From: an uncultured Paenalcaligenes sp. | GTDB taxonomy: Bacteria > Pseudomonadota > Gammaproteobacteria > Burkholderiales > Burkholderiaceae_B | DNA length: 60,517 nucleotides | Direction of reading: 5' to 3' | NCBI GenBank assembly: GCA_947626245.1 | Contig: CANQRK010000001.1 | Location: 1 to 60,517, forward strand | Part shown: positions 1-60,517 of the stretch, piece after piece | Position numbering within the stretch: position 1 is the stretch's first letter | Layout: every line of letters begins with the position of its first letter | The notes under the pieces: model-generated | What the model was told of the DNA's origin: nothing | What the model saw: only the letters and a program-made list of their open reading frames with translations | Databases searched by the model: none | Position numbers and translations under genes: made by a program

Positions 1-540
1 GGTTTATTCCTTGCCTTCCAATACCCTATCGAAATTCCCGGCGTTTCTAATGCCTATTTCTTGCGTACAGCCGTCAATGCTATCCGTCGCGAACAGGGCA
101 AGCCCGAGTTAGACGCGATTGACTTCCTTAAGCTAGTAAAACAAGAAATGAAAGACGTCGGCATGCGCGAAGAATTCTTACATCGCTCTGTTAACGAAGG
201 CTTTTCTGGCGGTGAGAAAAAACGCAACGAAGTGCTGCAAATGAGCATGCTTGAGCCTAAATTGGCTATTTTGGACGAAACTGACTCAGGTTTGGATATC
301 GATGCGCTCCGTGTCGTTGCCGATGGTGTAAACCGTTTGCGCTCTCCAGATCGCTCCATGATTGTTATTACGCACTACCAACGTTTGTTGGATTATATTG
401 TGCCTGATTTTGTACACGTTTTAGCGGGTGGTCGTATTATTCGCAGTGGTGATGCTAGCTTGGCACTAGAGCTCGAAGAGCGTGGTTATGGCTGGGTACT
501 AGAGCAAGCTGGCGTTGATGCCAAAGGAGTCGCGGTATGA
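1..540 (+). CDS. sufC: Fe-S cluster assembly ATPase SufC (5'-truncated by window)
   Basis: Frame open from base 1 ([17 protein letters not shown]); ABC signature FSGGEKKR, Walker [15 protein letters not shown]; followed by sufD. Confidence 0.96.
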
Positions 541-1838
541 CCTCATTGCCCACTTGGGTAAATCCATTTGTCGAGCAGGCTGCCCAAAACGGTGCGGTGG
601 CTTGGCTTAGCGAATTGCGCCAACAGGGGTTAGCGCGTTTTGCCGCCGAGGGTTGGCCTACCACTCGCCTCGAAGCCTGGCGTCATACTTCATTGGCGCT
701 AATGGAGAAAAAAACCTACGAGCTAGCACAAAGCACAACAGCAGCGGCAGACTTGGTCGCAGCCTGTAAGCAAGACGAGGACGCCTATTGGCTTACTTTC
801 GTAAATGGTCAGTTTGATGCGGCAGCTTCTACTCTAAATACTGAAAAAGGCTTACGTTTGGCTTCGGTGGCGCAGTTATTGCGTGACGAGCCAGAGACTT
901 TGGTCGATATTTACGGTGATGCATCAAATGGCGCAAGCCCCGAGGCCTTAAACTTGGCCTTGGCCCAAGACGGTGCCTATGTGCGTGTGCAAAGAGGTGT
1001 TAGTATTAGCAAACCCATTCATTTGGTGTATGTGAATACCGATGCGCAGTCTGCTACCTTTACTCGTGGCTTTATTGCTCTCGAGGCCGGCGCGCATGCT
1101 ACGGTAGTCGAGCACTACCTAAGCACCGAAGATTACGCGGGCTTAACCAATGCCGTTAGCCGTATCTGGACTGATCGTGATGCGAATTTAGTTCATCTAA
1201 AATTGCAAAATCAAAGCGCTCAGTCTGTGCATTTGGCGGCAGTAGATACTAAGCAAGAACAGTCATCGCATTACGAGTCGCACTCGTTGTCGTTCGGTGC
1301 TAATTTAGCGCGTACAGCCATTGAGACGCATTTTAATGGTCAGCATTGCCACGCGTTGCTAAATGGCTTGTATTACGTTAATGACCGTCGCCATGTCGAT
1401 CACTACACGCAAATCCATCACGCTCAGCCGAACTGCACCAGTCACGAATACTACCGTGGCATTATGGCTGATCGCGGTCGTGGGGTGTTTTCTGGTCGTA
1501 TTATTGTGTACGAAGGGGCCGATGGTACCGATGCCATTCAGCGCTCTGATAGCCTGCTGTTATCTAAACTAGCCCGCACCGATACCAAGCCTGAACTCGA
1601 AATTTACGCTGATGACGTAAAATGTGCTCACGGTGCAACCGTAGGCCAAATTGACGAGGAAAGCTTGTTCTACTTGCGTTCCCGTGGTCTAAGCTACGAG
1701 CAGGCCTATAATGTCTTGATTTACGCTTTTGCTGCACAGGTGGTCGAGCGTATTCAGTCAGAGACCTTACGTCAGCGAGCCACTCAGGGTATTCAAAACT
1801 TGTTGCCAAGTGGTAAAGAAATCGGAGAGCAAATCTAA
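537..1838 (+). CDS. sufD: Fe-S cluster assembly protein SufD
   Basis: EAWRHT near the N-terminus; C-terminal [20 protein letters not shown] and FYLRSRG; ATGA overlap with sufC. Confidence 0.95.
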
Positions 1839-1839
1839 T

Positions 1840-3090
1840 ATGTCACAGCCGATCACTCAACCTGCATTGCAGCTCGATCGGCGTGCCGACTTTCCAATCT
1901 TGGCGCAGCCCATTCGTGGGCAGCGCCTTGTTTATTTGGATAACGGTGCGACCACTCAAAAGCCAGCTGTAGTCATTCAGGCAGAAAAAGACTTTTATGA
2001 AAAGTACAATGCCAACATTCATCGTGGTGTGCACTGGCTATCGCAGTATGCAACGGACTTGTATGACCAAGCCCGTGTAGTAACACAGCAGTTCTTACAT
2101 GCCGCTCGTGTCGAGGAAATTGTTTTTACTAGCGGTACCACGGACAGCATTAACTTGGTGGCGTATACCTGGGGCTTAGACAATCTACAGCCTGGGGATG
2201 AAATTTTATTGACTCACCTAGAGCACCATTCCAATATTGTGCCTTGGCAGTTGATTGCCCAAAAAACAGGGGCCGTGATCAAAGTGGTACCTGTGCTTGA
2301 AAATGGCGAACTGGATTTGGACGCCTATCAACAGTTGCTTAGCACTAAAACTAAATTAGTGGGTGTGGTGCATGTGTCTAATGCCTTGGGTACGGTAAAC
2401 CCTGTGGCTGACATGATTCAACAAGCCCATGCTGTGGGTGCTAAAGTATTGGTAGACGGTGCTCAAGCGGTGGCGCATCAGGCCATTGATGTGCAAGCCC
2501 TAGATTGTGATTTTTATGTCTTTTCTGGTCATAAAATCTATGGTCCTACTGGCACAGGGGTGTTGTACGCCAAGTACGAAATCCTAGATGCTATGTCTCC
2601 TTGGCGTGGTGGTGGCGACATGATCCACACCGTTAGCTTCGAGGGCAGTACCTATGCGCCCGTACCGCAACGGTTTGAAGCCGGTACACCTAATATTGCT
2701 GGTGTGATTGTTTTGGCCGAGGCCTTGCGCTATGTGCAGTCTATTGGTTTGGATCGCATTGCGCAGCACGAGGCGGCTTTGTTGCAGTATGCAACGCAGC
2801 AGTTGTCAGCCATGAAAGGCATTCAGTTAGTGGGTACTGCAGCTCATAAAGCAGGGGTTGTCTCCTTTTTAGTCGATGAGATTCATCCTCACGATCTAGG
2901 AACGATTCTTGATATGGATGGTGTCGCTATTCGTGCTGGTCATCATTGTGCGATGCCTCTAATGACTCGTTTTGGTATCCCCGGGACGGCTCGTGCTTCG
3001 TTTGCTCTGTATAATCAGTTTGATGATGTGGATGCCTTAGTAGCCAGTTTGAAAAAAGCACAAAAATTATTTGGAGTCTCCTATGAGTGA
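1840..3090 (+). CDS. sufS: Cysteine desulfurase SufS (group II)
   Basis: YLDNGATTQKP, PLP lysine motif SGHK, catalytic RAGHHCA; start moved to ATG 1840, just after the sufD stop. Confidence 0.96.
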   Translation: MSQPITQPALQLDRRADFPILAQPIRGQRLVYLDNGATTQKPAVVIQAEKDFYEKYNANIHRGVHWLSQYATDLYDQARVVTQQFLHAARVEEIVFTSGTTDSINLVAYTWGLDNLQPGDEILLTHLEHHSNIVPWQLIAQKTGAVIKVVPVLENGELDLDAYQQLLSTKTKLVGVVHVSNALGTVNPVADMIQQAHAVGAKVLVDGAQAVAHQAIDVQALDCDFYVFSGHKIYGPTGTGVLYAKYEILDAMSPWRGGGDMIHTVSFEGSTYAPVPQRFEAGTPNIAGVIVLAEALRYVQSIGLDRIAQHEAALLQYATQQLSAMKGIQLVGTAAHKAGVVSFLVDEIHPHDLGTILDMDGVAIRAGHHCAMPLMTRFGIPGTARASFALYNQFDDVDALVASLKKAQKLFGVSYE

Positions 3091-3535
3091 GGATTTTGGC
3101 GGACTAAGAGAGCTCTACCAAGAGGTCATTTTTGATCATAACCGCAACCCCCGTAATTTTGCTCACATGGAGGAAGCAACCCACAAGGCAGACGGCCATA
3201 ACCCTCTGTGTGGTGATCAATTGCGTGTTTATGTCCGCATGAATGGCGATGTGGTAGAAGAGGTCAGCTTTATTGGTCAGGGTTGTGCTATTTCTAAAGC
3301 CTCTGCTTCACTAATGACAGAGGCCTGCAAAGGCAAAACCAAGGCCGAGGTAGAGCAACTGTTTGCAGATATGCACGCCATGCTAACTACCGAACACCCC
3401 GATCGTGATCTAGGTAAACTAGAGGTATTGTCTGGGGTGAAAGAGTTTCCGGCGCGTGTAAAGTGTGCTTCCTTAGCGTGGCATACCCTAGACAACGCGA
3501 TTCACCAATCTGATGACGTCGCTAAAACTGAATAA
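3083..3535 (+). CDS. sufU: SUF-system NifU-family sulfur-transfer protein SufU
   Basis: LYQEVIFDH, NPLCGD, GCAIS, RVKCA (conserved Cys/Asp ligands); GGAG upstream of ATG 3083. Confidence 0.93.
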   Translation: MSEDFGGLRELYQEVIFDHNRNPRNFAHMEEATHKADGHNPLCGDQLRVYVRMNGDVVEEVSFIGQGCAISKASASLMTEACKGKTKAEVEQLFADMHAMLTTEHPDRDLGKLEVLSGVKEFPARVKCASLAWHTLDNAIHQSDDVAKTE

Positions 3536-3549
3536 AGGCAGTGTAAGTA

Positions 3550-4107
3550 ATGAGTTATTTTGAGCGCGAAGAAGTCATTGTTAGTCGTGATTGCCCCGCA
3601 GTCACTATTCCTTATGGTTCTCCTGTCACTATCGAAGGAGGCTGCAGTGCTACCATTACTCAAAAGCTAGGTAATAGCTATACGGTAATTGTAGAAGGCA
3701 ATATGTATCGTATCGAAGGGGTCGATGGCGATGCCATTGGGCAGGAAATCAAAGAAGAAGACGTGTTCGTGCCCGAGCAGCCTGCGACAGAAAAAACCAT
3801 CGAGGATGCGTGTTGGATTGTACTTAGCGAGGTCTTTGACCCAGAGATCCCCGTTGATATTGTGAACTTGGGCTTGGTTTACAAGTGCCACGTTAGCCAA
3901 GAAGGTCCAGATCATTTCAATGTGTTGTTAGATATGACCTTAACAGCACCAGGATGTGGTATGGGACCCATTATTGCCGAAGAAGCCCGCTTCAAGGTAT
4001 TAACCATTCAGGGTGTGCAGCAAGCAGAGGTTAACTTGGTGTGGGATCCGCCATGGAGCCGAGAGATGATGAGTGAGTCAGCTCGTCTACAGCTTGGGAT
4101 GCTTTAA
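3550..4107 (+). CDS. sufT: Fe-S assembly protein SufT (DUF59 domain)
   Basis: DPEIPVDIVNLGLVY, MTLTAPGCGMG, VWDPPW. Confidence 0.92.
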   Translation: MSYFEREEVIVSRDCPAVTIPYGSPVTIEGGCSATITQKLGNSYTVIVEGNMYRIEGVDGDAIGQEIKEEDVFVPEQPATEKTIEDACWIVLSEVFDPEIPVDIVNLGLVYKCHVSQEGPDHFNVLLDMTLTAPGCGMGPIIAEEARFKVLTIQGVQQAEVNLVWDPPWSREMMSESARLQLGML

Positions 4108-4124
4108 GTAAATAGTCGTATCAT

Positions 4125-4160
4125 AAAAACCGCTTTTTTTTAACAAAAACAGCGGTTTTT
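4125..4160. terminator. Intrinsic terminator after the suf operon
   Basis: AAAAACCGCT...AGCGGTTTTT inverted repeat. Confidence 0.75.
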
Positions 4161-4235
4161 ACATTTCGTTACTTATTAAGCATAAAATCTCTGTAAATAA
4201 AAAATTACTTTCCCTCGCTTATTTATAAATGCAAA

Positions 4236-5438
4236 ATGCCGAATAGTTATTGTATTGCTTTACAGCCCATCTGCGATCATGAAATGCGACATATAGCAGA
4301 TGAGTTGCTCTATCGCTCTAGCGCCAATGCGCAGCATGCTGACTTTAGTGACGGTGTGTTAGCAACGGCTAGAGCTAGTCATATTGCTTTTTATGAAATA
4401 GGCTTAGAAAAATTAGTAGGTCGGCGACAGTTATTTATTAATGCACCCCGAAATTGGCTCTTAAATCCCGAGTTATTGCCCCCTCATTCTTCGCAAGTGG
4501 TGCTCGAGGTGCTCGAAGATGTAGTGGCTGAGCCCAAGATATTGCAAGCCCTTAGTCGATTAAGGCAACAGGGTTATCAAATTGCCCTAGATGACTTTAT
4601 GTTAAGCGAAGCCACCCGTTTATTAGTCAGTTATGCCGATTATGTAAAAATAGACCGATGGCAAACGATTACCCTAGAAGAAATTGCATACTATAAGCAC
4701 CATAAAATAAAAATCATCGCTGAAAAGGTTGAAACTCATAGTGATTTTGAGTTGCTAGTTAAAAAGGGGTTTGATTATTTCCAAGGCTATTTTTATGCTA
4801 AACCTCAAATAAAAACTGAATCAGCTCATGAGCGCTTGTTTAATCGTCAAGCATTAATGCGGTTGTTGGCTCAGTTGCAGCACGAGTTCGTGGACTACGA
4901 AGAGCTCAAGCAGCTAATTTTGCTAGATCCACACTTAACCTATGTCATTTTAAAACATACCAATAGCGCTTTTTATGCGCTACATCAGCCAGTCACCTCG
5001 ATTCAAACCGCCATTCAGGTGTTGGGCTTGCGTCGTTTGCGTGCATTGGTGGCTTCGCAGCTATTTTCGGCTAAACATACGAATACCGAATTACTGCTCG
5101 CACCGATTTTGACCTTTGCTGCGATGTGTGAAAACTTGGCAGGCTTATATGGCATTAATGGGCATTTGGCTTTTGTCGTGGGGCTGCTATCCAAGGTCCA
5201 TGTTGTGTTTGGTGATTCCTACGGAGAGCTCTTAATCCATTTGTCTCTACCCGAAGACGTGATTGATCAGCTTGAGGCCAGACAGGGACATTATGGTCGT
5301 TTGTTGGGTTTAGTAGAAAGTTTTGAAAACAGCGATGTCAGTCGCTTGAGCGAGGACGAGGTGGCATTACTGAACGAGGTATGGGTAGAAAGCCGAGTCT
5401 GGGTGCAAGACGTATTGGCACATATTGATCAGGGTTAA
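4236..5438 (+). CDS. EAL + HDOD domain protein (YuxH-like c-di-GMP phosphodiesterase family)
   Basis: LQPI..DELLYR, LEVLE, ALDDF, KID, AEKVET, FQGYFY; C-terminal DPHLTYVILKHTNSAFY..SIQTAIQVLG typical of HDOD. Confidence 0.85.
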   Translation: MPNSYCIALQPICDHEMRHIADELLYRSSANAQHADFSDGVLATARASHIAFYEIGLEKLVGRRQLFINAPRNWLLNPELLPPHSSQVVLEVLEDVVAEPKILQALSRLRQQGYQIALDDFMLSEATRLLVSYADYVKIDRWQTITLEEIAYYKHHKIKIIAEKVETHSDFELLVKKGFDYFQGYFYAKPQIKTESAHERLFNRQALMRLLAQLQHEFVDYEELKQLILLDPHLTYVILKHTNSAFYALHQPVTSIQTAIQVLGLRRLRALVASQLFSAKHTNTELLLAPILTFAAMCENLAGLYGINGHLAFVVGLLSKVHVVFGDSYGELLIHLSLPEDVIDQLEARQGHYGRLLGLVESFENSDVSRLSEDEVALLNEVWVESRVWVQDVLAHIDQG

Positions 5439-5503
5439 TTCTTTGATTAATGTGTAAGCGTCGGACCGGTTTACAGCGGGGGCTCCGCCTCCATTTTTTG
5501 CAA

Positions 5504-5531
5504 AAAAAGCAGCACAAACGTGCTGCTTTTT
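5504..5531. terminator. Intrinsic terminator
   Basis: AAAAAGCAGCAC-AAAC-GTGCTGCTTTTT. Confidence 0.85.
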
Positions 5532-5599
5532 CATGTGTGCTTTGGGTGGGTATGATAGGCTAAGAAGTTAACATGTGCGATTAATCTTCAGGAGTCTTT

Positions 5600-6703
5600 A
5601 TGCAAACCAAAGCAGCGATCACCTTCGGTGTAGGTAAACCTTTCGAGATTCACTCCATTCAGGTAGCTCCCGTGCAGTCTGATGAAATCCGCATCAAAAT
5701 GGTGGCATCAGGGGTGTGTCACACGGATGCAGTGGCACGTGACCTTGAGGGGGTCTTTCCTTTGCCGGGTATTTTAGGTCACGAAGGCTCAGGTATTGTC
5801 GAGGCAGTGGGGGCGGGCGTTAATACGGTGCAGGTAGGCGATCATGTAGTGCTCAGCTTTGCTAATTGCCATCGTTGCGATCATTGTCTTAGTGGACATC
5901 CTACCGTTTGTGCAGAGTTTAACCCATTGAACTTTGGTGGTTTTCTCGAAGGTGGACATACGCCTTATTCCTTAAATGATCAGCCGTTGTCTATCTTTTT
6001 TGGTCAGTCTTCTTTTAGTCAGACCGTAGTTACCAAAGCGGATAATGTGGTAGTGGTTGATAAGGATGTCGATTTGGCTCTATTGGGTCCATTGGGTTGT
6101 GGCATTCAAACAGGGGCTGGCACCGTTCTGAATCGTTTACGCCCCAAGGCAAACGAGGGTATTGTGGTGTTTGGTGCGGGTGCGGTGGGGCTAAGTGCGA
6201 TTATGGCGGCTAAGGTAGTGGGTTGCTATCCCATTATTGCTGTTGATGTCCATGATCACCGCCTAGAGTTAGCCAAAGAGCTAGGTGCAACCCATCTAAT
6301 GAACGGGAAAACCGATGAGGTAGTGGCTGAGATCCATGCCTTAACTCGAATAGGCACGCCTTATGCTGTAGAAACCACCGGTGTGCCTGTTGTGGTTAAG
6401 CAAGCTTTAGCAGCGATTAAACCGCTAGGGACAGTGGCGATTGTGGGCTTTACGGGTGATGTGACATTAAATATCCAAACAGAACTCATGGCCGAGGGTA
6501 AGTCTATGATTGGTGTTATCGAAGGCGATAGCATCCCTAAGATCTTTATTCCTCAGCTTATCTCTCTTTACAAGCAGGGCAAATTCCCCTTTGATCGCTT
6601 GGTGCAGTTTTACGAGCTAGAGCAAATTAATCAAGCCTTTGAGGACTCTGCCAGTGGTGCCGTCATTAAACCTATTTTACGCATGGAAGATTCCTCTCTT
6701 TAA
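5600..6703 (+). CDS. Zn-dependent NAD(P) alcohol dehydrogenase, aryl/benzyl-alcohol dehydrogenase (XylB/AreB)-like
   Basis: GVCHTD, GHEGSG, structural Zn C-x2-C-x2-C-x7-C, FFGQSSF, PLGCGIQTGAG, GAGAVG; AGGAG RBS. Confidence 0.85.
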   Translation: MQTKAAITFGVGKPFEIHSIQVAPVQSDEIRIKMVASGVCHTDAVARDLEGVFPLPGILGHEGSGIVEAVGAGVNTVQVGDHVVLSFANCHRCDHCLSGHPTVCAEFNPLNFGGFLEGGHTPYSLNDQPLSIFFGQSSFSQTVVTKADNVVVVDKDVDLALLGPLGCGIQTGAGTVLNRLRPKANEGIVVFGAGAVGLSAIMAAKVVGCYPIIAVDVHDHRLELAKELGATHLMNGKTDEVVAEIHALTRIGTPYAVETTGVPVVVKQALAAIKPLGTVAIVGFTGDVTLNIQTELMAEGKSMIGVIEGDSIPKIFIPQLISLYKQGKFPFDRLVQFYELEQINQAFEDSASGAVIKPILRMEDSSL

Positions 6704-6715
6704 GCGAAACCAATT

Positions 6716-7255
6716 ATGAAGAAAATCGTTTTGGGTGCTTTAAGCGCGTTGGTATTAGCGGGTTGTGCAAGTCATCAACCTTTGCCAGTCCAAGAGCCGC
6801 TGCAGTTAACTGAGTATATGGGAACATGGCACGAGCAAGCTCGTTTGCCGAATCGTTTTCAAACACATTGTGTGGCCGAGGTGTCGGCTCAATACGAACA
6901 GATCTCTAGCGATACCGTTTCGGTGGAAAATCAATGCGTAACGGAAACGGGTGAACGTACGGTTGCCAAAGCCCTAGCACGACTCAATGCCTCGCAGGAT
7001 CCTCTTAATCCAGCCATTTTGCAGGTACGCTTTGCCCCCGAGTGGTTATCTTGGTGGCCAGGTGTTTGGGGTGATTATTGGATTATGCGTGTAGAGGGTA
7101 ACTATGAGTATGCCTTGGTAGGGACCCCAGATAGGAAGTATCTGTGGGTGTTATCTCGCGAGGCCAAAGGAGACTCTGCTCTCATTCAAGCCTTGTTAGA
7201 GTATGCGGGTGAACAAGGCTTTGCCATTGACGAAGTGCGCTATACCAACCCTTAG
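6716..7255 (+). CDS. blc: Outer-membrane lipocalin lipoprotein
   Basis: Lipobox LAGC, YMGTWHEQARLP, GDYWI, YLWVLSR. Confidence 0.9.
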   Translation: MKKIVLGALSALVLAGCASHQPLPVQEPLQLTEYMGTWHEQARLPNRFQTHCVAEVSAQYEQISSDTVSVENQCVTETGERTVAKALARLNASQDPLNPAILQVRFAPEWLSWWPGVWGDYWIMRVEGNYEYALVGTPDRKYLWVLSREAKGDSALIQALLEYAGEQGFAIDEVRYTNP

Positions 7256-7273
7256 TGTTTTGTTGTCTTGATT

Positions 7274-7310
7274 AAAGGCCGCCCGATCTCTCTGAGTTGG
7301 GCGGGTTTTT
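7274..7310. terminator. Terminator between convergent blc and GntR genes
   Basis: AAAGGCCGCCCGATCTC...GAGTTGGGCGGGTTTTT GC-rich stem with U tract. Confidence 0.75.
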
Positions 7311-8053
7311 TATTCGGAGTACATGATGCGTAAGGCAGGTAAAACCTGTTGAGCTATTTCAGGGTTTTTTTCGGCGTATTCTAGATTCAGGCAAGCGACC
7401 TCTACGTGCTCTTCGCCTAGAGCTTGGGCACGGCTACTTTGGCCGTGGACGATGGCATGAACCAATGCGTGGTGTTGTAGATGAGCGTGCTGCATCCAGC
7501 GAGGCCCTTCTTCTATGGAGGATTGCATAGGCAGCATGGCACTGGGGGCGGTAAATGGGTGACTAAGTAAGCTTTCCATTTGACGTTGAATAATGCGGTT
7601 ATTGCAGTTTTTTAGAATTAAATCATGAAAATGTGTATTGACCTCGGCATAAGTAGCATAGTCATCCATGGACATTTCCACTTTGAAAACAGCAGCGTCT
7701 GCTTCAACTAAGCAGGCTCGTAGCTGTTGCTCTAGGCGCTTGTTGATGCCATTTTCTGCCAAGTGGCGAGCGGCATAGCCCTCGAGTAAGCCGCGCATAC
7801 GAATGGAATCTGTGGTTTCTTGAGTGGTAAAACCGCGCATTCTATAGCCACCACTTTCCAAAGGCTCGACCAACCCTTCGTGTTCTAGCGCAGTCAGTGC
7901 TAAGCGAATGGGGGTGCGTGAGGTGTTTAAACGCTCTGCCAGCGGTATTTCAGCTAAACGCTCTCCGGGGGCAAAGCTTCCTTTCAATATAAGGTCTCGC
8001 AATAAGAGTAGAGCCCGTGATTGTTGGGAGCCCGCTGAGTGTAGATCTGACAT
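7310..8053 (-). CDS. GntR-family regulator with FCD domain (VanR-like)
   Basis: wHTH PGERLAEIPLAERLNTSRTPIRLALTALEHEGLV; FCD NTHFH, HLQHH; divergent from the Rieske operon. Confidence 0.9.
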   Translation of the reverse strand: MSDLHSAGSQQSRALLLLRDLILKGSFAPGERLAEIPLAERLNTSRTPIRLALTALEHEGLVEPLESGGYRMRGFTTQETTDSIRMRGLLEGYAARHLAENGINKRLEQQLRACLVEADAAVFKVEMSMDDYATYAEVNTHFHDLILKNCNNRIIQRQMESLLSHPFTAPSAMLPMQSSIEEGPRWMQHAHLQHHALVHAIVHGQSSRAQALGEEHVEVACLNLEYAEKNPEIAQQVLPALRIMYSE

Positions 8054-8137
8054 AAAGCTCCTTGTAGCAAAAAGTCATCGTGTAATTATAAGGGGGCTTT
8101 CTTTCTTTACTGCAGAGAAATGCCCTAGTGAGTTCAA

Positions 8138-8149
8138 TTGTATACAGTT
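8138..8149. promoter_or_regulatory. Putative GntR operator 1
   Basis: ATTGTATACAGT with palindromic TGTATACA core in the divergent promoter region. Confidence 0.55.
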
Positions 8150-8179
8150 TGTGTTATTTGCTCATCGTTAACCCTTGGG

Positions 8180-8219
8180 GGTTTTCCCTTCATTTTTATT
8201 CATCTTATTGATTATAAAC
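8180..8219. promoter_or_regulatory. Composite GGTTTTCCCT box + IHF-like site (copy 1)
   Basis: 33/40 ungapped identity to 21088-21127; minus strand AATCAATAAGATG is close to the IHF consensus WATCAANNNNTTR. Confidence 0.55.
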
Positions 8220-8296
8220 AATAAATAAAAAATAACTATTTTTTAAGATACTTGAGATTTAAAGTTTTTGAACTTATTGTGTGCAGGAAGCAGGTT

Positions 8297-8308
8297 ATTG
8301 GATTCACT
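8297..8308. promoter_or_regulatory. Putative GntR operator 2
   Basis: ATTGGATTCACT, 10/12 to the ATTGGATCCAAT palindrome of VanR-type operators, just upstream of the Rieske RBS. Confidence 0.45.
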
Positions 8309-8336
8309 GTAAATATGAGTTGGAGGAGAACGTCTT

Positions 8337-9665
8337 ATGATGAGCCAAGAGCAAAATGATTTTATTACACGAGTAGGGCCTAAGGAGCCAGCAGGCCAAC
8401 TATTGCGCCAATATTGGCAACCCATTGCTTTAAGTGATGAGCTAGAGGGCGTGCATAAAATCAAAGCAGTGCGAGTGTTAGGGCAGGATTTTGTGTTGTT
8501 TAAGCAAGAGGACGGCAGTTTGGGTTTGCTAGATAAACACTGTTCTCACCGCGGTGCTGACTTAACCTATGGGCGCCTAGAGGATGGAGGAATTCGCTGT
8601 CCATTTCATGGCTGGTTATTTGATGCGACAGGCAACTGTTTAGAAACACCGGCCGAGCCCGAGGGCAGCAAGCTCTGTACGCGCATCAAACAGGGCGCTT
8701 ATCCTGTGCAAGAACGTTCCGGCATTATTTTTGGTTATTTTGGAATTGGTGAGGCTCCTGCTTTTCCCGAGTTAGATTGTTTTAATGCACCCGATACCCA
8801 TGTTTTTGCCTTTAAAGGATTATTTGAATGCAATTGGCTGCAGGCTTTAGAGGTTGGGATTGATCCGGCTCATGCTTCCTATTTGCATCGTTTTTTTGAG
8901 GACGAAGACGAAACCGCCAGTTATGGCAAACAGTTTCGTAGTACCTCGGCTGATTCAGATTTGCCTGTGACGAAAGTGCTCAGAGAGTACGATCGTCCGA
9001 CGCTAGAGGTGGAGGAGTCGGAGGTTGGCATGCGCTTAACCGCAGTCCGAGAGCTAGATGAAGATCAGCGCCACGTACGCATCACCAATTTGGTTTTCCC
9101 CCAAGCTATTGTGATTCCTATGAGTTCAAACATGACCATTTCACAATGGCATGTGCCGGTTGACGACCATAACTGCTATTGGTATGCCATTTTCACTAGC
9201 TTTACTGATGCCGTAGATAAGGAGCAAATGCGTGCGCAACGTCTAGAGCTCTATGAGTTACCTGATTATATTTCTCGTAGAAATCGTTCAAATAATTATG
9301 GCTTTGACCCAGTAGAACAACAGAAATCCACCTATTTGGGTATGGGTCACGATATTAATGTGCATGATCAGTGGGCCGTAGAGTCTCAAGGCTTTATCCA
9401 AGACCGCACCAAAGAGCATTTAGGTACGACAGATAAGGGCATTATTTTATATCGCCGACTATTAACTCGAGCTATTAAAGCGTGTTTGGCGGCAGAGTAC
9501 GAGGCATTGCCTTTACGACCTACCGCAGAAACAGCGCATTTGTTCACTGGGCCCATTGCCATTGATGGTGTGACGTCACAGCACACGCCACAAGCGTATT
9601 TGGAATATGCCGATCAAGACCGCCGCAATAAGAGTTCGTGGGCGACTTCTGTAACCAGTGAATAG
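8337..9665 (+). CDS. Rieske non-heme iron oxygenase, alpha-only (phthalate 4,5-dioxygenase-like family)
   Basis: Rieske CSH...CPFHGW; mononuclear Fe DPAHASYLH and HDQWAVESQG; EHLGTTDKGI; no beta subunit adjacent. Confidence 0.9.
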   Translation: MMSQEQNDFITRVGPKEPAGQLLRQYWQPIALSDELEGVHKIKAVRVLGQDFVLFKQEDGSLGLLDKHCSHRGADLTYGRLEDGGIRCPFHGWLFDATGNCLETPAEPEGSKLCTRIKQGAYPVQERSGIIFGYFGIGEAPAFPELDCFNAPDTHVFAFKGLFECNWLQALEVGIDPAHASYLHRFFEDEDETASYGKQFRSTSADSDLPVTKVLREYDRPTLEVEESEVGMRLTAVRELDEDQRHVRITNLVFPQAIVIPMSSNMTISQWHVPVDDHNCYWYAIFTSFTDAVDKEQMRAQRLELYELPDYISRRNRSNNYGFDPVEQQKSTYLGMGHDINVHDQWAVESQGFIQDRTKEHLGTTDKGIILYRRLLTRAIKACLAAEYEALPLRPTAETAHLFTGPIAIDGVTSQHTPQAYLEYADQDRRNKSSWATSVTSE

Positions 9666-9673
9666 GAGATGTT

Positions 9674-11116
9674 ATGAGCGCATTCATAGAGCGTCACCAT
9701 CTTTGGACGTCTGAGCAGCAAGAGGCCGCTCAGGCCATTCAGCGACGCTTAGAGCAAGGAGAGTTTGATACGGTTCGCTTTGCTTTTCCTGATCAACACG
9801 GTATTTTGCGTGGTAAAACAGTGGTAGCCGAGGCAGCGTTTGAGACCATGCTAGCTGGTGTGAACTTAAGTACAACGTTATTGGCTAAAGACAGTTCTCA
9901 TTTAACCGTTTTCCCTGTATTTACTACCGGTAATGGGGGGTTTGAATTTGAGGGCATGGGCGGTGCTTCTGATTTTGTGATTGTGGCTGACCCATTAAGC
10001 TTCAAGTCATTGCCTTGGGCGCCTCGTACAGGATGGGTGCTGTGCGATGCCTATATGCCTAATGGTCAACCATCCCCGTTGTCTACTCGACAGATTTTGC
10101 GTAAAGCCGTTGCCGAAATGGCCGAGCAGGGCTATGCCATGCAAGCGGGGCTAGAGGTGGAGTTTCATGTGTTTAAAACCACTGAAACCAATATGCAGCT
10201 AGAGCACTCTGGACAGCCGGGTGAACCCCCTAGTGTTGAGCTGTTAACGCATGGTTATCAGTATTTAACAGAGCAGCGTTTTGATCGTGTGGATGAGTTA
10301 ATGCAACTCTTACGTGAGCAGTTGCAAGCTTTGCAGTTACCGTTACGCACCTTAGAAGTCGAGTTTGGTCCTAGTCAGTTTGAAATTACCTTTGCTCCCA
10401 TGGGGGCGCTGGAAGCCGCCGATACGATGGTGTTGGTGCGTAGTGCGGTTAAACAAATTTGTCATCGTCATGGGCTGCATGCCACCTTTATGTGCCGGCC
10501 CAAAATCCCCAATGTGATGTCTAGTGGTTGGCACTTACATCAGTCATTGCGTTGTTTGCGCACGGGTAACAATGCCTTCATGCCAGATGAGGGCACCGAT
10601 GCTTTAAGTAAATTAGGTCATCAGTATTTAGGTGGCTTAGTCAAACACGCTAGGGCAACAGCTGCATTTGCCACTCCAACCATTAATGGCTATAGACGCT
10701 ACAGACCGTTTTCGTTAGCGCCGGATCGGGCGAGTTGGGCCAGAGATAACCGGGCGGCTATGTTACGGGTTTTAGGTGGGGCTGGGCAGACGGCTTCTAG
10801 GATTGAAAACCGTATTGGTGAACCAGCGGCGAATCCGTATTTATATATTGCTTCCCAGTTGTATTCAGGGCTAGATGGCATGCAGCAGCAACTAGATCCT
10901 GGGCCATCTGCCGACACTCCCTATACCAGCGACAGTCAGCTCTTGCCTCGCTCACTGGCGGATGCGTTGAGTGCTTTAAAAGAGGATGCATATCTCTGTG
11001 ATAAGTTTGGTTCAGGGTTTGTGAATTATTACTGCTTTTTAAAAGAAGCTGAGCTATCTCGATTTAATCTCGCTGTATCCGAGTGGGAACAAAAAGAATA
11101 TTTTGATTTGTTTTAA
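9674..11116 (+). CDS. Glutamine-synthetase-like gamma-glutamyl ligase
   Basis: DQHGILRGK, GLEVEF, EFGPSQFE, ATFMCRP, SGWHLHQSL, DNRAAMLR, RIENR; catabolic context. Confidence 0.88.
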   Translation: MSAFIERHHLWTSEQQEAAQAIQRRLEQGEFDTVRFAFPDQHGILRGKTVVAEAAFETMLAGVNLSTTLLAKDSSHLTVFPVFTTGNGGFEFEGMGGASDFVIVADPLSFKSLPWAPRTGWVLCDAYMPNGQPSPLSTRQILRKAVAEMAEQGYAMQAGLEVEFHVFKTTETNMQLEHSGQPGEPPSVELLTHGYQYLTEQRFDRVDELMQLLREQLQALQLPLRTLEVEFGPSQFEITFAPMGALEAADTMVLVRSAVKQICHRHGLHATFMCRPKIPNVMSSGWHLHQSLRCLRTGNNAFMPDEGTDALSKLGHQYLGGLVKHARATAAFATPTINGYRRYRPFSLAPDRASWARDNRAAMLRVLGGAGQTASRIENRIGEPAANPYLYIASQLYSGLDGMQQQLDPGPSADTPYTSDSQLLPRSLADALSALKEDAYLCDKFGSGFVNYYCFLKEAELSRFNLAVSEWEQKEYFDLF

Positions 11117-11127
11117 AGGAGGGGCGG

Positions 11128-11451
11128 ATGCCAACCGTTATTTATATTAACTCCCAAGGAGAGACCTTTGAGGTTGAGGCTGAGGTCGGTCAGACCGTTA
11201 TGCAAGCTGCTATTTTTAATAACATAGAGGGGATTGAGGCGGAGTGTGGTGGGTCCTGTTCTTGTGCAACGTGTCATGTGTATGTGGCGGAGGCAGATCA
11301 GGCATTATTTCCAGTACCCGATGAACTAGAGGATGAGCTCTTAGAGGGTGTAGCGACTGAACGTAAAGCAACTAGTCGCTTAAGTTGCCAGTTAGTATTG
11401 ATGGACGATCATGAGCGAGTCACAGTGCAGATTCCGGAGGCACAATATTGA
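11128..11451 (+). CDS. 2Fe-2S ferredoxin, putidaredoxin/adrenodoxin type
   Basis: CGGSCSCATCH...SRLSCQ. Confidence 0.93.
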   Translation: MPTVIYINSQGETFEVEAEVGQTVMQAAIFNNIEGIEAECGGSCSCATCHVYVAEADQALFPVPDELEDELLEGVATERKATSRLSCQLVLMDDHERVTVQIPEAQY

Positions 11452-12671
11452 GTACTTTTGTTATTGTGGGCGGCTCCTATGCCGCTGTTCAAGCCGCCGT
11501 CAGTGCGCGTCAGCATGGCTACGATGGACGCATTGTCCTGCTTAGCGCAGAAAAGGAGCTGCCGTATCACCGACCGCCTTTGTCTAAATCTTTTTTAAAT
11601 ACAGAGATGCCTAGCTCTCGTCTTTGGTTACGATCCGAGGCCTTTTATGAGCAGCATCAGATAGATGTTGAGTTGGGTCAAACAGTGACACAGCTAGATC
11701 TGGGAAAACAACAAGTCGAGTTTGGGCAATCGTGTTTGACTTACGATAATTTGCTATTGGCCACTGGGGCGCGAGCGATGACGTTGCCTTGGCAAATTAC
11801 TCCCGTCAAAGGGGTGTTTTCTTTGCGTGATTTAGCTGATGCACAGGCCATCAAAGAGCATTTACCTAAAGCAAAAAAAGCCGTTGTGATTGGGGGTGGT
11901 TTTATTGGCTTAGAGCTAGCTAGCTCATTAAGCACCTTAGGGATAGACACCACGGTGGTCGAGCTGTCTGAACGCTTGGCAGGGCGGGTAGTTTCGCCCT
12001 TTATCTCTGAGTACTTGTTGCAGAGGCATCAGCAGCAGGGAGTACGTGTTTGCTTAAATAGCCAAGTGGCAGGGGTAAAACACGATCAGCAGGTGACGGC
12101 TGTTGTGTTGGCCGACGGTCAGGAAATCGAGGCAGATTTAGTTGTAGTCGGCGTGGGAGCAAAGCCAAATACCGAGCTGCTCGCGCCTTTTTTCTCAGAA
12201 AATGTAGCGCAAGGTATTCAGGTGAATACCGAGGCCAAAACTGTGATTCCAGCAGTATGGGCAGCAGGAGACTGTGCGTTAACCTCGTTGAATTTAGGCG
12301 CTCAGTCTACGTGGTTGCGGTTAGAGTCAGTCAATGCAGCGAATGAACTAGGCAAGGCCGCTGGAGCGGCGATCGCCGGAAAATCAGAGCCTTTTGTAAC
12401 AGCCCCTTGGTTCTGGAGCGATCAATTTGATTTGAAAATACAAATGGTAGGTATCGCTTTGCCAACAGATACGTTGGTTTTACGAGGTGAGCCTGAGTCG
12501 AAGCGTTTTAGTGTATTCCATCTACGCCAAACAGGGGAGATTGGAGCCGTACAGTCCATTAATCGTCCTGCTGAGCATTTATTGGCTAGGCGTTTGGTCA
12601 GTGAGCGTCAGCACATTGCGACTGCTATTTTGCAAGATGAATCCATCAATCTTAAAGAAGTGACGGCGTAA
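11448..12671 (+). CDS. FAD-dependent ferredoxin reductase (GR-type)
   Basis: PYHRPPLSK, LLATG, VIGGGFIGLE, AAGD, PWFWSDQ; TTG start overlapping the ferredoxin stop. Confidence 0.92.
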   Translation: MSTFVIVGGSYAAVQAAVSARQHGYDGRIVLLSAEKELPYHRPPLSKSFLNTEMPSSRLWLRSEAFYEQHQIDVELGQTVTQLDLGKQQVEFGQSCLTYDNLLLATGARAMTLPWQITPVKGVFSLRDLADAQAIKEHLPKAKKAVVIGGGFIGLELASSLSTLGIDTTVVELSERLAGRVVSPFISEYLLQRHQQQGVRVCLNSQVAGVKHDQQVTAVVLADGQEIEADLVVVGVGAKPNTELLAPFFSENVAQGIQVNTEAKTVIPAVWAAGDCALTSLNLGAQSTWLRLESVNAANELGKAAGAAIAGKSEPFVTAPWFWSDQFDLKIQMVGIALPTDTLVLRGEPESKRFSVFHLRQTGEIGAVQSINRPAEHLLARRLVSERQHIATAILQDESINLKEVTA

Positions 12672-12728
12672 CCGAGATAACTAAAGACGTCGCACAACAT
12701 ATATGCATGCTTTTCGAGGAGACAAACG

Positions 12729-13913
12729 ATGAAAAAGCACTTTTTAGCACTGAGCTGTACTTTGGCGCTAAGCGCCTTTGGTATGGTGTCGGCTCAAGCA
12801 CAAAATCAAGAGCCATTAAAAATAGGAATTATTGCCACTTACTCTGGACCGTATGCAGACTATGGCAAACAGTTTGATGCTGGCATGAGTATTTATTTGG
12901 ATCAAACCGATGGTAAGTTGGGTGGTCGTCCGGTAGAAATTATTCGTAAAGATACAGGAGGGGCTGCCCCAGATAATGCTCGCCGTTTTGCACAAGAGCT
13001 GATTAGTCGGGATAAAGTGGACATTATCTCAGGTTTGGATTTTAGTCCTAACGTTTATGCCATTGCTCCGGTTATTAATCGAGCCAAAGTGCCGACTTTA
13101 GTGATGAATGCGGCTTCTTCAGCTATTACCGAAGCTTCTCCATATATTGCGCGTTTGTCTTTTACGGTACAGCAAGTGTCTGCCCCCATGGCGGAATGGT
13201 TAGCTGATAATGGCGTTAAGAAAATTTATACCGTGGTAGCAGATTATGCCTCAGGTATTGATGCGGAGGCATCTTTTAAAGAGGTTTTTGAGGCTAAGGG
13301 TGGGCAGGTGGTGAATTCGGTTCGTACCCCAATGAATAACCCTGACTTTTCTGCTTATATTCAGCGGATCAAAGACTCTCAGCCCGAAGGGGTTTTTATC
13401 TTTTTCCCATCCGGAGTGATGCCTTTATCGTTTTTACGAGCTTGGCAAGAACGAGGTATGGATGAAGCCGGTATTAAATTGTATGCCACGGGCGAGGCCA
13501 CCGATGACAGCTATATGAAAGCAACAGGCGATGTGGCTTTGGGCTTGGTGACGAGTCATCACTATTCTTATGACCATCCATCTGCTGAAAATCAGCAGTT
13601 TGTCGAGGCTTATGAAACTAAGTTTGGTGAAGGCGATAGACTGAATTATTTTGCCATTACCGCTTATGACACGTTAGCTGCTTTAGACAAAGCGCTGACC
13701 GAAACCGAAGGCAATGCTCAGGGAGACGTGTTATTAGAAAAGCTAAAGGGGATGCAGCTTATGAGTCCTCGTGGCCCGATTGAAATTGATTCAGAAACGC
13801 GCGATATCATACAAACCGTCTATATCCGTAAAGTAGAGGAAAAAGATGGCAAATTAGTCAGCGTTGAGTTTGACCAGTTTGATCGTGTTAAAGATCCAGC
13901 AAAAGAGAAATAA
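12729..13913 (+). CDS. Liv/HAAT-type ABC transporter substrate-binding protein (aromatic-acid-binding-like)
   Basis: Signal peptide (AQA), KIGIIATYSGPYA, SPRGPIEID..RDIIQTVYIR; GAGGAG RBS. Confidence 0.88.
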   Translation: MKKHFLALSCTLALSAFGMVSAQAQNQEPLKIGIIATYSGPYADYGKQFDAGMSIYLDQTDGKLGGRPVEIIRKDTGGAAPDNARRFAQELISRDKVDIISGLDFSPNVYAIAPVINRAKVPTLVMNAASSAITEASPYIARLSFTVQQVSAPMAEWLADNGVKKIYTVVADYASGIDAEASFKEVFEAKGGQVVNSVRTPMNNPDFSAYIQRIKDSQPEGVFIFFPSGVMPLSFLRAWQERGMDEAGIKLYATGEATDDSYMKATGDVALGLVTSHHYSYDHPSAENQQFVEAYETKFGEGDRLNYFAITAYDTLAALDKALTETEGNAQGDVLLEKLKGMQLMSPRGPIEIDSETRDIIQTVYIRKVEEKDGKLVSVEFDQFDRVKDPAKEK

Positions 13914-13925
13914 TTCTAACAATGA

Positions 13926-13960
13926 TTAGGCGTACCAAGGCGTTGCTTTAGTACGCCTAA
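13926..13960 (+). other. Intra-operon hairpin after the binding-protein gene (mRNA stabiliser or partial terminator)
   Basis: TTAGGCGTACCAAGGC-GTT-GCTTTAGTACGCCTAA. Confidence 0.6.
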
Positions 13961-13981
13961 GCTTTAATGATAGGTGGAAGA

Positions 13982-14836
13982 ATGGCGATAGTTCTCTTTG
14001 ATGGAGTGGCCTATGGGATGCTGCTGTTTCTCATGGGCGTTGGGTTGTCGATCACAATGGGTTTGATGCGCTTTGTTAATCTCAGTCACGGTGTTTTTGC
14101 TGTGATCGGGGGCTATTTAGGTGTGGCCATTGCGGGTAGTACGGGTTCTTATGTATTGGCTTTGTTACTAGGGGCGGTAGGTAGTGGAATAGTGGGGTAT
14201 GTATTAGAGCGCCTGCTATTTCGTCATTTTTATCGACGTCATCCGTTAGACCAAGTTTTGGTGTCATTGGGGGTTGTTTTTGTCTCCATTGCCACTATTA
14301 CGTATTTTTTTGGTCCAGGTATTCAGTCATTTACTTTACCTGATTGGCTCAGAGGTCAAGTGCAGTTTTTAGGGCTAAGCGTAGGAGCTTACCGTTTATT
14401 TCTCATCGTAGTGGGCTTTGCGGTATTTGCGCTGTTGACCTTTATCATTCGTAAAACTTTGTATGGAGCCATGGTAAGGGCGGCGGTAGATGACCAAAAA
14501 ATTGCGCAGGGCTTGGGAGTGAATGTCAATACTCTTTTTTCTTGTACCTTTGCTTTTGGTTGTGCCTTAGCGGGCTTTGGTGGGGCGCTGAGCTTGGGAG
14601 CCTTAGCGTTAGAGCCGACCTTTCCCATTAAGTACCTTGTGTTTTTCTTAATGGTGGTGTGCGTGGGTGGCGCAGGCACGATTAGTGGTCCTTTTGTGGC
14701 GGCGATTCTGGTGGGAATTATTGATGTGGCCGGTAAATATTATGTGCCTTCTTTAGGATCATTTTTAATTTATTTAGTGATGATTGTGCTTTTGCTTTGG
14801 AAGCCAGATGGGTTAATCACGTTAAAGCGCAAATAG
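13982..14836 (+). CDS. Liv-type ABC permease (LivH-like)
   Basis: GLSITMGLMRFVNLSHG, YGAMVRAAVDD, VVCVGGAGTISG; hydrophobic; alternative start 13967. Confidence 0.9.
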   Translation: MAIVLFDGVAYGMLLFLMGVGLSITMGLMRFVNLSHGVFAVIGGYLGVAIAGSTGSYVLALLLGAVGSGIVGYVLERLLFRHFYRRHPLDQVLVSLGVVFVSIATITYFFGPGIQSFTLPDWLRGQVQFLGLSVGAYRLFLIVVGFAVFALLTFIIRKTLYGAMVRAAVDDQKIAQGLGVNVNTLFSCTFAFGCALAGFGGALSLGALALEPTFPIKYLVFFLMVVCVGGAGTISGPFVAAILVGIIDVAGKYYVPSLGSFLIYLVMIVLLLWKPDGLITLKRK

Positions 14837-14846
14837 GACAGAGCTC

Positions 14847-15797
14847 ATGAAATATGATAAACAAGCAAAATTGTCGTGGTTTGACTTTGTCTTTTGGGGC
14901 ATGTTTATTCTGGCTGCGGCACTTTTTCCTAATTACTTACCGTTTTTGACCCTGATTCTCATTTATGGGTTGTTTGCCTTATCGTTGGATATCGCCTTGG
15001 GCTATGCCGGTATTTTAACGGTGGGACATGCTGCCTTTTTTGGTTTGGGGGCTTATGCGGCGGGTCTAATTTCTATTTATATCACCTCGGAGCCGATAAG
15101 CGGTTTACTCTTAGCTGGTCTGATTAGTATGGTGGTGGGTTATGTGTTGAGCTTTTTAGTCGTTAGAGGCTCTGATTTGTCACGTCTTATGATTACCATT
15201 GGTACGGTCGTGTTGTTTGGAGAAGTGATTCGTCGCTTTTCTAGTGTGACTGGTGGTACGGATGGCTTGCTGGGTATAGACATTGCACCGTTATTTGGGT
15301 TGTTTGAGTTCGATTTTGATGGTCAATTAGGTTTTATTTATACCTATGTCATTGTTTTACTGCTGTTTCTTTGGGTGAGGCGCGTAGTACGAACCCCTTT
15401 TGGGTATAGCGTGCGAGGAATCCATGAAAACCCAACACGGATGTTAGCTTTAGGCACACCGATTACCAAGCGATTACGCTGGTCTTATGCTCTTTCTGCT
15501 TTATTGGCTGGTATAGCGGGAGCCTTGTTAGCTCAAACCAACCAGTTTGTGGGCATTGAAGCCATCAGTTTTGATTTGTCAGCTCAAATTTTGATTATGT
15601 TGGTATTGGGTGGGGCTGGACGTTTATATGGGGGTTTGGTCGGAGCCACTATTTATATGATTTTGCACGACGTATTTGCCGACATGAGTCCTGAGTATTG
15701 GATGTTCTGGTTAGGATTGTTTTTGATCTTCATTGTCAGTGTGGGCAAAGGGGGTATTGTGACCTGGTTTGATTCATTACGTCGCACAAAGGAGTAA
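14847..15797 (+). CDS. Liv-type ABC permease (LivM-like)
   Basis: LGYAGILTVGHAAFFGLGAY, TGGTDGL, MLVLGGAG. Confidence 0.9.
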   Translation: MKYDKQAKLSWFDFVFWGMFILAAALFPNYLPFLTLILIYGLFALSLDIALGYAGILTVGHAAFFGLGAYAAGLISIYITSEPISGLLLAGLISMVVGYVLSFLVVRGSDLSRLMITIGTVVLFGEVIRRFSSVTGGTDGLLGIDIAPLFGLFEFDFDGQLGFIYTYVIVLLLFLWVRRVVRTPFGYSVRGIHENPTRMLALGTPITKRLRWSYALSALLAGIAGALLAQTNQFVGIEAISFDLSAQILIMLVLGGAGRLYGGLVGATIYMILHDVFADMSPEYWMFWLGLFLIFIVSVGKGGIVTWFDSLRRTKE

Positions 15798-15799
15798 GC

Positions 15800-16570
15800 A
15801 TGACCGCTACGCTTTTAAATACAACAGATCTGGGTATTAATTTCGGTGCTTTTGCCGCAGTGAGTGAGGTGAATTTACGTTTGATTCCCGGGCAGCGTCA
15901 GGCCTTGATTGGACCAAATGGCGCCGGAAAAACCAGTTTAATTAATTTGCTCACAGGGGTATATAAGCCGACTTTTGGCTCCATTTACCTAGGAGAGGAA
16001 AATATTAATCAGTTGTCCTTTGATGCTCGGGTACGTAAAGGATTGGTACGAACCTTTCAGCTCAATACCTTGTGCTTGGGAATGACTCCTTTAGATACCG
16101 TTTTAATGGCTTTAGCAGAACGTGAGAATAAAGGGCATGTGTGGTGGAAGCCTACCTATCAGTTTGATGCCCTATACGCAGAGGCAGAGCAGTTGTTACA
16201 GCAGGTGGGCTTAGGCGATGTGATGCAACATAAAGTGGGTGAACTGGCCTATGGAAAACAGCGATTGCTAGAAATTGCCTTGGCCTTAGCCTTAAAGCCT
16301 AAGGTGTTGCTTTTGGATGAGCCTGCTGCGGGTATTCCTGAGGGGGAGAGTGATGAAATCTTTCATGTCATAGAGCAATTGCCTCAAACCATGAGCGTGG
16401 TGTTTATCGAACATGACATGGATTTGGTATTTCATTTTGCACAGCGTATTGCTGTGCTGGTTGCAGGGAAAATAATTGTCGATGGAACGGCTGATGAGAT
16501 TGTAGATCACCCTTTAGTCAGAGAGGCGTATCTAGGGGCCGATTTCTGTGCCAAGGGGAAAGCCGCATGA
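15800..16570 (+). CDS. Liv-type ABC ATPase (LivG-like)
   Basis: GPNGAGKTS, LAYGKQRLLEIA, LLDEPAAG, IEHDM. Confidence 0.92.
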   Translation: MTATLLNTTDLGINFGAFAAVSEVNLRLIPGQRQALIGPNGAGKTSLINLLTGVYKPTFGSIYLGEENINQLSFDARVRKGLVRTFQLNTLCLGMTPLDTVLMALAERENKGHVWWKPTYQFDALYAEAEQLLQQVGLGDVMQHKVGELAYGKQRLLEIALALALKPKVLLLDEPAAGIPEGESDEIFHVIEQLPQTMSVVFIEHDMDLVFHFAQRIAVLVAGKIIVDGTADEIVDHPLVREAYLGADFCAKGKAA

Positions 16571-17268
16571 GTGTGCTATTAGAAATGCAGGGGGTGCGTG
16601 CGGGTTACGGCAAAGCCACTGTTTTACAAGACATTAGTTTTAAGATCGAAGCGGGTCAAAGTTTAGCGTTATTAGGGCGAAATGGCGTGGGCAAAACGAC
16701 GTTGCTGGAAACGCTAATGGGTAATACACAGATGTGGGCGGGAAGTATTGTATTTAAAGGACAGCCTGTAGATAAACTGGCCCCTTTTCAGCGTGCTCGA
16801 TTGGGTTTGGGTTGGGTCCCTCAAGAACGAGGTGCTTTTGTGTCCCTGACCGTAGAAGATAACCTTAGGGTAGTACAGCGTCCTGGAGCGTGGGATTTAA
16901 AGCGGGTATATACACTATTTCCTCGACTAGAGGAGCGCGCTAGAAATTTTGGCGATCAACTCTCTGGAGGTGAGCAGCAGATGCTAGCTATTGCCCGAGC
17001 ACTCATGACGAATCCTGATCTGTTGCTGCTCGATGAGCCCATGGAGGGATTAGCTCCTGTCATTGTGGCAGAGCTAGCTCAAGCCATTAAACAGATGGCA
17101 TCAGAAGGATTGCCCTGTATTGTGGTCGAGCAGCAACCCATTTTGACCCTATCCATGACAGATAAAGCGTTGGTGTTAGAAAAAGGTCGGGTAGTTTTGG
17201 AGCAAAGTAGCCAGGTATTGGCAGATAACCCCGAGCAGTTAGGTCAGTATTTAGGCTTACGTGTGTAA
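16567..17268 (+). CDS. Liv-type ABC ATPase (LivF-like)
   Basis: GRNGVGKTT, LSGGEQQMLAIARAL, LLDEPMEGLAP. Confidence 0.92.
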   Translation: MSVLLEMQGVRAGYGKATVLQDISFKIEAGQSLALLGRNGVGKTTLLETLMGNTQMWAGSIVFKGQPVDKLAPFQRARLGLGWVPQERGAFVSLTVEDNLRVVQRPGAWDLKRVYTLFPRLEERARNFGDQLSGGEQQMLAIARALMTNPDLLLLDEPMEGLAPVIVAELAQAIKQMASEGLPCIVVEQQPILTLSMTDKALVLEKGRVVLEQSSQVLADNPEQLGQYLGLRV

Positions 17269-17293
17269 CTCAATTCACACAAAGGAGAAGACA

Positions 17294-18022
17294 ATGGCGC
17301 ACGCCAAAAAGCCTGTGTTAATCATTCAGCATACTCCAGTGGGGCACCCTGGAGCAGTATTGCCTTTGTTGGATCAGTTAGGCGTCCCTTGGATTTTGGT
17401 TTCTTTGCCCGCCGGCGATAAAATTCCCGATAATATTACCCCTTATGGTGGATTGATTATAATGGGTGGAGGTATGAGTGCTAATGATGATTTAGATTGG
17501 ATTCACACCGAAATCCGTTTGATTCAACAAGCATATGCCTTGGGGGTACCTATTGCTGGGCACTGCTTAGGTTCGCAAATGATGTCTAAAGCCTTAGGGG
17601 CTCAGGTACGTAAAAATGCTCATAAAGAAATAGGTTGGCAGCCAGTGGTTCCTACTGACTCTTCTCAGGTACAGAGTTGGTTTGGTGATTTGACCGAAGC
17701 CATTCATTTTTTCCAGTGGCATGGGGATACCTTCGAATTACCCCTTGGTGCCGAACGATTGTTAAGCAGCGAGGCGTGTTTGAACCAAGCCTATGTGTTG
17801 GATGATAAGCACATTGCTATGCAATTTCATTTGGAAATGAACCCAGAGTTGGTAAAGATGTCTTTAGAGGCAAATGGCAAGGAGCTGCAACGAGAGCTAG
17901 AGGCGGGCAGCCCATTTGTAAATACTACTGCACAGATCCGAGCAGGTGTGCAGCACTATATGCCTCGCATGCATGAGGCGTTACACGCCGTGTATAGCCG
18001 TTGGGTAAAAAACAGGATTTAG
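17294..18022 (+). CDS. Class I glutamine amidotransferase-like protein (putative gamma-glutamyl amide hydrolase)
   Basis: MGGGMS, nucleophile GHCLG, WHGDTF, QFHLE triad; AGGAG RBS before ATG 17294. Confidence 0.88.
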   Translation: MAHAKKPVLIIQHTPVGHPGAVLPLLDQLGVPWILVSLPAGDKIPDNITPYGGLIIMGGGMSANDDLDWIHTEIRLIQQAYALGVPIAGHCLGSQMMSKALGAQVRKNAHKEIGWQPVVPTDSSQVQSWFGDLTEAIHFFQWHGDTFELPLGAERLLSSEACLNQAYVLDDKHIAMQFHLEMNPELVKMSLEANGKELQRELEAGSPFVNTTAQIRAGVQHYMPRMHEALHAVYSRWVKNRI

Positions 18023-18023
18023 C

Positions 18024-18060
18024 ACAAACACCCCCACTGAATTGTAGTGGGGGTATTTGT
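18024..18060. terminator. Bidirectional terminator
   Basis: ACAAACACCCCCACT...AGTGGGGGTATTTGT between convergent genes. Confidence 0.75.
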
Positions 18061-18061
18061 A

Positions 18062-18535
18062 TTAGAGTCCTAGTTCGGATAAGCCTGGGTGATCAAGGGG
18101 GCGTGGGCCAAGAGGCCAGAAAAATTTGCGCTCTTGCTCTGTAATGGGAAGGTCATTCAGACTGGCGTAGCGATTGACCATTAGGCCTTGGTCGTTAAAT
18201 TCCCAGTTTTCATTGCCATAGGAGCGAAACCAGTTGTTCGAATCATCATGCCATTCGTAAGCATAACGTACTGCAATACGGTGGCCGCTAAAGGCCCAGA
18301 GCTCTTTGATCAGCCGATAGTCCAGTTCTTTATGCCATTTTCGTTGCAAAAAAAGCAGTACTTCGTCTCGTCCTTGGATGAATTCAGAGCGGTTACGCCA
18401 ACGGGTATCGGTGCTGTAGGCTAAGGCCACTTTATGGGGGTCTCGGCCATTCCAACCGTCTTCAGCCAGACGTACTTTTTGTTGTGCCGTCTCTAAGGTA
18501 AAAGGGGGCACGGGTGGACGTAGTTCAGAATCCAT
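18062..18535 (-). CDS. DUF1348 / NTF2-like (SnoaL-fold) protein
   Basis: [37 protein letters not shown]; AAGGAG RBS. Confidence 0.88.
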
Positions 18536-18637
18536 GATTTGTCTCCTTGTTGGTTGAGTAGAATAGGTTAGAATTGCCTCATTATCATACCCGACTAGCT
18601 AAGGCTAAGGGTTACCATTAAAAATGTACTTTTACTT

Positions 18638-19954
18638 ATGACAACGAGCAAACAATCTCCAACAAATTCAACCAGTAGTACGGTCTACTTTAGTGTAGCG
18701 CTAGTGATTGGCGTATTAACGGCTTTGGTGGGTTCGGCTTTCCATCAAATTGTAAAATACGCCCAAGTCATCGTGCCAGAGTTGCCTTTTATGTTGGGCT
18801 TAGATGGCTGGTTAGCTTATGTATTTTTAGCGTTATTTTCTATGTCCATGTTTTGTGGTGCGGTGGCATTGGTACGTCGCTTTGCACCCGAGGCGGGTGG
18901 CTCAGGTATCCAAGAGGTCGAAGGTGCCATGGAAGGACTACGTGAAGTCCGTTGGTCTCGCGTGTTACCCGTCAAATTTATTGGTGGGGTTATGGCTTTG
19001 GGTGCGGGGTTGGTGGGGGGCCGAGAGGGACCAACGATCCATATGGGAGCGTCCATTGCACAAGCGGTTGCCGAGCGCTTTAAGGTGACAGTACAAGACG
19101 CGCGTGCCTTATTAGGTGCGGGTGCGGGGGCGGGTTTGACCACGGCGTTTAGTGCTCCGATTGCCTCGGCGCTATTTATTATCGAAGAGGCCAGAGATAC
19201 CTTTCCCTATAGTAGACGCTCGTACTATGCGGTCATTTTAGCGTGTGGTGCCAGTGCTATCGTCACCATTGCGTTATTGGGTAATCGTCCTTTTATGGCG
19301 ATTCAGGCCCAAGTGACCCCCTTGTCGTTTTATCCAGTGTTTGTCGTGTTAGGTGTGTTATTAGGGGTATTAGGGGTTTATTTTAATAAAATGGTATTGC
19401 GTTGTTTAGACTGGTCGCAGCACGTTAGTGTGCGTTATTCCCCTTATGTATGGCCTGCGGTATTAGGTGCGATTATTGGTCCCATGATGCTGTGGTTGCC
19501 TAGTGCTACCGATGGGGGGGAAAACTTAGTAGAAATCCTTGTGACCCATCCCTTGACGCTAGGAACAGTGGTGTTATTAGTGGTGATTCGGTTTGTGATG
19601 ACGATAACTAGCTACGCCGCTGGTACGCCAGCGGGTATTTTTGCTCCAATTTTAGCCTTGGCGACGGTGTTCAGTTTGCTATTTGGGCAGGTGTTGTCTT
19701 TGTTTGTTACGTTGCCACCGGATGCGATGGCAAGTTTGGCCGTCGCTGGGATGGTGGGTTTGTTTGCCAGTACCATTAGTGCACCGATGGTAGGGGTAGT
19801 GTTGGTTATGGAATTAACAGGCAACTATGCATTAGCTGTACCGTGTTTTTTATGTGCTATCAGTGCGGCGGTGACGGCATTGGCCTTAAAAGGACGACCT
19901 ATTTATGAATTGCTTCTAGAGCGTACGTTACGTTTAGCAGCAGCGCAACGCTAA
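18638..19954 (+). CDS. clcA: ClC-family H+/Cl- exchange transporter
   Basis: GSGIQE, gating GREGP, FIIEE, GIFAP, C-terminal PIY. Confidence 0.92.
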   Translation: MTTSKQSPTNSTSSTVYFSVALVIGVLTALVGSAFHQIVKYAQVIVPELPFMLGLDGWLAYVFLALFSMSMFCGAVALVRRFAPEAGGSGIQEVEGAMEGLREVRWSRVLPVKFIGGVMALGAGLVGGREGPTIHMGASIAQAVAERFKVTVQDARALLGAGAGAGLTTAFSAPIASALFIIEEARDTFPYSRRSYYAVILACGASAIVTIALLGNRPFMAIQAQVTPLSFYPVFVVLGVLLGVLGVYFNKMVLRCLDWSQHVSVRYSPYVWPAVLGAIIGPMMLWLPSATDGGENLVEILVTHPLTLGTVVLLVVIRFVMTITSYAAGTPAGIFAPILALATVFSLLFGQVLSLFVTLPPDAMASLAVAGMVGLFASTISAPMVGVVLVMELTGNYALAVPCFLCAISAAVTALALKGRPIYELLLERTLRLAAAQR

Positions 19955-19993
19955 CACGCTTAATAGCGATTTAACCCACAAGAGTTGGTGTGA

Positions 19994-20926
19994 TTACATC
20001 AGCTCTTGTGGGTTTTTTTGTTGACAGGGGTCGATGAGCGAGGGGTGGTTGTTATACATGTTTTGCACTAGTTCTTGCATGGCAATGATATACCAAGAGT
20101 TGTCTTTTTTACGATGGCTAAAGATGATGGGGGAGCTAAGATCGGGATCATCAAGCAGGCGATAGGAAATGTCTTGGCGTATACGTGCGCTAGTAGGAAT
20201 AATACAGACCCCTTCGCCGGCAGCGACTAGACCCAGTGCTGTTTGTAAGCTAAATACCTCGAGGGTATCGAGAGGATGAATGCGTCTGTCATGTAAGGCA
20301 TTCAGCACATGATCGGCAAAGCTAGGGCGAGGTTTAGAGGGGTACACGATTAGAGTTTGATCGGTAATAGTGCTTAGGCTAACTGGGCTGAGGTCTTGGG
20401 CCAAAGGATGGCTATTGGCCATTGCCAGTGCGAGACGTTCTTCGCGATAGGTAATACGCGTTATAGAGGGGTCGTGTAGACGAATACGCCCAAAACCGAC
20501 GTTAATTCGTCCTGACTTCAGCGCTTCAATCTGTTCAGCCGAGGTCATTTCTAAAAACTGTAAACGAATATTGGGATAGGTTTTTCTGAAGTCCTGAATC
20601 AAGATAGGCAGCCCACCATATAAGGAAGACGCCACAAAACCAATGGAGATTTGTTGTTGGTAGTTTTGGCCAATGCGAGTCGTAGCCATTTGCATTTGGT
20701 CGATGCGCTGAAGAATTTGTACGCTTTGTTCGTAAAATAAGCGGCCTGCTTCAGTGAGCTGTAGCGGGCGGCTATCACGTTCTAGGAGTTTTACCCCTAA
20801 CGATTGTTCTAGGAGTTGAATTTGGCGGCTAAGAGGGGGTTGAGTGATGTGAAGTTGTTCGGCAGCAAGGGTAAAGCTGCGTGCTTCGGCTACTGCGACA
20901 AAATAACGAATTTGTTTGAGGTCCAT
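19994..20926 (-). CDS. catR: LysR regulator CatR/BenM
   Basis: MDLKQIRYFVAVAE..HITQPPLSRQIQ, GFGRIR, YPSKPRPSFAD; divergent from catB; start moved to ATG 20926. Confidence 0.9.
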   Translation of the reverse strand: MDLKQIRYFVAVAEARSFTLAAEQLHITQPPLSRQIQLLEQSLGVKLLERDSRPLQLTEAGRLFYEQSVQILQRIDQMQMATTRIGQNYQQQISIGFVASSLYGGLPILIQDFRKTYPNIRLQFLEMTSAEQIEALKSGRINVGFGRIRLHDPSITRITYREERLALAMANSHPLAQDLSPVSLSTITDQTLIVYPSKPRPSFADHVLNALHDRRIHPLDTLEVFSLQTALGLVAAGEGVCIIPTSARIRQDISYRLLDDPDLSSPIIFSHRKKDNSWYIIAMQELVQNMYNNHPSLIDPCQQKNPQELM

Positions 20927-21074
20927 GTTGTAGTCAAATGCAATTTCTAGTGGGGTGAATTGAGTAAAAACGAGGGGGCTCACTAGAAAGAACAGGTTTT
21001 CTAAGACGTTTTGAGTGCAAATTAAACCTGCCATTTAAGCTTAAGGCTTTTCTTTTAGGATTAAAACAGTATGT

Positions 21075-21127
21075 AGGGAAAACCATAGGTTTTCCCTTTT
21101 TGTTTTATTATCTTATTGATTTTAAAC
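21075..21127. promoter_or_regulatory. Perfect inverted repeat AGGGAAAACC-ATA-GGTTTTCCCT plus IHF-like site (copy 2 of the composite element)
   Basis: 10-bp perfect IR at 21075-21097; 21088-21127 matches 8180-8219 at 33/40. Confidence 0.6.
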
Positions 21128-21142
21128 GATTTTCTTATCTCT

Positions 21143-21207
21143 ATGCCTTTTTTGTATGGGGGCAGGCCGATAAGGTATTGGACGCTAAAACCGCTCAAGT
21201 CTTTAAT
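21143..21207 (+). promoter_or_regulatory. CatR/BenM binding sites and catB promoter
   Basis: ATGC-N7-GTAT (21143) and AGGC-N7-GTAT (21164), 21 bp apart, variants of ATAC-N7-GTAT; -35 TTGGAC (21178) and candidate -10 TTTAAT (21202). Confidence 0.75.
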
Positions 21208-21249
21208 AAGAATCATATAAAGACACATAAATTCAAAGGGTTTAGTGAA

Positions 21250-22395
21250 ATGGTAACAATCGATCGGGTAGAGACGCTGGTGTTGGATTTACCCACTATA
21301 CGTCCTCATCAATTAGCTATGGCGACCATGCATGGTCAAACGTTGATGCTAGTGCGTATTTATTGCTCAGATGGCTCAGTTGGGGTGGGAGAAGGAACAA
21401 CCATCGGCGGGCTGGCTTATGGAGCTGAGTCTCCAGAGGGCATGAAGCTTGCGATCGACACGTATTTTGCGCCACTTTTATTGGGACAAAATGCAGATGA
21501 TGTCTCAGCCCTAATGCAGCGTTTACATATTGCTATCCGTGATAATCGCTTTGCTAAAAGCGCAGTGGAAACGGCTTTGTACGATGCGCTAGGCAAACGC
21601 CGTCAGTTACCTATCTCCGAATTATTAGGCGGACGATTACGAGATCGTTTGCCGGTGGCTTGGACCTTGGCTTCAGGTGATACCGCCAAGGACATTGACG
21701 AAGCAGAGCACATGCTATCTGTGCGTCGCCACCGTATCTTTAAATTAAAAATCGGTAAGCGTGCTGTAGCCCAAGATGTGGCGCACGTGGCGGCTATTAA
21801 AAAGGCTGTGGGTGACCGTGCAACCGTGCGGGTTGATGTCAACATGGCTTGGACCGAACTCGAAGCTCGTTACGGTATTCCAGCGTTAGCAGATGTAGGC
21901 TGCGAGCTAGTCGAGCAACCGGTAGCAAATGCCGCTGCACTGGCGCGCTTGGCGGGTAAATACCCCATTGCCATCATGGCAGACGAGCTATTGACTGGGC
22001 CAGAGTCGGCTTTTGCTTTGGCCAAAGCGCAGGCTGCCGATGTTTTTGCAATCAAAATCGAGCAATCAGGTGGTATGCGTGCAGCTCAGAAAGTAGCGGC
22101 CATTGCCGAAGCCGCACACATTGAGTTATACGGTGGCACGATGCTCGAAGGCAGTATAGGCACCATTGCCTCGGCGCATGCTTTTTCTACTTTCCATGCG
22201 TTGGAGTGGGGTACTGAGCTCTTTGGGCCGTTGTTGATTACCGAAGAAATTTTAGAAACCCCACTGGTTTACCAGGATTTTGAATTACATATTCCAAGTG
22301 GACCGGGTTTGGGGATTACGCTTGATGAAGAGCGTGTTCAGTTTTTTAGTCGAGAGCAGCGTAAAAAAACCGTGAGTTTAGCTGCAAGTCGCTAA
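21250..22395 (+). CDS. catB: Muconate cycloisomerase
   Basis: DLPTIRPHQLAM, GEGTTIGGLAYG, KLKIG, RVDVN, EQP, MADE, YGGTMLEG, GTELFGPLL; start ATG 21250. Confidence 0.95.
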   Translation: MVTIDRVETLVLDLPTIRPHQLAMATMHGQTLMLVRIYCSDGSVGVGEGTTIGGLAYGAESPEGMKLAIDTYFAPLLLGQNADDVSALMQRLHIAIRDNRFAKSAVETALYDALGKRRQLPISELLGGRLRDRLPVAWTLASGDTAKDIDEAEHMLSVRRHRIFKLKIGKRAVAQDVAHVAAIKKAVGDRATVRVDVNMAWTELEARYGIPALADVGCELVEQPVANAAALARLAGKYPIAIMADELLTGPESAFALAKAQAADVFAIKIEQSGGMRAAQKVAAIAEAAHIELYGGTMLEGSIGTIASAHAFSTFHALEWGTELFGPLLITEEILETPLVYQDFELHIPSGPGLGITLDEERVQFFSREQRKKTVSLAASR

Positions 22396-22450
22396 GTTAT
22401 CTTTTTAGATGGCTCATGCCAAACAGATATGTTTAAAACAAGGAGACACC

Positions 22451-23392
22451 ATGAGTGTACAGCTTTTTGATACAGCAGAAGTGCAAAATTTTCTACGCTT
22501 AGCCTGTGGCTTTGATTACGAAGGGGGTAATCCACGCACTAAGGAAATCGTGCATCGCATTGTGAGCGATTTGTTTAAAGCGATTGAAGATTTAAATATC
22601 ACACCTGATGAGTACTGGGCAGGGGTCGCATTTTTAAATCGTTTAGGGCAAAACCAAGAAGCCGGTTTGTTATCCCCCGGTTTGGGCTTTGATCGTTATC
22701 TTGATATGCGTATGGATGCTGAAGACGAGCAATTGGGTCTAGCCGGTGGTACGCCACGTACCATTGAAGGTCCATTGTACGTAGTGGGCGCGCCGGTAGA
22801 ACACGGCTATGCACGTCTAGACGATGGCAGCGATGAAAACGGTCATACCTTAATCATGCAAGGTACGGTATATGGTGCCGACGGCAAGCCCCAACCGGGT
22901 GCTCAGGTCGAGGTCTGGCATTGCAACACCAAAGGTTTCTACTCGCACTTTGACCCGACTGGCGAACAAAAGCCATTTAACATGCGTCGTACCATTATTG
23001 CGGATGACCAAGGTCATTACAAATTCCGCAGTATTGTTCCTATGGGCTACGGCTGCCCTCCAGATGGCCCAACTCAAGAGATTTTGAATGCATTGGGTCG
23101 CCATGGTAATCGTCCTGCTCATATTCACTTCTTTATTTCGGCAGACGGTCACCGCAAATTGACTACGCAAATCAATATTGATGGGGATCCATTGGTTAAT
23201 GATGACTTTGCTTATGCTACCCGTGAAGGATTAGTTCCTCCTCTCGTTGAGTGTACCGACCCAGCGCGCATCAAAGAAGAAGGGGTAGAAGGTCCTTTTG
23301 CAGAAATCATTTTTGATATTCAACTGACTCCACTGGTCCAGGGCGAAGATAACCAGCTAGTAGAGCGTCCACGTTTGGTCGCTACCGCCTAA
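22451..23392 (+). CDS. catA: Catechol 1,2-dioxygenase
   Basis: GTPRTIEGPLY, Fe ligands Y..Y and RPAHIHF, DDFAYATR; AAGGAG RBS. Confidence 0.96.
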   Translation: MSVQLFDTAEVQNFLRLACGFDYEGGNPRTKEIVHRIVSDLFKAIEDLNITPDEYWAGVAFLNRLGQNQEAGLLSPGLGFDRYLDMRMDAEDEQLGLAGGTPRTIEGPLYVVGAPVEHGYARLDDGSDENGHTLIMQGTVYGADGKPQPGAQVEVWHCNTKGFYSHFDPTGEQKPFNMRRTIIADDQGHYKFRSIVPMGYGCPPDGPTQEILNALGRHGNRPAHIHFFISADGHRKLTTQINIDGDPLVNDDFAYATREGLVPPLVECTDPARIKEEGVEGPFAEIIFDIQLTPLVQGEDNQLVERPRLVATA

Positions 23393-23422
23393 GCCACCAA
23401 TTTCAATTATTGCTTTTGTTCT

Positions 23423-23466
23423 GTTTGTGCCTGCCGGGTCGAGTGATCCCGCGGGCAGGTGCAAAC
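23423..23466 (+). other. Intergenic hairpin between catA and benA
   Basis: GTTTGTGCCTGCC...GGCAGGTGCAAAC stem without a U tract. Confidence 0.5.
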
Positions 23467-23493
23467 ACGTGCCTTGAAAAGGGGTAAGTCATC

Positions 23494-24876
23494 ATGGATA
23501 AGGTCTATGAAGTAGAGCAGCTGCTAGATGCAGCTATGCAAGTGGATGAACAAGCCGGTGTGTATCGTTGTCGCCGTGATATTTTTACCGATCCTGAGTT
23601 GTTTGATTTGGAAATGAAGTATTTGTTCGAAGGCAACTGGGTGTATTTGGCGCATGAAAGCCAAATTCCAGAGGTCAACGATTACTTCACCACTCATATT
23701 GGGCGTCAGTCCGTTGTGATTACTCGCGGTAAAGACAATCAATTAAATGCGTTGATTAATGCATGTGCCCACCGAGGCGCTACGTTATGTCGTCGCAAAC
23801 GTGGCAATCGAGGCAGTTTTACCTGCCCTTTTCATGGCTGGACCTTTAGCAACAATGGCAAATTGTTGAAAGTGAAGGACGAGCGCACCACTCAATACCC
23901 AGAGCAGTTCAATACCGAAGGTTCTCATGATTTGACGCGAGTGCCACGCTTTGAAAGCTACAAAGGATTTTTGTTTGGTAGCTTGAATGCGGATGTACCG
24001 TCTTTGGAAGAGTATTTGGGTGAAACCAAAGTGGTGCTAGATCAAATTGCAGATCAGTCTCCAGAAGGGATTGAAGTTATCCGTGGTAATTCCAGTTATG
24101 TCTATGACGGTAACTGGAAGCTGCAAATGGAAAACGGGGCAGATGGCTATCACGTCAGCAGCGTGCATTGGAACTATCAGGCGACCATGGGCCGTCGTGA
24201 GCAAGGTGGCACGCAGGCAGTTGATGCACAAGGTTGGAGTAAAAGTGTAGGGGGCGTGTATGGCTTTGAAAAAGGTCATATTTTATTGTGGACCAATACA
24301 CTGAACCCAGAGGTACGCCCTATTTACCAACAGCGCGAAGAGTTAGTAGAGCGTTTGGGTGAAACGCGTGCCAATAAAATCATTGGTCAAACTCGTAACC
24401 TGTGCCTGTATCCCAATGTGTACATCATGGATCAATTCTCTACTCAGATCCGAGTCACACGTCCTATTAGTGTAGATCAAACGGAAGTGACGATTTATTG
24501 CTTTGGCCCCAAAGGTGAAAGTGCTAAAAATCGTGCTATTCGTTTACGTCAGTATGAGGATTTCTTTAACGTGTCGGGCATGGGTACGGCTGATGACTTA
24601 GAAGAATTCCGTGCTTGCCAAGAAGGTTACAAAGCCATGAGCGCACCGTGGAATGACCTCAGTCGCGGCGCTCCTTTATGGATTCAAGGTGCAGATGACA
24701 ACGCAAAAGAGCTAGGCATGACGCCTTTGCTAAGTGGTGAACGCAGTGAGGATGAAGGTTTGTTTGTTTGTCAGCATGATTACTGGTTGCAGGTAATGCG
24801 TGATGCGCTAGAGCAGGAAAAAGCCCTTAGTGCACAACAAGCGAACCAAGCCAACTCAGAGACAGCGGAGGTATAA
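23494..24876 (+). CDS. benA: Benzoate 1,2-dioxygenase alpha subunit
   Basis: CAH..CPFHGW, ENGADGYHVSSVH, RQYEDFFNVSGMGTADDLEEF. Confidence 0.95.
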   Translation: MDKVYEVEQLLDAAMQVDEQAGVYRCRRDIFTDPELFDLEMKYLFEGNWVYLAHESQIPEVNDYFTTHIGRQSVVITRGKDNQLNALINACAHRGATLCRRKRGNRGSFTCPFHGWTFSNNGKLLKVKDERTTQYPEQFNTEGSHDLTRVPRFESYKGFLFGSLNADVPSLEEYLGETKVVLDQIADQSPEGIEVIRGNSSYVYDGNWKLQMENGADGYHVSSVHWNYQATMGRREQGGTQAVDAQGWSKSVGGVYGFEKGHILLWTNTLNPEVRPIYQQREELVERLGETRANKIIGQTRNLCLYPNVYIMDQFSTQIRVTRPISVDQTEVTIYCFGPKGESAKNRAIRLRQYEDFFNVSGMGTADDLEEFRACQEGYKAMSAPWNDLSRGAPLWIQGADDNAKELGMTPLLSGERSEDEGLFVCQHDYWLQVMRDALEQEKALSAQQANQANSETAEV

Positions 24877-24879
24877 CGC

Positions 24880-25362
24880 ATGGACTACCAAACAATTTGT
24901 GCTTTTTTGTATAAAGAGGCGCGTTATCTAGATGACCGTGAATGGGAAACCTGGTTGGAGTGCTATGCCAAAGAAGCAGAGTACTGGATGCCAAGCTGGG
25001 ATGATAACGATCAGTTGACCGAAGACCCACAAAGTGAAGTCTCCTTGATTTATTACCCTAATCGTAACGGTCTAGAGGATCGCGTTTTTAGAATTAAAAC
25101 GGAACGATCCAGTGCGTCTATGCCGGAGCCTCGTACCAACCATATGTTAAGCAACATAGAGGTATTGTCAGCGACGACGGATGAGGCCGAGGTGCGTTAC
25201 AACTTTCATACCTTGAGTCATCGTTACCGTATTACCGATCACTATTTTGGCACGATTTATGTGACCTTAGGGCAAACGGAAGACGGTGTAAGAATCAAAA
25301 AGAAAAAAGTCGTTCTGAAAAACGACTATATCCGACAAGTTGTTGATGTGTATCACATCTAA
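24880..25362 (+). CDS. benB: Benzoate 1,2-dioxygenase beta subunit
   Basis: EARYLDD, GLEDRVFRIKTERS, NDYIRQVVDVYHI. Confidence 0.95.
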   Translation: MDYQTICAFLYKEARYLDDREWETWLECYAKEAEYWMPSWDDNDQLTEDPQSEVSLIYYPNRNGLEDRVFRIKTERSSASMPEPRTNHMLSNIEVLSATTDEAEVRYNFHTLSHRYRITDHYFGTIYVTLGQTEDGVRIKKKKVVLKNDYIRQVVDVYHI

Positions 25363-25380
25363 GTGGTTAGGGAGTAGAGG

Positions 25381-26388
25381 ATGAGCAGCTATAACATTGC
25401 TTTAAATTTTGAAGATGGCGTCACTCGGTTTATCCAGTGTGGGTCGCAGGAAAAAGTATTGGATGCGGCCTACCGTCATCAAATCAATTTACCTATGGAC
25501 TGCTCGGATGGTGTCTGTGGTACGTGTAAGTGCCGTGCTGAAAGTGGCGAGTATGAGCTGATTGATGACTATATTGATGAGGCTCTGACAGAGGATGAGG
25601 CAGAGCAAGGGTTGGTTTTAACCTGTCAAATGATCCCGCAGACGGATTGTGTAATTCAGGTGCCTGTCACATCAACGATGTGCAAGATCGCTATCGCTCA
25701 ATTTACGGGTACGGTGACTGAGGTTCGTACGCACGCGGATGCTGCGTACGAACTAGATATTCAGGTCACAGAGCAAGATGCCGTGTTTTTGGCAGGGCAA
25801 TACGTCAATATTACGGTGCCAGGTAGTGCTGAACATCGCTCTTATTCATTTAGTTCAGCGCCAGCAGACACGGTGCTCAGCTTTTTGATTAAGCAGGTGC
25901 CTAATGGATTGATGAGTACGTGGCTAGAGTCCGCCGCTGCTGGTCAAGAACTACAGCTAACTGGGCCGTTGGGTAGTTTTTATTTGCGAGCTGTCACTAG
26001 ACCACTGCTGTTCTTAGCGGGTGGCACGGGCTTAGCTCCTTTTCTTTCCATGCTAGCGGTGCTGAAAGAGCAGGGGTGTACGCAACCGGTCCATTTAATT
26101 TATGGCGTAACCCGTGATCAGGATTTGGTCTTAGTCGAGCAGCTACAGGCCTATGCTCAAGCTTTACCTAATTTCTCTTTTAGCACTACCGTTTCTGATA
26201 GTGAGTCTACTCACCCTAATACTGGCTACGTCACCCATCACTTAGAGCCAGCGATGTTACACGATGGCAATGTAGATGTGTATTTGTGTGGTCCTCCACC
26301 CATGGTGGATGCGGTCAGTGAGTACTTTCAGTCTCACTCCTTTACGCCCGCCAATTTCTACTACGAGCGATTTATTCCTAGCGTGTAA
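25381..26388 (+). CDS. benC: Benzoate dioxygenase reductase
   Basis: IALNFEDGVTRFI, DCSDGVCGTC, RSYS, AGGTGLAP, YLCGPPPM. Confidence 0.95.
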   Translation: MSSYNIALNFEDGVTRFIQCGSQEKVLDAAYRHQINLPMDCSDGVCGTCKCRAESGEYELIDDYIDEALTEDEAEQGLVLTCQMIPQTDCVIQVPVTSTMCKIAIAQFTGTVTEVRTHADAAYELDIQVTEQDAVFLAGQYVNITVPGSAEHRSYSFSSAPADTVLSFLIKQVPNGLMSTWLESAAAGQELQLTGPLGSFYLRAVTRPLLFLAGGTGLAPFLSMLAVLKEQGCTQPVHLIYGVTRDQDLVLVEQLQAYAQALPNFSFSTTVSDSESTHPNTGYVTHHLEPAMLHDGNVDVYLCGPPPMVDAVSEYFQSHSFTPANFYYERFIPSV

Positions 26389-26470
26389 GCCGCTTTTTTC
26401 TGGCAGAACTTAATTTGTTGCACACCTTAGCGTGTGCAACGTGGCTCTGCTTTATTCAAAAAGGATTGCA

Positions 26471-27235
26471 ATGAGTCAACGTCGTTTCCAAAACAAAGTC
26501 GTGTTGGTGACGGGGGCCGCCCAAGGGATAGGTCGCCGTGTTGCTGAACGATTAATTGAAGAAGGCGCACATTTGGTTCTGGTGGACCGCTCAGAGTTAG
26601 TACACGAACTAGCTCAAGATCATGTCGTCACATTAACAGCCGATCTAGAAAGCTATGCAGGGGCAGAACAAGCCGCTACAGCCGCTTTAGATCGGTTTGG
26701 TCGTATTGATGTACTGATTAACAATGTGGGTGGAACCATCTGGACCCGTCCCTTTGAGCACTACACCCCAGAACAAATTGAAAAAGAAGTGCAGCGTTCA
26801 TTATTTCCTACGCTGTGGTGTTGTAGGGCTGTCTTGCCAACAATGTTAGCCCAAGAGCAAGGGGCCATTGTGAATGTGTCCTCTATTGCGACGCGCAGCG
26901 TTAATCGCGTGCCGTATGGTGCTGCCAAAGGTGGCGTTAATGCACTTACTGCTTGTTTGGCCTTTGAGACGGCTGAACGGGGGGTACGCGTGAATGCGGT
27001 TGCTCCGGGTGGAACAGAAGCACCTGCACGCAAAATTCCGCGCAATACCGAAAAGCCAAGTGAAGACGAGCAAAGTTGGTATCAGCAAATTATAGATCAA
27101 ACCGTACAAACCAGTTTGATGAAGCGTTATGGCACGTTAGATGAACAAGCTTCAGCCATTCTGTTTTTAGCCTCAGATGAGGCGTCCTATATTACGGGCA
27201 CAGTATTACCTGTTGGCGGAGGAGATCAAGGCTAA
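26471..27235 (+). CDS. benD: Benzoate cis-diol dehydrogenase (SDR)
   Basis: TGAAQGIG, NNVGGTIW, RSLFPTLWCC, YGAAK, LPVGGGD. Confidence 0.95.
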   Translation: MSQRRFQNKVVLVTGAAQGIGRRVAERLIEEGAHLVLVDRSELVHELAQDHVVTLTADLESYAGAEQAATAALDRFGRIDVLINNVGGTIWTRPFEHYTPEQIEKEVQRSLFPTLWCCRAVLPTMLAQEQGAIVNVSSIATRSVNRVPYGAAKGGVNALTACLAFETAERGVRVNAVAPGGTEAPARKIPRNTEKPSEDEQSWYQQIIDQTVQTSLMKRYGTLDEQASAILFLASDEASYITGTVLPVGGGDQG

Positions 27236-27269
27236 CAACGGGTATAAAACAAACCAAGGAGGAGTAGAC

Positions 27270-28610
27270 ATGAAAAAAATAGACAGTAATGAAGTCATAG
27301 ACCAAGCCAGCTTTAATCGGTTTCATTGGTCGGTCGTGTGGGTGTGTGCGTTGTTATTGATTTTTGATGGTTATGATTTATTCATTTATGGTGTGGTGTT
27401 GCCCGTCTTAATGGATGAATGGGGGTTGTCTCCAGTCCAAGCGGGGGCTTTAGGGAGTTACGCGCTATTTGGCATGATGTTTGGTGCTTTTATTTTTGGT
27501 CCATTGGCTGATCGGATTGGACGCAAAAAAGGGGTCATTATCTGTTTTATGTTGTTTAGCGTAGCGACCTTTTTTAATGGATTTGCCACCTCGGTCTTTG
27601 AGTTTGGGCTTTGTCGATTCATAGCGGGCTTGGGTTGTGGTGGTTTGATGCCCAATACAGTAGCGTTAATGAATGAGTATTCACCGCGACGTTCGCGTGG
27701 AACGTTGGTGGCCATTATGTTTAGTGGTTATTCCTTGGGTGGTGTGCTTGCCGCGGGAATGGGTATTTATATGTTGCCGCGTTTTGGTTGGCAGTCTATG
27801 TTTTTTGCTGCAGTTGTACCCTTGTTGTTATTGCCAATTTTGATGTGGAAACTCCCTGAGTCGGTGGGTTTTTTATTACGTCAAAACAAAGAGGATCAAG
27901 CGCGTCGCATGCTGCGCAAAGTGAATCCAGCTATCGTTTTGGATGAGACGGTAGAGATTATTAAGCCTAGCAACAACAAAGCCGCCGCCGTACCGGTATT
28001 GGATTTGTTCCGTGAAGGTCGCTTATTAGGGACAGTGATGATTTGGCTGGCTTTTTTCTGCTGCCTGCTGATGGTCTACGCCCTAGGGTCTTGGCTGCCA
28101 AAGCTGATGGCCAACGCAGGGTATAGCTTAGGATCCAGTTTGTCATTTTTGTTGGCTTTGAACTTTGGCGGCATGTTTGGAGCGATTTTAGGTGGTTGGA
28201 TGGGCGATCGATTTGGATTGCCCCGAGTGATGATGGGATTCTTTATTTTGTCGGCGGTGTCCATTAGCTTGCTTGGCTTTAAGAGTCCCATGATTGCACT
28301 GTATTTATTGATTATAGTAGCAGGAGCAACCACCATTGGGACGCAGATTTTATTGTATGCCAATGCGGCACAGTATTATCCATTAGTGGTGCGTTCTTCT
28401 GGTTTGGGTTGGGCTTCCGGTATAGGTCGCATAGGTGCAATTGTAGGGCCGTTCCTCGGTGGCACTCTTATGGCAATGGCCTTACCTTTAAAGATGAATT
28501 TCTTGGTATTTGCGATTCCAGGACTTATTGCTACTCTAGCCATCGTTGTGTTTATTTTTTCAGTGCGACGTCAAGCTAGGGTCCAAACATTAACTGCGGT
28601 TGCAGCATAA
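27270..28610 (+). CDS. benK: Aromatic acid:H+ symporter (MFS), benzoate transporter
   Basis: DGYD in TM1, GPLADRIGRK, about 12 TM segments; GGAGGAG RBS before ATG 27270. Confidence 0.88.
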   Translation: MKKIDSNEVIDQASFNRFHWSVVWVCALLLIFDGYDLFIYGVVLPVLMDEWGLSPVQAGALGSYALFGMMFGAFIFGPLADRIGRKKGVIICFMLFSVATFFNGFATSVFEFGLCRFIAGLGCGGLMPNTVALMNEYSPRRSRGTLVAIMFSGYSLGGVLAAGMGIYMLPRFGWQSMFFAAVVPLLLLPILMWKLPESVGFLLRQNKEDQARRMLRKVNPAIVLDETVEIIKPSNNKAAAVPVLDLFREGRLLGTVMIWLAFFCCLLMVYALGSWLPKLMANAGYSLGSSLSFLLALNFGGMFGAILGGWMGDRFGLPRVMMGFFILSAVSISLLGFKSPMIALYLLIIVAGATTIGTQILLYANAAQYYPLVVRSSGLGWASGIGRIGAIVGPFLGGTLMAMALPLKMNFLVFAIPGLIATLAIVVFIFSVRRQARVQTLTAVAA

Positions 28611-28623
28611 GGAGTACAACACC

Positions 28624-29313
28624 GTGATTGATAAAAGAGTAGCCAGTGTGGCCGAAGCTCTTCAAGATGTACAAGATGGTGCCACCATTTTGATCGGGGG
28701 GTTCGGTACGGCTGGTATTCCTGACGCGCTAATTCAAGGCTTGATTGAGCAGGGCGCTAAGGATTTGACGGTCGTAAATAACAACGCCGGCAATGGAGAC
28801 CAAGGTCTGGCTGCCCTGTTAAAAACAGGGCGGGTCAGTAAAATCATTTGTAGCTTTCCTCGTCAGGCTGACTCATACGTATTTGATGAGTTGTATCGCA
28901 GTGGAAAAATCGAACTAGAGTTAGTTCCTCAAGGAAATTTAGCTGAACGCTTACGTGCGGCAGGGGCTGGCATAGGGGGATTTTTCTGTCCGACGGGATA
29001 TGGCACAGAGCTAGCCAAAGGCAAGGAAACTCGTCTGATTGATGGACGTTGGTATGTCTATGAAACGCCCATTCATGGCGATGTAGCGTTAATCAAAGCC
29101 GAGGCGGGTGATCGTTGGGGTAACCTTATTTATCGTAAAGCGGCTCGCAACTTTGGTCCCGTCATGGCGATGGCGGCCAAGCAAACCATTGCCAGTGTTT
29201 ATGAGCTTAAAGAATTAGGCGAGCTCGATCCAGAGAGTATTGTGACGCCGGGCATTCACGTGAAAAAAGTCGTGTTAGTGCCGCGCGTGGCAACTCAAGC
29301 GGGTGGTTTTTAA
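28624..29313 (+). CDS. pcaI: 3-oxoadipate CoA-transferase subunit A
   Basis: GGFGTAG, NNNAG, CSFPRQ, PQGNLAERLRAAGAG; GTG start after AAGGAG. Confidence 0.93.
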   Translation: MIDKRVASVAEALQDVQDGATILIGGFGTAGIPDALIQGLIEQGAKDLTVVNNNAGNGDQGLAALLKTGRVSKIICSFPRQADSYVFDELYRSGKIELELVPQGNLAERLRAAGAGIGGFFCPTGYGTELAKGKETRLIDGRWYVYETPIHGDVALIKAEAGDRWGNLIYRKAARNFGPVMAMAAKQTIASVYELKELGELDPESIVTPGIHVKKVVLVPRVATQAGGF

Positions 29314-29338
29314 GGATCAAACAGGTAAAGGAACGTTC

Positions 29339-29992
29339 ATGACAAACGCATATCAGCCTCGTAGTCGAGACGAGCTCGCTGCCCGAGTGGCTCAAGATAT
29401 TCATAATGGCGATTATGTCAATTTAGGCATCGGTATGCCGACAACCGTCGCTAATCATTTGCCCGAGGGTATTGAGCTGGTGCTCCATAGTGAAAACGGG
29501 ATTTTGGGTATGGGGGCTGCTCCAGAGGCCGGCGCGGAAGACTATGACTTAGTCAATGCAGGCAAGCAGCCCGTCACACTGTTACCCGGTGGCTCCTATT
29601 TCCATCATGCCGATAGTTTTGCCATGATGCGTGGTGGTCATTTGGATATTTGTGTACTGGGGGCTTTTCAGGTATCAGCCAAAGGCGATTTAGCCAACTG
29701 GAGCACAGGTGAAGCTGGTGCAATTCCTGCGGTAGGGGGCGCCATGGATTTGGCGATTGGTGCCAAGCAAACCTGGGTCATGATGAGTTTATTAACGCGT
29801 CAAGGCCAAAGTAAATTAGTCCCTGAATGTACTTATCCCTTAACCGGCATTGAGTGTGTGAAGCGGGTGTATACGGATCTGGCTACCTTTGCTTGCTCTC
29901 CAGAGGGTTTGCATGTCATTGATACGGTGCCGGGCTTGTCCCATAGTGAATTAGAACGCTTAGTTGGCATGCCATTGCTAGCGGCAGACTAA
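29339..29992 (+). CDS. pcaJ: 3-oxoadipate CoA-transferase subunit B
   Basis: VNLGIGMPT, catalytic SENG, VGGAMDL. Confidence 0.93.
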   Translation: MTNAYQPRSRDELAARVAQDIHNGDYVNLGIGMPTTVANHLPEGIELVLHSENGILGMGAAPEAGAEDYDLVNAGKQPVTLLPGGSYFHHADSFAMMRGGHLDICVLGAFQVSAKGDLANWSTGEAGAIPAVGGAMDLAIGAKQTWVMMSLLTRQGQSKLVPECTYPLTGIECVKRVYTDLATFACSPEGLHVIDTVPGLSHSELERLVGMPLLAAD

Positions 29993-30021
29993 GCCTTTTA
30001 ACCTGTAGAGCGTAAAAAGTA

Positions 30022-31227
30022 ATGAGTGAATCGGTATTTATTTGTGATGCAGTGCGCACGCCCTTTGGGCGTTATGGTGGTGGTTTAGCCTCTGTGCGTC
30101 CCGATGACTTGGCAGCAGTGGTGATTAAAGCCCTAATGCAGCGTCAACCGCAATTAGATGGAAGTCTAATTGATGATGTGATTTTAGGGTGTGCTAATCA
30201 GGCGGGCGAAGACAATCGCAACGTGGCGCGCATGGCCACCTTGTTGGCTGGCTTACCCATGACGGTGCCAGGGACGACGTTGAATCGTTTATGTGGTTCG
30301 GGTTTGGATGCGATTGGTAGTGCCGCACGAGCGATCAAGTCGGGTGAAACCCAATTGATGCTGGCGGGTGGTGTGGAAAGCATGAGCCGTGCTCCGTTTG
30401 TCATGCCCAAAGCCAATCAAGCCTTTAGCCGTCAAAACAGCATCGAAGACACCACGATTGGTTGGCGTTTTGTGAATCCTGCCATGAAAGCACTGTATGG
30501 GGTTGACTCCATGCCAGAGACGGCAGAAAACTTGGCGGATCAGTTTGCCATTTCGCGCGCAGATCAAGACGCTTTTGCTTTAGCTAGTCAGCAAAAGTAT
30601 GTGGCTGCCTTCGAGGCCGGTTTCTTTAAGCAAGAAATTGTGCCCGTCGAGGTGCCACAGCGCCGTGGTGATCCCGTTATTGTAGATACCGATGAGCATC
30701 CACGACTGAGTCCTTTAGATGTGCTCGCTAAGTTGCGCCCAGTAGTCCGAGCCGATGGCACTATCACGGCAGGCAATGCTAGTGGTGTTAACGACGGGGC
30801 CGGTGCGGTGTTATTAGCCAATCAAAAGTTGGTGGATCGTTTTGATCTCAGCCCTAAAGCGCGCGTGGTGGCTATGGCTACTGCCGGAGTTGCTCCCCGT
30901 ATTATGGGCATTGGTCCTGTTCCGGCAACCCACAAAGTTTTACAGTTAGCCGGATTAGATTTAGCCGATATGGATGTGATCGAGCTGAATGAAGCCTTTG
31001 CGGCTCAGGCTTTAGCTGTGTTACGAGAGCTAGGCCTAGAGGATACTGACCCTCGCGTGAACCCAAGTGGTGGTGCTATTGCTTTGGGGCACCCGCTAGG
31101 AGCCAGCGGTGCGCGCTTGGTAGCAACGGCCATTAATCAGTTGCATCAAACCGGCGGTCGCTATGCGTTGTGTACGATGTGTATTGGTGTAGGCCAAGGT
31201 ATTGCTTTGATTCTTGAGCGAGTTTAG
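30022..31227 (+). CDS. pcaF: 3-oxoadipyl-CoA thiolase
   Basis: [43 protein letters not shown]. Confidence 0.95.
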
Positions 31228-31236
31228 GAGTAAAAA

Positions 31237-32064
31237 ATGACGTCAACCACTACTTTATTAGACACAGCCCAGGGCACATTTAGAGTGGCACTAGCAGGTC
31301 CAGAGCAGGCCCCAGCATTGGTGCTAAGTAACTCCTTAGGGACCACTCTAGATATGTGGGAGCCACAGGTTGCCACGTTGGCTCAGTCTTTCCGAGTGAT
31401 TCGCTACGACACCCGTGGTCATGGCGGTAGTCCTATTACTGCTGGTCCCTACACGTTTGAGCAACTGGGCCAAGACGTGATTGCTATTTTAGACGCCCTG
31501 CAGATTAAACAAGCCGCATTCTGTGGTGTTTCTATGGGTGGCCATACGGGTTTGTGGTTAGGGGTGCATGCTGCTGATCGCTTTAATGCTATTGCGGTGT
31601 GTAATAGTGCTGCCAAAATTGGTACGCAGGCTGCTTGGGCCGACCGCGCCAACGTAATGCGCCAAGGCGGTCAAGCGGCTATGCAGCAACTCGCAAATAG
31701 TGCCCCAGAGCGTTGGTTTAGCCCAGCGTTTATTGAACAGAATCCACAGACAGTCCAGCAGGCGCAGCAGCAGTTAGCGCAACTTAGCCCCGAAGGTTAT
31801 GCCGCGTGTTGTGATGCATTAGGTCAGTCCGATTTACGTAGCGAATTACACCGTATTCACTTGCCTACTTTATTGGTAGCAGGTACGTTGGATCCCGTGA
31901 CGACGGTCGAAGATGCAAAAAATATGCAGGCAGCGATTGTAGAATCCAAAATCGTCGAAGTCGAGGCTTCGCATTTATCTAATATCGAAGCACCTGCGGC
32001 CTTTACAAGCGCGGTGCTGTCGTTCATGACAAGTCAGCAACCCGAAGAGAAGCTGACCCATTAA
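31237..32064 (+). CDS. pcaD: 3-oxoadipate enol-lactonase (PcaD/CatD)
   Basis: LSNSLGT, YDTRGHG, GVSMGG, EGYAACC, ASHLSNIE. Confidence 0.93.
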   Translation: MTSTTTLLDTAQGTFRVALAGPEQAPALVLSNSLGTTLDMWEPQVATLAQSFRVIRYDTRGHGGSPITAGPYTFEQLGQDVIAILDALQIKQAAFCGVSMGGHTGLWLGVHAADRFNAIAVCNSAAKIGTQAAWADRANVMRQGGQAAMQQLANSAPERWFSPAFIEQNPQTVQQAQQQLAQLSPEGYAACCDALGQSDLRSELHRIHLPTLLVAGTLDPVTTVEDAKNMQAAIVESKIVEVEASHLSNIEAPAAFTSAVLSFMTSQQPEEKLTH

Positions 32065-32078
32065 TTTTCATAAGGAGT

Positions 32079-32360
32079 ATGGCAATGTTGTTCTTAGTTC
32101 ATATGGTGGTAGATATTCCTAAAGACCTGCCACAAGACGAGGTACAAGCAGTTTTAGCCAAAGAAAAAGCCTATTCTCAGGACTTACAGCGTTCGGGCAA
32201 ATGGCCCAAGCTATGGCGCGTGGTCGGTGAGTACGCTAATTACAGTGTTTTTGATGTGGAAAGCAACGATGAGCTTCATAGCTTGCTCAGTCAGTTGCCG
32301 CTGTACCCTTACATGACGATCAAGGTGACACCGTTAGCGACACACCCTTCAGCTATCTAA
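32079..32360 (+). CDS. catC: Muconolactone delta-isomerase
   Basis: MLFLVHM, LWRVVGEYANYSVFDV, LPLYPYM..PLATHPS. Confidence 0.95.
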   Translation: MAMLFLVHMVVDIPKDLPQDEVQAVLAKEKAYSQDLQRSGKWPKLWRVVGEYANYSVFDVESNDELHSLLSQLPLYPYMTIKVTPLATHPSAI

Positions 32361-32426
32361 GGGCACGTCACTAATCATTTCCCACTCTACGACTTAGCTA
32401 TCTATAACTAAAAAACGAGGGATAGG

Positions 32427-33620
32427 ATGCGAGACTGGTCTGCCACGGCTTGGATGACAGGATTTCTGGCCGTACTTATTTCATATAGTGGTCCATTATT
32501 AATTTTTATCCAGGCGGCACACGTTGGGGGCATGTCTCCCGAGATGCTAAGTTCGTGGATTTGGGGGATATCCATTGGTGCGGGTCTAAGCGGTATTGTG
32601 CTCAGCCTATGGTTAAAAGCACCGATTATTACTGCTTGGTCTGCACCGGGAGCCGCCTTGCTGTTGAATGTGTTCCCAGCGCTTTCCATGGCCGAGGTCG
32701 TGGGCGCGTATTTAGGCGCGGCTCTTATCACGGTAGTGATTGGCCTAAGTGGCTATTTTGAAAAAATTGTGCAGTACATCCCACGTAGTTTGGCGGCCGC
32801 TATGATGGCGGGTATTTTATTTCAATTTGGAATCAAAGCCTTTGCTGCGAGTACAGATTTACCTGGGGTGGTATTGCTAATGCTTGGCACCTATGTGTTG
32901 TGTAGACGTTTTGTGCCAACGCTAACGGTGGTCGTTGTTGCCTTAGTCGGTTTTGCCAGTGTGTATTGGTTGGATCTGACACAGTTACAGCAGGTCAGTA
33001 TTACGTGGGCCAGTCCTATTTTTATCTGGCCCGATTTCAGTGTGTCTGCTTTTTTTAGTCTCACAGTACCACTCGTGGTAGTCAGCTTAACTGGGCAGTA
33101 TTTACCGGGCTTATTTGTTTTGCGCCTAGATGGCTACGAGGTCCCTTCGCGTGCCATTGTTAGTGGTACTGGTTTGATTTCCCTTGTCGTGGCATTTTTT
33201 GGGGGCATTTCTATTGTGCTAGCCTCCATTACCGCTGCCATTTGTACCGGTAAAGAATCGCATGTTGATCCAAAAAAGCGCTATGTGGCGGGTATTGCTA
33301 ATGGTGTGTTTTATGTGATTGGCGGTGTGTTGGCGGGCACGATTGTGTTGCTGTTCAACGCGATTCCAGCTGCACTGGTTGCCGCTTTGGCTGGCTTGGC
33401 GCTGATCGGTGCCATTATGTCTAATATTAAATTGCTAAGCGCTGATAATGCTTACTTAGAACCAGCGGTAATTACGTTTTTGATTACCGCATCGAATATG
33501 AGTATCTGGGGCATGGGCTCAGCTTTTTGGGGCATTATTTTGGGAATGGTGTCGTATTGGGTATTGGGCTTTAAAAAAACAAAGGGCTCAGGTCCTACAA
33601 GTACGGGAGAGAAACCATGA
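32427..33620 (+). CDS. benE: Benzoate/H+ symporter, BenE family
   Basis: PIITAWSAPGAALL, MMAGIL, ASITAAIC, AVITFLITAS, SAFWG. Confidence 0.92.
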   Translation: MRDWSATAWMTGFLAVLISYSGPLLIFIQAAHVGGMSPEMLSSWIWGISIGAGLSGIVLSLWLKAPIITAWSAPGAALLLNVFPALSMAEVVGAYLGAALITVVIGLSGYFEKIVQYIPRSLAAAMMAGILFQFGIKAFAASTDLPGVVLLMLGTYVLCRRFVPTLTVVVVALVGFASVYWLDLTQLQQVSITWASPIFIWPDFSVSAFFSLTVPLVVVSLTGQYLPGLFVLRLDGYEVPSRAIVSGTGLISLVVAFFGGISIVLASITAAICTGKESHVDPKKRYVAGIANGVFYVIGGVLAGTIVLLFNAIPAALVAALAGLALIGAIMSNIKLLSADNAYLEPAVITFLITASNMSIWGMGSAFWGIILGMVSYWVLGFKKTKGSGPTSTGEKP

Positions 33621-34891
33621 CAAGAACACTATTACAACCTGAGCACCAAGCGGCCGTGTTGCATGTGCTTCCAGACTACGCGCTCAGTGTGCAACGCCTA
33701 GCGGTGTTGGCCCAGAACGAGGCCGCGCCAGTGATCACCGTGATTGGCAAATACAATCATGGCAAGAGCAGTTTATTAAATGAGTTGGTCGGTGAGTCGG
33801 TATTTGCGGTAGCAGATAAACGGGAGACGGTGTGTTTGCAGCGCGTTGAGCAGACTGGAGTGACCTGGTTGGACGCCCCTGGTTTAGATGCCGATGTGCA
33901 CCAAGACGACGACCGCCATGCTGAGCTCGCTTTATGGGTCGAGTCCGACATCCGTTTAGTGGTGCATGCCGTCAAAGAAGGTGAGCTAGATGCCAGTGAA
34001 CTCGCCGTATTAAACGAATTACAACACGATATGTTGAGCACACAGCGTCAAGCAATAGTGGTGCTTAGTCAAACTGATCAGCTAGAAGACGACCAGACTC
34101 TAGAGCAGATACAAGCCAGTATTCAGCAGCAGTTACCTGCAGTACAAACCTATCCAGTGTCTGTGGTGCGCTATAGAAAAGGCGTGGATTCCTGTATTCC
34201 CTTGTTTGTGGAAAAGAGTGGATTTCCTGACTTACAAGCGCAGTTAAAGCAAGCCATTCAGCACGTGCCAGCCGCCAGAGCTCATGAGCAAGCACAGCGT
34301 ATCAAGCAGTTGCAAACGGCGCTACAGACTAAAAAAGAGCAAGTGTACGCCCAGCAGGTTGCCCTGCAACAGCAAGCCCAGCAAGCGCAACAGGGTTTTA
34401 GCCATGATTTACAACGTGCACTTGAACAGATTGCTGTTGACCTGCACGAGGTGATGCAAGAGCCTGAGCGCGATCATGCGTTGGACCCTGACACCATTCA
34501 CGATGTGTTTACGATGACAGCAGGCAAACGCGAACGCTCCCAATTGCAAATTGCCTATTCGCGTGCGTGTATTTTAATTCGTAGTGTATTGACGCAATAT
34601 GGCGTGGTGCATTTACCCAAAGCACAGCAGGTGGCGTCAGCGAGCTTAAGCACGGTGATGGTGGCGGTGATGGGTATTTCTGTTAAATACCGAGCCGATT
34701 TACGCCGCTTGTTTGGTGAGACAGCTGGGCGTGAGCGATTACATCGCGACTTTAGTGCCTATTTTGAGCGTTCCGAAGCACGATTAGCCTTGTTAGAGCG
34801 TATCACCCAGTTGCAAGCTGATTTAGTACAAATACAGACTGCTCTAGAGGTAGTCCAAACTTGGGAGTGTACGCATGAGTACAGCCTATAG
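33617..34891 (+). CDS. Dynamin-like/TRAFAC GTPase with helical C-terminus (gene 1 of pair)
   Basis: G1 GKYNHGKS, G2 RET, G3 DAPG, G4 variant SQTD; Gln-rich coiled-coil tail. Confidence 0.75.
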   Translation: MTRTLLQPEHQAAVLHVLPDYALSVQRLAVLAQNEAAPVITVIGKYNHGKSSLLNELVGESVFAVADKRETVCLQRVEQTGVTWLDAPGLDADVHQDDDRHAELALWVESDIRLVVHAVKEGELDASELAVLNELQHDMLSTQRQAIVVLSQTDQLEDDQTLEQIQASIQQQLPAVQTYPVSVVRYRKGVDSCIPLFVEKSGFPDLQAQLKQAIQHVPAARAHEQAQRIKQLQTALQTKKEQVYAQQVALQQQAQQAQQGFSHDLQRALEQIAVDLHEVMQEPERDHALDPDTIHDVFTMTAGKRERSQLQIAYSRACILIRSVLTQYGVVHLPKAQQVASASLSTVMVAVMGISVKYRADLRRLFGETAGRERLHRDFSAYFERSEARLALLERITQLQADLVQIQTALEVVQTWECTHEYSL

Positions 34892-36374
34892 CCAAGAAGT
34901 TGCTTTTATGAAGCAGGTAGCGACATTACGTTGCTCCGTCCAAGATCTGCAGGACGAGCAACAGCAGCAAAGTCTCTGGCTAGAGCGCATAGAGCAGGTG
35001 CTAGCAGCCGTTCAAATCCCAGCAGATGGTCTGACGCAACGTCATCCCCAGCAGCATGCTTTGCAGCAGCTGAAATCGATAGCCCAACAAAACATCCAGC
35101 AATGGCAACAGGCTAAACAAGACCTCGAACCTGTCTTAGCCTTGACGCGTTGGTTTGAGGACAAGGCTATTTTGTTAGTCTTTGGGAAATTTAATGCGGG
35201 GAAAAGCTCGTTTTGTAATTTTGTGGCGCAACGCTTTGCCTTTCACCAGTATAGCGTGCGTCATTTTACTCTAGAGCAGGGCGCTTTACGCTTTCATGAG
35301 GGGCCTTTTCAAGAGGGCAGCACAGAAACCACGGCGCATATTCAGGGGGTGATCTTAGCTGATAAACTAGTTCTTATTGATACGCCCGGTTTGCATTCGG
35401 TGACGGCGGATAACGCGGATTTAACGCAGCAGTTTATTGAAAGCGCCGATGGTGTATTGTGGTTGACCAGTTCGACCTCGCCAGGGCAAACCCAAGAGCT
35501 CGCCGAGCTGTCCCAAGAGCTAGGTCGAGGCAAGCCGTTATTGCCTATTATTACGCGTAGCGACTACCTAGATGAAAGGGTGGTCGACAATGCGATCTTA
35601 AAGGTTCTGTGTAATAAAAGTGCAGAAAACCGTTATTTGCAAGAAACGGATGTATGGCAACGTGCCCAAGACAGCTTAAGGCAAAACGAGCTATTTGACG
35701 ATTTGGTGCAAACACCGTTATCTATTTCTGTGTATTATGCGCGTCAGCATGAGCAGGCAGAACGTGATCTGCAGCAAGCGGGTTTGTATCGATTGTATGA
35801 CGGTTTGTTGGCCTTAATAGAGCCCATCATGGCGTATCAGTCTCGTAAAACGGTAACCATTGAGCAGCATTATTTACAAGAGCAGGTTAAACCGGCTGTG
35901 GCCTTGTTTATGCAGCGTCTAGATGACTTGCAGGCTCAGCTGCAGCAAGAGCAGCAAGCCATACCAGAGTTGACCCACGAGATGGTTACCGCTTTATGGC
36001 AGCAAACCATGGCCATTATGCCCAGTTTGCTTGATCGCTATACCGATCGGGCCCATGGGGCAGAGTTATTGTGCCAAGGGGTGCAGCAGGTACTTGCCGA
36101 TCAATTGCTGAGTTACTTAGAAACTCATCTATTTATGTATTGCTTAGATCTAGAAGAGGTGTTTGAGCCGCCTCATTTCGTGTGGCCCACCTTAAATCTA
36201 CAGGCTGAGTATTACGAGCAAAGCTATTTAACGCTAGAAAAAGGGGTGCTAGAGCAGCTCGAGGCCTATGCACGTGTAGTTAGCCTACAGGTACAAAGCA
36301 ATTTGGATCAGCCTTTGCTTGCTTTGCGACAGCTACAGGCTAGCTTAGATACGCAGATGGTGTGCTTAGCCTAA
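34875..36374 (+). CDS. Dynamin-like GTPase (gene 2 of pair)
   Basis: N-terminal helical region, G1 GKFNAGKS, G2 ETT, G3 DTPG, G4 variant TRSD, helical C-terminus; overlaps gene 1 by 17 bp. Confidence 0.78.
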   Translation: MSTAYSQEVAFMKQVATLRCSVQDLQDEQQQQSLWLERIEQVLAAVQIPADGLTQRHPQQHALQQLKSIAQQNIQQWQQAKQDLEPVLALTRWFEDKAILLVFGKFNAGKSSFCNFVAQRFAFHQYSVRHFTLEQGALRFHEGPFQEGSTETTAHIQGVILADKLVLIDTPGLHSVTADNADLTQQFIESADGVLWLTSSTSPGQTQELAELSQELGRGKPLLPIITRSDYLDERVVDNAILKVLCNKSAENRYLQETDVWQRAQDSLRQNELFDDLVQTPLSISVYYARQHEQAERDLQQAGLYRLYDGLLALIEPIMAYQSRKTVTIEQHYLQEQVKPAVALFMQRLDDLQAQLQQEQQAIPELTHEMVTALWQQTMAIMPSLLDRYTDRAHGAELLCQGVQQVLADQLLSYLETHLFMYCLDLEEVFEPPHFVWPTLNLQAEYYEQSYLTLEKGVLEQLEAYARVVSLQVQSNLDQPLLALRQLQASLDTQMVCLA

Positions 36375-36381
36375 GTAACAT

Positions 36382-36411
36382 AAAAAAGAGCACCTAAAAT
36401 AAGGTGCTCTT
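36382..36411. terminator. Terminator between convergent genes
   Basis: AAAAAAGAGCACCT...AGGTGCTCTT. Confidence 0.8.
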
Positions 36412-36433
36412 ATGTCTTGTCGAGTCCTGCTAA

Positions 36434-36775
36434 TTACAGGTACATGGCTTTACGTTCATTCAGTGCCAGTAGACCGCGAATCATACGATACAGCATCCAA
36501 ATACCATTTAGGATTAGGACAATAGCGCCCACACCAACGGCTAGAGTCACGACACCAATGGCTGCCCACAACACACCAAACCAAAAAGTACGAATTTGCC
36601 AACGGAAGTGGGAAGCTAAATAGGTATTAGCGACCTCGTCTTTTTTGAGGTAATTAATAATAATAGCGGCAATTGCGGTAATACCTACAAAAAAAGAAGC
36701 TAAGTACAGCACATAGATAATAAGCGTTAGTCGTTGGGAACTGGAATTAACGACTTGAACGTCATGGCTGGTCAT
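36434..36775 (-). CDS. Small membrane protein (DUF4870-like)
   Basis: IIYVLY..IIINYLK, SHFRWQIRTFW, WMLYRMIRGL; GGAG RBS before ATG 36775. Confidence 0.82.
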   Translation of the reverse strand: MTSHDVQVVNSSSQRLTLIIYVLYLASFFVGITAIAAIIINYLKKDEVANTYLASHFRWQIRTFWFGVLWAAIGVVTLAVGVGAIVLILNGIWMLYRMIRGLLALNERKAMYL

Positions 36776-36899
36776 TGATGTGACTCCGTAGATAAATGAA
36801 GAGGGTTTAATCATAGCAAAAAAACAGAGTGGGCTGTTTTAAGTTGTAGTAAGCTGCAACCATTAGCGTCAATATTCTCTAGATGAGGGGTGAAGTGGT

Positions 36900-38036
36900 A
36901 TGTCAATGGATACAAAGCTTCAACAGGTTCGGCTCTTTTGTGAAAATACGCAGCCTTATCAGGCGTCAGACGATAGGCTATTTATCGAGGCCATGCGTGA
37001 GCTAACTCAATGGCACCAAACTCATTGTGCTTGGTATGCTAGCTATTTAGAGCAAGCTGATATACGACCGGATCAATTACAAACCATAGATGATCTTGTG
37101 CATTTACCCCCTGTGCACGCTAATTTTTTTAAATACCACGAAATCAAATCCATTCCCGATGATGAAGTCGTGCTGCACCTGACGTCGTCCGGTACGACTG
37201 GGCAAAAATCACAAGTCTTTTTCGATGAGTTTACTATTACTCAAGCTCGACGCATGGTGCAAAACACACTTGAGGCCCGAGGTTATTTAAGTAACGAGCC
37301 GTGTAATTACTTGGTCAACGCGTTTGAGCCATATTCCGGTTTTAAAGTCGGCACCTCTAACACCAATCAATACTTAATGCGTTTTGCGCCGGCTGCTGAA
37401 GTGTTCTGGAGCTTACGTTTAGTGGCTGATCAACAGCACGAATACGATGCGTTTGGAACGGTGGCCGCCTTAGAGCGTTTTGCACAAAGCGCTGAGCCCA
37501 CTCGAATTATTGGCTTTCCGGCTTTTTTACATTTCACCCTAGAACGCATGGCGGCTTTGGGTAAGTCCCCTTTGCGCTTACCTGAAAATAGTTGGGTTGT
37601 GTTTGGGGGCGGCTGGAAAGGTCACGCTAACCAAGCCATTGATCGCGACGAGTTCGTAGAAAATATTCATTACTGGTTAGGCATTCCCAAAAGCCACATT
37701 ATTGAAACCTTTGGTTCGGTGGAACACTCTATTCCCTATGTAGGTTGTGCCGAGCAGCATCTGCATATACCGGTGTGGTCTAAGGTGGTGGTTCGAGATG
37801 TGGCTACATTAGCGCCTGTGCCCGATGGCGAAACGGGCTTTCTGTCTTTTTTATCCCCTTATATTACCTCTGTACCAGCTCATAGCGTGGTCATGGGGGA
37901 TTTGGCGCGTTTACATCCTGCTGGCAGCTGCTCTTGTGGTAATCCAACGGCGTGGTTTGAGGTCATTGGTCGAGCCGGTACCTCTAGCAATAAAAGTTGT
38001 GCGGCGGCGGCCGCTGAAGTTTTGTCTAACCGATAA
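36900..38036 (+). CDS. luxE: LuxE-family acyl-protein synthetase
   Basis: FFK, TSSGTTGQKS P-loop, GGGWKG, MGDL, C-terminal GRAGTSSNKSCA with the acyl-accepting Cys (TGT 37998). Confidence 0.85.
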   Translation: MSMDTKLQQVRLFCENTQPYQASDDRLFIEAMRELTQWHQTHCAWYASYLEQADIRPDQLQTIDDLVHLPPVHANFFKYHEIKSIPDDEVVLHLTSSGTTGQKSQVFFDEFTITQARRMVQNTLEARGYLSNEPCNYLVNAFEPYSGFKVGTSNTNQYLMRFAPAAEVFWSLRLVADQQHEYDAFGTVAALERFAQSAEPTRIIGFPAFLHFTLERMAALGKSPLRLPENSWVVFGGGWKGHANQAIDRDEFVENIHYWLGIPKSHIIETFGSVEHSIPYVGCAEQHLHIPVWSKVVVRDVATLAPVPDGETGFLSFLSPYITSVPAHSVVMGDLARLHPAGSCSCGNPTAWFEVIGRAGTSSNKSCAAAAAEVLSNR

Positions 38037-38066
38037 TCACGATCACACTATCCGAGGGGGGAATAC

Positions 38067-40628
38067 ATGAACGCGCAGACAACAACCGAGTCCGAAGCGG
38101 TGCATTATTGGTTTGGACGCTGGGTGACAGATACCCAGCTAAGTGAGGCGATAGACACAGAGCTTGCAACGCAGATCAGTCAGACCTTGGCTCAGTCATT
38201 TCCATTCGAAGCGCTGATGGTGGCATGTCAGTCTTTAAGCCATGACTTAAAAACGCGGAGTGCGAGCTATACGTTATTACAGCACTACATGCAAAATTGG
38301 CTCGCTGCTGATGAGCTAGAAGGGGTGCTGACACAGCTGAGCCAAATTCTAGAGCCCAATTATCTACAGACCAAATTACGCAAAGAGCTAGGCACCACCG
38401 CTCCCAATATTCTTGAGCGCAGTTACCCCGAGTCCTACTATGAAATGTGGGCGCCTATGGGGTGCTTGGTCCATGTCATGCCGTCTAATGTGTTTGTGGT
38501 GGCTGCTTTGGGTTTGCTCGAGGGGCTGCTAGCTAATAATGTGAATGTGGTGAAGCTCAGTGCTCGTGATACCTCGTTTGCGGCCTTATTTGCCCAAGAG
38601 CTAGTTCGGCACGATAGCAGTCAGCGCTTACAGCAGTATGTGGCAGTATTACGTCTGTCTTCTCAACAAGACACAGTACTAAAACGTCTATTTAAACAAG
38701 CAGATGCGGTGTCGGCATGGGGCGGGGAAACCGCTATTGCTGCGATACGGGCTCAGGTGCCTGCACATGTACGTGTTATTACGTGGGGGCACAAGGTGTC
38801 CTTTGGTTATATCAGCCAGAGCTATCACGACGATGAGGCGACATTATTGGCTTTTGCTTTGGATGTGTGTCGTTTAGATCAACAAGCGTGTTCTAGTCCT
38901 CAAACGTTATTTGTAGAAACGGAATCCCCTGAACAATTAGTTGCTTTAGGGCAGCGGTTGGCCCGGGCTTTGGCACAGGTGTCGCCCACTGTACCGGCAG
39001 ATTCGCCAGATAGGGCGGCTCAGGCTGAAATAACTACCGTATTAAGTGTGGCCAAAGCCGAGCAAGCCATGGGGCTCTGTCACGTGATCGAATCACCTAG
39101 TCATGATTGGCGCGTGATCATTGATTTTCGTACCAGTTTAAAACCATCGCCGCTGTATAGGACCATTTGGTTAGTGCCTATGCAGCGCCATGACCTAACT
39201 GCTGTACTAAGACCCATGCGTGCATGGCTGCAAACCTGCGGTTTGGCGGCGGGCTATCCCGAGGCCGCAGAGTTAAGCCGACTGTTATTGGCAGCTGGTG
39301 TAACGCGTATTACTCGACCCGGACAAATGGTAGACAGCTATAACGGTGCACCCCACGATGGTGTGTATGCGTTACAGCAGTTTATGCGACGTATTTCGGT
39401 GGAATTAGATCCTAGCTTTGCTCAAGTAGGATCCCTAGCACAACTGCGTGTCCAACAGCCCACTCTTACGGCCCAACAGACCCAAGCTAGCATCATGAGC
39501 AAATACGACTTTCAGCAATTAGCGAACCAAGACGATCCCGAGGCGGGACTCATTGTACGTAGTGGTGGTTCTAGTGGCATGGTGGCGTACTCGTCGTTTC
39601 GTTGGCCAGATTATGCACGGCAGATGCAAGCCACTGGTCATGGATTGGTGGCAGCAGGCTTAGATCCCAAAAAAGACGTGGTCATGAATCTATTTGCTGC
39701 GGGTTATATGTACGGCAGCTTTATTAGTTTTTGGACTATTTTAGAGCAGATGCAAGTGCGGCAATTGCCGATGACGATGGTGTCTGACTACGAGTTAATT
39801 GCTAATGAAATTATTCGCCATAAAGTGACTACCTTAGTAGGTATGACACCCCATTTATTGGGTTTGTTTACGCATCAGGGCGCACGCCTACACGCCTATG
39901 GCGGCTTAGAAAAAATATTTTATGGTGGTGAAGGTTTATCTGCTGCCCAGTACGATTTTTTACATAAAGAGCAGGGCATTGCACTGGTGAAATCGGCGGC
40001 CTATGGGTCAAATGACGCCGGGCCGATGGGATATCAGTGTGAGCACAGTCAGGGTGGTGTGCATCATCTTATGTCCAGTTTGCAGCATTTAGAAATTGTA
40101 AAACTAGATAAGGACGAGCCCGTCGAGGGGACACAGGTCGGACGTTTGTTATTTACCTCTAAGGCACGTAGCTTTCCCACGGTGACACGTTATGAAATTG
40201 GTGACTTAGGCCGCTGGGTGACTACCCCGTGCGCTTGTGGGCGTACCGATCAGCGGTTTGAGCTAATGGGGCGTTTAGGGGATGTATTTAAAGCGGGTTC
40301 GCCATTGTTAAATTACCAGACTTTTGCACGCTTGCTAAGCGAGGGGTTTCAATACGCAGGCAGACTGCAAATCCATTTAGATAGCGAGGGCGCCTATACG
40401 GTATTGCGTTTATGGGTAGATCATAGTTTACAGGCCAAACCAGAGGAAGTCTTAGACTATTTGTTTGAGCAGTACCTTGATTTACAAGCCATTCAAACGC
40501 TGAATCTAGCGGTACGGGTGTTGCTAGAGCCTCGAACCGAGGAGGAGTTTGTACGTGTGCAGGCCAGTGGGAAAATTCCTCACGTCTGCGACCATCGCGT
40601 CAATCGCGCTTCGGAGGAAATGCTATGA
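38067..40628 (+). CDS. luxC: Fusion: LuxC-family acyl-CoA/acyl-protein reductase (about 38067-39400) + PaaK-like adenylation domain (about 39490-40628)
   Basis: HVMPSN, VKLS, AWGGE, WGHKVSF, catalytic DQQACSSPQ, PHDG; then RSGGSSG, FYGGE, YGSND, RYEIGD, GR, GKI ANL motifs. Confidence 0.85.
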   Translation: MNAQTTTESEAVHYWFGRWVTDTQLSEAIDTELATQISQTLAQSFPFEALMVACQSLSHDLKTRSASYTLLQHYMQNWLAADELEGVLTQLSQILEPNYLQTKLRKELGTTAPNILERSYPESYYEMWAPMGCLVHVMPSNVFVVAALGLLEGLLANNVNVVKLSARDTSFAALFAQELVRHDSSQRLQQYVAVLRLSSQQDTVLKRLFKQADAVSAWGGETAIAAIRAQVPAHVRVITWGHKVSFGYISQSYHDDEATLLAFALDVCRLDQQACSSPQTLFVETESPEQLVALGQRLARALAQVSPTVPADSPDRAAQAEITTVLSVAKAEQAMGLCHVIESPSHDWRVIIDFRTSLKPSPLYRTIWLVPMQRHDLTAVLRPMRAWLQTCGLAAGYPEAAELSRLLLAAGVTRITRPGQMVDSYNGAPHDGVYALQQFMRRISVELDPSFAQVGSLAQLRVQQPTLTAQQTQASIMSKYDFQQLANQDDPEAGLIVRSGGSSGMVAYSSFRWPDYARQMQATGHGLVAAGLDPKKDVVMNLFAAGYMYGSFISFWTILEQMQVRQLPMTMVSDYELIANEIIRHKVTTLVGMTPHLLGLFTHQGARLHAYGGLEKIFYGGEGLSAAQYDFLHKEQGIALVKSAAYGSNDAGPMGYQCEHSQGGVHHLMSSLQHLEIVKLDKDEPVEGTQVGRLLFTSKARSFPTVTRYEIGDLGRWVTTPCACGRTDQRFELMGRLGDVFKAGSPLLNYQTFARLLSEGFQYAGRLQIHLDSEGAYTVLRLWVDHSLQAKPEEVLDYLFEQYLDLQAIQTLNLAVRVLLEPRTEEEFVRVQASGKIPHVCDHRVNRASEEML

Positions 40629-41935
40629 CTGCAGCCATGAGTTGGCCAATGATCGATGCACAGCATAAAGCAGATCAACTGACGCAGTTATTACTTTTTG
40701 CGCGTCAAAATTCGCCCTATTATCGTCAACTGTATCAAGCCATACCCGAACAAAGTACTCGCTTGACGGATTACCCAATTTTGCATTTAGAGTCGTTTTG
40801 GCAAGCTAATGGAACGGAAAATAATCAAGTTCTCACTGCTTCACGTACGGATGGCATCACTTTTAAAAGCGGGGGCTCAACCGGTAAGCCCAAATATTCG
40901 GTATTTAGTAATGCCGATTGGGTCGCTTTTACTCAGGCCTTTGGGCAGGGCATGCGCCGTAGTGGTTTACAGACCGGTGAGTCCATTGGTAATTTATTTT
41001 ATGCCGGTAGTTTATATGCTTCGTTTTTATTTATTACGCGCAGCATAGAGCAGGCTCAAGCCGGTATGTGCTATCCCATTGCTGGCATCGATCTACATGA
41101 CACGCTTGCCATTTGGAAAGAGTTTAATCTGTCTACCTTAGCCGGGGTGCCAACAACGCTAATGAATTTGCTAACCTTACTTGATGAGGACCCTGCCGAT
41201 TCTTTATCTCTAAAGCAGTTCTTATACGGTGGCGAACCTATGTTTGCCGATCAGGTTGAGCGCTTACATCAGTATTTTCCACAATGTCAGGTGCGGTCTA
41301 TAGGCATTGCAGGCGTCGATTATGGCGAGCTTGGATGGGCTTGCCCCAGTGGCGAGTTAGGAGTGCATCATTGTTTTGATGACAGTACCTATTTGGAAAT
41401 TGTAGATGATGCAGACCAACCCATTACGCAGATGGGCGTGACCGGTCGTTTGGTCTTGACCAATTTAACGCGACGGGTCATGCCGATTATTCGTTATCCT
41501 GTAGGGGATGTGGGGATGTGGGTAGACCCTGAGGGTACTCCATGGCGCCGTTTCAAGGTGTTGGGACGTAGCCAAGATGGTGCACGTGTTGGGCCTATGA
41601 CGTTGTATACCGATGATGTTATGCAGCTCATTCAGGACTTTAATCGTCAAGGCACTGAGCTAAAAATTATTAACTTCCAAATCAAAGTTACCCATTTTGA
41701 GCATAAAGATGCGTGTACCTTGTGTTTGGTAGCCGATACGACAGAGGCTGATTTGTCCCAGCTAAATCAAGACTTATGTCAGCAGCTGTATCAGTTCCGT
41801 CCTATGTTTGAAGATTTAATAGCAAAACAGATCGTGCACCCTTTGCGTATCGAGTGGCTAACCCAATCTGAGTTGATGACCAATCCACGCACAGGAAAGC
41901 TGTTGCGCTTAATAGACCAACGCCATCAGAATTGA
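40625..41935 (+). CDS. Phenylacetate-CoA-ligase (PaaK)-like adenylating enzyme
   Basis: NSPYYR, KSGGSTGKPK, YGGE, PIIRYPVGD, LGR, TGKL; ATGA overlap with the fusion gene. Confidence 0.85.
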   Translation: MTAAMSWPMIDAQHKADQLTQLLLFARQNSPYYRQLYQAIPEQSTRLTDYPILHLESFWQANGTENNQVLTASRTDGITFKSGGSTGKPKYSVFSNADWVAFTQAFGQGMRRSGLQTGESIGNLFYAGSLYASFLFITRSIEQAQAGMCYPIAGIDLHDTLAIWKEFNLSTLAGVPTTLMNLLTLLDEDPADSLSLKQFLYGGEPMFADQVERLHQYFPQCQVRSIGIAGVDYGELGWACPSGELGVHHCFDDSTYLEIVDDADQPITQMGVTGRLVLTNLTRRVMPIIRYPVGDVGMWVDPEGTPWRRFKVLGRSQDGARVGPMTLYTDDVMQLIQDFNRQGTELKIINFQIKVTHFEHKDACTLCLVADTTEADLSQLNQDLCQQLYQFRPMFEDLIAKQIVHPLRIEWLTQSELMTNPRTGKLLRLIDQRHQN

Positions 41936-41955
41936 ATCACTCCTAACTATTTATC

Positions 41956-43485
41956 ATGACCCACTATATTACCAACACAGGCTTAGCTTGGATTAGTCTA
42001 CGATTACCGGCTCATTTGTATGCGATACCTATGATTCAGCAAACGCTGTGCAGCCAAGCACAGCATTGGGGCTTTGCACCCAGTACCGTATTGCAAATGG
42101 AACTGGCCGTCGAAGAGGCCATCACCACCATTTTGCAGCTGACTCATGGCGAGCATGCCATTGATGCCCAGACACCCAGTGCGGGACATTTTGATATTCG
42201 AATTAGTGTGTTGGACCATGCGTTGCAGCTACGTATTACGGATTATGATTTGCCCTATGACTTATCCATGATCCCGTTGTTTTCACCATCAAGCAGCACT
42301 GACAGTGATAATAAACTGGGTTTGTCGTTTTATTTATTGAGTCAGCTAGTCGATGGCCTGCAAGTGCATCATCCCGGCATTCAGGGGCAAAGTCTAGAGC
42401 TAGAGTGGAAAGTCCCAGCAATTAGCTCTACAGCCATGCCCTCAACACCAGAGCGGATGCTTTCCATTGAGCCATCAGCGACAGATATTCAGATTCGTCC
42501 GTTAGCAGACAGTGATGCCATTTATGTGGCGCGTCTCATGCATCAAAACTATGGGTATTCTTATGTGAATCCCGATCTGTACATAGCAGAACGAATTGTA
42601 TTGCGCACGAATGACGGGCGACTCAGTTCGATGGTGGCCGTGGATGCGCAGCAACAGGTGGTGGGACATTGTGCATTGATGAAAACCACCTCGACTAGCT
42701 CTGTCGTCGAGCTAGGGGCTGCGGTGGTGTCTCCAGCTAAACAAGGGTTAGGTATTTTTAATCGCTTGTGGCAATCGCTAGAAGACCAATTGCCGCAACG
42801 TGCCGAGTACGTGGCCTGCGTGCATGCGGTCACTAGTCATCCTTTTACGCAGAAAACCGTGCTTAGGCATGGCTATGTAATGAGTGCGCTGTTGTTGGCT
42901 TATACGCCATTAAGTCTGCAGTTTAAAAGTGTGAGCGATAAAGCGAATGCTGAACGGGGCTCGGTATACTATTGTTGTAAACTGCTGCAGCCTTTAGCGC
43001 CTTTGTTGGTGTATGTACCAGAGCCTGACCGGGATTTAGTGTTGGAGTTAGCGCAGCAGTTGCAGATGCCTTTGCAGTGTGTATCGAGTCATAGCATGCA
43101 CCTTGATACAGCGAATACCGTACTGCATTATCACTTGGAAAGCAGTTTAAATAGTGCATTTATGCACTGCGATACGTGGGCTGCAGACGGTGCATTGGAA
43201 CTGACACGCTTATGGAAATACTTGTGTCGCGAGCGTGTGGATACGTTGTATTTTTCTATTGATTTAACCCAAGCTCATGCACCGGCTTTAGCGCAGCAAT
43301 TAAGACGTTTAGGGTTTATTAGTGCGGGGTTAACGCCGTACATGCCGTACCCCGCCACCTTGCTTTTGCAATATATTAATAATCAAACATTGAGTGAGCA
43401 GAATGTGGTGGCGGTGGGGGAAAATGCCGAGAAGATTAAGCAGCGAGTATTTGCTGAATACAAACAAAACGAGCTGTTAGCATAA
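41956..43485 (+). CDS. Fusion of a degenerate RsbW-like HATPase domain and a GNAT acyltransferase domain
   Basis: N-terminal LRLPA..ELAVEEA..RITD..GLSFYLLSQLVD; then IRPL..YGYSY..VVGHCAL..ELGAAVVSPAKQGLGIF (GNAT motif A), HPFTQK. Confidence 0.78.
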   Translation: MTHYITNTGLAWISLRLPAHLYAIPMIQQTLCSQAQHWGFAPSTVLQMELAVEEAITTILQLTHGEHAIDAQTPSAGHFDIRISVLDHALQLRITDYDLPYDLSMIPLFSPSSSTDSDNKLGLSFYLLSQLVDGLQVHHPGIQGQSLELEWKVPAISSTAMPSTPERMLSIEPSATDIQIRPLADSDAIYVARLMHQNYGYSYVNPDLYIAERIVLRTNDGRLSSMVAVDAQQQVVGHCALMKTTSTSSVVELGAAVVSPAKQGLGIFNRLWQSLEDQLPQRAEYVACVHAVTSHPFTQKTVLRHGYVMSALLLAYTPLSLQFKSVSDKANAERGSVYYCCKLLQPLAPLLVYVPEPDRDLVLELAQQLQMPLQCVSSHSMHLDTANTVLHYHLESSLNSAFMHCDTWAADGALELTRLWKYLCRERVDTLYFSIDLTQAHAPALAQQLRRLGFISAGLTPYMPYPATLLLQYINNQTLSEQNVVAVGENAEKIKQRVFAEYKQNELLA

Positions 43486-43487
43486 CG

Positions 43488-43832
43488 TTATATTGCTAGA
43501 GCCTGCAGAGCCGCTTCCTGATCAGGGTAGGCGGTCATAATGTTAAAAAAGCCGCTGATCTCAAACACATGATGTACATGGGGCTGTAATCCACATAAGG
43601 CAAAGTCGAGGTTTTGGGCCTTGGCCTGTTTGGCTGCCATTAAAATAAGACGTAAACCGGCGCTAGCCATATAGTCTAAACCATGCAGGTTAATTAAAAT
43701 GGGGCCAGAGCTGTTTTTTATATGGCTTAAAAAATCAGATTCAATATGGCTGCTATTTAGGCTATCAAGTCGCCCTGTCAAATGTAATAGCAAGACAGAC
43801 TGATTGTGTTCCGAGTGTAACTGAATGCTCAT
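43488..43832 (-). CDS. STAS-domain anti-anti-sigma-type protein (SpoIIAA/RsbV-like)
   Basis: LTGRLDS, LDYMASAGLR with the phospho-acceptor Ser, VFEISGF. Confidence 0.9.
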   Translation of the reverse strand: MSIQLHSEHNQSVLLLHLTGRLDSLNSSHIESDFLSHIKNSSGPILINLHGLDYMASAGLRLILMAAKQAKAQNLDFALCGLQPHVHHVFEISGFFNIMTAYPDQEAALQALAI

Positions 43833-46225
43833 AGGTCTCCTTGTGGGGGCGCTAGGTGTTTATAAAGACGAATGCAATTATACGAATCGTGACGGCTATA
43901 GCTGTATTCATCCATTAGACGTTTAATAAGATGAATACCCATGCCACCAATATGACGTTGACTCAGTTCTGCTTGCAGGTCTGGGGTTTCATTATGGGTA
44001 AACGGGTTAAAGGCGAGCCCTTGGTCTTGAATTTGGCAGCAGACATGATCCTCATAGATCGTCAGACTCAGCTCAATCAGACTTTGGTCTGCAGGTTCAC
44101 CGTGTTTAATGATATTGTTGATGAGCTCATCCAAACAGAGGCTGATATCAAATACGATCTGTGGGGAGCGTTGTATAAGAGGAGTTAAAAAATCTTCTAT
44201 TTGTGGAACTAGACGAGCAAAGTCTGTCAGGTCGGGCGCTAGTGTCCACGAGGCTTGATGAATAGGTGGTCGTTGATTTTGTAGTCGTAGTAACAATACG
44301 GTCATATCGTCATTGGGTTCTGCTTGGCCTACAAAGCGGTGTAGTTGCTGTTTGAGCGTAGCAAATAGGTCTTGAGTCGAGCGGTGTTTGCCGTGCTCTG
44401 TTAGCCATTGTATTAGGCGTGTTTCACCAAACTCTTCTTGAGTTTCTGACATGGCTTCGGTAATGCCATCACTATAAATGAACAGCATGTCCGATGGGGC
44501 AAGTTGTCTGGAAAAACAGTGATAGTTCACTTCATCCCATGCACCCAAGGGTAAATCGTAGGCCACAGGCAGAGGGCTGACGCTGCCATCAGCGTGCCGT
44601 AGTAAAGCCGGAGGGTGGCCCGCACACGCATAGCTAAATTCGGTTGTTTTTGGATCAAAAACTCCATAGAAAACGGTGACAAAGAGCGAGGCAGGGTTAC
44701 GCTCATTGAGTAACTGATTAGCAAAACGTAGAACGTGATCGGGAGCCTGATAGGTAGCAACAGCCTGCTTTAAAATGGTGCTAGACACCCCCATGAAAAA
44801 CGCAGAAGCAATTCCTTTGCCGGACACATCAGCCACTAACACTGCGTAACGCCCATCACTGAGCTCAAAGCAATCATAAAAATCCCCGCCTACTTCGCGT
44901 GCTGGGCGCATATTGGCATAGATTTGAAACTGTTCTTTATGTGGAAATTCATGCGGCAAAATGGCTTGCTGCATATCGTGAGCTAACTGTAGCTCTTGGT
45001 CAATGCGTGCATAAAAGTCAGCTAATAAACGGTTTTTTTCCGTGAGCTCGTGCGTGCGCTGCTGTACTAAGGTGTCCAACACAAACTCGCGATGATAGAC
45101 CTCAGTGATCATGGCTTGAAAGACCTTGGCAAAATGACCTAGTTCGTCGTTACGCTGGGTGACTAAATCCAAGTCAGTATTGTGTTCGGGCGCCAAACGG
45201 TGGCCTTCTTTGATTTGTTTGGCTTGCTCCATGAGTACATTAAGGGGGCGAATGAAACTACGACTAAATAGCCATGCCAATGCAATACTGCCTAGTCCAC
45301 AAAACAGGAGAAAAAATCCATTTTTATAAAAAAGGGCATGGATAGGAGCCGCAAAGTTTTGATAGGGCTCGGCCACAAATACTGACCAGTCTTGATAATG
45401 AATAGGAGCGACGCCAGCGACAAAAAGACGAGAATTCAAGGTGAATTCAATACTTTGAGAGCGTTCAAAAGACAGGTTGTAATGGGTTTGCAAAGAGGGC
45501 AGATCGCGTAGGTGTTGATAGCGATAGTCGGGATTAGGGTGATAAATAATCTGCTCGTGTTGATCAATTAAAAAAGGAATGAGCACATAATCTTGAAAGC
45601 TACCTTTGATGAAAATCTCATCGACGGCTTCTAGATTTAGTTTAATCACCACTACTCCAATGACGTGTTGCGAGGCATTGAATACGGGGGCCGAAAAGAA
45701 AATACCTTTTTGATGAGTGGTCGTGCCTTCGGTTACACCCGTGACGTGGCTATTGCCTTGAATGGCAGTTTGAAAGTAGTCTCTAAATCCGGCATCAAAG
45801 TCCATGAGCTGAGGCAAAGAGGCGGTAAGCACAAGGCCATCTAAACCAATCAAACTGACATAATCGATGTGTGGCAAGGAATGAGTTAACAGATCTAAAT
45901 CGTTATCGACTTGTTCTTTGACATTGAGTTGGTTGGGATTTTCTAAAAAACGGACAATGTCAGGGTCTTTGGCTAAGGATTGAGCAAAAGTATGATGTTG
46001 ATTTAATAGGTGGTCAATTTGTACTGATAGATTGTGGGCGTTAAGCTCTAGGTGTTCTTTTTGGTCTAGCTCGACTTGGTTTAAACTGCTGTGCAAGCTG
46101 AGGTAGCTTAGGAGCGCTAAAGGCAGTAGCGAGGTCAGTAAAAAAACAATAATTAATTTATAGGTTAGGGGCCAAGCGCCAAAACTCATTTTTCTAAGTC
46201 GAGTTGATGCTTTTTTTCTGTGCAT
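43829..46225 (-). CDS. Membrane sensor: TM-Cache-TM-HAMP-PP2C(SpoIIE)-HATPase (RsbW-type kinase)
   Basis: Two TM segments, FRDYF Cache motif, RNDELG HAMP, EVGGDFYD/ADVSGKG/SDGITEA/DDMT PP2C, ELINNIIKHG/DQG/GGMG kinase; probable start ATG 46225 (track gives 46252). Confidence 0.9.
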   Translation of the reverse strand: MHRKKASTRLRKMSFGAWPLTYKLIIVFLLTSLLPLALLSYLSLHSSLNQVELDQKEHLELNAHNLSVQIDHLLNQHHTFAQSLAKDPDIVRFLENPNQLNVKEQVDNDLDLLTHSLPHIDYVSLIGLDGLVLTASLPQLMDFDAGFRDYFQTAIQGNSHVTGVTEGTTTHQKGIFFSAPVFNASQHVIGVVVIKLNLEAVDEIFIKGSFQDYVLIPFLIDQHEQIIYHPNPDYRYQHLRDLPSLQTHYNLSFERSQSIEFTLNSRLFVAGVAPIHYQDWSVFVAEPYQNFAAPIHALFYKNGFFLLFCGLGSIALAWLFSRSFIRPLNVLMEQAKQIKEGHRLAPEHNTDLDLVTQRNDELGHFAKVFQAMITEVYHREFVLDTLVQQRTHELTEKNRLLADFYARIDQELQLAHDMQQAILPHEFPHKEQFQIYANMRPAREVGGDFYDCFELSDGRYAVLVADVSGKGIASAFFMGVSSTILKQAVATYQAPDHVLRFANQLLNERNPASLFVTVFYGVFDPKTTEFSYACAGHPPALLRHADGSVSPLPVAYDLPLGAWDEVNYHCFSRQLAPSDMLFIYSDGITEAMSETQEEFGETRLIQWLTEHGKHRSTQDLFATLKQQLHRFVGQAEPNDDMTVLLLRLQNQRPPIHQASWTLAPDLTDFARLVPQIEDFLTPLIQRSPQIVFDISLCLDELINNIIKHGEPADQSLIELSLTIYEDHVCCQIQDQGLAFNPFTHNETPDLQAELSQRHIGGMGIHLIKRLMDEYSYSRHDSYNCIRLYKHLAPPQGDL

Positions 46226-46388
46226 AAAGCTACCTTGTGAAATGCCAAACACCTAGCGTGATCAGTTATTTGCCATTATGGCCGCAATGCATTAGGTTTT
46301 CATCTTTTTTATTCCTACAGTGCGCTAGAGTAACTGCAAGCAGTACACTAGACACATAAGAAAGTATTTTCTTTTTTGGAGAAACCAA

Positions 46389-47303
46389 ATGATGTTTGAA
46401 TCGGTATTGATTTTATTGGTCGCTGTGGCAGCTGCGTTGGTATATAGCGGAGTCAAAATTGTGCCTCAGGGGCAAAATTGGACGGTAGAGCGCTTTGGGC
46501 GCTATACCACTACCTTACCCTCGGGGCTGCATTTTATTATTCCTATTGTTGATCGCATTGGCCGCAAACTAAGCGTGATGGAGTCGGTGCTTGATGTGCC
46601 TCCACAAAATGTCATCTCCAAAGACAACGTGTCTATAGTGGCAGATTGCGTTACTTTTTATCAAATTGTTGAGCCCCAAAAGGCCGCCTACCAAATTGAT
46701 AATTTAGAGCTAGGTATACAAAACCTAACCATTACCAATTTACGTTCGGTGTTGGGTGGTATGGAGCTTGATCATATGCTCAGCAACCGTCAGGAAATTA
46801 ATAGCAAACTGTTGGCAGAGGTCGATATGGCGACGCAGCCATGGGGCGTGAAGATCACCCGCGTCGAAATACGCGATCTGATGATGTCTGACGAGCTACA
46901 AGAGGCCATGAATTTACAAATGACAGCCGAGCGTAAACGCCGAGCCATCGTAACCGAAGCCGAAGGTAAAAAACGTTCTGAAATTTTATTGGCCGAGGGT
47001 GAAAAAGAGGCTGAAATTTTACGTGCTCAGGGCGAACGAGAAGCCGCCTTCCTCGAGGCTGAGGCCCGAGAGCGTCGTGCTGAAGCCGAGGCCAAGTCTA
47101 CCGAGGTAGTCTCTAAAGCGATTAAAGAGGGTGATATTGCTGCGATTCAATACTTTTTAGGCACCGAGTACATCAAAGCGCTAGAGGGTATAGGGGCTTC
47201 AGAAAACTCCAAGTTGGTCTTAATGCCTTTGGAGGCCAGTGGCGTAGCAGGCAGTATTGCTGGTATTGCTCAGGTGCTACAACAAAATCTAGATAAAAAA
47301 TAA
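46389..47303 (+). CDS. qmcA: SPFH/band-7 protein (QmcA/YbbK-like)
   Basis: N-terminal TM, VERFGRY, ISKDNV, PWGVKITRVEI, QMTAERKRRA, EA-rich coil; GGAG RBS. Confidence 0.9.
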   Translation: MMFESVLILLVAVAAALVYSGVKIVPQGQNWTVERFGRYTTTLPSGLHFIIPIVDRIGRKLSVMESVLDVPPQNVISKDNVSIVADCVTFYQIVEPQKAAYQIDNLELGIQNLTITNLRSVLGGMELDHMLSNRQEINSKLLAEVDMATQPWGVKITRVEIRDLMMSDELQEAMNLQMTAERKRRAIVTEAEGKKRSEILLAEGEKEAEILRAQGEREAAFLEAEARERRAEAEAKSTEVVSKAIKEGDIAAIQYFLGTEYIKALEGIGASENSKLVLMPLEASGVAGSIAGIAQVLQQNLDKK

Positions 47304-47307
47304 CGTG

Positions 47308-47763
47308 ATGGAATTATTCACTTTCAGTTCGCCGTATTGGTGGCTCAGTCTAGGGCTAGCATTTATTTTGCTCGAGCTACTGATTCCAGGCATTTATTTA
47401 TTTTGGATAGGTTTGGCAGTGTTATTCGTGGCACTACCAGCTGGTTTTATGGATCTTAGCGCGACCTATTTAGTGTTCTTTTTTGTGTTCTTTCTTGCTC
47501 TGAGTGTGTGGATAGGCATGAAGGTTCAAGCACGGAAAAACACTCAGGCTGACCATCTTAATCAAGGCTTGGCCTCGTATGTAGGCACCTTAACGACTGT
47601 TGCCCAAATAGATGCTCAAGGGCAAAGCCCTATTCGCATTCATTTAGCCGGCACCACCTACGCGGCCTATTGTGAGCAGGCCGTGCAGGTGGGTGATACG
47701 GTTAAAGTGACTGCGGTGGACGACGGTAAGCTTTTTATTCAAAAAGCAGCTAATGCCTCTTAG
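47308..47763 (+). CDS. ybbJ: NfeD-like membrane partner (YbbJ-like)
   Basis: WWLSLG..LELLIPG, C-terminal OB-fold GDTVKVTAVD; follows the SPFH gene. Confidence 0.85.
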   Translation: MELFTFSSPYWWLSLGLAFILLELLIPGIYLFWIGLAVLFVALPAGFMDLSATYLVFFFVFFLALSVWIGMKVQARKNTQADHLNQGLASYVGTLTTVAQIDAQGQSPIRIHLAGTTYAAYCEQAVQVGDTVKVTAVDDGKLFIQKAANAS

Positions 47764-47842
47764 GCAGACGGGTTGTATGACAGGTCAACGCATCAGTGCA
47801 CCGGTTTGTGTGCGTGGTTTTCTACGTTTCGTCTGTTGAAGA

Positions 47843-49456
47843 CTAAAAACCATAGAGTTGTGCGGGATTACGCACAAGAATTTGTTCAATTAAAGCTTCG
47901 TCGTTATCCACCCAACTAAAAAACTCTTCTAATAGATTGGTGTCATCTGGCATGGGAGTATTAATACAAACATGAGGCCAGTCTGTGGCCCATAAAATAT
48001 GTTCAGAGTTACTTTGGATAAGCGCTTTGGCTAGAGGAGCCACATCCGAATAAGGGCTTTGCGTTTGGCTTGTAAAACGATAGGCTCCAGATAGTTTTAC
48101 CCAGGCTTTGCCTTCTTGTAAAAGGCGAATAAGCTCTTGGAAGCGAGGGTGGGAAACGCCGATATTTGTGGGCATATGACCCATATGATCGATGACTACT
48201 TCAACAGGCAAGTAGGCGAGGGTTTCATATAAGTCAGCAAACTCAGAAATATCGACTAAGAGTTGTAAGTGCCAACCTAGCGGGGCAATTTTATAGGCCA
48301 GACTAGTGACATCAGACACTTCGACCCCACTTTTATATAGTAAATTGATGCGTACCCCCCGCACCCCTAGGGCATGCATATGCCATAACTCGCTGTCTGG
48401 TGTGTGCTCACTGATTACTACTACACCTCTGAACTGGTCACCACTGCGCTCTAGGGTGTCGAGTAAGAGTTGATTGTCATAGCCGTAGACACTGGGTTGC
48501 ACAATGACTCCGCGACTTAAGCCTAAGGTCTTTTGTAATTGCAAGTATTGTGTGAAGCTTGCGCTAGGGGGAGTGTAAGATCGATGCGCCGTAAAAGGAT
48601 AGGTAGTTGCTTCACCAATAATATGAAAATGGCAGTCACAAGCATTAGCAGGTAAAGGGAGTTGAGGCTTGTGACTCGCAGGTAGCGGCGCAGGACATGG
48701 AGGCGCATAGGTTTCTCCTAATGTTGTCATGCGAGTGATCTCCCACCCTTGTAAGCCCCGAATACCATTGCGCTCAGCAGAGTGAATAACATGTTGCCAA
48801 GCAGCTCGTCGAGCTAAGTCGGGATCGCCCAAACGGATTGCATCAAAGATAGCTTGATATTCTTGAATTAACGTGGTTTTTAAGGTGTTAGAGCTAATCA
48901 ATCGTTGTTCTAACGATGTTGCATCTAAGGTGTTTTGAGTTAGGTGGATGACGAAGCTCTCAAAATACTCATTGCCTGTTGCTTCCACAATGGCTTGCTT
49001 AAAAGCCAAACTCTTTTCTACCAAATTGGTATCTGTCCAAGCCGCTTGTCGTAGTTCAATAAACAGCTGCTGAATTTTTTCGAGTTGTTCTCTAGAGCGT
49101 CGTCTGGCAGCCATGCCAGCTGCAGAAATTTCTAAATCTAAACGCATCTCGTAAAGCTGACGTAATTTAGCTAAGTCACCTTGCACTTCTGCATTGTTGA
49201 TTCTGAAGCCTGAGCGTAAGTTTTTCTTAGAAACAAACGTACCAATTCCTTGATGGCTTTCTACAAGACCTTCCGACTTGAGGCGCGCGACAGCCTCTCG
49301 TACTACATTACGGCTTACTTTGAATTGATCACATAACTGGGCTTCTGTGGGTATGCGAGCCCCAGCAGCTAGGTGACCTTGACGTATTTCTTGTTGTAAG
49401 TAGTTTGAAATTTCAACAGAGAGTTGGCGGCGAGCGGTTGTAACAGGTTTCTTCAT
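47843..49456 (-). CDS. Fusion: FadR/GntR regulator (wHTH+FCD) + amidohydrolase-2 (LigI-like lactonase) domain
   Basis: GARIPTEAQLCDQFKVSRNVVREAV..GIGTFV; then CDCHFH, RSYTPP, QPSVYG, DHMGH, WVKLSG, TDWPH, NPAQLYGF in one frame; ATG 49456 (TTG 49462 alternative). Confidence 0.85.
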   Translation of the reverse strand: MKKPVTTARRQLSVEISNYLQQEIRQGHLAAGARIPTEAQLCDQFKVSRNVVREAVARLKSEGLVESHQGIGTFVSKKNLRSGFRINNAEVQGDLAKLRQLYEMRLDLEISAAGMAARRRSREQLEKIQQLFIELRQAAWTDTNLVEKSLAFKQAIVEATGNEYFESFVIHLTQNTLDATSLEQRLISSNTLKTTLIQEYQAIFDAIRLGDPDLARRAAWQHVIHSAERNGIRGLQGWEITRMTTLGETYAPPCPAPLPASHKPQLPLPANACDCHFHIIGEATTYPFTAHRSYTPPSASFTQYLQLQKTLGLSRGVIVQPSVYGYDNQLLLDTLERSGDQFRGVVVISEHTPDSELWHMHALGVRGVRINLLYKSGVEVSDVTSLAYKIAPLGWHLQLLVDISEFADLYETLAYLPVEVVIDHMGHMPTNIGVSHPRFQELIRLLQEGKAWVKLSGAYRFTSQTQSPYSDVAPLAKALIQSNSEHILWATDWPHVCINTPMPDDTNLLEEFFSWVDNDEALIEQILVRNPAQLYGF

Positions 49457-49565
49457 CGGCAATTTATTAATAAGTAGAAGTTTTTAGCCTAAGGCCAGAA
49501 AGAAAGAGCTGAGGAATACGATGCCACTATGATACCACCGCTCTTGACCTGCTACTCATATTAAC

Positions 49566-49714
49566 TTGTAGGACATGTGCTTTCAGGAGGTTTTCGTGTG
49601 TTTTCTTAACTCGTTGATTTTTAGTGGGTAAGCTTGTTTTTCAATGCCAATTTAAAAAATAGTGGAGCCTTGCATAAAATGCTTGTATGATAATGATCAT
49701 ATATTGTAGGACAA
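49566..49714. promoter_or_regulatory. Three FadR-type boxes and an IHF consensus site
   Basis: TTGTAGGACAT (49566), TTGTATGATAA (49683), TTGTAGGACAA (49704); minus strand AATCAACGAGTTA (49607-49619) fits WATCAANNNNTTR. Confidence 0.65.
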
Positions 49715-49762
49715 CTTGTTTTGCTATATACCAACAATTCAACTAATTAGGATTTAGAGACA

Positions 49763-50773
49763 ATGAGCTTACTGTTCAAACAAACTACATTGAAAAAGGT
49801 GGCGAGTCTGTGTGCATTGGCTACTGCGATGACAGTTGCTGGTGTGGCCTCTGCGGCGACAACGATTCGCTTAGGTTGGACCACCGCAGATAGCGAAATA
49901 GATCCCTATGCAATTACTGCTCGTTATTTTAAGGAGGAGCTAGAGGCGGCTGCACCTGGTGAGTTTAATGTGCGCTTTTTCCCTAGTAATCAGTTAGGTA
50001 ACGATACTGAGATGTTGCAAGGCATGCAAATGGGAACGTTGGATGCCGGAGTGATTACGGGAGCTCAGATCAGTACATTTGATCCCGCTTTTCAGGTTTT
50101 GGATTTACCTTTTTTATTTGAAGACAGTGCAGAGGCTCATCGAGTTCTCGATAGTGAAGCAGGACAAAAATTGCTGGGAAGACTGGAGAGTAAAGGCATT
50201 GTTGGCCTAGGCTTTTCAGGGGCTGGTTTTAGACACACGATTAATAATACTCGTCCTATTCAAGAGCCCAACGATCTAAAAGGAATTAAATTACGTGTGC
50301 AGCCTAGCAGCATTTATTTAAGTAGTTTTCAAGAGCTTGGAGCGAATCCCGTCGCTTTACCTTGGAGTGATGCGTTTACGGCAGTTCAGCAGAAAACGGT
50401 AGACGGATTAGAGATACCTTTAGCCGTAATTTATGCCAATAAATATGCAGAGGAAGTGAAGCATTTATCGTTAACGAACCATACCTATAATGCGTTGGGT
50501 GTACTCCTGTCCAAACGCACCTTTAATAAGCTCACAGCAGAGCAGCAGGATATAGTTCGTCAGGCAGCAGCAAAAGCGATTGCTAGACAGCGGATTACAG
50601 TGGATCAGAATGAAAAAGACTTATTGGAAAAAGTTCAGGCTGAAGGAATGCAAGTTAACTCCATGGCAGATATTAATAGTTTCCGTGCAGTAGTGAAGCC
50701 TATTTATGACCAATATAGTGGGCAGATTGGCTCAGAGACGTTTGATAGTGTTATGACACAGATTGCTCAGTAA
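49763..50773 (+). CDS. dctP: TRAP transporter substrate-binding protein
   Basis: Signal peptide, FPSNQLG, LDLPFLF, GFRH, LKGIKLRV, GANP, VDGLE. Confidence 0.92.
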   Translation: MSLLFKQTTLKKVASLCALATAMTVAGVASAATTIRLGWTTADSEIDPYAITARYFKEELEAAAPGEFNVRFFPSNQLGNDTEMLQGMQMGTLDAGVITGAQISTFDPAFQVLDLPFLFEDSAEAHRVLDSEAGQKLLGRLESKGIVGLGFSGAGFRHTINNTRPIQEPNDLKGIKLRVQPSSIYLSSFQELGANPVALPWSDAFTAVQQKTVDGLEIPLAVIYANKYAEEVKHLSLTNHTYNALGVLLSKRTFNKLTAEQQDIVRQAAAKAIARQRITVDQNEKDLLEKVQAEGMQVNSMADINSFRAVVKPIYDQYSGQIGSETFDSVMTQIAQ

Positions 50774-50853
50774 TTAGGAACAGCACGGAGAAGCGGTAAG
50801 TGTGAACGTATCGCGTGCCGAGAATGAGAAACAAATATGGTTGAGGGACTCCT

Positions 50854-51351
50854 ATGCAGACCTTTTTGATTGGCTTAAGTCGAGTGATTAGCAAAGGAAC
50901 CGCCCTGGTAGGGGCGGCGTGCGCGCTAGTGATGGTTTTTTCTTTACTCGATGGTGTTTTTTTTCGCTATGTATTTAATGCCGCCCCAGCTTGGACAGAT
51001 GAAGTGGCTCTTTTAGCTTTTAGCTGGAGTACGCTGCTATTCGCGAGTGTCCTTGTTCAAGAGCAAGGGCATGTACGCATTACTATGCTGCTTTCTGCCT
51101 TACCTAAACCTGTAGAAAGATTTATTGATAAGGTGGGAATAGTACTTGTTTTAGTGTTTGGTTTATTGCTGGTTTGGGTAGGATGGCAGTTTGTTTTATT
51201 TACAGATGGTCAGGTATCACCAACATTGCGTTATCCCATTTGGTTGCAGAGTATAGCTGTGCCTATATGCGGTGTATTAATTTTTATCCATTCGTTGGCT
51301 TTGCTGTTTAGCAATATGAATAATCCATCTTCTCCAGGAGAAGTAAAATGA
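50854..51351 (+). CDS. dctQ: TRAP small permease
   Basis: VFFRYVFN..WTDE, GHVRI, 4 TM segments. Confidence 0.9.
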   Translation: MQTFLIGLSRVISKGTALVGAACALVMVFSLLDGVFFRYVFNAAPAWTDEVALLAFSWSTLLFASVLVQEQGHVRITMLLSALPKPVERFIDKVGIVLVLVFGLLLVWVGWQFVLFTDGQVSPTLRYPIWLQSIAVPICGVLIFIHSLALLFSNMNNPSSPGEVK

Positions 51352-52628
51352 TTTCGGTAGGATTAGTATTAATTATCGGATTGTTTGTACTGCTATTGCT
51401 AGGTATTCCGATTGCGTTCACGTTAGGAATCTTAACAGCGATTGGCCTATGGATGGCTGATTTTGATTTAATGATTTTAGTGCAACGTCTTATAGCTGGT
51501 AGTACCGTCACTAGCTTGTTGGCTATTCCTGGTTTTATTATTGCTGGCGATTTAATGAGTGCCGGTGGGCTTTCTAAGCGTCTAGTTCGAATCGCTTCTA
51601 CATGTTTTGGGCATTTTACGGGTGGCCTATCCATGTCCACCGTAGCAGCGGGGACTTTTTTTGGAGCTATTTCTGGTTCTGCTCCAGCGACTACAGCCGC
51701 CGTTGGGTCAGTGATGATCGATGAGCTAGAGAGAAAGGGCTACAGTCGCGGTTACAGTGCCGCTTTAGCTACTTCAATTGGACCATTGGGACAAATGATT
51801 CCACCTTCTATTCCAATGATTATTTGGGGTGTTTTGGCAGAGGAATCCATTTCTAAGTTATTTCTAGCAGGGGTCATACCTGGTTTATTGGCTGCTTTTG
51901 GCTTTTGCGTGGTTAGTGTTTTATATGCTCGTAAACATAATATAGGTAGAGAAGAAAAACCGACATTCGGCACTTTAGTGGGTGCTTGTCGTGAAGGCTT
52001 TTGGGCTTTAATGGCTCCCGTTGTGATCTTAGGTGGAATTTATGGTGGGATTTTTACTCCTACTGAAGCCTCTATGGTCGGTGCTTTATATAGTTTAATT
52101 ATCGGGTTATTTGTTTATAAAGACCTTGCATGGCGAAATTTATATTCTATATTGCTTAACTCATTGCGTACCTCTACTATCATTATGTTTATTATTGTGA
52201 TGGCATATGGGTTTGCTTGGATTATTGCAATAGAGGAAATTCCGGCGCAAATTAGTGATGTTTTACTTAGCCTGACTTCTAATCCTTTATTACTGTTATT
52301 GTTACTTAATTTACTGCTTTTTGCTTTAGGCGCGGTGATGGATACCGTTTCCGCTATGGTTATTTTAAGTGGTGTGCTAATTGCAGTAGGAGAGCAAATA
52401 GGTTTAGAGCCTATTCAGTTAGGGGCAATGGTTGTTATTAACTTTGCTGTAGGTATGGTGACACCACCCTTGGGGTACTCATTGTTTGTAGGCTCTAGTA
52501 TAAGTGGCCTAAGTGTTGAAGCGGTGACACGTCATTTATGGCCGTTCCTGATAGTTTTAGTGGCGGTGGTAGGGTGTGTAGCCTATATCCCAGCTGTGAC
52601 TCTTTGGTTACCTGGTTTGGTAGGGTAG
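51348..52628 (+). CDS. dctM: TRAP large permease
   Basis: LLAIP, ISGSAPA, IPPSIP, SKLFLAG, FTPTEA, TPPLG. Confidence 0.93.
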   Translation: MISVGLVLIIGLFVLLLLGIPIAFTLGILTAIGLWMADFDLMILVQRLIAGSTVTSLLAIPGFIIAGDLMSAGGLSKRLVRIASTCFGHFTGGLSMSTVAAGTFFGAISGSAPATTAAVGSVMIDELERKGYSRGYSAALATSIGPLGQMIPPSIPMIIWGVLAEESISKLFLAGVIPGLLAAFGFCVVSVLYARKHNIGREEKPTFGTLVGACREGFWALMAPVVILGGIYGGIFTPTEASMVGALYSLIIGLFVYKDLAWRNLYSILLNSLRTSTIIMFIIVMAYGFAWIIAIEEIPAQISDVLLSLTSNPLLLLLLLNLLLFALGAVMDTVSAMVILSGVLIAVGEQIGLEPIQLGAMVVINFAVGMVTPPLGYSLFVGSSISGLSVEAVTRHLWPFLIVLVAVVGCVAYIPAVTLWLPGLVG

Positions 52629-52635
52629 AACAAGC

Positions 52636-53541
52636 ATGGGAGTTGAATCGATTATTTCTTCTTGTACTGCACCGACCATTCCTGGGGCAGATTTGAATCC
52701 TAAATTACCTCAAGATCGTTTACCTGTTGGGTCATGTGATACCCATGCACATTTATTTGGCCCTGAGGTGAAGTACCCCTACCATATAGCACGTTCTTAT
52801 ACTCCGCCTGATGCGACGTCGGCTCAGTATAAAGCTATGTTGAAGACGATGGGTTTCACTCGTGCTGTGCTAATTCAACCTAGCGTATATGGAACAGATA
52901 ATCGCTTGATGCTAGATTATTTGCTTCAAGCTCAGGCAGATCCAGATATAGAGTGGCGTGCTGTGGCGGTAGTGGACTCAACGGTTACTGAGCAAGAGCT
53001 ATTGCACATGCATCACCTTGGGGTGCGAGGCGTGAGGGTGAACTTGGTGTTTCCCGGAGGGATTGCCTTTGAGGAGGTAATCCAATTAGGTCATCGAATT
53101 GCTCCTTTAGGATGGCACATTCAATTGTTAATCGATGTATCGACCTTTGAGCATCTAGAGCAACGAATCACCCAACTACCTGTGCCCGTAGTGATTGACC
53201 ATATGGGACATTTAGCAACGTCTAAAGGGATAGAGAATCCGGGTTTTCAAGTATTACTTAAGCTAGTAAAGCAGGGGTGTGTATGGGTCAAGCTGACGGG
53301 ATCCAATCGCATCACGCAACTTGAATCAGCGCCATTTTATGACGTGGATGTTTTTTTCTTGAGTTTGCTTGAAGCGAACGCTAATCGATGTTTGTTTGGC
53401 ACCGATTGGCCGCATGTGCAGATACCTACGCCTATCCCGAATGATGGTGACTTGGTCGATGAGTTTCTTCGATTAGTGCCTGATGAAGCAAGGCGTTGGC
53501 AGATTTTGGTGCATAATCCAGCCCATTTATATGGTTTTTAA
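52636..53541 (+). CDS. Amidohydrolase-2 family lactonase (LigI / 2-pyrone-4,6-dicarboxylate hydrolase-like)
   Basis: CDTHAH, RSYTPP, QPSVYGTDN, GVRGVR, DHMGH, WVKL, GTDWPH, NPAHLYGF. Confidence 0.88.
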   Translation: MGVESIISSCTAPTIPGADLNPKLPQDRLPVGSCDTHAHLFGPEVKYPYHIARSYTPPDATSAQYKAMLKTMGFTRAVLIQPSVYGTDNRLMLDYLLQAQADPDIEWRAVAVVDSTVTEQELLHMHHLGVRGVRVNLVFPGGIAFEEVIQLGHRIAPLGWHIQLLIDVSTFEHLEQRITQLPVPVVIDHMGHLATSKGIENPGFQVLLKLVKQGCVWVKLTGSNRITQLESAPFYDVDVFFLSLLEANANRCLFGTDWPHVQIPTPIPNDGDLVDEFLRLVPDEARRWQILVHNPAHLYGF

Positions 53542-53621
53542 ATTGGCTGGTGTTGCATAGAGCTAGAGTCTTCTAATTGTGGTCAGCGCTCTCAATAGTT
53601 GGTTCAGCTTGCAGGGTACTT

Positions 53622-53660
53622 AAGGACTGAATTCGGTATTTTACCGAATTCAGTCCTTTT
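53622..53660. terminator. Long perfect hairpin / terminator
   Basis: 17-bp perfect IR AAGGACTGAATTCGGTA-TTT-TACCGAATTCAGTCCTT followed by TT. Confidence 0.8.
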
Positions 53661-53720
53661 CGTTGATCTGTCAGTGATAGCTGATACGCCTTTTATTGGT
53701 AAAGGCTGTCTTTGTCACAT

Positions 53721-55010
53721 TTAATTTTGTTTTGAGGAGGTCGGGCTTGATGGGGTTGAGTTAGTGCTGCTTTTATCTAGTGGAAACAGCAACTGGTTAA
53801 TCAGATCATCACTAATGGGCTCACCCGTAACCAAGCGTGCTAGGATCTCTGCACCGAGTGATTGCAACGATAAAATGACATCAGGATTAACCTGTTTGAT
53901 TTTATTTAGATGAATGGGTGTATTGACTAGAGCGACGGTACGCATTTGTGTGCCGCCTGCCTCACGAGCTGCCAGCACGATAAACGCATTTTCTGCATCG
54001 TCATCGCGTAGGGCTAATACATAGGTGGCATGAGGGGCATTCGCTTCATTGAGCACATCAGAATCGGTTGGGTCGCCCACGACAATGTCGGCATTGGCAG
54101 GGTAGTCATGATTCATGCCAGTAGGCACAATAACCACGACTTCGTGTCCGTTTTTAGATAGAGCGTTATAGACGCTGTAGGTTAAGGCATTAGCGCCTAC
54201 AATAATGATGTGATTTTTTTTCATACGTTTGGCGTGTTTGTCTTTAAGTAAATATTGAATACGACCTTGGACTAGCGGGCCTACGACGGCACTCATTGAC
54301 GTTGCAAACAGGGTAATGCCCAAAATAATCATTGAGTTTGTAAAGAGGCGACTGTGCGAGGTGCTAGGGACTATATCTCCAAAACCGACCGTCGACATCG
54401 TGACAATAGCAAAATAAAAAGCATCAGACAGGTTGGTAATGTTCGGTGTGTATTCTTTGCCAAGATACAGGACGCCAAATATGGAGTAGGTCAGCAATAG
54501 CACTACCCCCAAGGCCGCAAACAAGGTTCCTGAAATCACGCTGGCTTGATTAAAACGACGACCGTATAGGGCTAACAAAGCAATGACTGCTAGCAGGTAG
54601 CTATTAACACTTTTTTCACTGATTAAACCGGTGCTGTAAAACAGGTCATAGCTGAGGTTACACAGCAGTAAAAACAAGCTCATAAACCATGCCGTACGAG
54701 CGCGTAACACCAGACCAATGGCGTTAGTTACCAAGCCAGCCCCCAACATGACGGCAAATAAGACTTCTATGAATAAGGAGTCAATGAGCTGGTGTAAGTC
54801 CTCAAGATGAAGCCAGCTGGTGGTGGGGGTTTTTAATAAAACGTAGACCTCGGGCAAAGAGGCCTTGAGTAAAATAATGCCATGCGTTGCAATCAAAACA
54901 GCCAATACCCAATGCAAGGGCAGTCGACTATAGCCCTGTTTTAGAGAGTGGCTGAGGTGTTGCCAATGGATTTTAAAGGGGGAGGAGGGTTTAGGGATTG
55001 GCATAGTCAT
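53721..55010 (-). CDS. kch: Kch-like potassium channel with C-terminal RCK domain
   Basis: Pore YFAIVTMSTVGFGD, multiple TM segments, RCK NHIIIVG..GDPTD..DDAENAF; start uncertain (55004-55034). Confidence 0.88.
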   Translation of the reverse strand: MTMPIPKPSSPFKIHWQHLSHSLKQGYSRLPLHWVLAVLIATHGIILLKASLPEVYVLLKTPTTSWLHLEDLHQLIDSLFIEVLFAVMLGAGLVTNAIGLVLRARTAWFMSLFLLLCNLSYDLFYSTGLISEKSVNSYLLAVIALLALYGRRFNQASVISGTLFAALGVVLLLTYSIFGVLYLGKEYTPNITNLSDAFYFAIVTMSTVGFGDIVPSTSHSRLFTNSMIILGITLFATSMSAVVGPLVQGRIQYLLKDKHAKRMKKNHIIIVGANALTYSVYNALSKNGHEVVVIVPTGMNHDYPANADIVVGDPTDSDVLNEANAPHATYVLALRDDDAENAFIVLAAREAGGTQMRTVALVNTPIHLNKIKQVNPDVILSLQSLGAEILARLVTGEPISDDLINQLLFPLDKSSTNSTPSSPTSSKQN

Positions 55011-55098
55011 GATAATAAGAACATTAAGTGACAAACCATAATGGAATCTGTGGTCCTTTTCAACCTATCAGAGCATAGTTAAGCTGCCTAGTCTAGGT

Positions 55099-55137
55099 AA
55101 AAAGAGAATCGCGACTAATGCTGCGATTCTCTTTTTT
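55099..55137. terminator. Terminator downstream of the autotransporter
   Basis: AAAAAGAGAATCGC...GCGATTCTCTTTTT. Confidence 0.85.
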
Positions 55138-55162
55138 GATTCTGCTAATTAGATCGAATCAT

Positions 55163-58100
55163 TTACCATTGATAACGAGCATTGATCATGCCGCCATAGG
55201 CGCGCTCGCCTTTGGTGCCGGCCTGACCATAGATATTACCCGACAGAAATACATGGCGACTGATTTGACCATCGGCCCCCAGTTTTAGCTGACCTGAGTT
55301 GCGAGAAAGATCTACGTCCATGGTGTTATCGCCTGTGCGAACAGAGACTTCGCTGTTATGTAGCCAGTTAACTTCCATAAAGGGGCGTAAGCGTCCGGTT
55401 TGATCCTGGCGAGGATCGATTAATGGTGCAAAGCGTACCCCCATCCGAGTTTGCCAACCACTGTTTTTGCCTGGGTTCATGCGCATACCTGATAGCACGG
55501 TTTCATCTGCTTTGTAGTGGCTGTAGACGACTTGTGCATTTGGTGTAATGACCAGATTACCTAGGATGCTCTCGGCACTAAAGGGTTGGAAACCATAACC
55601 TCCCTCTAAAGACAGAGATAACAATTTAGCGTTATAGCGTACGGACCCTAGTTCGCTGCTTAGAGTGTGGTTGAGGTGACTGTATTGGAACCACGTATCG
55701 CCATAGGCTCCCACGTTACTGCCGGCATTTTCATAGACGGTTGCATAGGCGCCTACGGAGTACCCTTTGGTTTTGCCATGCGCTGTGACATCTTGGTGGG
55801 TACGCGTTCTGGGCAGGTAAAAGGTTGATTTGGCATCGGTGCGTGCTTCACCATAACCAGCTAACCAACCCACATGCAGCTTGGCGTTGTCTCCTAGATG
55901 ATGCTGGAACAGGTCGCCTCCAAACTGCACAACGGTATGATTGGTATCCACATCTAAGCGACCTTCGCTCAGGGATAAATCACGATCATGACCTGCTTGG
56001 ATTCTGACCCAGACATTGCGGCCGGACTGATCGCCGGGGGTTTCTGAGGCAATACGATCATGCAGTTGGTGCGTAAACAAGCGTTTAGAAGCGAGCTTGT
56101 TCCCTATATAAGCGCCTGTTTCGGGTGAAACGTTTTGGTAGGTAGGGGTGGTAGGAGGTGTGGGGTCTATCGGGGCAGGAGGATCTACTGGTCCCGGATC
56201 AACAGGCGGAGGGTCGATGGGACGCTCTACATAGGATGACACTAAGTACCAGTCGTCTTCAATGCCATCGTGACCGCCTCGAAGTAGGCTGTAATCACAA
56301 CCATGATCCGCAATGGTTTCCGTGCTAGGGCGATAGCCGCGACTGGTAGGGCTTAAGACAAAGTTGCCCTCGTGGGTGGTCGCACCATTGATGGTTTCAA
56401 TCACAAGAATACCCGTATTGGTTTGACTTCCATCACCCCCAGTGTTGTTGACTTTAACTAATGAGGTTCCTGTGGTGGTGCCACCATCAATAATCATTAA
56501 GTCACTACCGGAATCATCACCCCCTAAATAGGTGTTCATGATGATAAAACCATCACCCGAGTAGTTGTGGGTGTGTAGCACCTTGAACTCATCATTGGTT
56601 TCGGTGGGGTGTAAAAAGACGACATGACCCTCGTTTGCTAGATGGTGTACCGAGGAGTCATCGCTAATATGCCAAGCACTGCTGGTGTCTAGGCTAAGAC
56701 GTGTAACTTCACCTTGATCTATTTCACGTACGGCACCAGTGAAAGCGGTCCTGTTAGCTAGACTAATGGTAGCAAAGCCACTTTCGATTTGGATGTGACC
56801 GTCTAAGAGCCCACCACTGACATTAAGTGCTAGATCGTTAGTTTCTATGGAGGTGGTAACCCCACTGTTGGTAAGGCTAACGGGGCGAGATTGCAGTAAT
56901 AGACCTTGGCTTGGGTCGCCACCGGCGCGAGCATTAATGGTGGAGTCAGTGAGGTTAATCTCATGATTACCGCCGGTGATCAACAGCGCTACCCCATCTT
57001 GGGTATCTATACTGCTGCCATTGCTTAGGGAAAGTTGCTGGGTATTGGTTTGATTGGCTGCGGTGATATAGCTCCAGATCCCATGGGCGTCGGCACCTTG
57101 GGTGGTAATTTGTGTGCTGTCCAGCTCGAGTCTACCTTGGTCAGTTCGGATGGCACCAATGGCCCCAGCACCCGTAGTTTTGACCTGTGTGTTGGTGGCT
57201 TGAATGAGGGCATTGTTCTCGGTATATAGAGCATGTGACCCCGCACCATGAGTGGTAACGCTAGAGTTTTTTAGTAGGATACGGGCATTGGCTTGTCTAG
57301 CTCGGGCTCCGCCGGCTCTATCGCCATGGGTAGTGATAGTGACGCCGTCAAGGTCAAAAAGTCGAGTGCCTTGTTTTTCTGCTGAAAGATATAAGCCATA
57401 AGCCCCATTACCTAGACTGGTAATCGCGCCTCGATTGATGGTGGCTCCTCCTCCTCGACTCTCAATTCCCATGCTAAAGGAGTCCATCTCAAAATCCGTC
57501 GCCGTCAGTTGGGTTTTGGCTCCAATGAGCCAGATTCCCATGCCTTCTTTATTGGCGATGGTGCTGTTTTCAATAGTGATAGTACTACTATCCCCATTTA
57601 GATTGAGTCCGTAGTGGGTGCCATTAACCGTAATGTCTGAGTTGCGAATGATGGCTGATGAGCCAGTACTATAACGAGGGGCGCTTAAATAGATGGCATC
57701 GCCTGAAGCGGTTAGATTGACATGGTCTAGTTCTAGCGAGGCGCCAGTCGTCATGCTGAAGGCTCTGGCGTTCCAGTCGCTAGTAAACGTGCTGTTGGTG
57801 ATTTTTAGTACAGTACCAAGGCCCTCTCCAATCATAATAGCGCTACTTTATACGCCGCCAGTCAGTTCTATGTGGGAGTTATTCATTTCTATCACACCAC
57901 CTCGTTCTGCCCGAGAGGGATAGGCTACATTTGTCATTTTGACATTGTCAGCGCTGATTTTTGAGCCTGCACCCGTAGCATGTAAACCATCAGCATAAGT
58001 GACATTAGTGGTGATGGTGGCGCCTTGGAGAATGATTTGACCACCCGCCTGAGCATTAGCGGCATAAGAATTTAGAGCAGATGTACGTAAATCCATGTCT

Positions 58101-58495
58101 GAGGCGTGAATAATACTGCCTTTGCCTGTTGCACTGAGAGCATGGGCGTTTTGGTTGAGGGAGGTACTGTCAATGGAGCTATTTGAAATAGTAGCGCTAC
58201 CACCGGCCTTAACTAAAACGCCTTTAGAGGGCGCGCGCGGGGTGTCGGGGTCACCTGCTACGATGCGGATGCCATCGGCTGTCACAGAGGCATTGGCGCC
58301 CGTAACGGTAATGGCACCTTCGTTGCCTATGTAGCGAATGGTATCACCGGGTTGGAGTGTTATATGATTGATGTCACCGTCTGGCACTACCACTTGGGTA
58401 TAGTCGGCAGCTAAACTGACATAAGAAAAGGAGGGAAGAAAAGCGGTAAGTAGTGCCGCTTGAAGTCGTTTAAGTTGCTTGGAGTGTGCAGCCAT
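55163..58495 (-). pseudogene. AIDA-I/pertactin-like autotransporter interrupted by a single in-frame TAA (57848-57850)
   Basis: ORFs 57848..58537 and 55163..57835 share a frame (TGGV*SSAIMIGEG); signal peptide, beta-helix repeats (ITTxGxxAxG), autochaperone NTYLGGDDSGSD, Pro linker, barrel ending RYQW; GGGAGG RBS before ATG 58495. Confidence 0.85.
56140..56222 (-). repeat. Pro-rich linker repeats (P[IV]DP) between passenger and barrel
   Basis: PIDPPPVDPGPVDPPAPIDPTPPTTPT. Confidence 0.7.
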
Positions 58496-58760
58496 GGGAG
58501 ACCTCCCAGTGTATGACAGTGGATGTGCCCACTGCATTGGGTTTTAATGAAATTAAAACTACATAATGCTGACTTTGATACTAAAACCTGACAAAACATA
58601 TATCATCTCTTTTACATAGAATAGAATAAAACTGCGATTTCTATTTGGTTGCTTTATGTAAGTTGTTGTTTTTTTGAATAAAATAGGCTTTTCTTTTGTC
58701 TGGATAAAGAGAGCTTATAATACCGAAAAATAAATTTAAGTTTGCAAAGGATACCAATTA

Positions 58761-60517
58761 ATGAACCACTTATTCTCCCGGCGCGACTTTATTAAAATAG
58801 GGACGTTCGCTGGAATTACTGTTTCGTTAGGGCGCTTGCCTTTTGCTCATGCCCTCGAGGTACACTCCGGGTCTGAGCCAAAAAATTGGCTTAGTCCAGA
58901 TGGCAGCGCTCGATATAGATGGGATGCCATTCGCAAAGTCACTGGAGACAAGGTATTTGCACGCGATTTCCGTGCGCAAAACATCGCTGGCTGGCCCAAA
59001 GCACAAGCGCATGCTTTTTTTATTAAAGCAACGCAGGTTGACCGGGTGTTTGAGGGGGTGGATTTATCTGTTTTAGGTCCAGAGTTGCAACCTGATCATT
59101 TACTCTTTCACGAAGATTTAGAGCGGGATGGTATTCACGTACCTGAGCCAGCTGATTTAAGTTTTGAGTTTTATGGCAAATATTTTTTAGTTCCCAAAGG
59201 CACGACGGCTCCGATGTATGGGCATCCTGTTGCCTTGGTGGTGTATTACGATTTTGATAAATTTGAAATGGCGAAGCGTGCTCTACGCTTTGATACCGAT
59301 GTAGTGCAATACGGGGTGGCTGCTCCTACTGCGTTGCCACCTAATTATGGTGCGGCACGTTATGTACGCATAGGTGGGGCTACACCGACGGATCCTGCGC
59401 TGTATTCCCCTATGAAAGACACCGTGATTTGGGGCAGTTTTGATCATAATAATCCGGTGTGGCCTCCTACCGATCCTGATAATGATTTTTTACCCCATTC
59501 CGTTAGTACCAAACACCGTGGTGGTGGCGGGGTACGTGATCCCAAACAGGTGGCTGAAGCATCGCGCAATCAAATGAGCGAGGGGATGGATGCAGCGGTT
59601 GCCATCGAGGCCGAGATAGCTGCTGCACGTCTAGACCCAAATAAAATTGTCTTGCAGCGCAAAGGCTATTCGCAGTCCATTGAACCTAGTGCGATGGAGC
59701 CTGATAATGGCAATGCGTGGTACGACCCAGATACTCGTACATTGCATTTGCTTATTGCAGCGCAGTCACCTTACGAGGTGGCTCGTGTAGCAGCCGATAT
59801 GGTCAAGGGCAATACCCGTTTTCCGGTAGAGCACATCAAACTGCTTACCGGTACCACCGTAGGCTATGGGTCCAAAGACCATTCTATTTTTCCATTTTAT
59901 GTGATTGCAGCCTGTTTTTATGGGGCAGGCCGTCCGGTACGTATGGCTAACGACCGTTACGAGCAATTTCAGCTGGGCATTAAGCGCCATGCTATTGAAA
60001 TGGATGTCACCTTGGTGGCCGATCGTGCCACCGGGCAGTTTGAAATCCTTAAAGGCTTTTATGACTGTAATGGTGGGGGGCGAGCTAACTTTTCTTTCTC
60101 GGTGGCTCAGGTAGCGGCTACCGCCGCGCAGTCTATTTACTATTTTCCTAAGTCCGATGTGGGGGCCATGGCATTGGCGACCCCAGCCGTAGAGGCGGGC
60201 TCTATGCGGGGTTATGGCACGATTCAAAGTATGTCCATGACCGAACTGATGGTCGATGAGTTAGCCGCTGAGCTAAATATGGATCCTATAGAGATTCGTC
60301 GTCGTAATGCATTGCGACCACAGTATCCCAATACTCAAGGGGCAGTTCAGCTAGGTGACCCTCGTTTGGTAGAGATGTTGGATTTAGCTAAGCAGCACCC
60401 TTTATGGGTGAACAGAGAGCAAGCGAAAAAGGAGTACGAGGCAGCCAATCCAGGACATAAGTACGGGGTGGGCTTTGCTCAAGTACAAAAAGACTACGGT
60501 ACCGGGGCGGACACTTC
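58761..60517 (+). CDS. Tat-exported xanthine-dehydrogenase-family molybdopterin-binding subunit (3'-truncated by window)
   Basis: Manual translation: MNHLFSRRDFIK Tat motif, DAIRKVTG, SAMEPDN, QSPY, TVGYGSKD, GSMRGYG; no stop seen in the stretches translated; absence from the ORF track is consistent with a frame open to the window end. Confidence 0.88.
   Translation, partial: MNHLFSRRDFIKIGTFAGITVSLGRLPFAHALEVHSGSEPKNWLSPDGSARYRWDAIRKVTGDKVFARDFRAQNIAGWPKAQAHAFFIKATQVDRVFEGVDLSVLGPELQPDHLLFHEDLERDGIHVPEPADLSFEFYGKYFLVPKGTTAPMYGHPVALVVYYDFDKFEMAKRALRFDTDVVQYGVAAPTALPPNYGAARYVRIGGATPTDPALYSPMKDTVIWGSFDHNNPVWPPTDPDNDFLPHSVSTKHRGGGGVRDPKQVAEASRNQMSEGMDAAVAIEAEIAAARLDPNKIVLQRKGYSQSIEPSAMEPDNGNAWYDPDTRTLHLLIAAQSPYEVARVAADMVKGNTRFPVEHIKLLTGTTVGYGSKDHSIFPFYVIAACFYGAGRPVRMANDRYEQFQLGIKRHAIEMDVTLVADRATGQFEILKGFYDCNGGGRANFSFSVAQVAATAAQSIYYFPKSDVGAMALATPAVEAGSMRGYGTIQSMSMTELMVDELAAELNMDPIEIRRRNALRPQYPNTQGAVQLGDPRLVEMLDLAKQHPLWVNREQAKKEYEAANPGHKYGVGFAQVQKDYGTGADT

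What the first reader, a model, noticed from the sequence alone, without database searches (positions are those of the whole stretch)
36900..46225. Luciferase-less luxE/luxC acyl-reductase operon facing a sigma-less partner-switching module: candidate undescribed system
Seen: four tightly linked + genes (LuxE; LuxC fused to an adenylation domain; a PaaK-like ligase; HATPase-GNAT) end 2 bp from a convergent pair (STAS; Cache-HAMP-PP2C-kinase). No luxA/B/D/G and no sigma factor lie in the window. The LuxE C-terminal Cys and LuxC DQQACSS Cys are intact. Established: LuxE+LuxC reduce fatty acids to aldehydes; STAS/PP2C/HATPase trios form partner switches. Inference: three acid-activating domains, a reductase and an acyltransferase make or attach an acyl or aldehyde-derived product, under post-translational control by an extracytoplasmic signal. 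The HATPase domain on the GNAT is what links the two operons.
Basis: partly seen in the sequence, partly recalled or inferred. Interest (0 to 1): 0.88.

Follow-up and report, generated by a model that had tools for sequence, protein, structure and literature searches.

The report
Leupeptin-type operon with a phosphorylation switch
The four genes are not leftovers of the bacterial light pathway but counterparts of the known leupeptin operon, so they likely make a small protease-blocking peptide aldehyde, and the extra regulatory domain on the capping enzyme plus the two signalling genes next door would let an outside signal switch the pathway on or off at the protein level, which is untested.

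Summary
All six genes are real and intact. The four-gene operon is not undescribed: it matches Klebsiella leupABCD gene for gene and in order (44, 40, 36 and 28% identity; reference locus anchored with published primers). It likely makes an N-acyl peptide aldehyde without an NRPS. The product is probably not leupeptin itself: two predicted pocket positions differ and no MFS exporter is adjacent.

What remains new is the control layer. The LeupD counterpart carries an RsbW-like domain that has lost its ATP-binding residues. A STAS protein, a phosphatase and a kinase lie within 4 kb in 8 of 20 GTDB loci with this fusion and in 0 of 57 without it. They occur in six gene layouts, including an archaeon. 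In this genome the fusion is the only strong RsbW-like domain besides the kinase.

Against this: 11 of the 20 have neither STAS nor phosphatase nearby, most relatives of the fusion stand alone, 53 of the 57 controls are Actinomycetota, and binding was not tested.

Verdict: new variant of a known pathway; direct partner-switch control of the acyltransferase about 40% likely.

The parts
36900..38036 (+). LeupA counterpart: LuxE-type acyl-protein synthetase, carrier Cys367
   Evidence: PF04443 E 7e-36; 44% identity over 378 aa to LeupA of L113; Cys aligned to 7XC6 LuxE
38067..40628 (+). LeupB counterpart: LuxC-type thioester reductase (Cys275) fused to a PaaK-type ligase domain
   Evidence: PF05893 E 4e-92, PF00501 E 2e-5; 40% over 767 aa to LeupB; motifs intact
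40625..41935 (+). LeupC counterpart: free PaaK-type AMP-forming ligase
   Evidence: 36% over 422 aa to LeupC; family profile matches PaaK 2Y4O at E 5e-30
41956..43485 (+). LeupD counterpart: GNAT acyltransferase (about residues 176-350 plus a further C-terminal alpha/beta region) with an N-terminal RsbW-like domain (about residues 10-155) that lacks the N-box Asn and the G1 and G2 glycines
   Evidence: 28% over 145 aa to LeupD, family profile finds LeupD at E 7e-39; model pLDDT 90.9, fold matches SpoIIAB Z 13.8, RsbW Z 13.3, GNAT Z 13.9; residues T58, D98, S124
43488..43832 (-). Single-domain STAS protein (anti-sigma antagonist type), predicted phospho-site Ser57
   Evidence: PF01740 E 3e-20, TIGR00377 over cut-off; Ser57 invariant in 8 of 8 cluster-linked STAS proteins
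43829..46225 (-). Membrane sensor: dCache_1 - HAMP - SpoIIE/PP2C phosphatase - RsbW-type serine kinase, with phosphatase and kinase motifs intact
   Evidence: PF02743, PF00672, PF07228 E 3e-49, PF13581 E 5e-21; motifs located

Best explanation
The four + strand genes match the leupeptin operon leupABCD gene for gene and likely make an N-acyl peptide aldehyde without an NRPS, and the convergent STAS and sensor phosphatase-kinase genes probably control that pathway at the protein level through the RsbW-like domain on the acyltransferase. Inferred chemistry: the GNAT caps an amino acid with an acyl group; the two PaaK-type ligases each form one peptide bond; the LuxE-type enzyme activates the terminal carboxylate and holds it on Cys367; the LuxC domain takes it on Cys275 and reduces it to the aldehyde. 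Which enzyme does which step is my inference from domain chemistry, since I could not read the original paper. The product probably differs from leupeptin. Inferred control: a periplasmic ligand sets the balance between the phosphatase and kinase domains of the sensor, which sets phosphorylation of STAS Ser57; unphosphorylated STAS would dock on the catalytically degenerate RsbW-like domain of the acyltransferase and change its activity. Odds: leup-type pathway 0.9; product not leupeptin itself 0.65; switch acts on this pathway 0.55; by direct docking on the acyltransferase 0.4.
For: Pathway. Published leupA_f and leupB_r primers (PMC8283571) both match 8 of 8 metagenome loci, with the published 1,235-base spacing in 6 of 8. 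In L113 the four genes span 5,835 bases (published 5,831) and match the window genes in order at 44, 40, 36 and 28%. [quoted passage not shown] PMC11212599 describes the route as separate AMP-dependent ligases plus a reductase. The Klebsiella-type loci nest inside the tree of this family. Amino-acid permeases flank four loci (L017, L020, L021, L022). Switch. STAS, SpoIIE and a free kinase lie within 4 kb in 8 of 20 loci with the fused domain and 0 of 57 without; four further enterobacterial-type loci without the fusion also have none. Six different layouts and at least three sensor types occur, and the label needs at least 5 gains or losses on a 31-row tree. In the genus, leupA and SpoIIE are both present in 2 of 5 genomes and both not found in the other 3, and the six-gene block has different flanks in the two. 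In those two genomes the two strongest RsbW-type matches are the kinase and this fused domain, and the cluster STAS is the only stand-alone STAS found.
Against: No metabolite, binding or expression data. 11 of 20 fusion loci have neither STAS nor SpoIIE within 4 kb and one has SpoIIE only; six of the 11 (L016, L021, L023, L026, L028, L034) have over 5 kb of flank on both sides. The 0 of 57 control is 53 Actinomycetota, so not independent; L046 has a STAS 4.3 kb away, just outside my cut, and 3 have an unrelated-looking SpoIIE. Five of the 8 positives are one Dokdonella-like lineage. Reciprocal test: of 24 GNAT-family loci in a 201-genome phylum sample only 4 are in leup operons and 2 have STAS plus SpoIIE nearby; 9 of 10 full-length archaeal loci fetched have neither. 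SpoIIE is common in the family anyway (74 of 151). No MFS exporter lies beside the window operon or L010. Identity to LeupD is low and covers only 145 residues.
Confidence: 0.55

Rival explanations
1. Leup-type peptide-aldehyde operon whose neighbouring switch does not act on the acyltransferase: it regulates something else (transcription, biofilm, an unknown target) or only travels with the operon, and the fused RsbW-like domain is a structural relic.
For: The fused domain has lost its ATP-binding residues here. Most fusion proteins have no STAS or SpoIIE nearby. SpoIIE modules are common in the family (74 of 151). STAS proteins with unknown non-sigma targets are known (SypA, BtrV; passages of PMC8256260).
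Against: The switch neighbours only operons with the fused domain in my sample (8 of 20 vs 0 of 57), in six layouts, two of them co-directional single runs (L039, L187). Related GNATs without the domain sit next to a STAS gene in 5 of 5 archaeal loci fetched.
Confidence: 0.33
2. One reading: a luciferase-less fatty-acid reductase that makes a fatty aldehyde, lipid or protein acylation.
For: LuxE and LuxC Pfam matches with both catalytic cysteines intact.
Against: Far below the NCBIfam cut-offs for true LuxE and LuxC (104.7 vs 550; 100.7 vs 750 bits). Much closer to LeupA and LeupB (E 5e-106 and 1e-167) than to 7XC6 LuxE and LuxC (E 1e-20 and 8e-17; different programs). Two extra ligases and a GNAT are explained by leup and not by lux. 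No LuxA/LuxB match in the genome.
Confidence: 0.05
3. A LuxE/LuxC route to the queuosine precursor preQ1 that replaces QueC and QueF, as earlier scan notes propose for LuxE-LuxC-aminotransferase operons.
For: QueC was not found in this 92%-complete genome.
Against: QueF is present. The cluster has no aminotransferase or que gene. The operon is not found in 3 of 4 congeners or in 399 other class genomes, unlike a housekeeping route.
Confidence: 0.02

Closest known systems
leupABCD plus MFS, leupeptin operon of Klebsiella michiganensis, Xenorhabdus and Photorhabdus (Li et al. 2020, PMID 32609431; not seen, known here through citing passages in PMC8283571, PMC11480411, PMC11212599 and bioRxiv 10.64898/2026.08.25.747093)
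   Same: Four genes, same order, same LuxC::ligase fusion, catalytic motifs shared, 44/40/36/28% identity.
   Different: LeupD counterpart is 509 aa with an RsbW-like domain against 305 aa; no adjacent MFS; adjacent STAS and sensor phosphatase-kinase; a different subclade; LeupC loop AG[D]LY reads AG[S]LY and LeupA GTSFT[D] reads GTSNT[N]. In Klebsiella the reported control is transcriptional, by Neu5Ac.
LuxC-LuxE fatty acid reductase of luminous bacteria (PDB 7XC6; PMC6279958 passages)
   Same: Acyl-AMP to LuxE Cys to LuxC Cys to aldehyde relay; both cysteines conserved.
   Different: Below the NCBIfam cut-offs; no luxAB match; extra ligases and GNAT.
SypE/SypA of Vibrio fischeri and other partner switches with non-sigma or unknown output (PMC8256260 passages)
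   Same: One protein with both serine kinase and phosphatase domains acting on a single-domain STAS protein with a conserved serine.
   Different: Here the input is a periplasmic dCache domain, and a candidate target, an RsbW-like domain on an enzyme, is encoded next door.
HenR/All4160/Alr3423 of Anabaena (bioRxiv 10.64898/2026.04.08.717354; abstract and discussion read)
   Same: A partner-switch-like module proposed to regulate a biosynthetic enzyme directly.
   Different: There the STAS domain is fused to a glycosyltransferase; here an RsbW-like domain is fused to an acyltransferase and STAS is free. That paper did not test enzyme activity in vitro.

Membership tests
leupABCD leupeptin cluster | LuxE-type synthetase, LuxC::ligase fusion, free PaaK-type ligase and GNAT, in that order | tested here: met
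leupABCD leupeptin cluster | Sequence kinship of each gene with the primer-anchored Klebsiella genes | tested here: met
   44/40/36/28% identity; one family in trees, different subclade
leupABCD leupeptin cluster | Catalytic cysteines and adenylation motifs intact | tested here: met
leupABCD leupeptin cluster | Adjacent MFS transporter (counted as a component in the 2026 preprint) | tested here: not met
   Flanks are a DUF4870-like gene and the STAS gene; none in L010 either. Hence filed as leup-type variant, not as the leupeptin cluster
leupABCD leupeptin cluster | Product is acyl-Leu-Leu-argininal | not testable with these tools
   No metabolite data; two acidic positions of Klebsiella LeupC and LeupA are S and N here
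lux operon | luxA and luxB present | tested here: not met
   3 luciferase-family genes, none matched LuxA/B families; genome 92% complete
lux operon | LuxE and LuxC over NCBIfam equivalog cut-offs | tested here: not met
   104.7 vs 550 and 100.7 vs 750 bits
lux operon | luxD present | not tested
   No search run
RsbU/V/W-type partner switch | STAS with conserved serine, PP2C phosphatase motifs, RsbW-type kinase with N, G1 and G2 boxes | tested here: met
RsbU/V/W-type partner switch | A sigma factor as output | tested here: inconclusive
   None among 38 window proteins scanned; no genome-wide test of a target
RsbU/V/W-type partner switch | STAS binds the RsbW-like domain of the acyltransferase | not tested
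RsbW/SpoIIAB serine kinase (N-terminal domain of 41956-43485) | N-box Asn, G1 DxG and G2 GLG | tested here: not met
   T58, D98, S124 where 62, 92 and 64% of 172 relatives have N, G, G; fold and Glu54 kept
LuxE/LuxC route to preQ1 (earlier scan notes) | Aminotransferase or que genes in the operon, QueF lacking | tested here: not met
   QueC not found

The most novel reading that the evidence does not exclude
A widespread family of acyltransferases carries an RsbW-like docking domain and is the direct enzymatic output of partner switches. In leup-type operons from Proteobacteria to methanogenic archaea, differently built sensor-phosphatase/STAS/kinase modules were recruited repeatedly to gate the first step of peptide-aldehyde synthesis after translation, and this clade makes an unknown, probably non-arginine aldehyde.
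Probability: 0.4. Interest if true: 0.7.

Novelty: new variant of a known kind. Interest (0 to 1): 0.42.

Why it matters
If true, it would give a defined, testable non-sigma target for a free STAS protein, which is unknown for systems such as SypA, and an example of signal-gated control of a natural-product pathway at the enzyme level. If the switch link fails, this is a distant member of a known pathway.

Tried and rejected

Original leupeptin paper: not held; whether its phylogeny or supplement already shows operons with the fused domain or the switch is unknown.

Literature searches built on lux terms did not find the pathway; the leupeptin link came from my recall (note) and was then tested. 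Searches for a link between leup or GNAT fusions and STAS/SpoIIE listed no such paper in this library, judged from listings only.

A metagenome scan with the 146-row GNAT alignment found no conserved seed; the reciprocal test was done with genome samples instead.

A 400-genome class sample gave no further leup operon (0 of 399 scored, 1 not scored), so no larger proteobacterial control was obtained.

Promoter and terminator scans were below shuffle expectation. GC and GC3 show no anomaly.

The dCache ligand could not be assigned; by my recalled motif it does not fit the amino-acid-binding type.

The careful ML tree did not finish; the quick tree is reported.

Tambjamine TabE is a LuxC-like reductase in a different cluster type; rejected.
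Full report
1. Observation. All six ORFs are present at the stated places with the stated domains. The convergent stops are two bases apart. LuxE Cys367 and LuxC Cys275 align with the cysteines of the 7XC6 chains; the review PMC6279958 (passages) names these as the acyl-carrying residues. The genome (2.19 Mb, 92% complete) holds one copy of the operon and three luciferase-family genes, none matching LuxA/B. Both Lux-like proteins fall far below NCBIfam's cut-offs for true LuxE and LuxC.

2. Conservation. These are ranked by similarity, not a random sample: 53 Actinomycetota, 14 Pseudomonadota, 6 Bacteroidota and 7 others including one archaeon. All 80 have the LuxE-like gene, 78 the free ligase and 77 a GNAT; the misses are at contig ends. 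MFS exporters and amino-acid permeases (Trp/Tyr, branched-chain, APC) flank several loci. The operon is patchy: with the 509-aa protein as query, 4 of 151 family genomes have a full-length match, the window included, and with the LuxE-like gene none of 399 other class genomes.

3. Identification. The permeases and the set of one acyltransferase, three adenylation domains and one reductase recalled the leupeptin operon (my recall, noted). I tested it. PMC8283571 (passages) gives leupA and leupB primers, a 1,235-base product and a 5,831-base leupABCD span. The forward primer matched 8 metagenome loci; all 8 hold the reverse primer and 6 give 1,235 bases. In L113 the genes are MFS, 378 aa, 801 aa, 446 aa and 305 aa, spanning 5,835 bases. 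They match the window genes in order: 44% over 378, 40% over 767, 36% over 422, 28% over 145 residues; a profile of the window's GNAT family finds the fourth at E 7e-39. A 2026 preprint (passages) names the same five components, and PMC11212599 (passage) describes the route as separate AMP-dependent ligases plus a reductase. I could not read the original paper. In trees of LeupA plus the reductase domain, the Klebsiella-type loci nest within the family and the window lies in another subclade, nearest to Comamonadaceae loci (51 rows; 31 of them, quick ML). The window's GNAT domain groups with the same neighbours.

4. Product. All catalytic motifs are kept. Two positions differ. The LeupC loop that aligns with PaaK's FGYGLF segment (its role as substrate pocket is recalled) has D in Klebsiella and D or E in most loci, but S in the window and K, R or Q in its relatives. 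LeupA's GT-x-x-T-D has D in Klebsiella and in 48 of 53 actinobacterial loci and N in the window clade. Loss of acidic residues suggests a different, perhaps non-arginine product. This is inference without a ligand-bound structure.

5. The fused domain. The model of the 509-aa protein is confident (pLDDT 90.9). Residues 9-156 match SpoIIAB and RsbW (Z 13.8 and 13.3) and residues 176-350 match GNATs (Z up to 13.9); the C-terminal region was barely tested. The fusion family is large (1,244 representatives at E 1e-30, a count that includes partial matches). The window protein lacks the N-box Asn and the G1 and G2 glycines, while the kinase domain on the sensor keeps them. The fused domain is degenerate in the window, L010, L029 and L187 but intact in L020, L039 and the Dokdonella-like loci, so loss of activity is lineage-specific.

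6. Link to the switch, for. Among the 80 loci, STAS, SpoIIE and a free kinase lie within 4 kb in 8 of 20 with the fusion and 0 of 57 without (profiles built from these same loci). Four enterobacterial-type loci without the fusion have none. With the window, L010, L187 and L194 there are six layouts: convergent with kinase fused to phosphatase (window, L010); two upstream layouts (L020, L029); SpoIIE directly after leupD (five Dokdonella-like loci); SpoIIE-STAS-kinase-MFS-leupABCD in a methanogen (L039); and leupABCD-STAS-kinase-SpoIIE in one run (L187). Sensors differ (two dCache types, 5TMR-LYT). The label needs at least 5 changes on the tree. In the genus, leupA and SpoIIE are present together in 2 of 5 genomes and not found in 3; the block has different flanks in the two. 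There the cluster STAS is the only stand-alone STAS found and the fusion is the only strong RsbW-type match besides the kinase. STAS Ser57 is invariant in 8 of 8 aligned.

7. Link to the switch, against. Eleven of 20 fusion loci have neither STAS nor SpoIIE nearby, six of them with over 5 kb of flank each side; one has SpoIIE only. The control group is 53 of 57 Actinomycetota; L046 has a STAS 4.3 kb away. Five of the 8 positives are close kin. In the reciprocal direction, a 201-genome phylum sample gave 24 loci in 20 genomes, all fetched: 4 in leup operons, 2 with STAS plus SpoIIE, one more with SpoIIE only; some contigs are short. A 121-genome archaeal class sample gave 18; I fetched 15 of the 17 new ones: 1 of 10 full-length proteins is in a leup operon with the switch and 9 stand alone, while 5 of 5 GNATs without the fused domain sit beside a STAS gene. 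SpoIIE occurs in 74 of 151 family genomes, and all 12 further genomes with a leup-type locus that I checked have one somewhere, so control from another locus is possible but uninformative. Binding could not be modelled.

8. Mechanism. Shown: gene content, homology, intact or lost motifs, co-occurrence. Inferred: acyl capping by the GNAT, two peptide bonds by the two PaaK-type ligases, activation on LuxE Cys367 and reduction at LuxC Cys275; sensor-set phosphorylation of STAS Ser57; docking of STAS on the degenerate RsbW-like domain. The sign of regulation and the ligand are unknown. Because a leup-derived pyrazinone acts as a signal in Klebsiella (PMC11480411 passages), the sensor might read the pathway's own product; untested.

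9. Novelty. The pathway type is known. Partner switches without a known sigma output are known (PMC8256260 passages), and one acting on an enzyme has been proposed (Anabaena preprint). Searches listed no paper joining leup with STAS/SpoIIE or describing the fusion; this library lacks most subscription papers, including the original. An earlier scan note (e1-3342020) also saw the fused domain in Bacteroidales; I reached the leup reading before seeing it, and it is not independent evidence. Verdict: new variant of a known kind, interest 0.42.

Noticed in passing
L204 5699-9837, L205 8026-12041, L206 7856-11986, L207 5502-9650, L208 7025-9010: In an archaeal class sample, a STAS gene directly precedes a LeupD-like GNAT without the RsbW-like domain; in four of five an ATP-grasp ligase and an MFS-like gene follow (Pfam confirmed ATP-grasp in L204-L206 and MFS in L204). 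Possibly a second STAS-linked acyl-peptide pathway.
   Followed up: partly
L175-L186, L188, L190, L193, L195-L203: Many RsbW-like::GNAT fusion genes stand alone, without leup or STAS neighbours; their substrate and partner are unknown.
   Followed up: partly
L189, L191, L192: A deeper-branching leup-like group with rearranged order; L191 and L192 carry an extra 450-aa protein with no Pfam match.
   Followed up: partly
L131 4830-10588 (plasmid CP054717; also CP053580): A leupABCD-type operon on Salmonella plasmids; CP054717 is typed as conjugative IncF. Large Streptomyces plasmids carry the fusion gene too.
   Followed up: partly
L024-L092 (53 Actinomycetota loci): Leup-type operons with a different 380-aa GNAT are common in Streptomyces, Kitasatospora and Kutzneria and mostly keep the acidic positions of Klebsiella; a Streptomyces preprint attributes leupeptin to an NRPS cluster instead.
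   Followed up: partly
window 47843-49462 (-): GntR-FCD regulator fused to an amidohydrolase (4-sulfomuconolactone hydrolase-like), divergent from TRAP-like transporter genes and a second such amidohydrolase at 52636-53541.
   Followed up: no
window 33617-36374 (+): Pair of overlapping dynamin-like GTPase genes just upstream of the operon, appended to a benzoate/catechol catabolic run; not near the cluster in L010.
   Followed up: no
G000 whole genome: QueF present but QueC not found; genome is 92% complete.
   Followed up: no
L020 9657-11300; L211 6077-7467: The free ligase of L020 and the fusion gene of L211 are each split into two ORFs (frameshift or assembly error).
   Followed up: no
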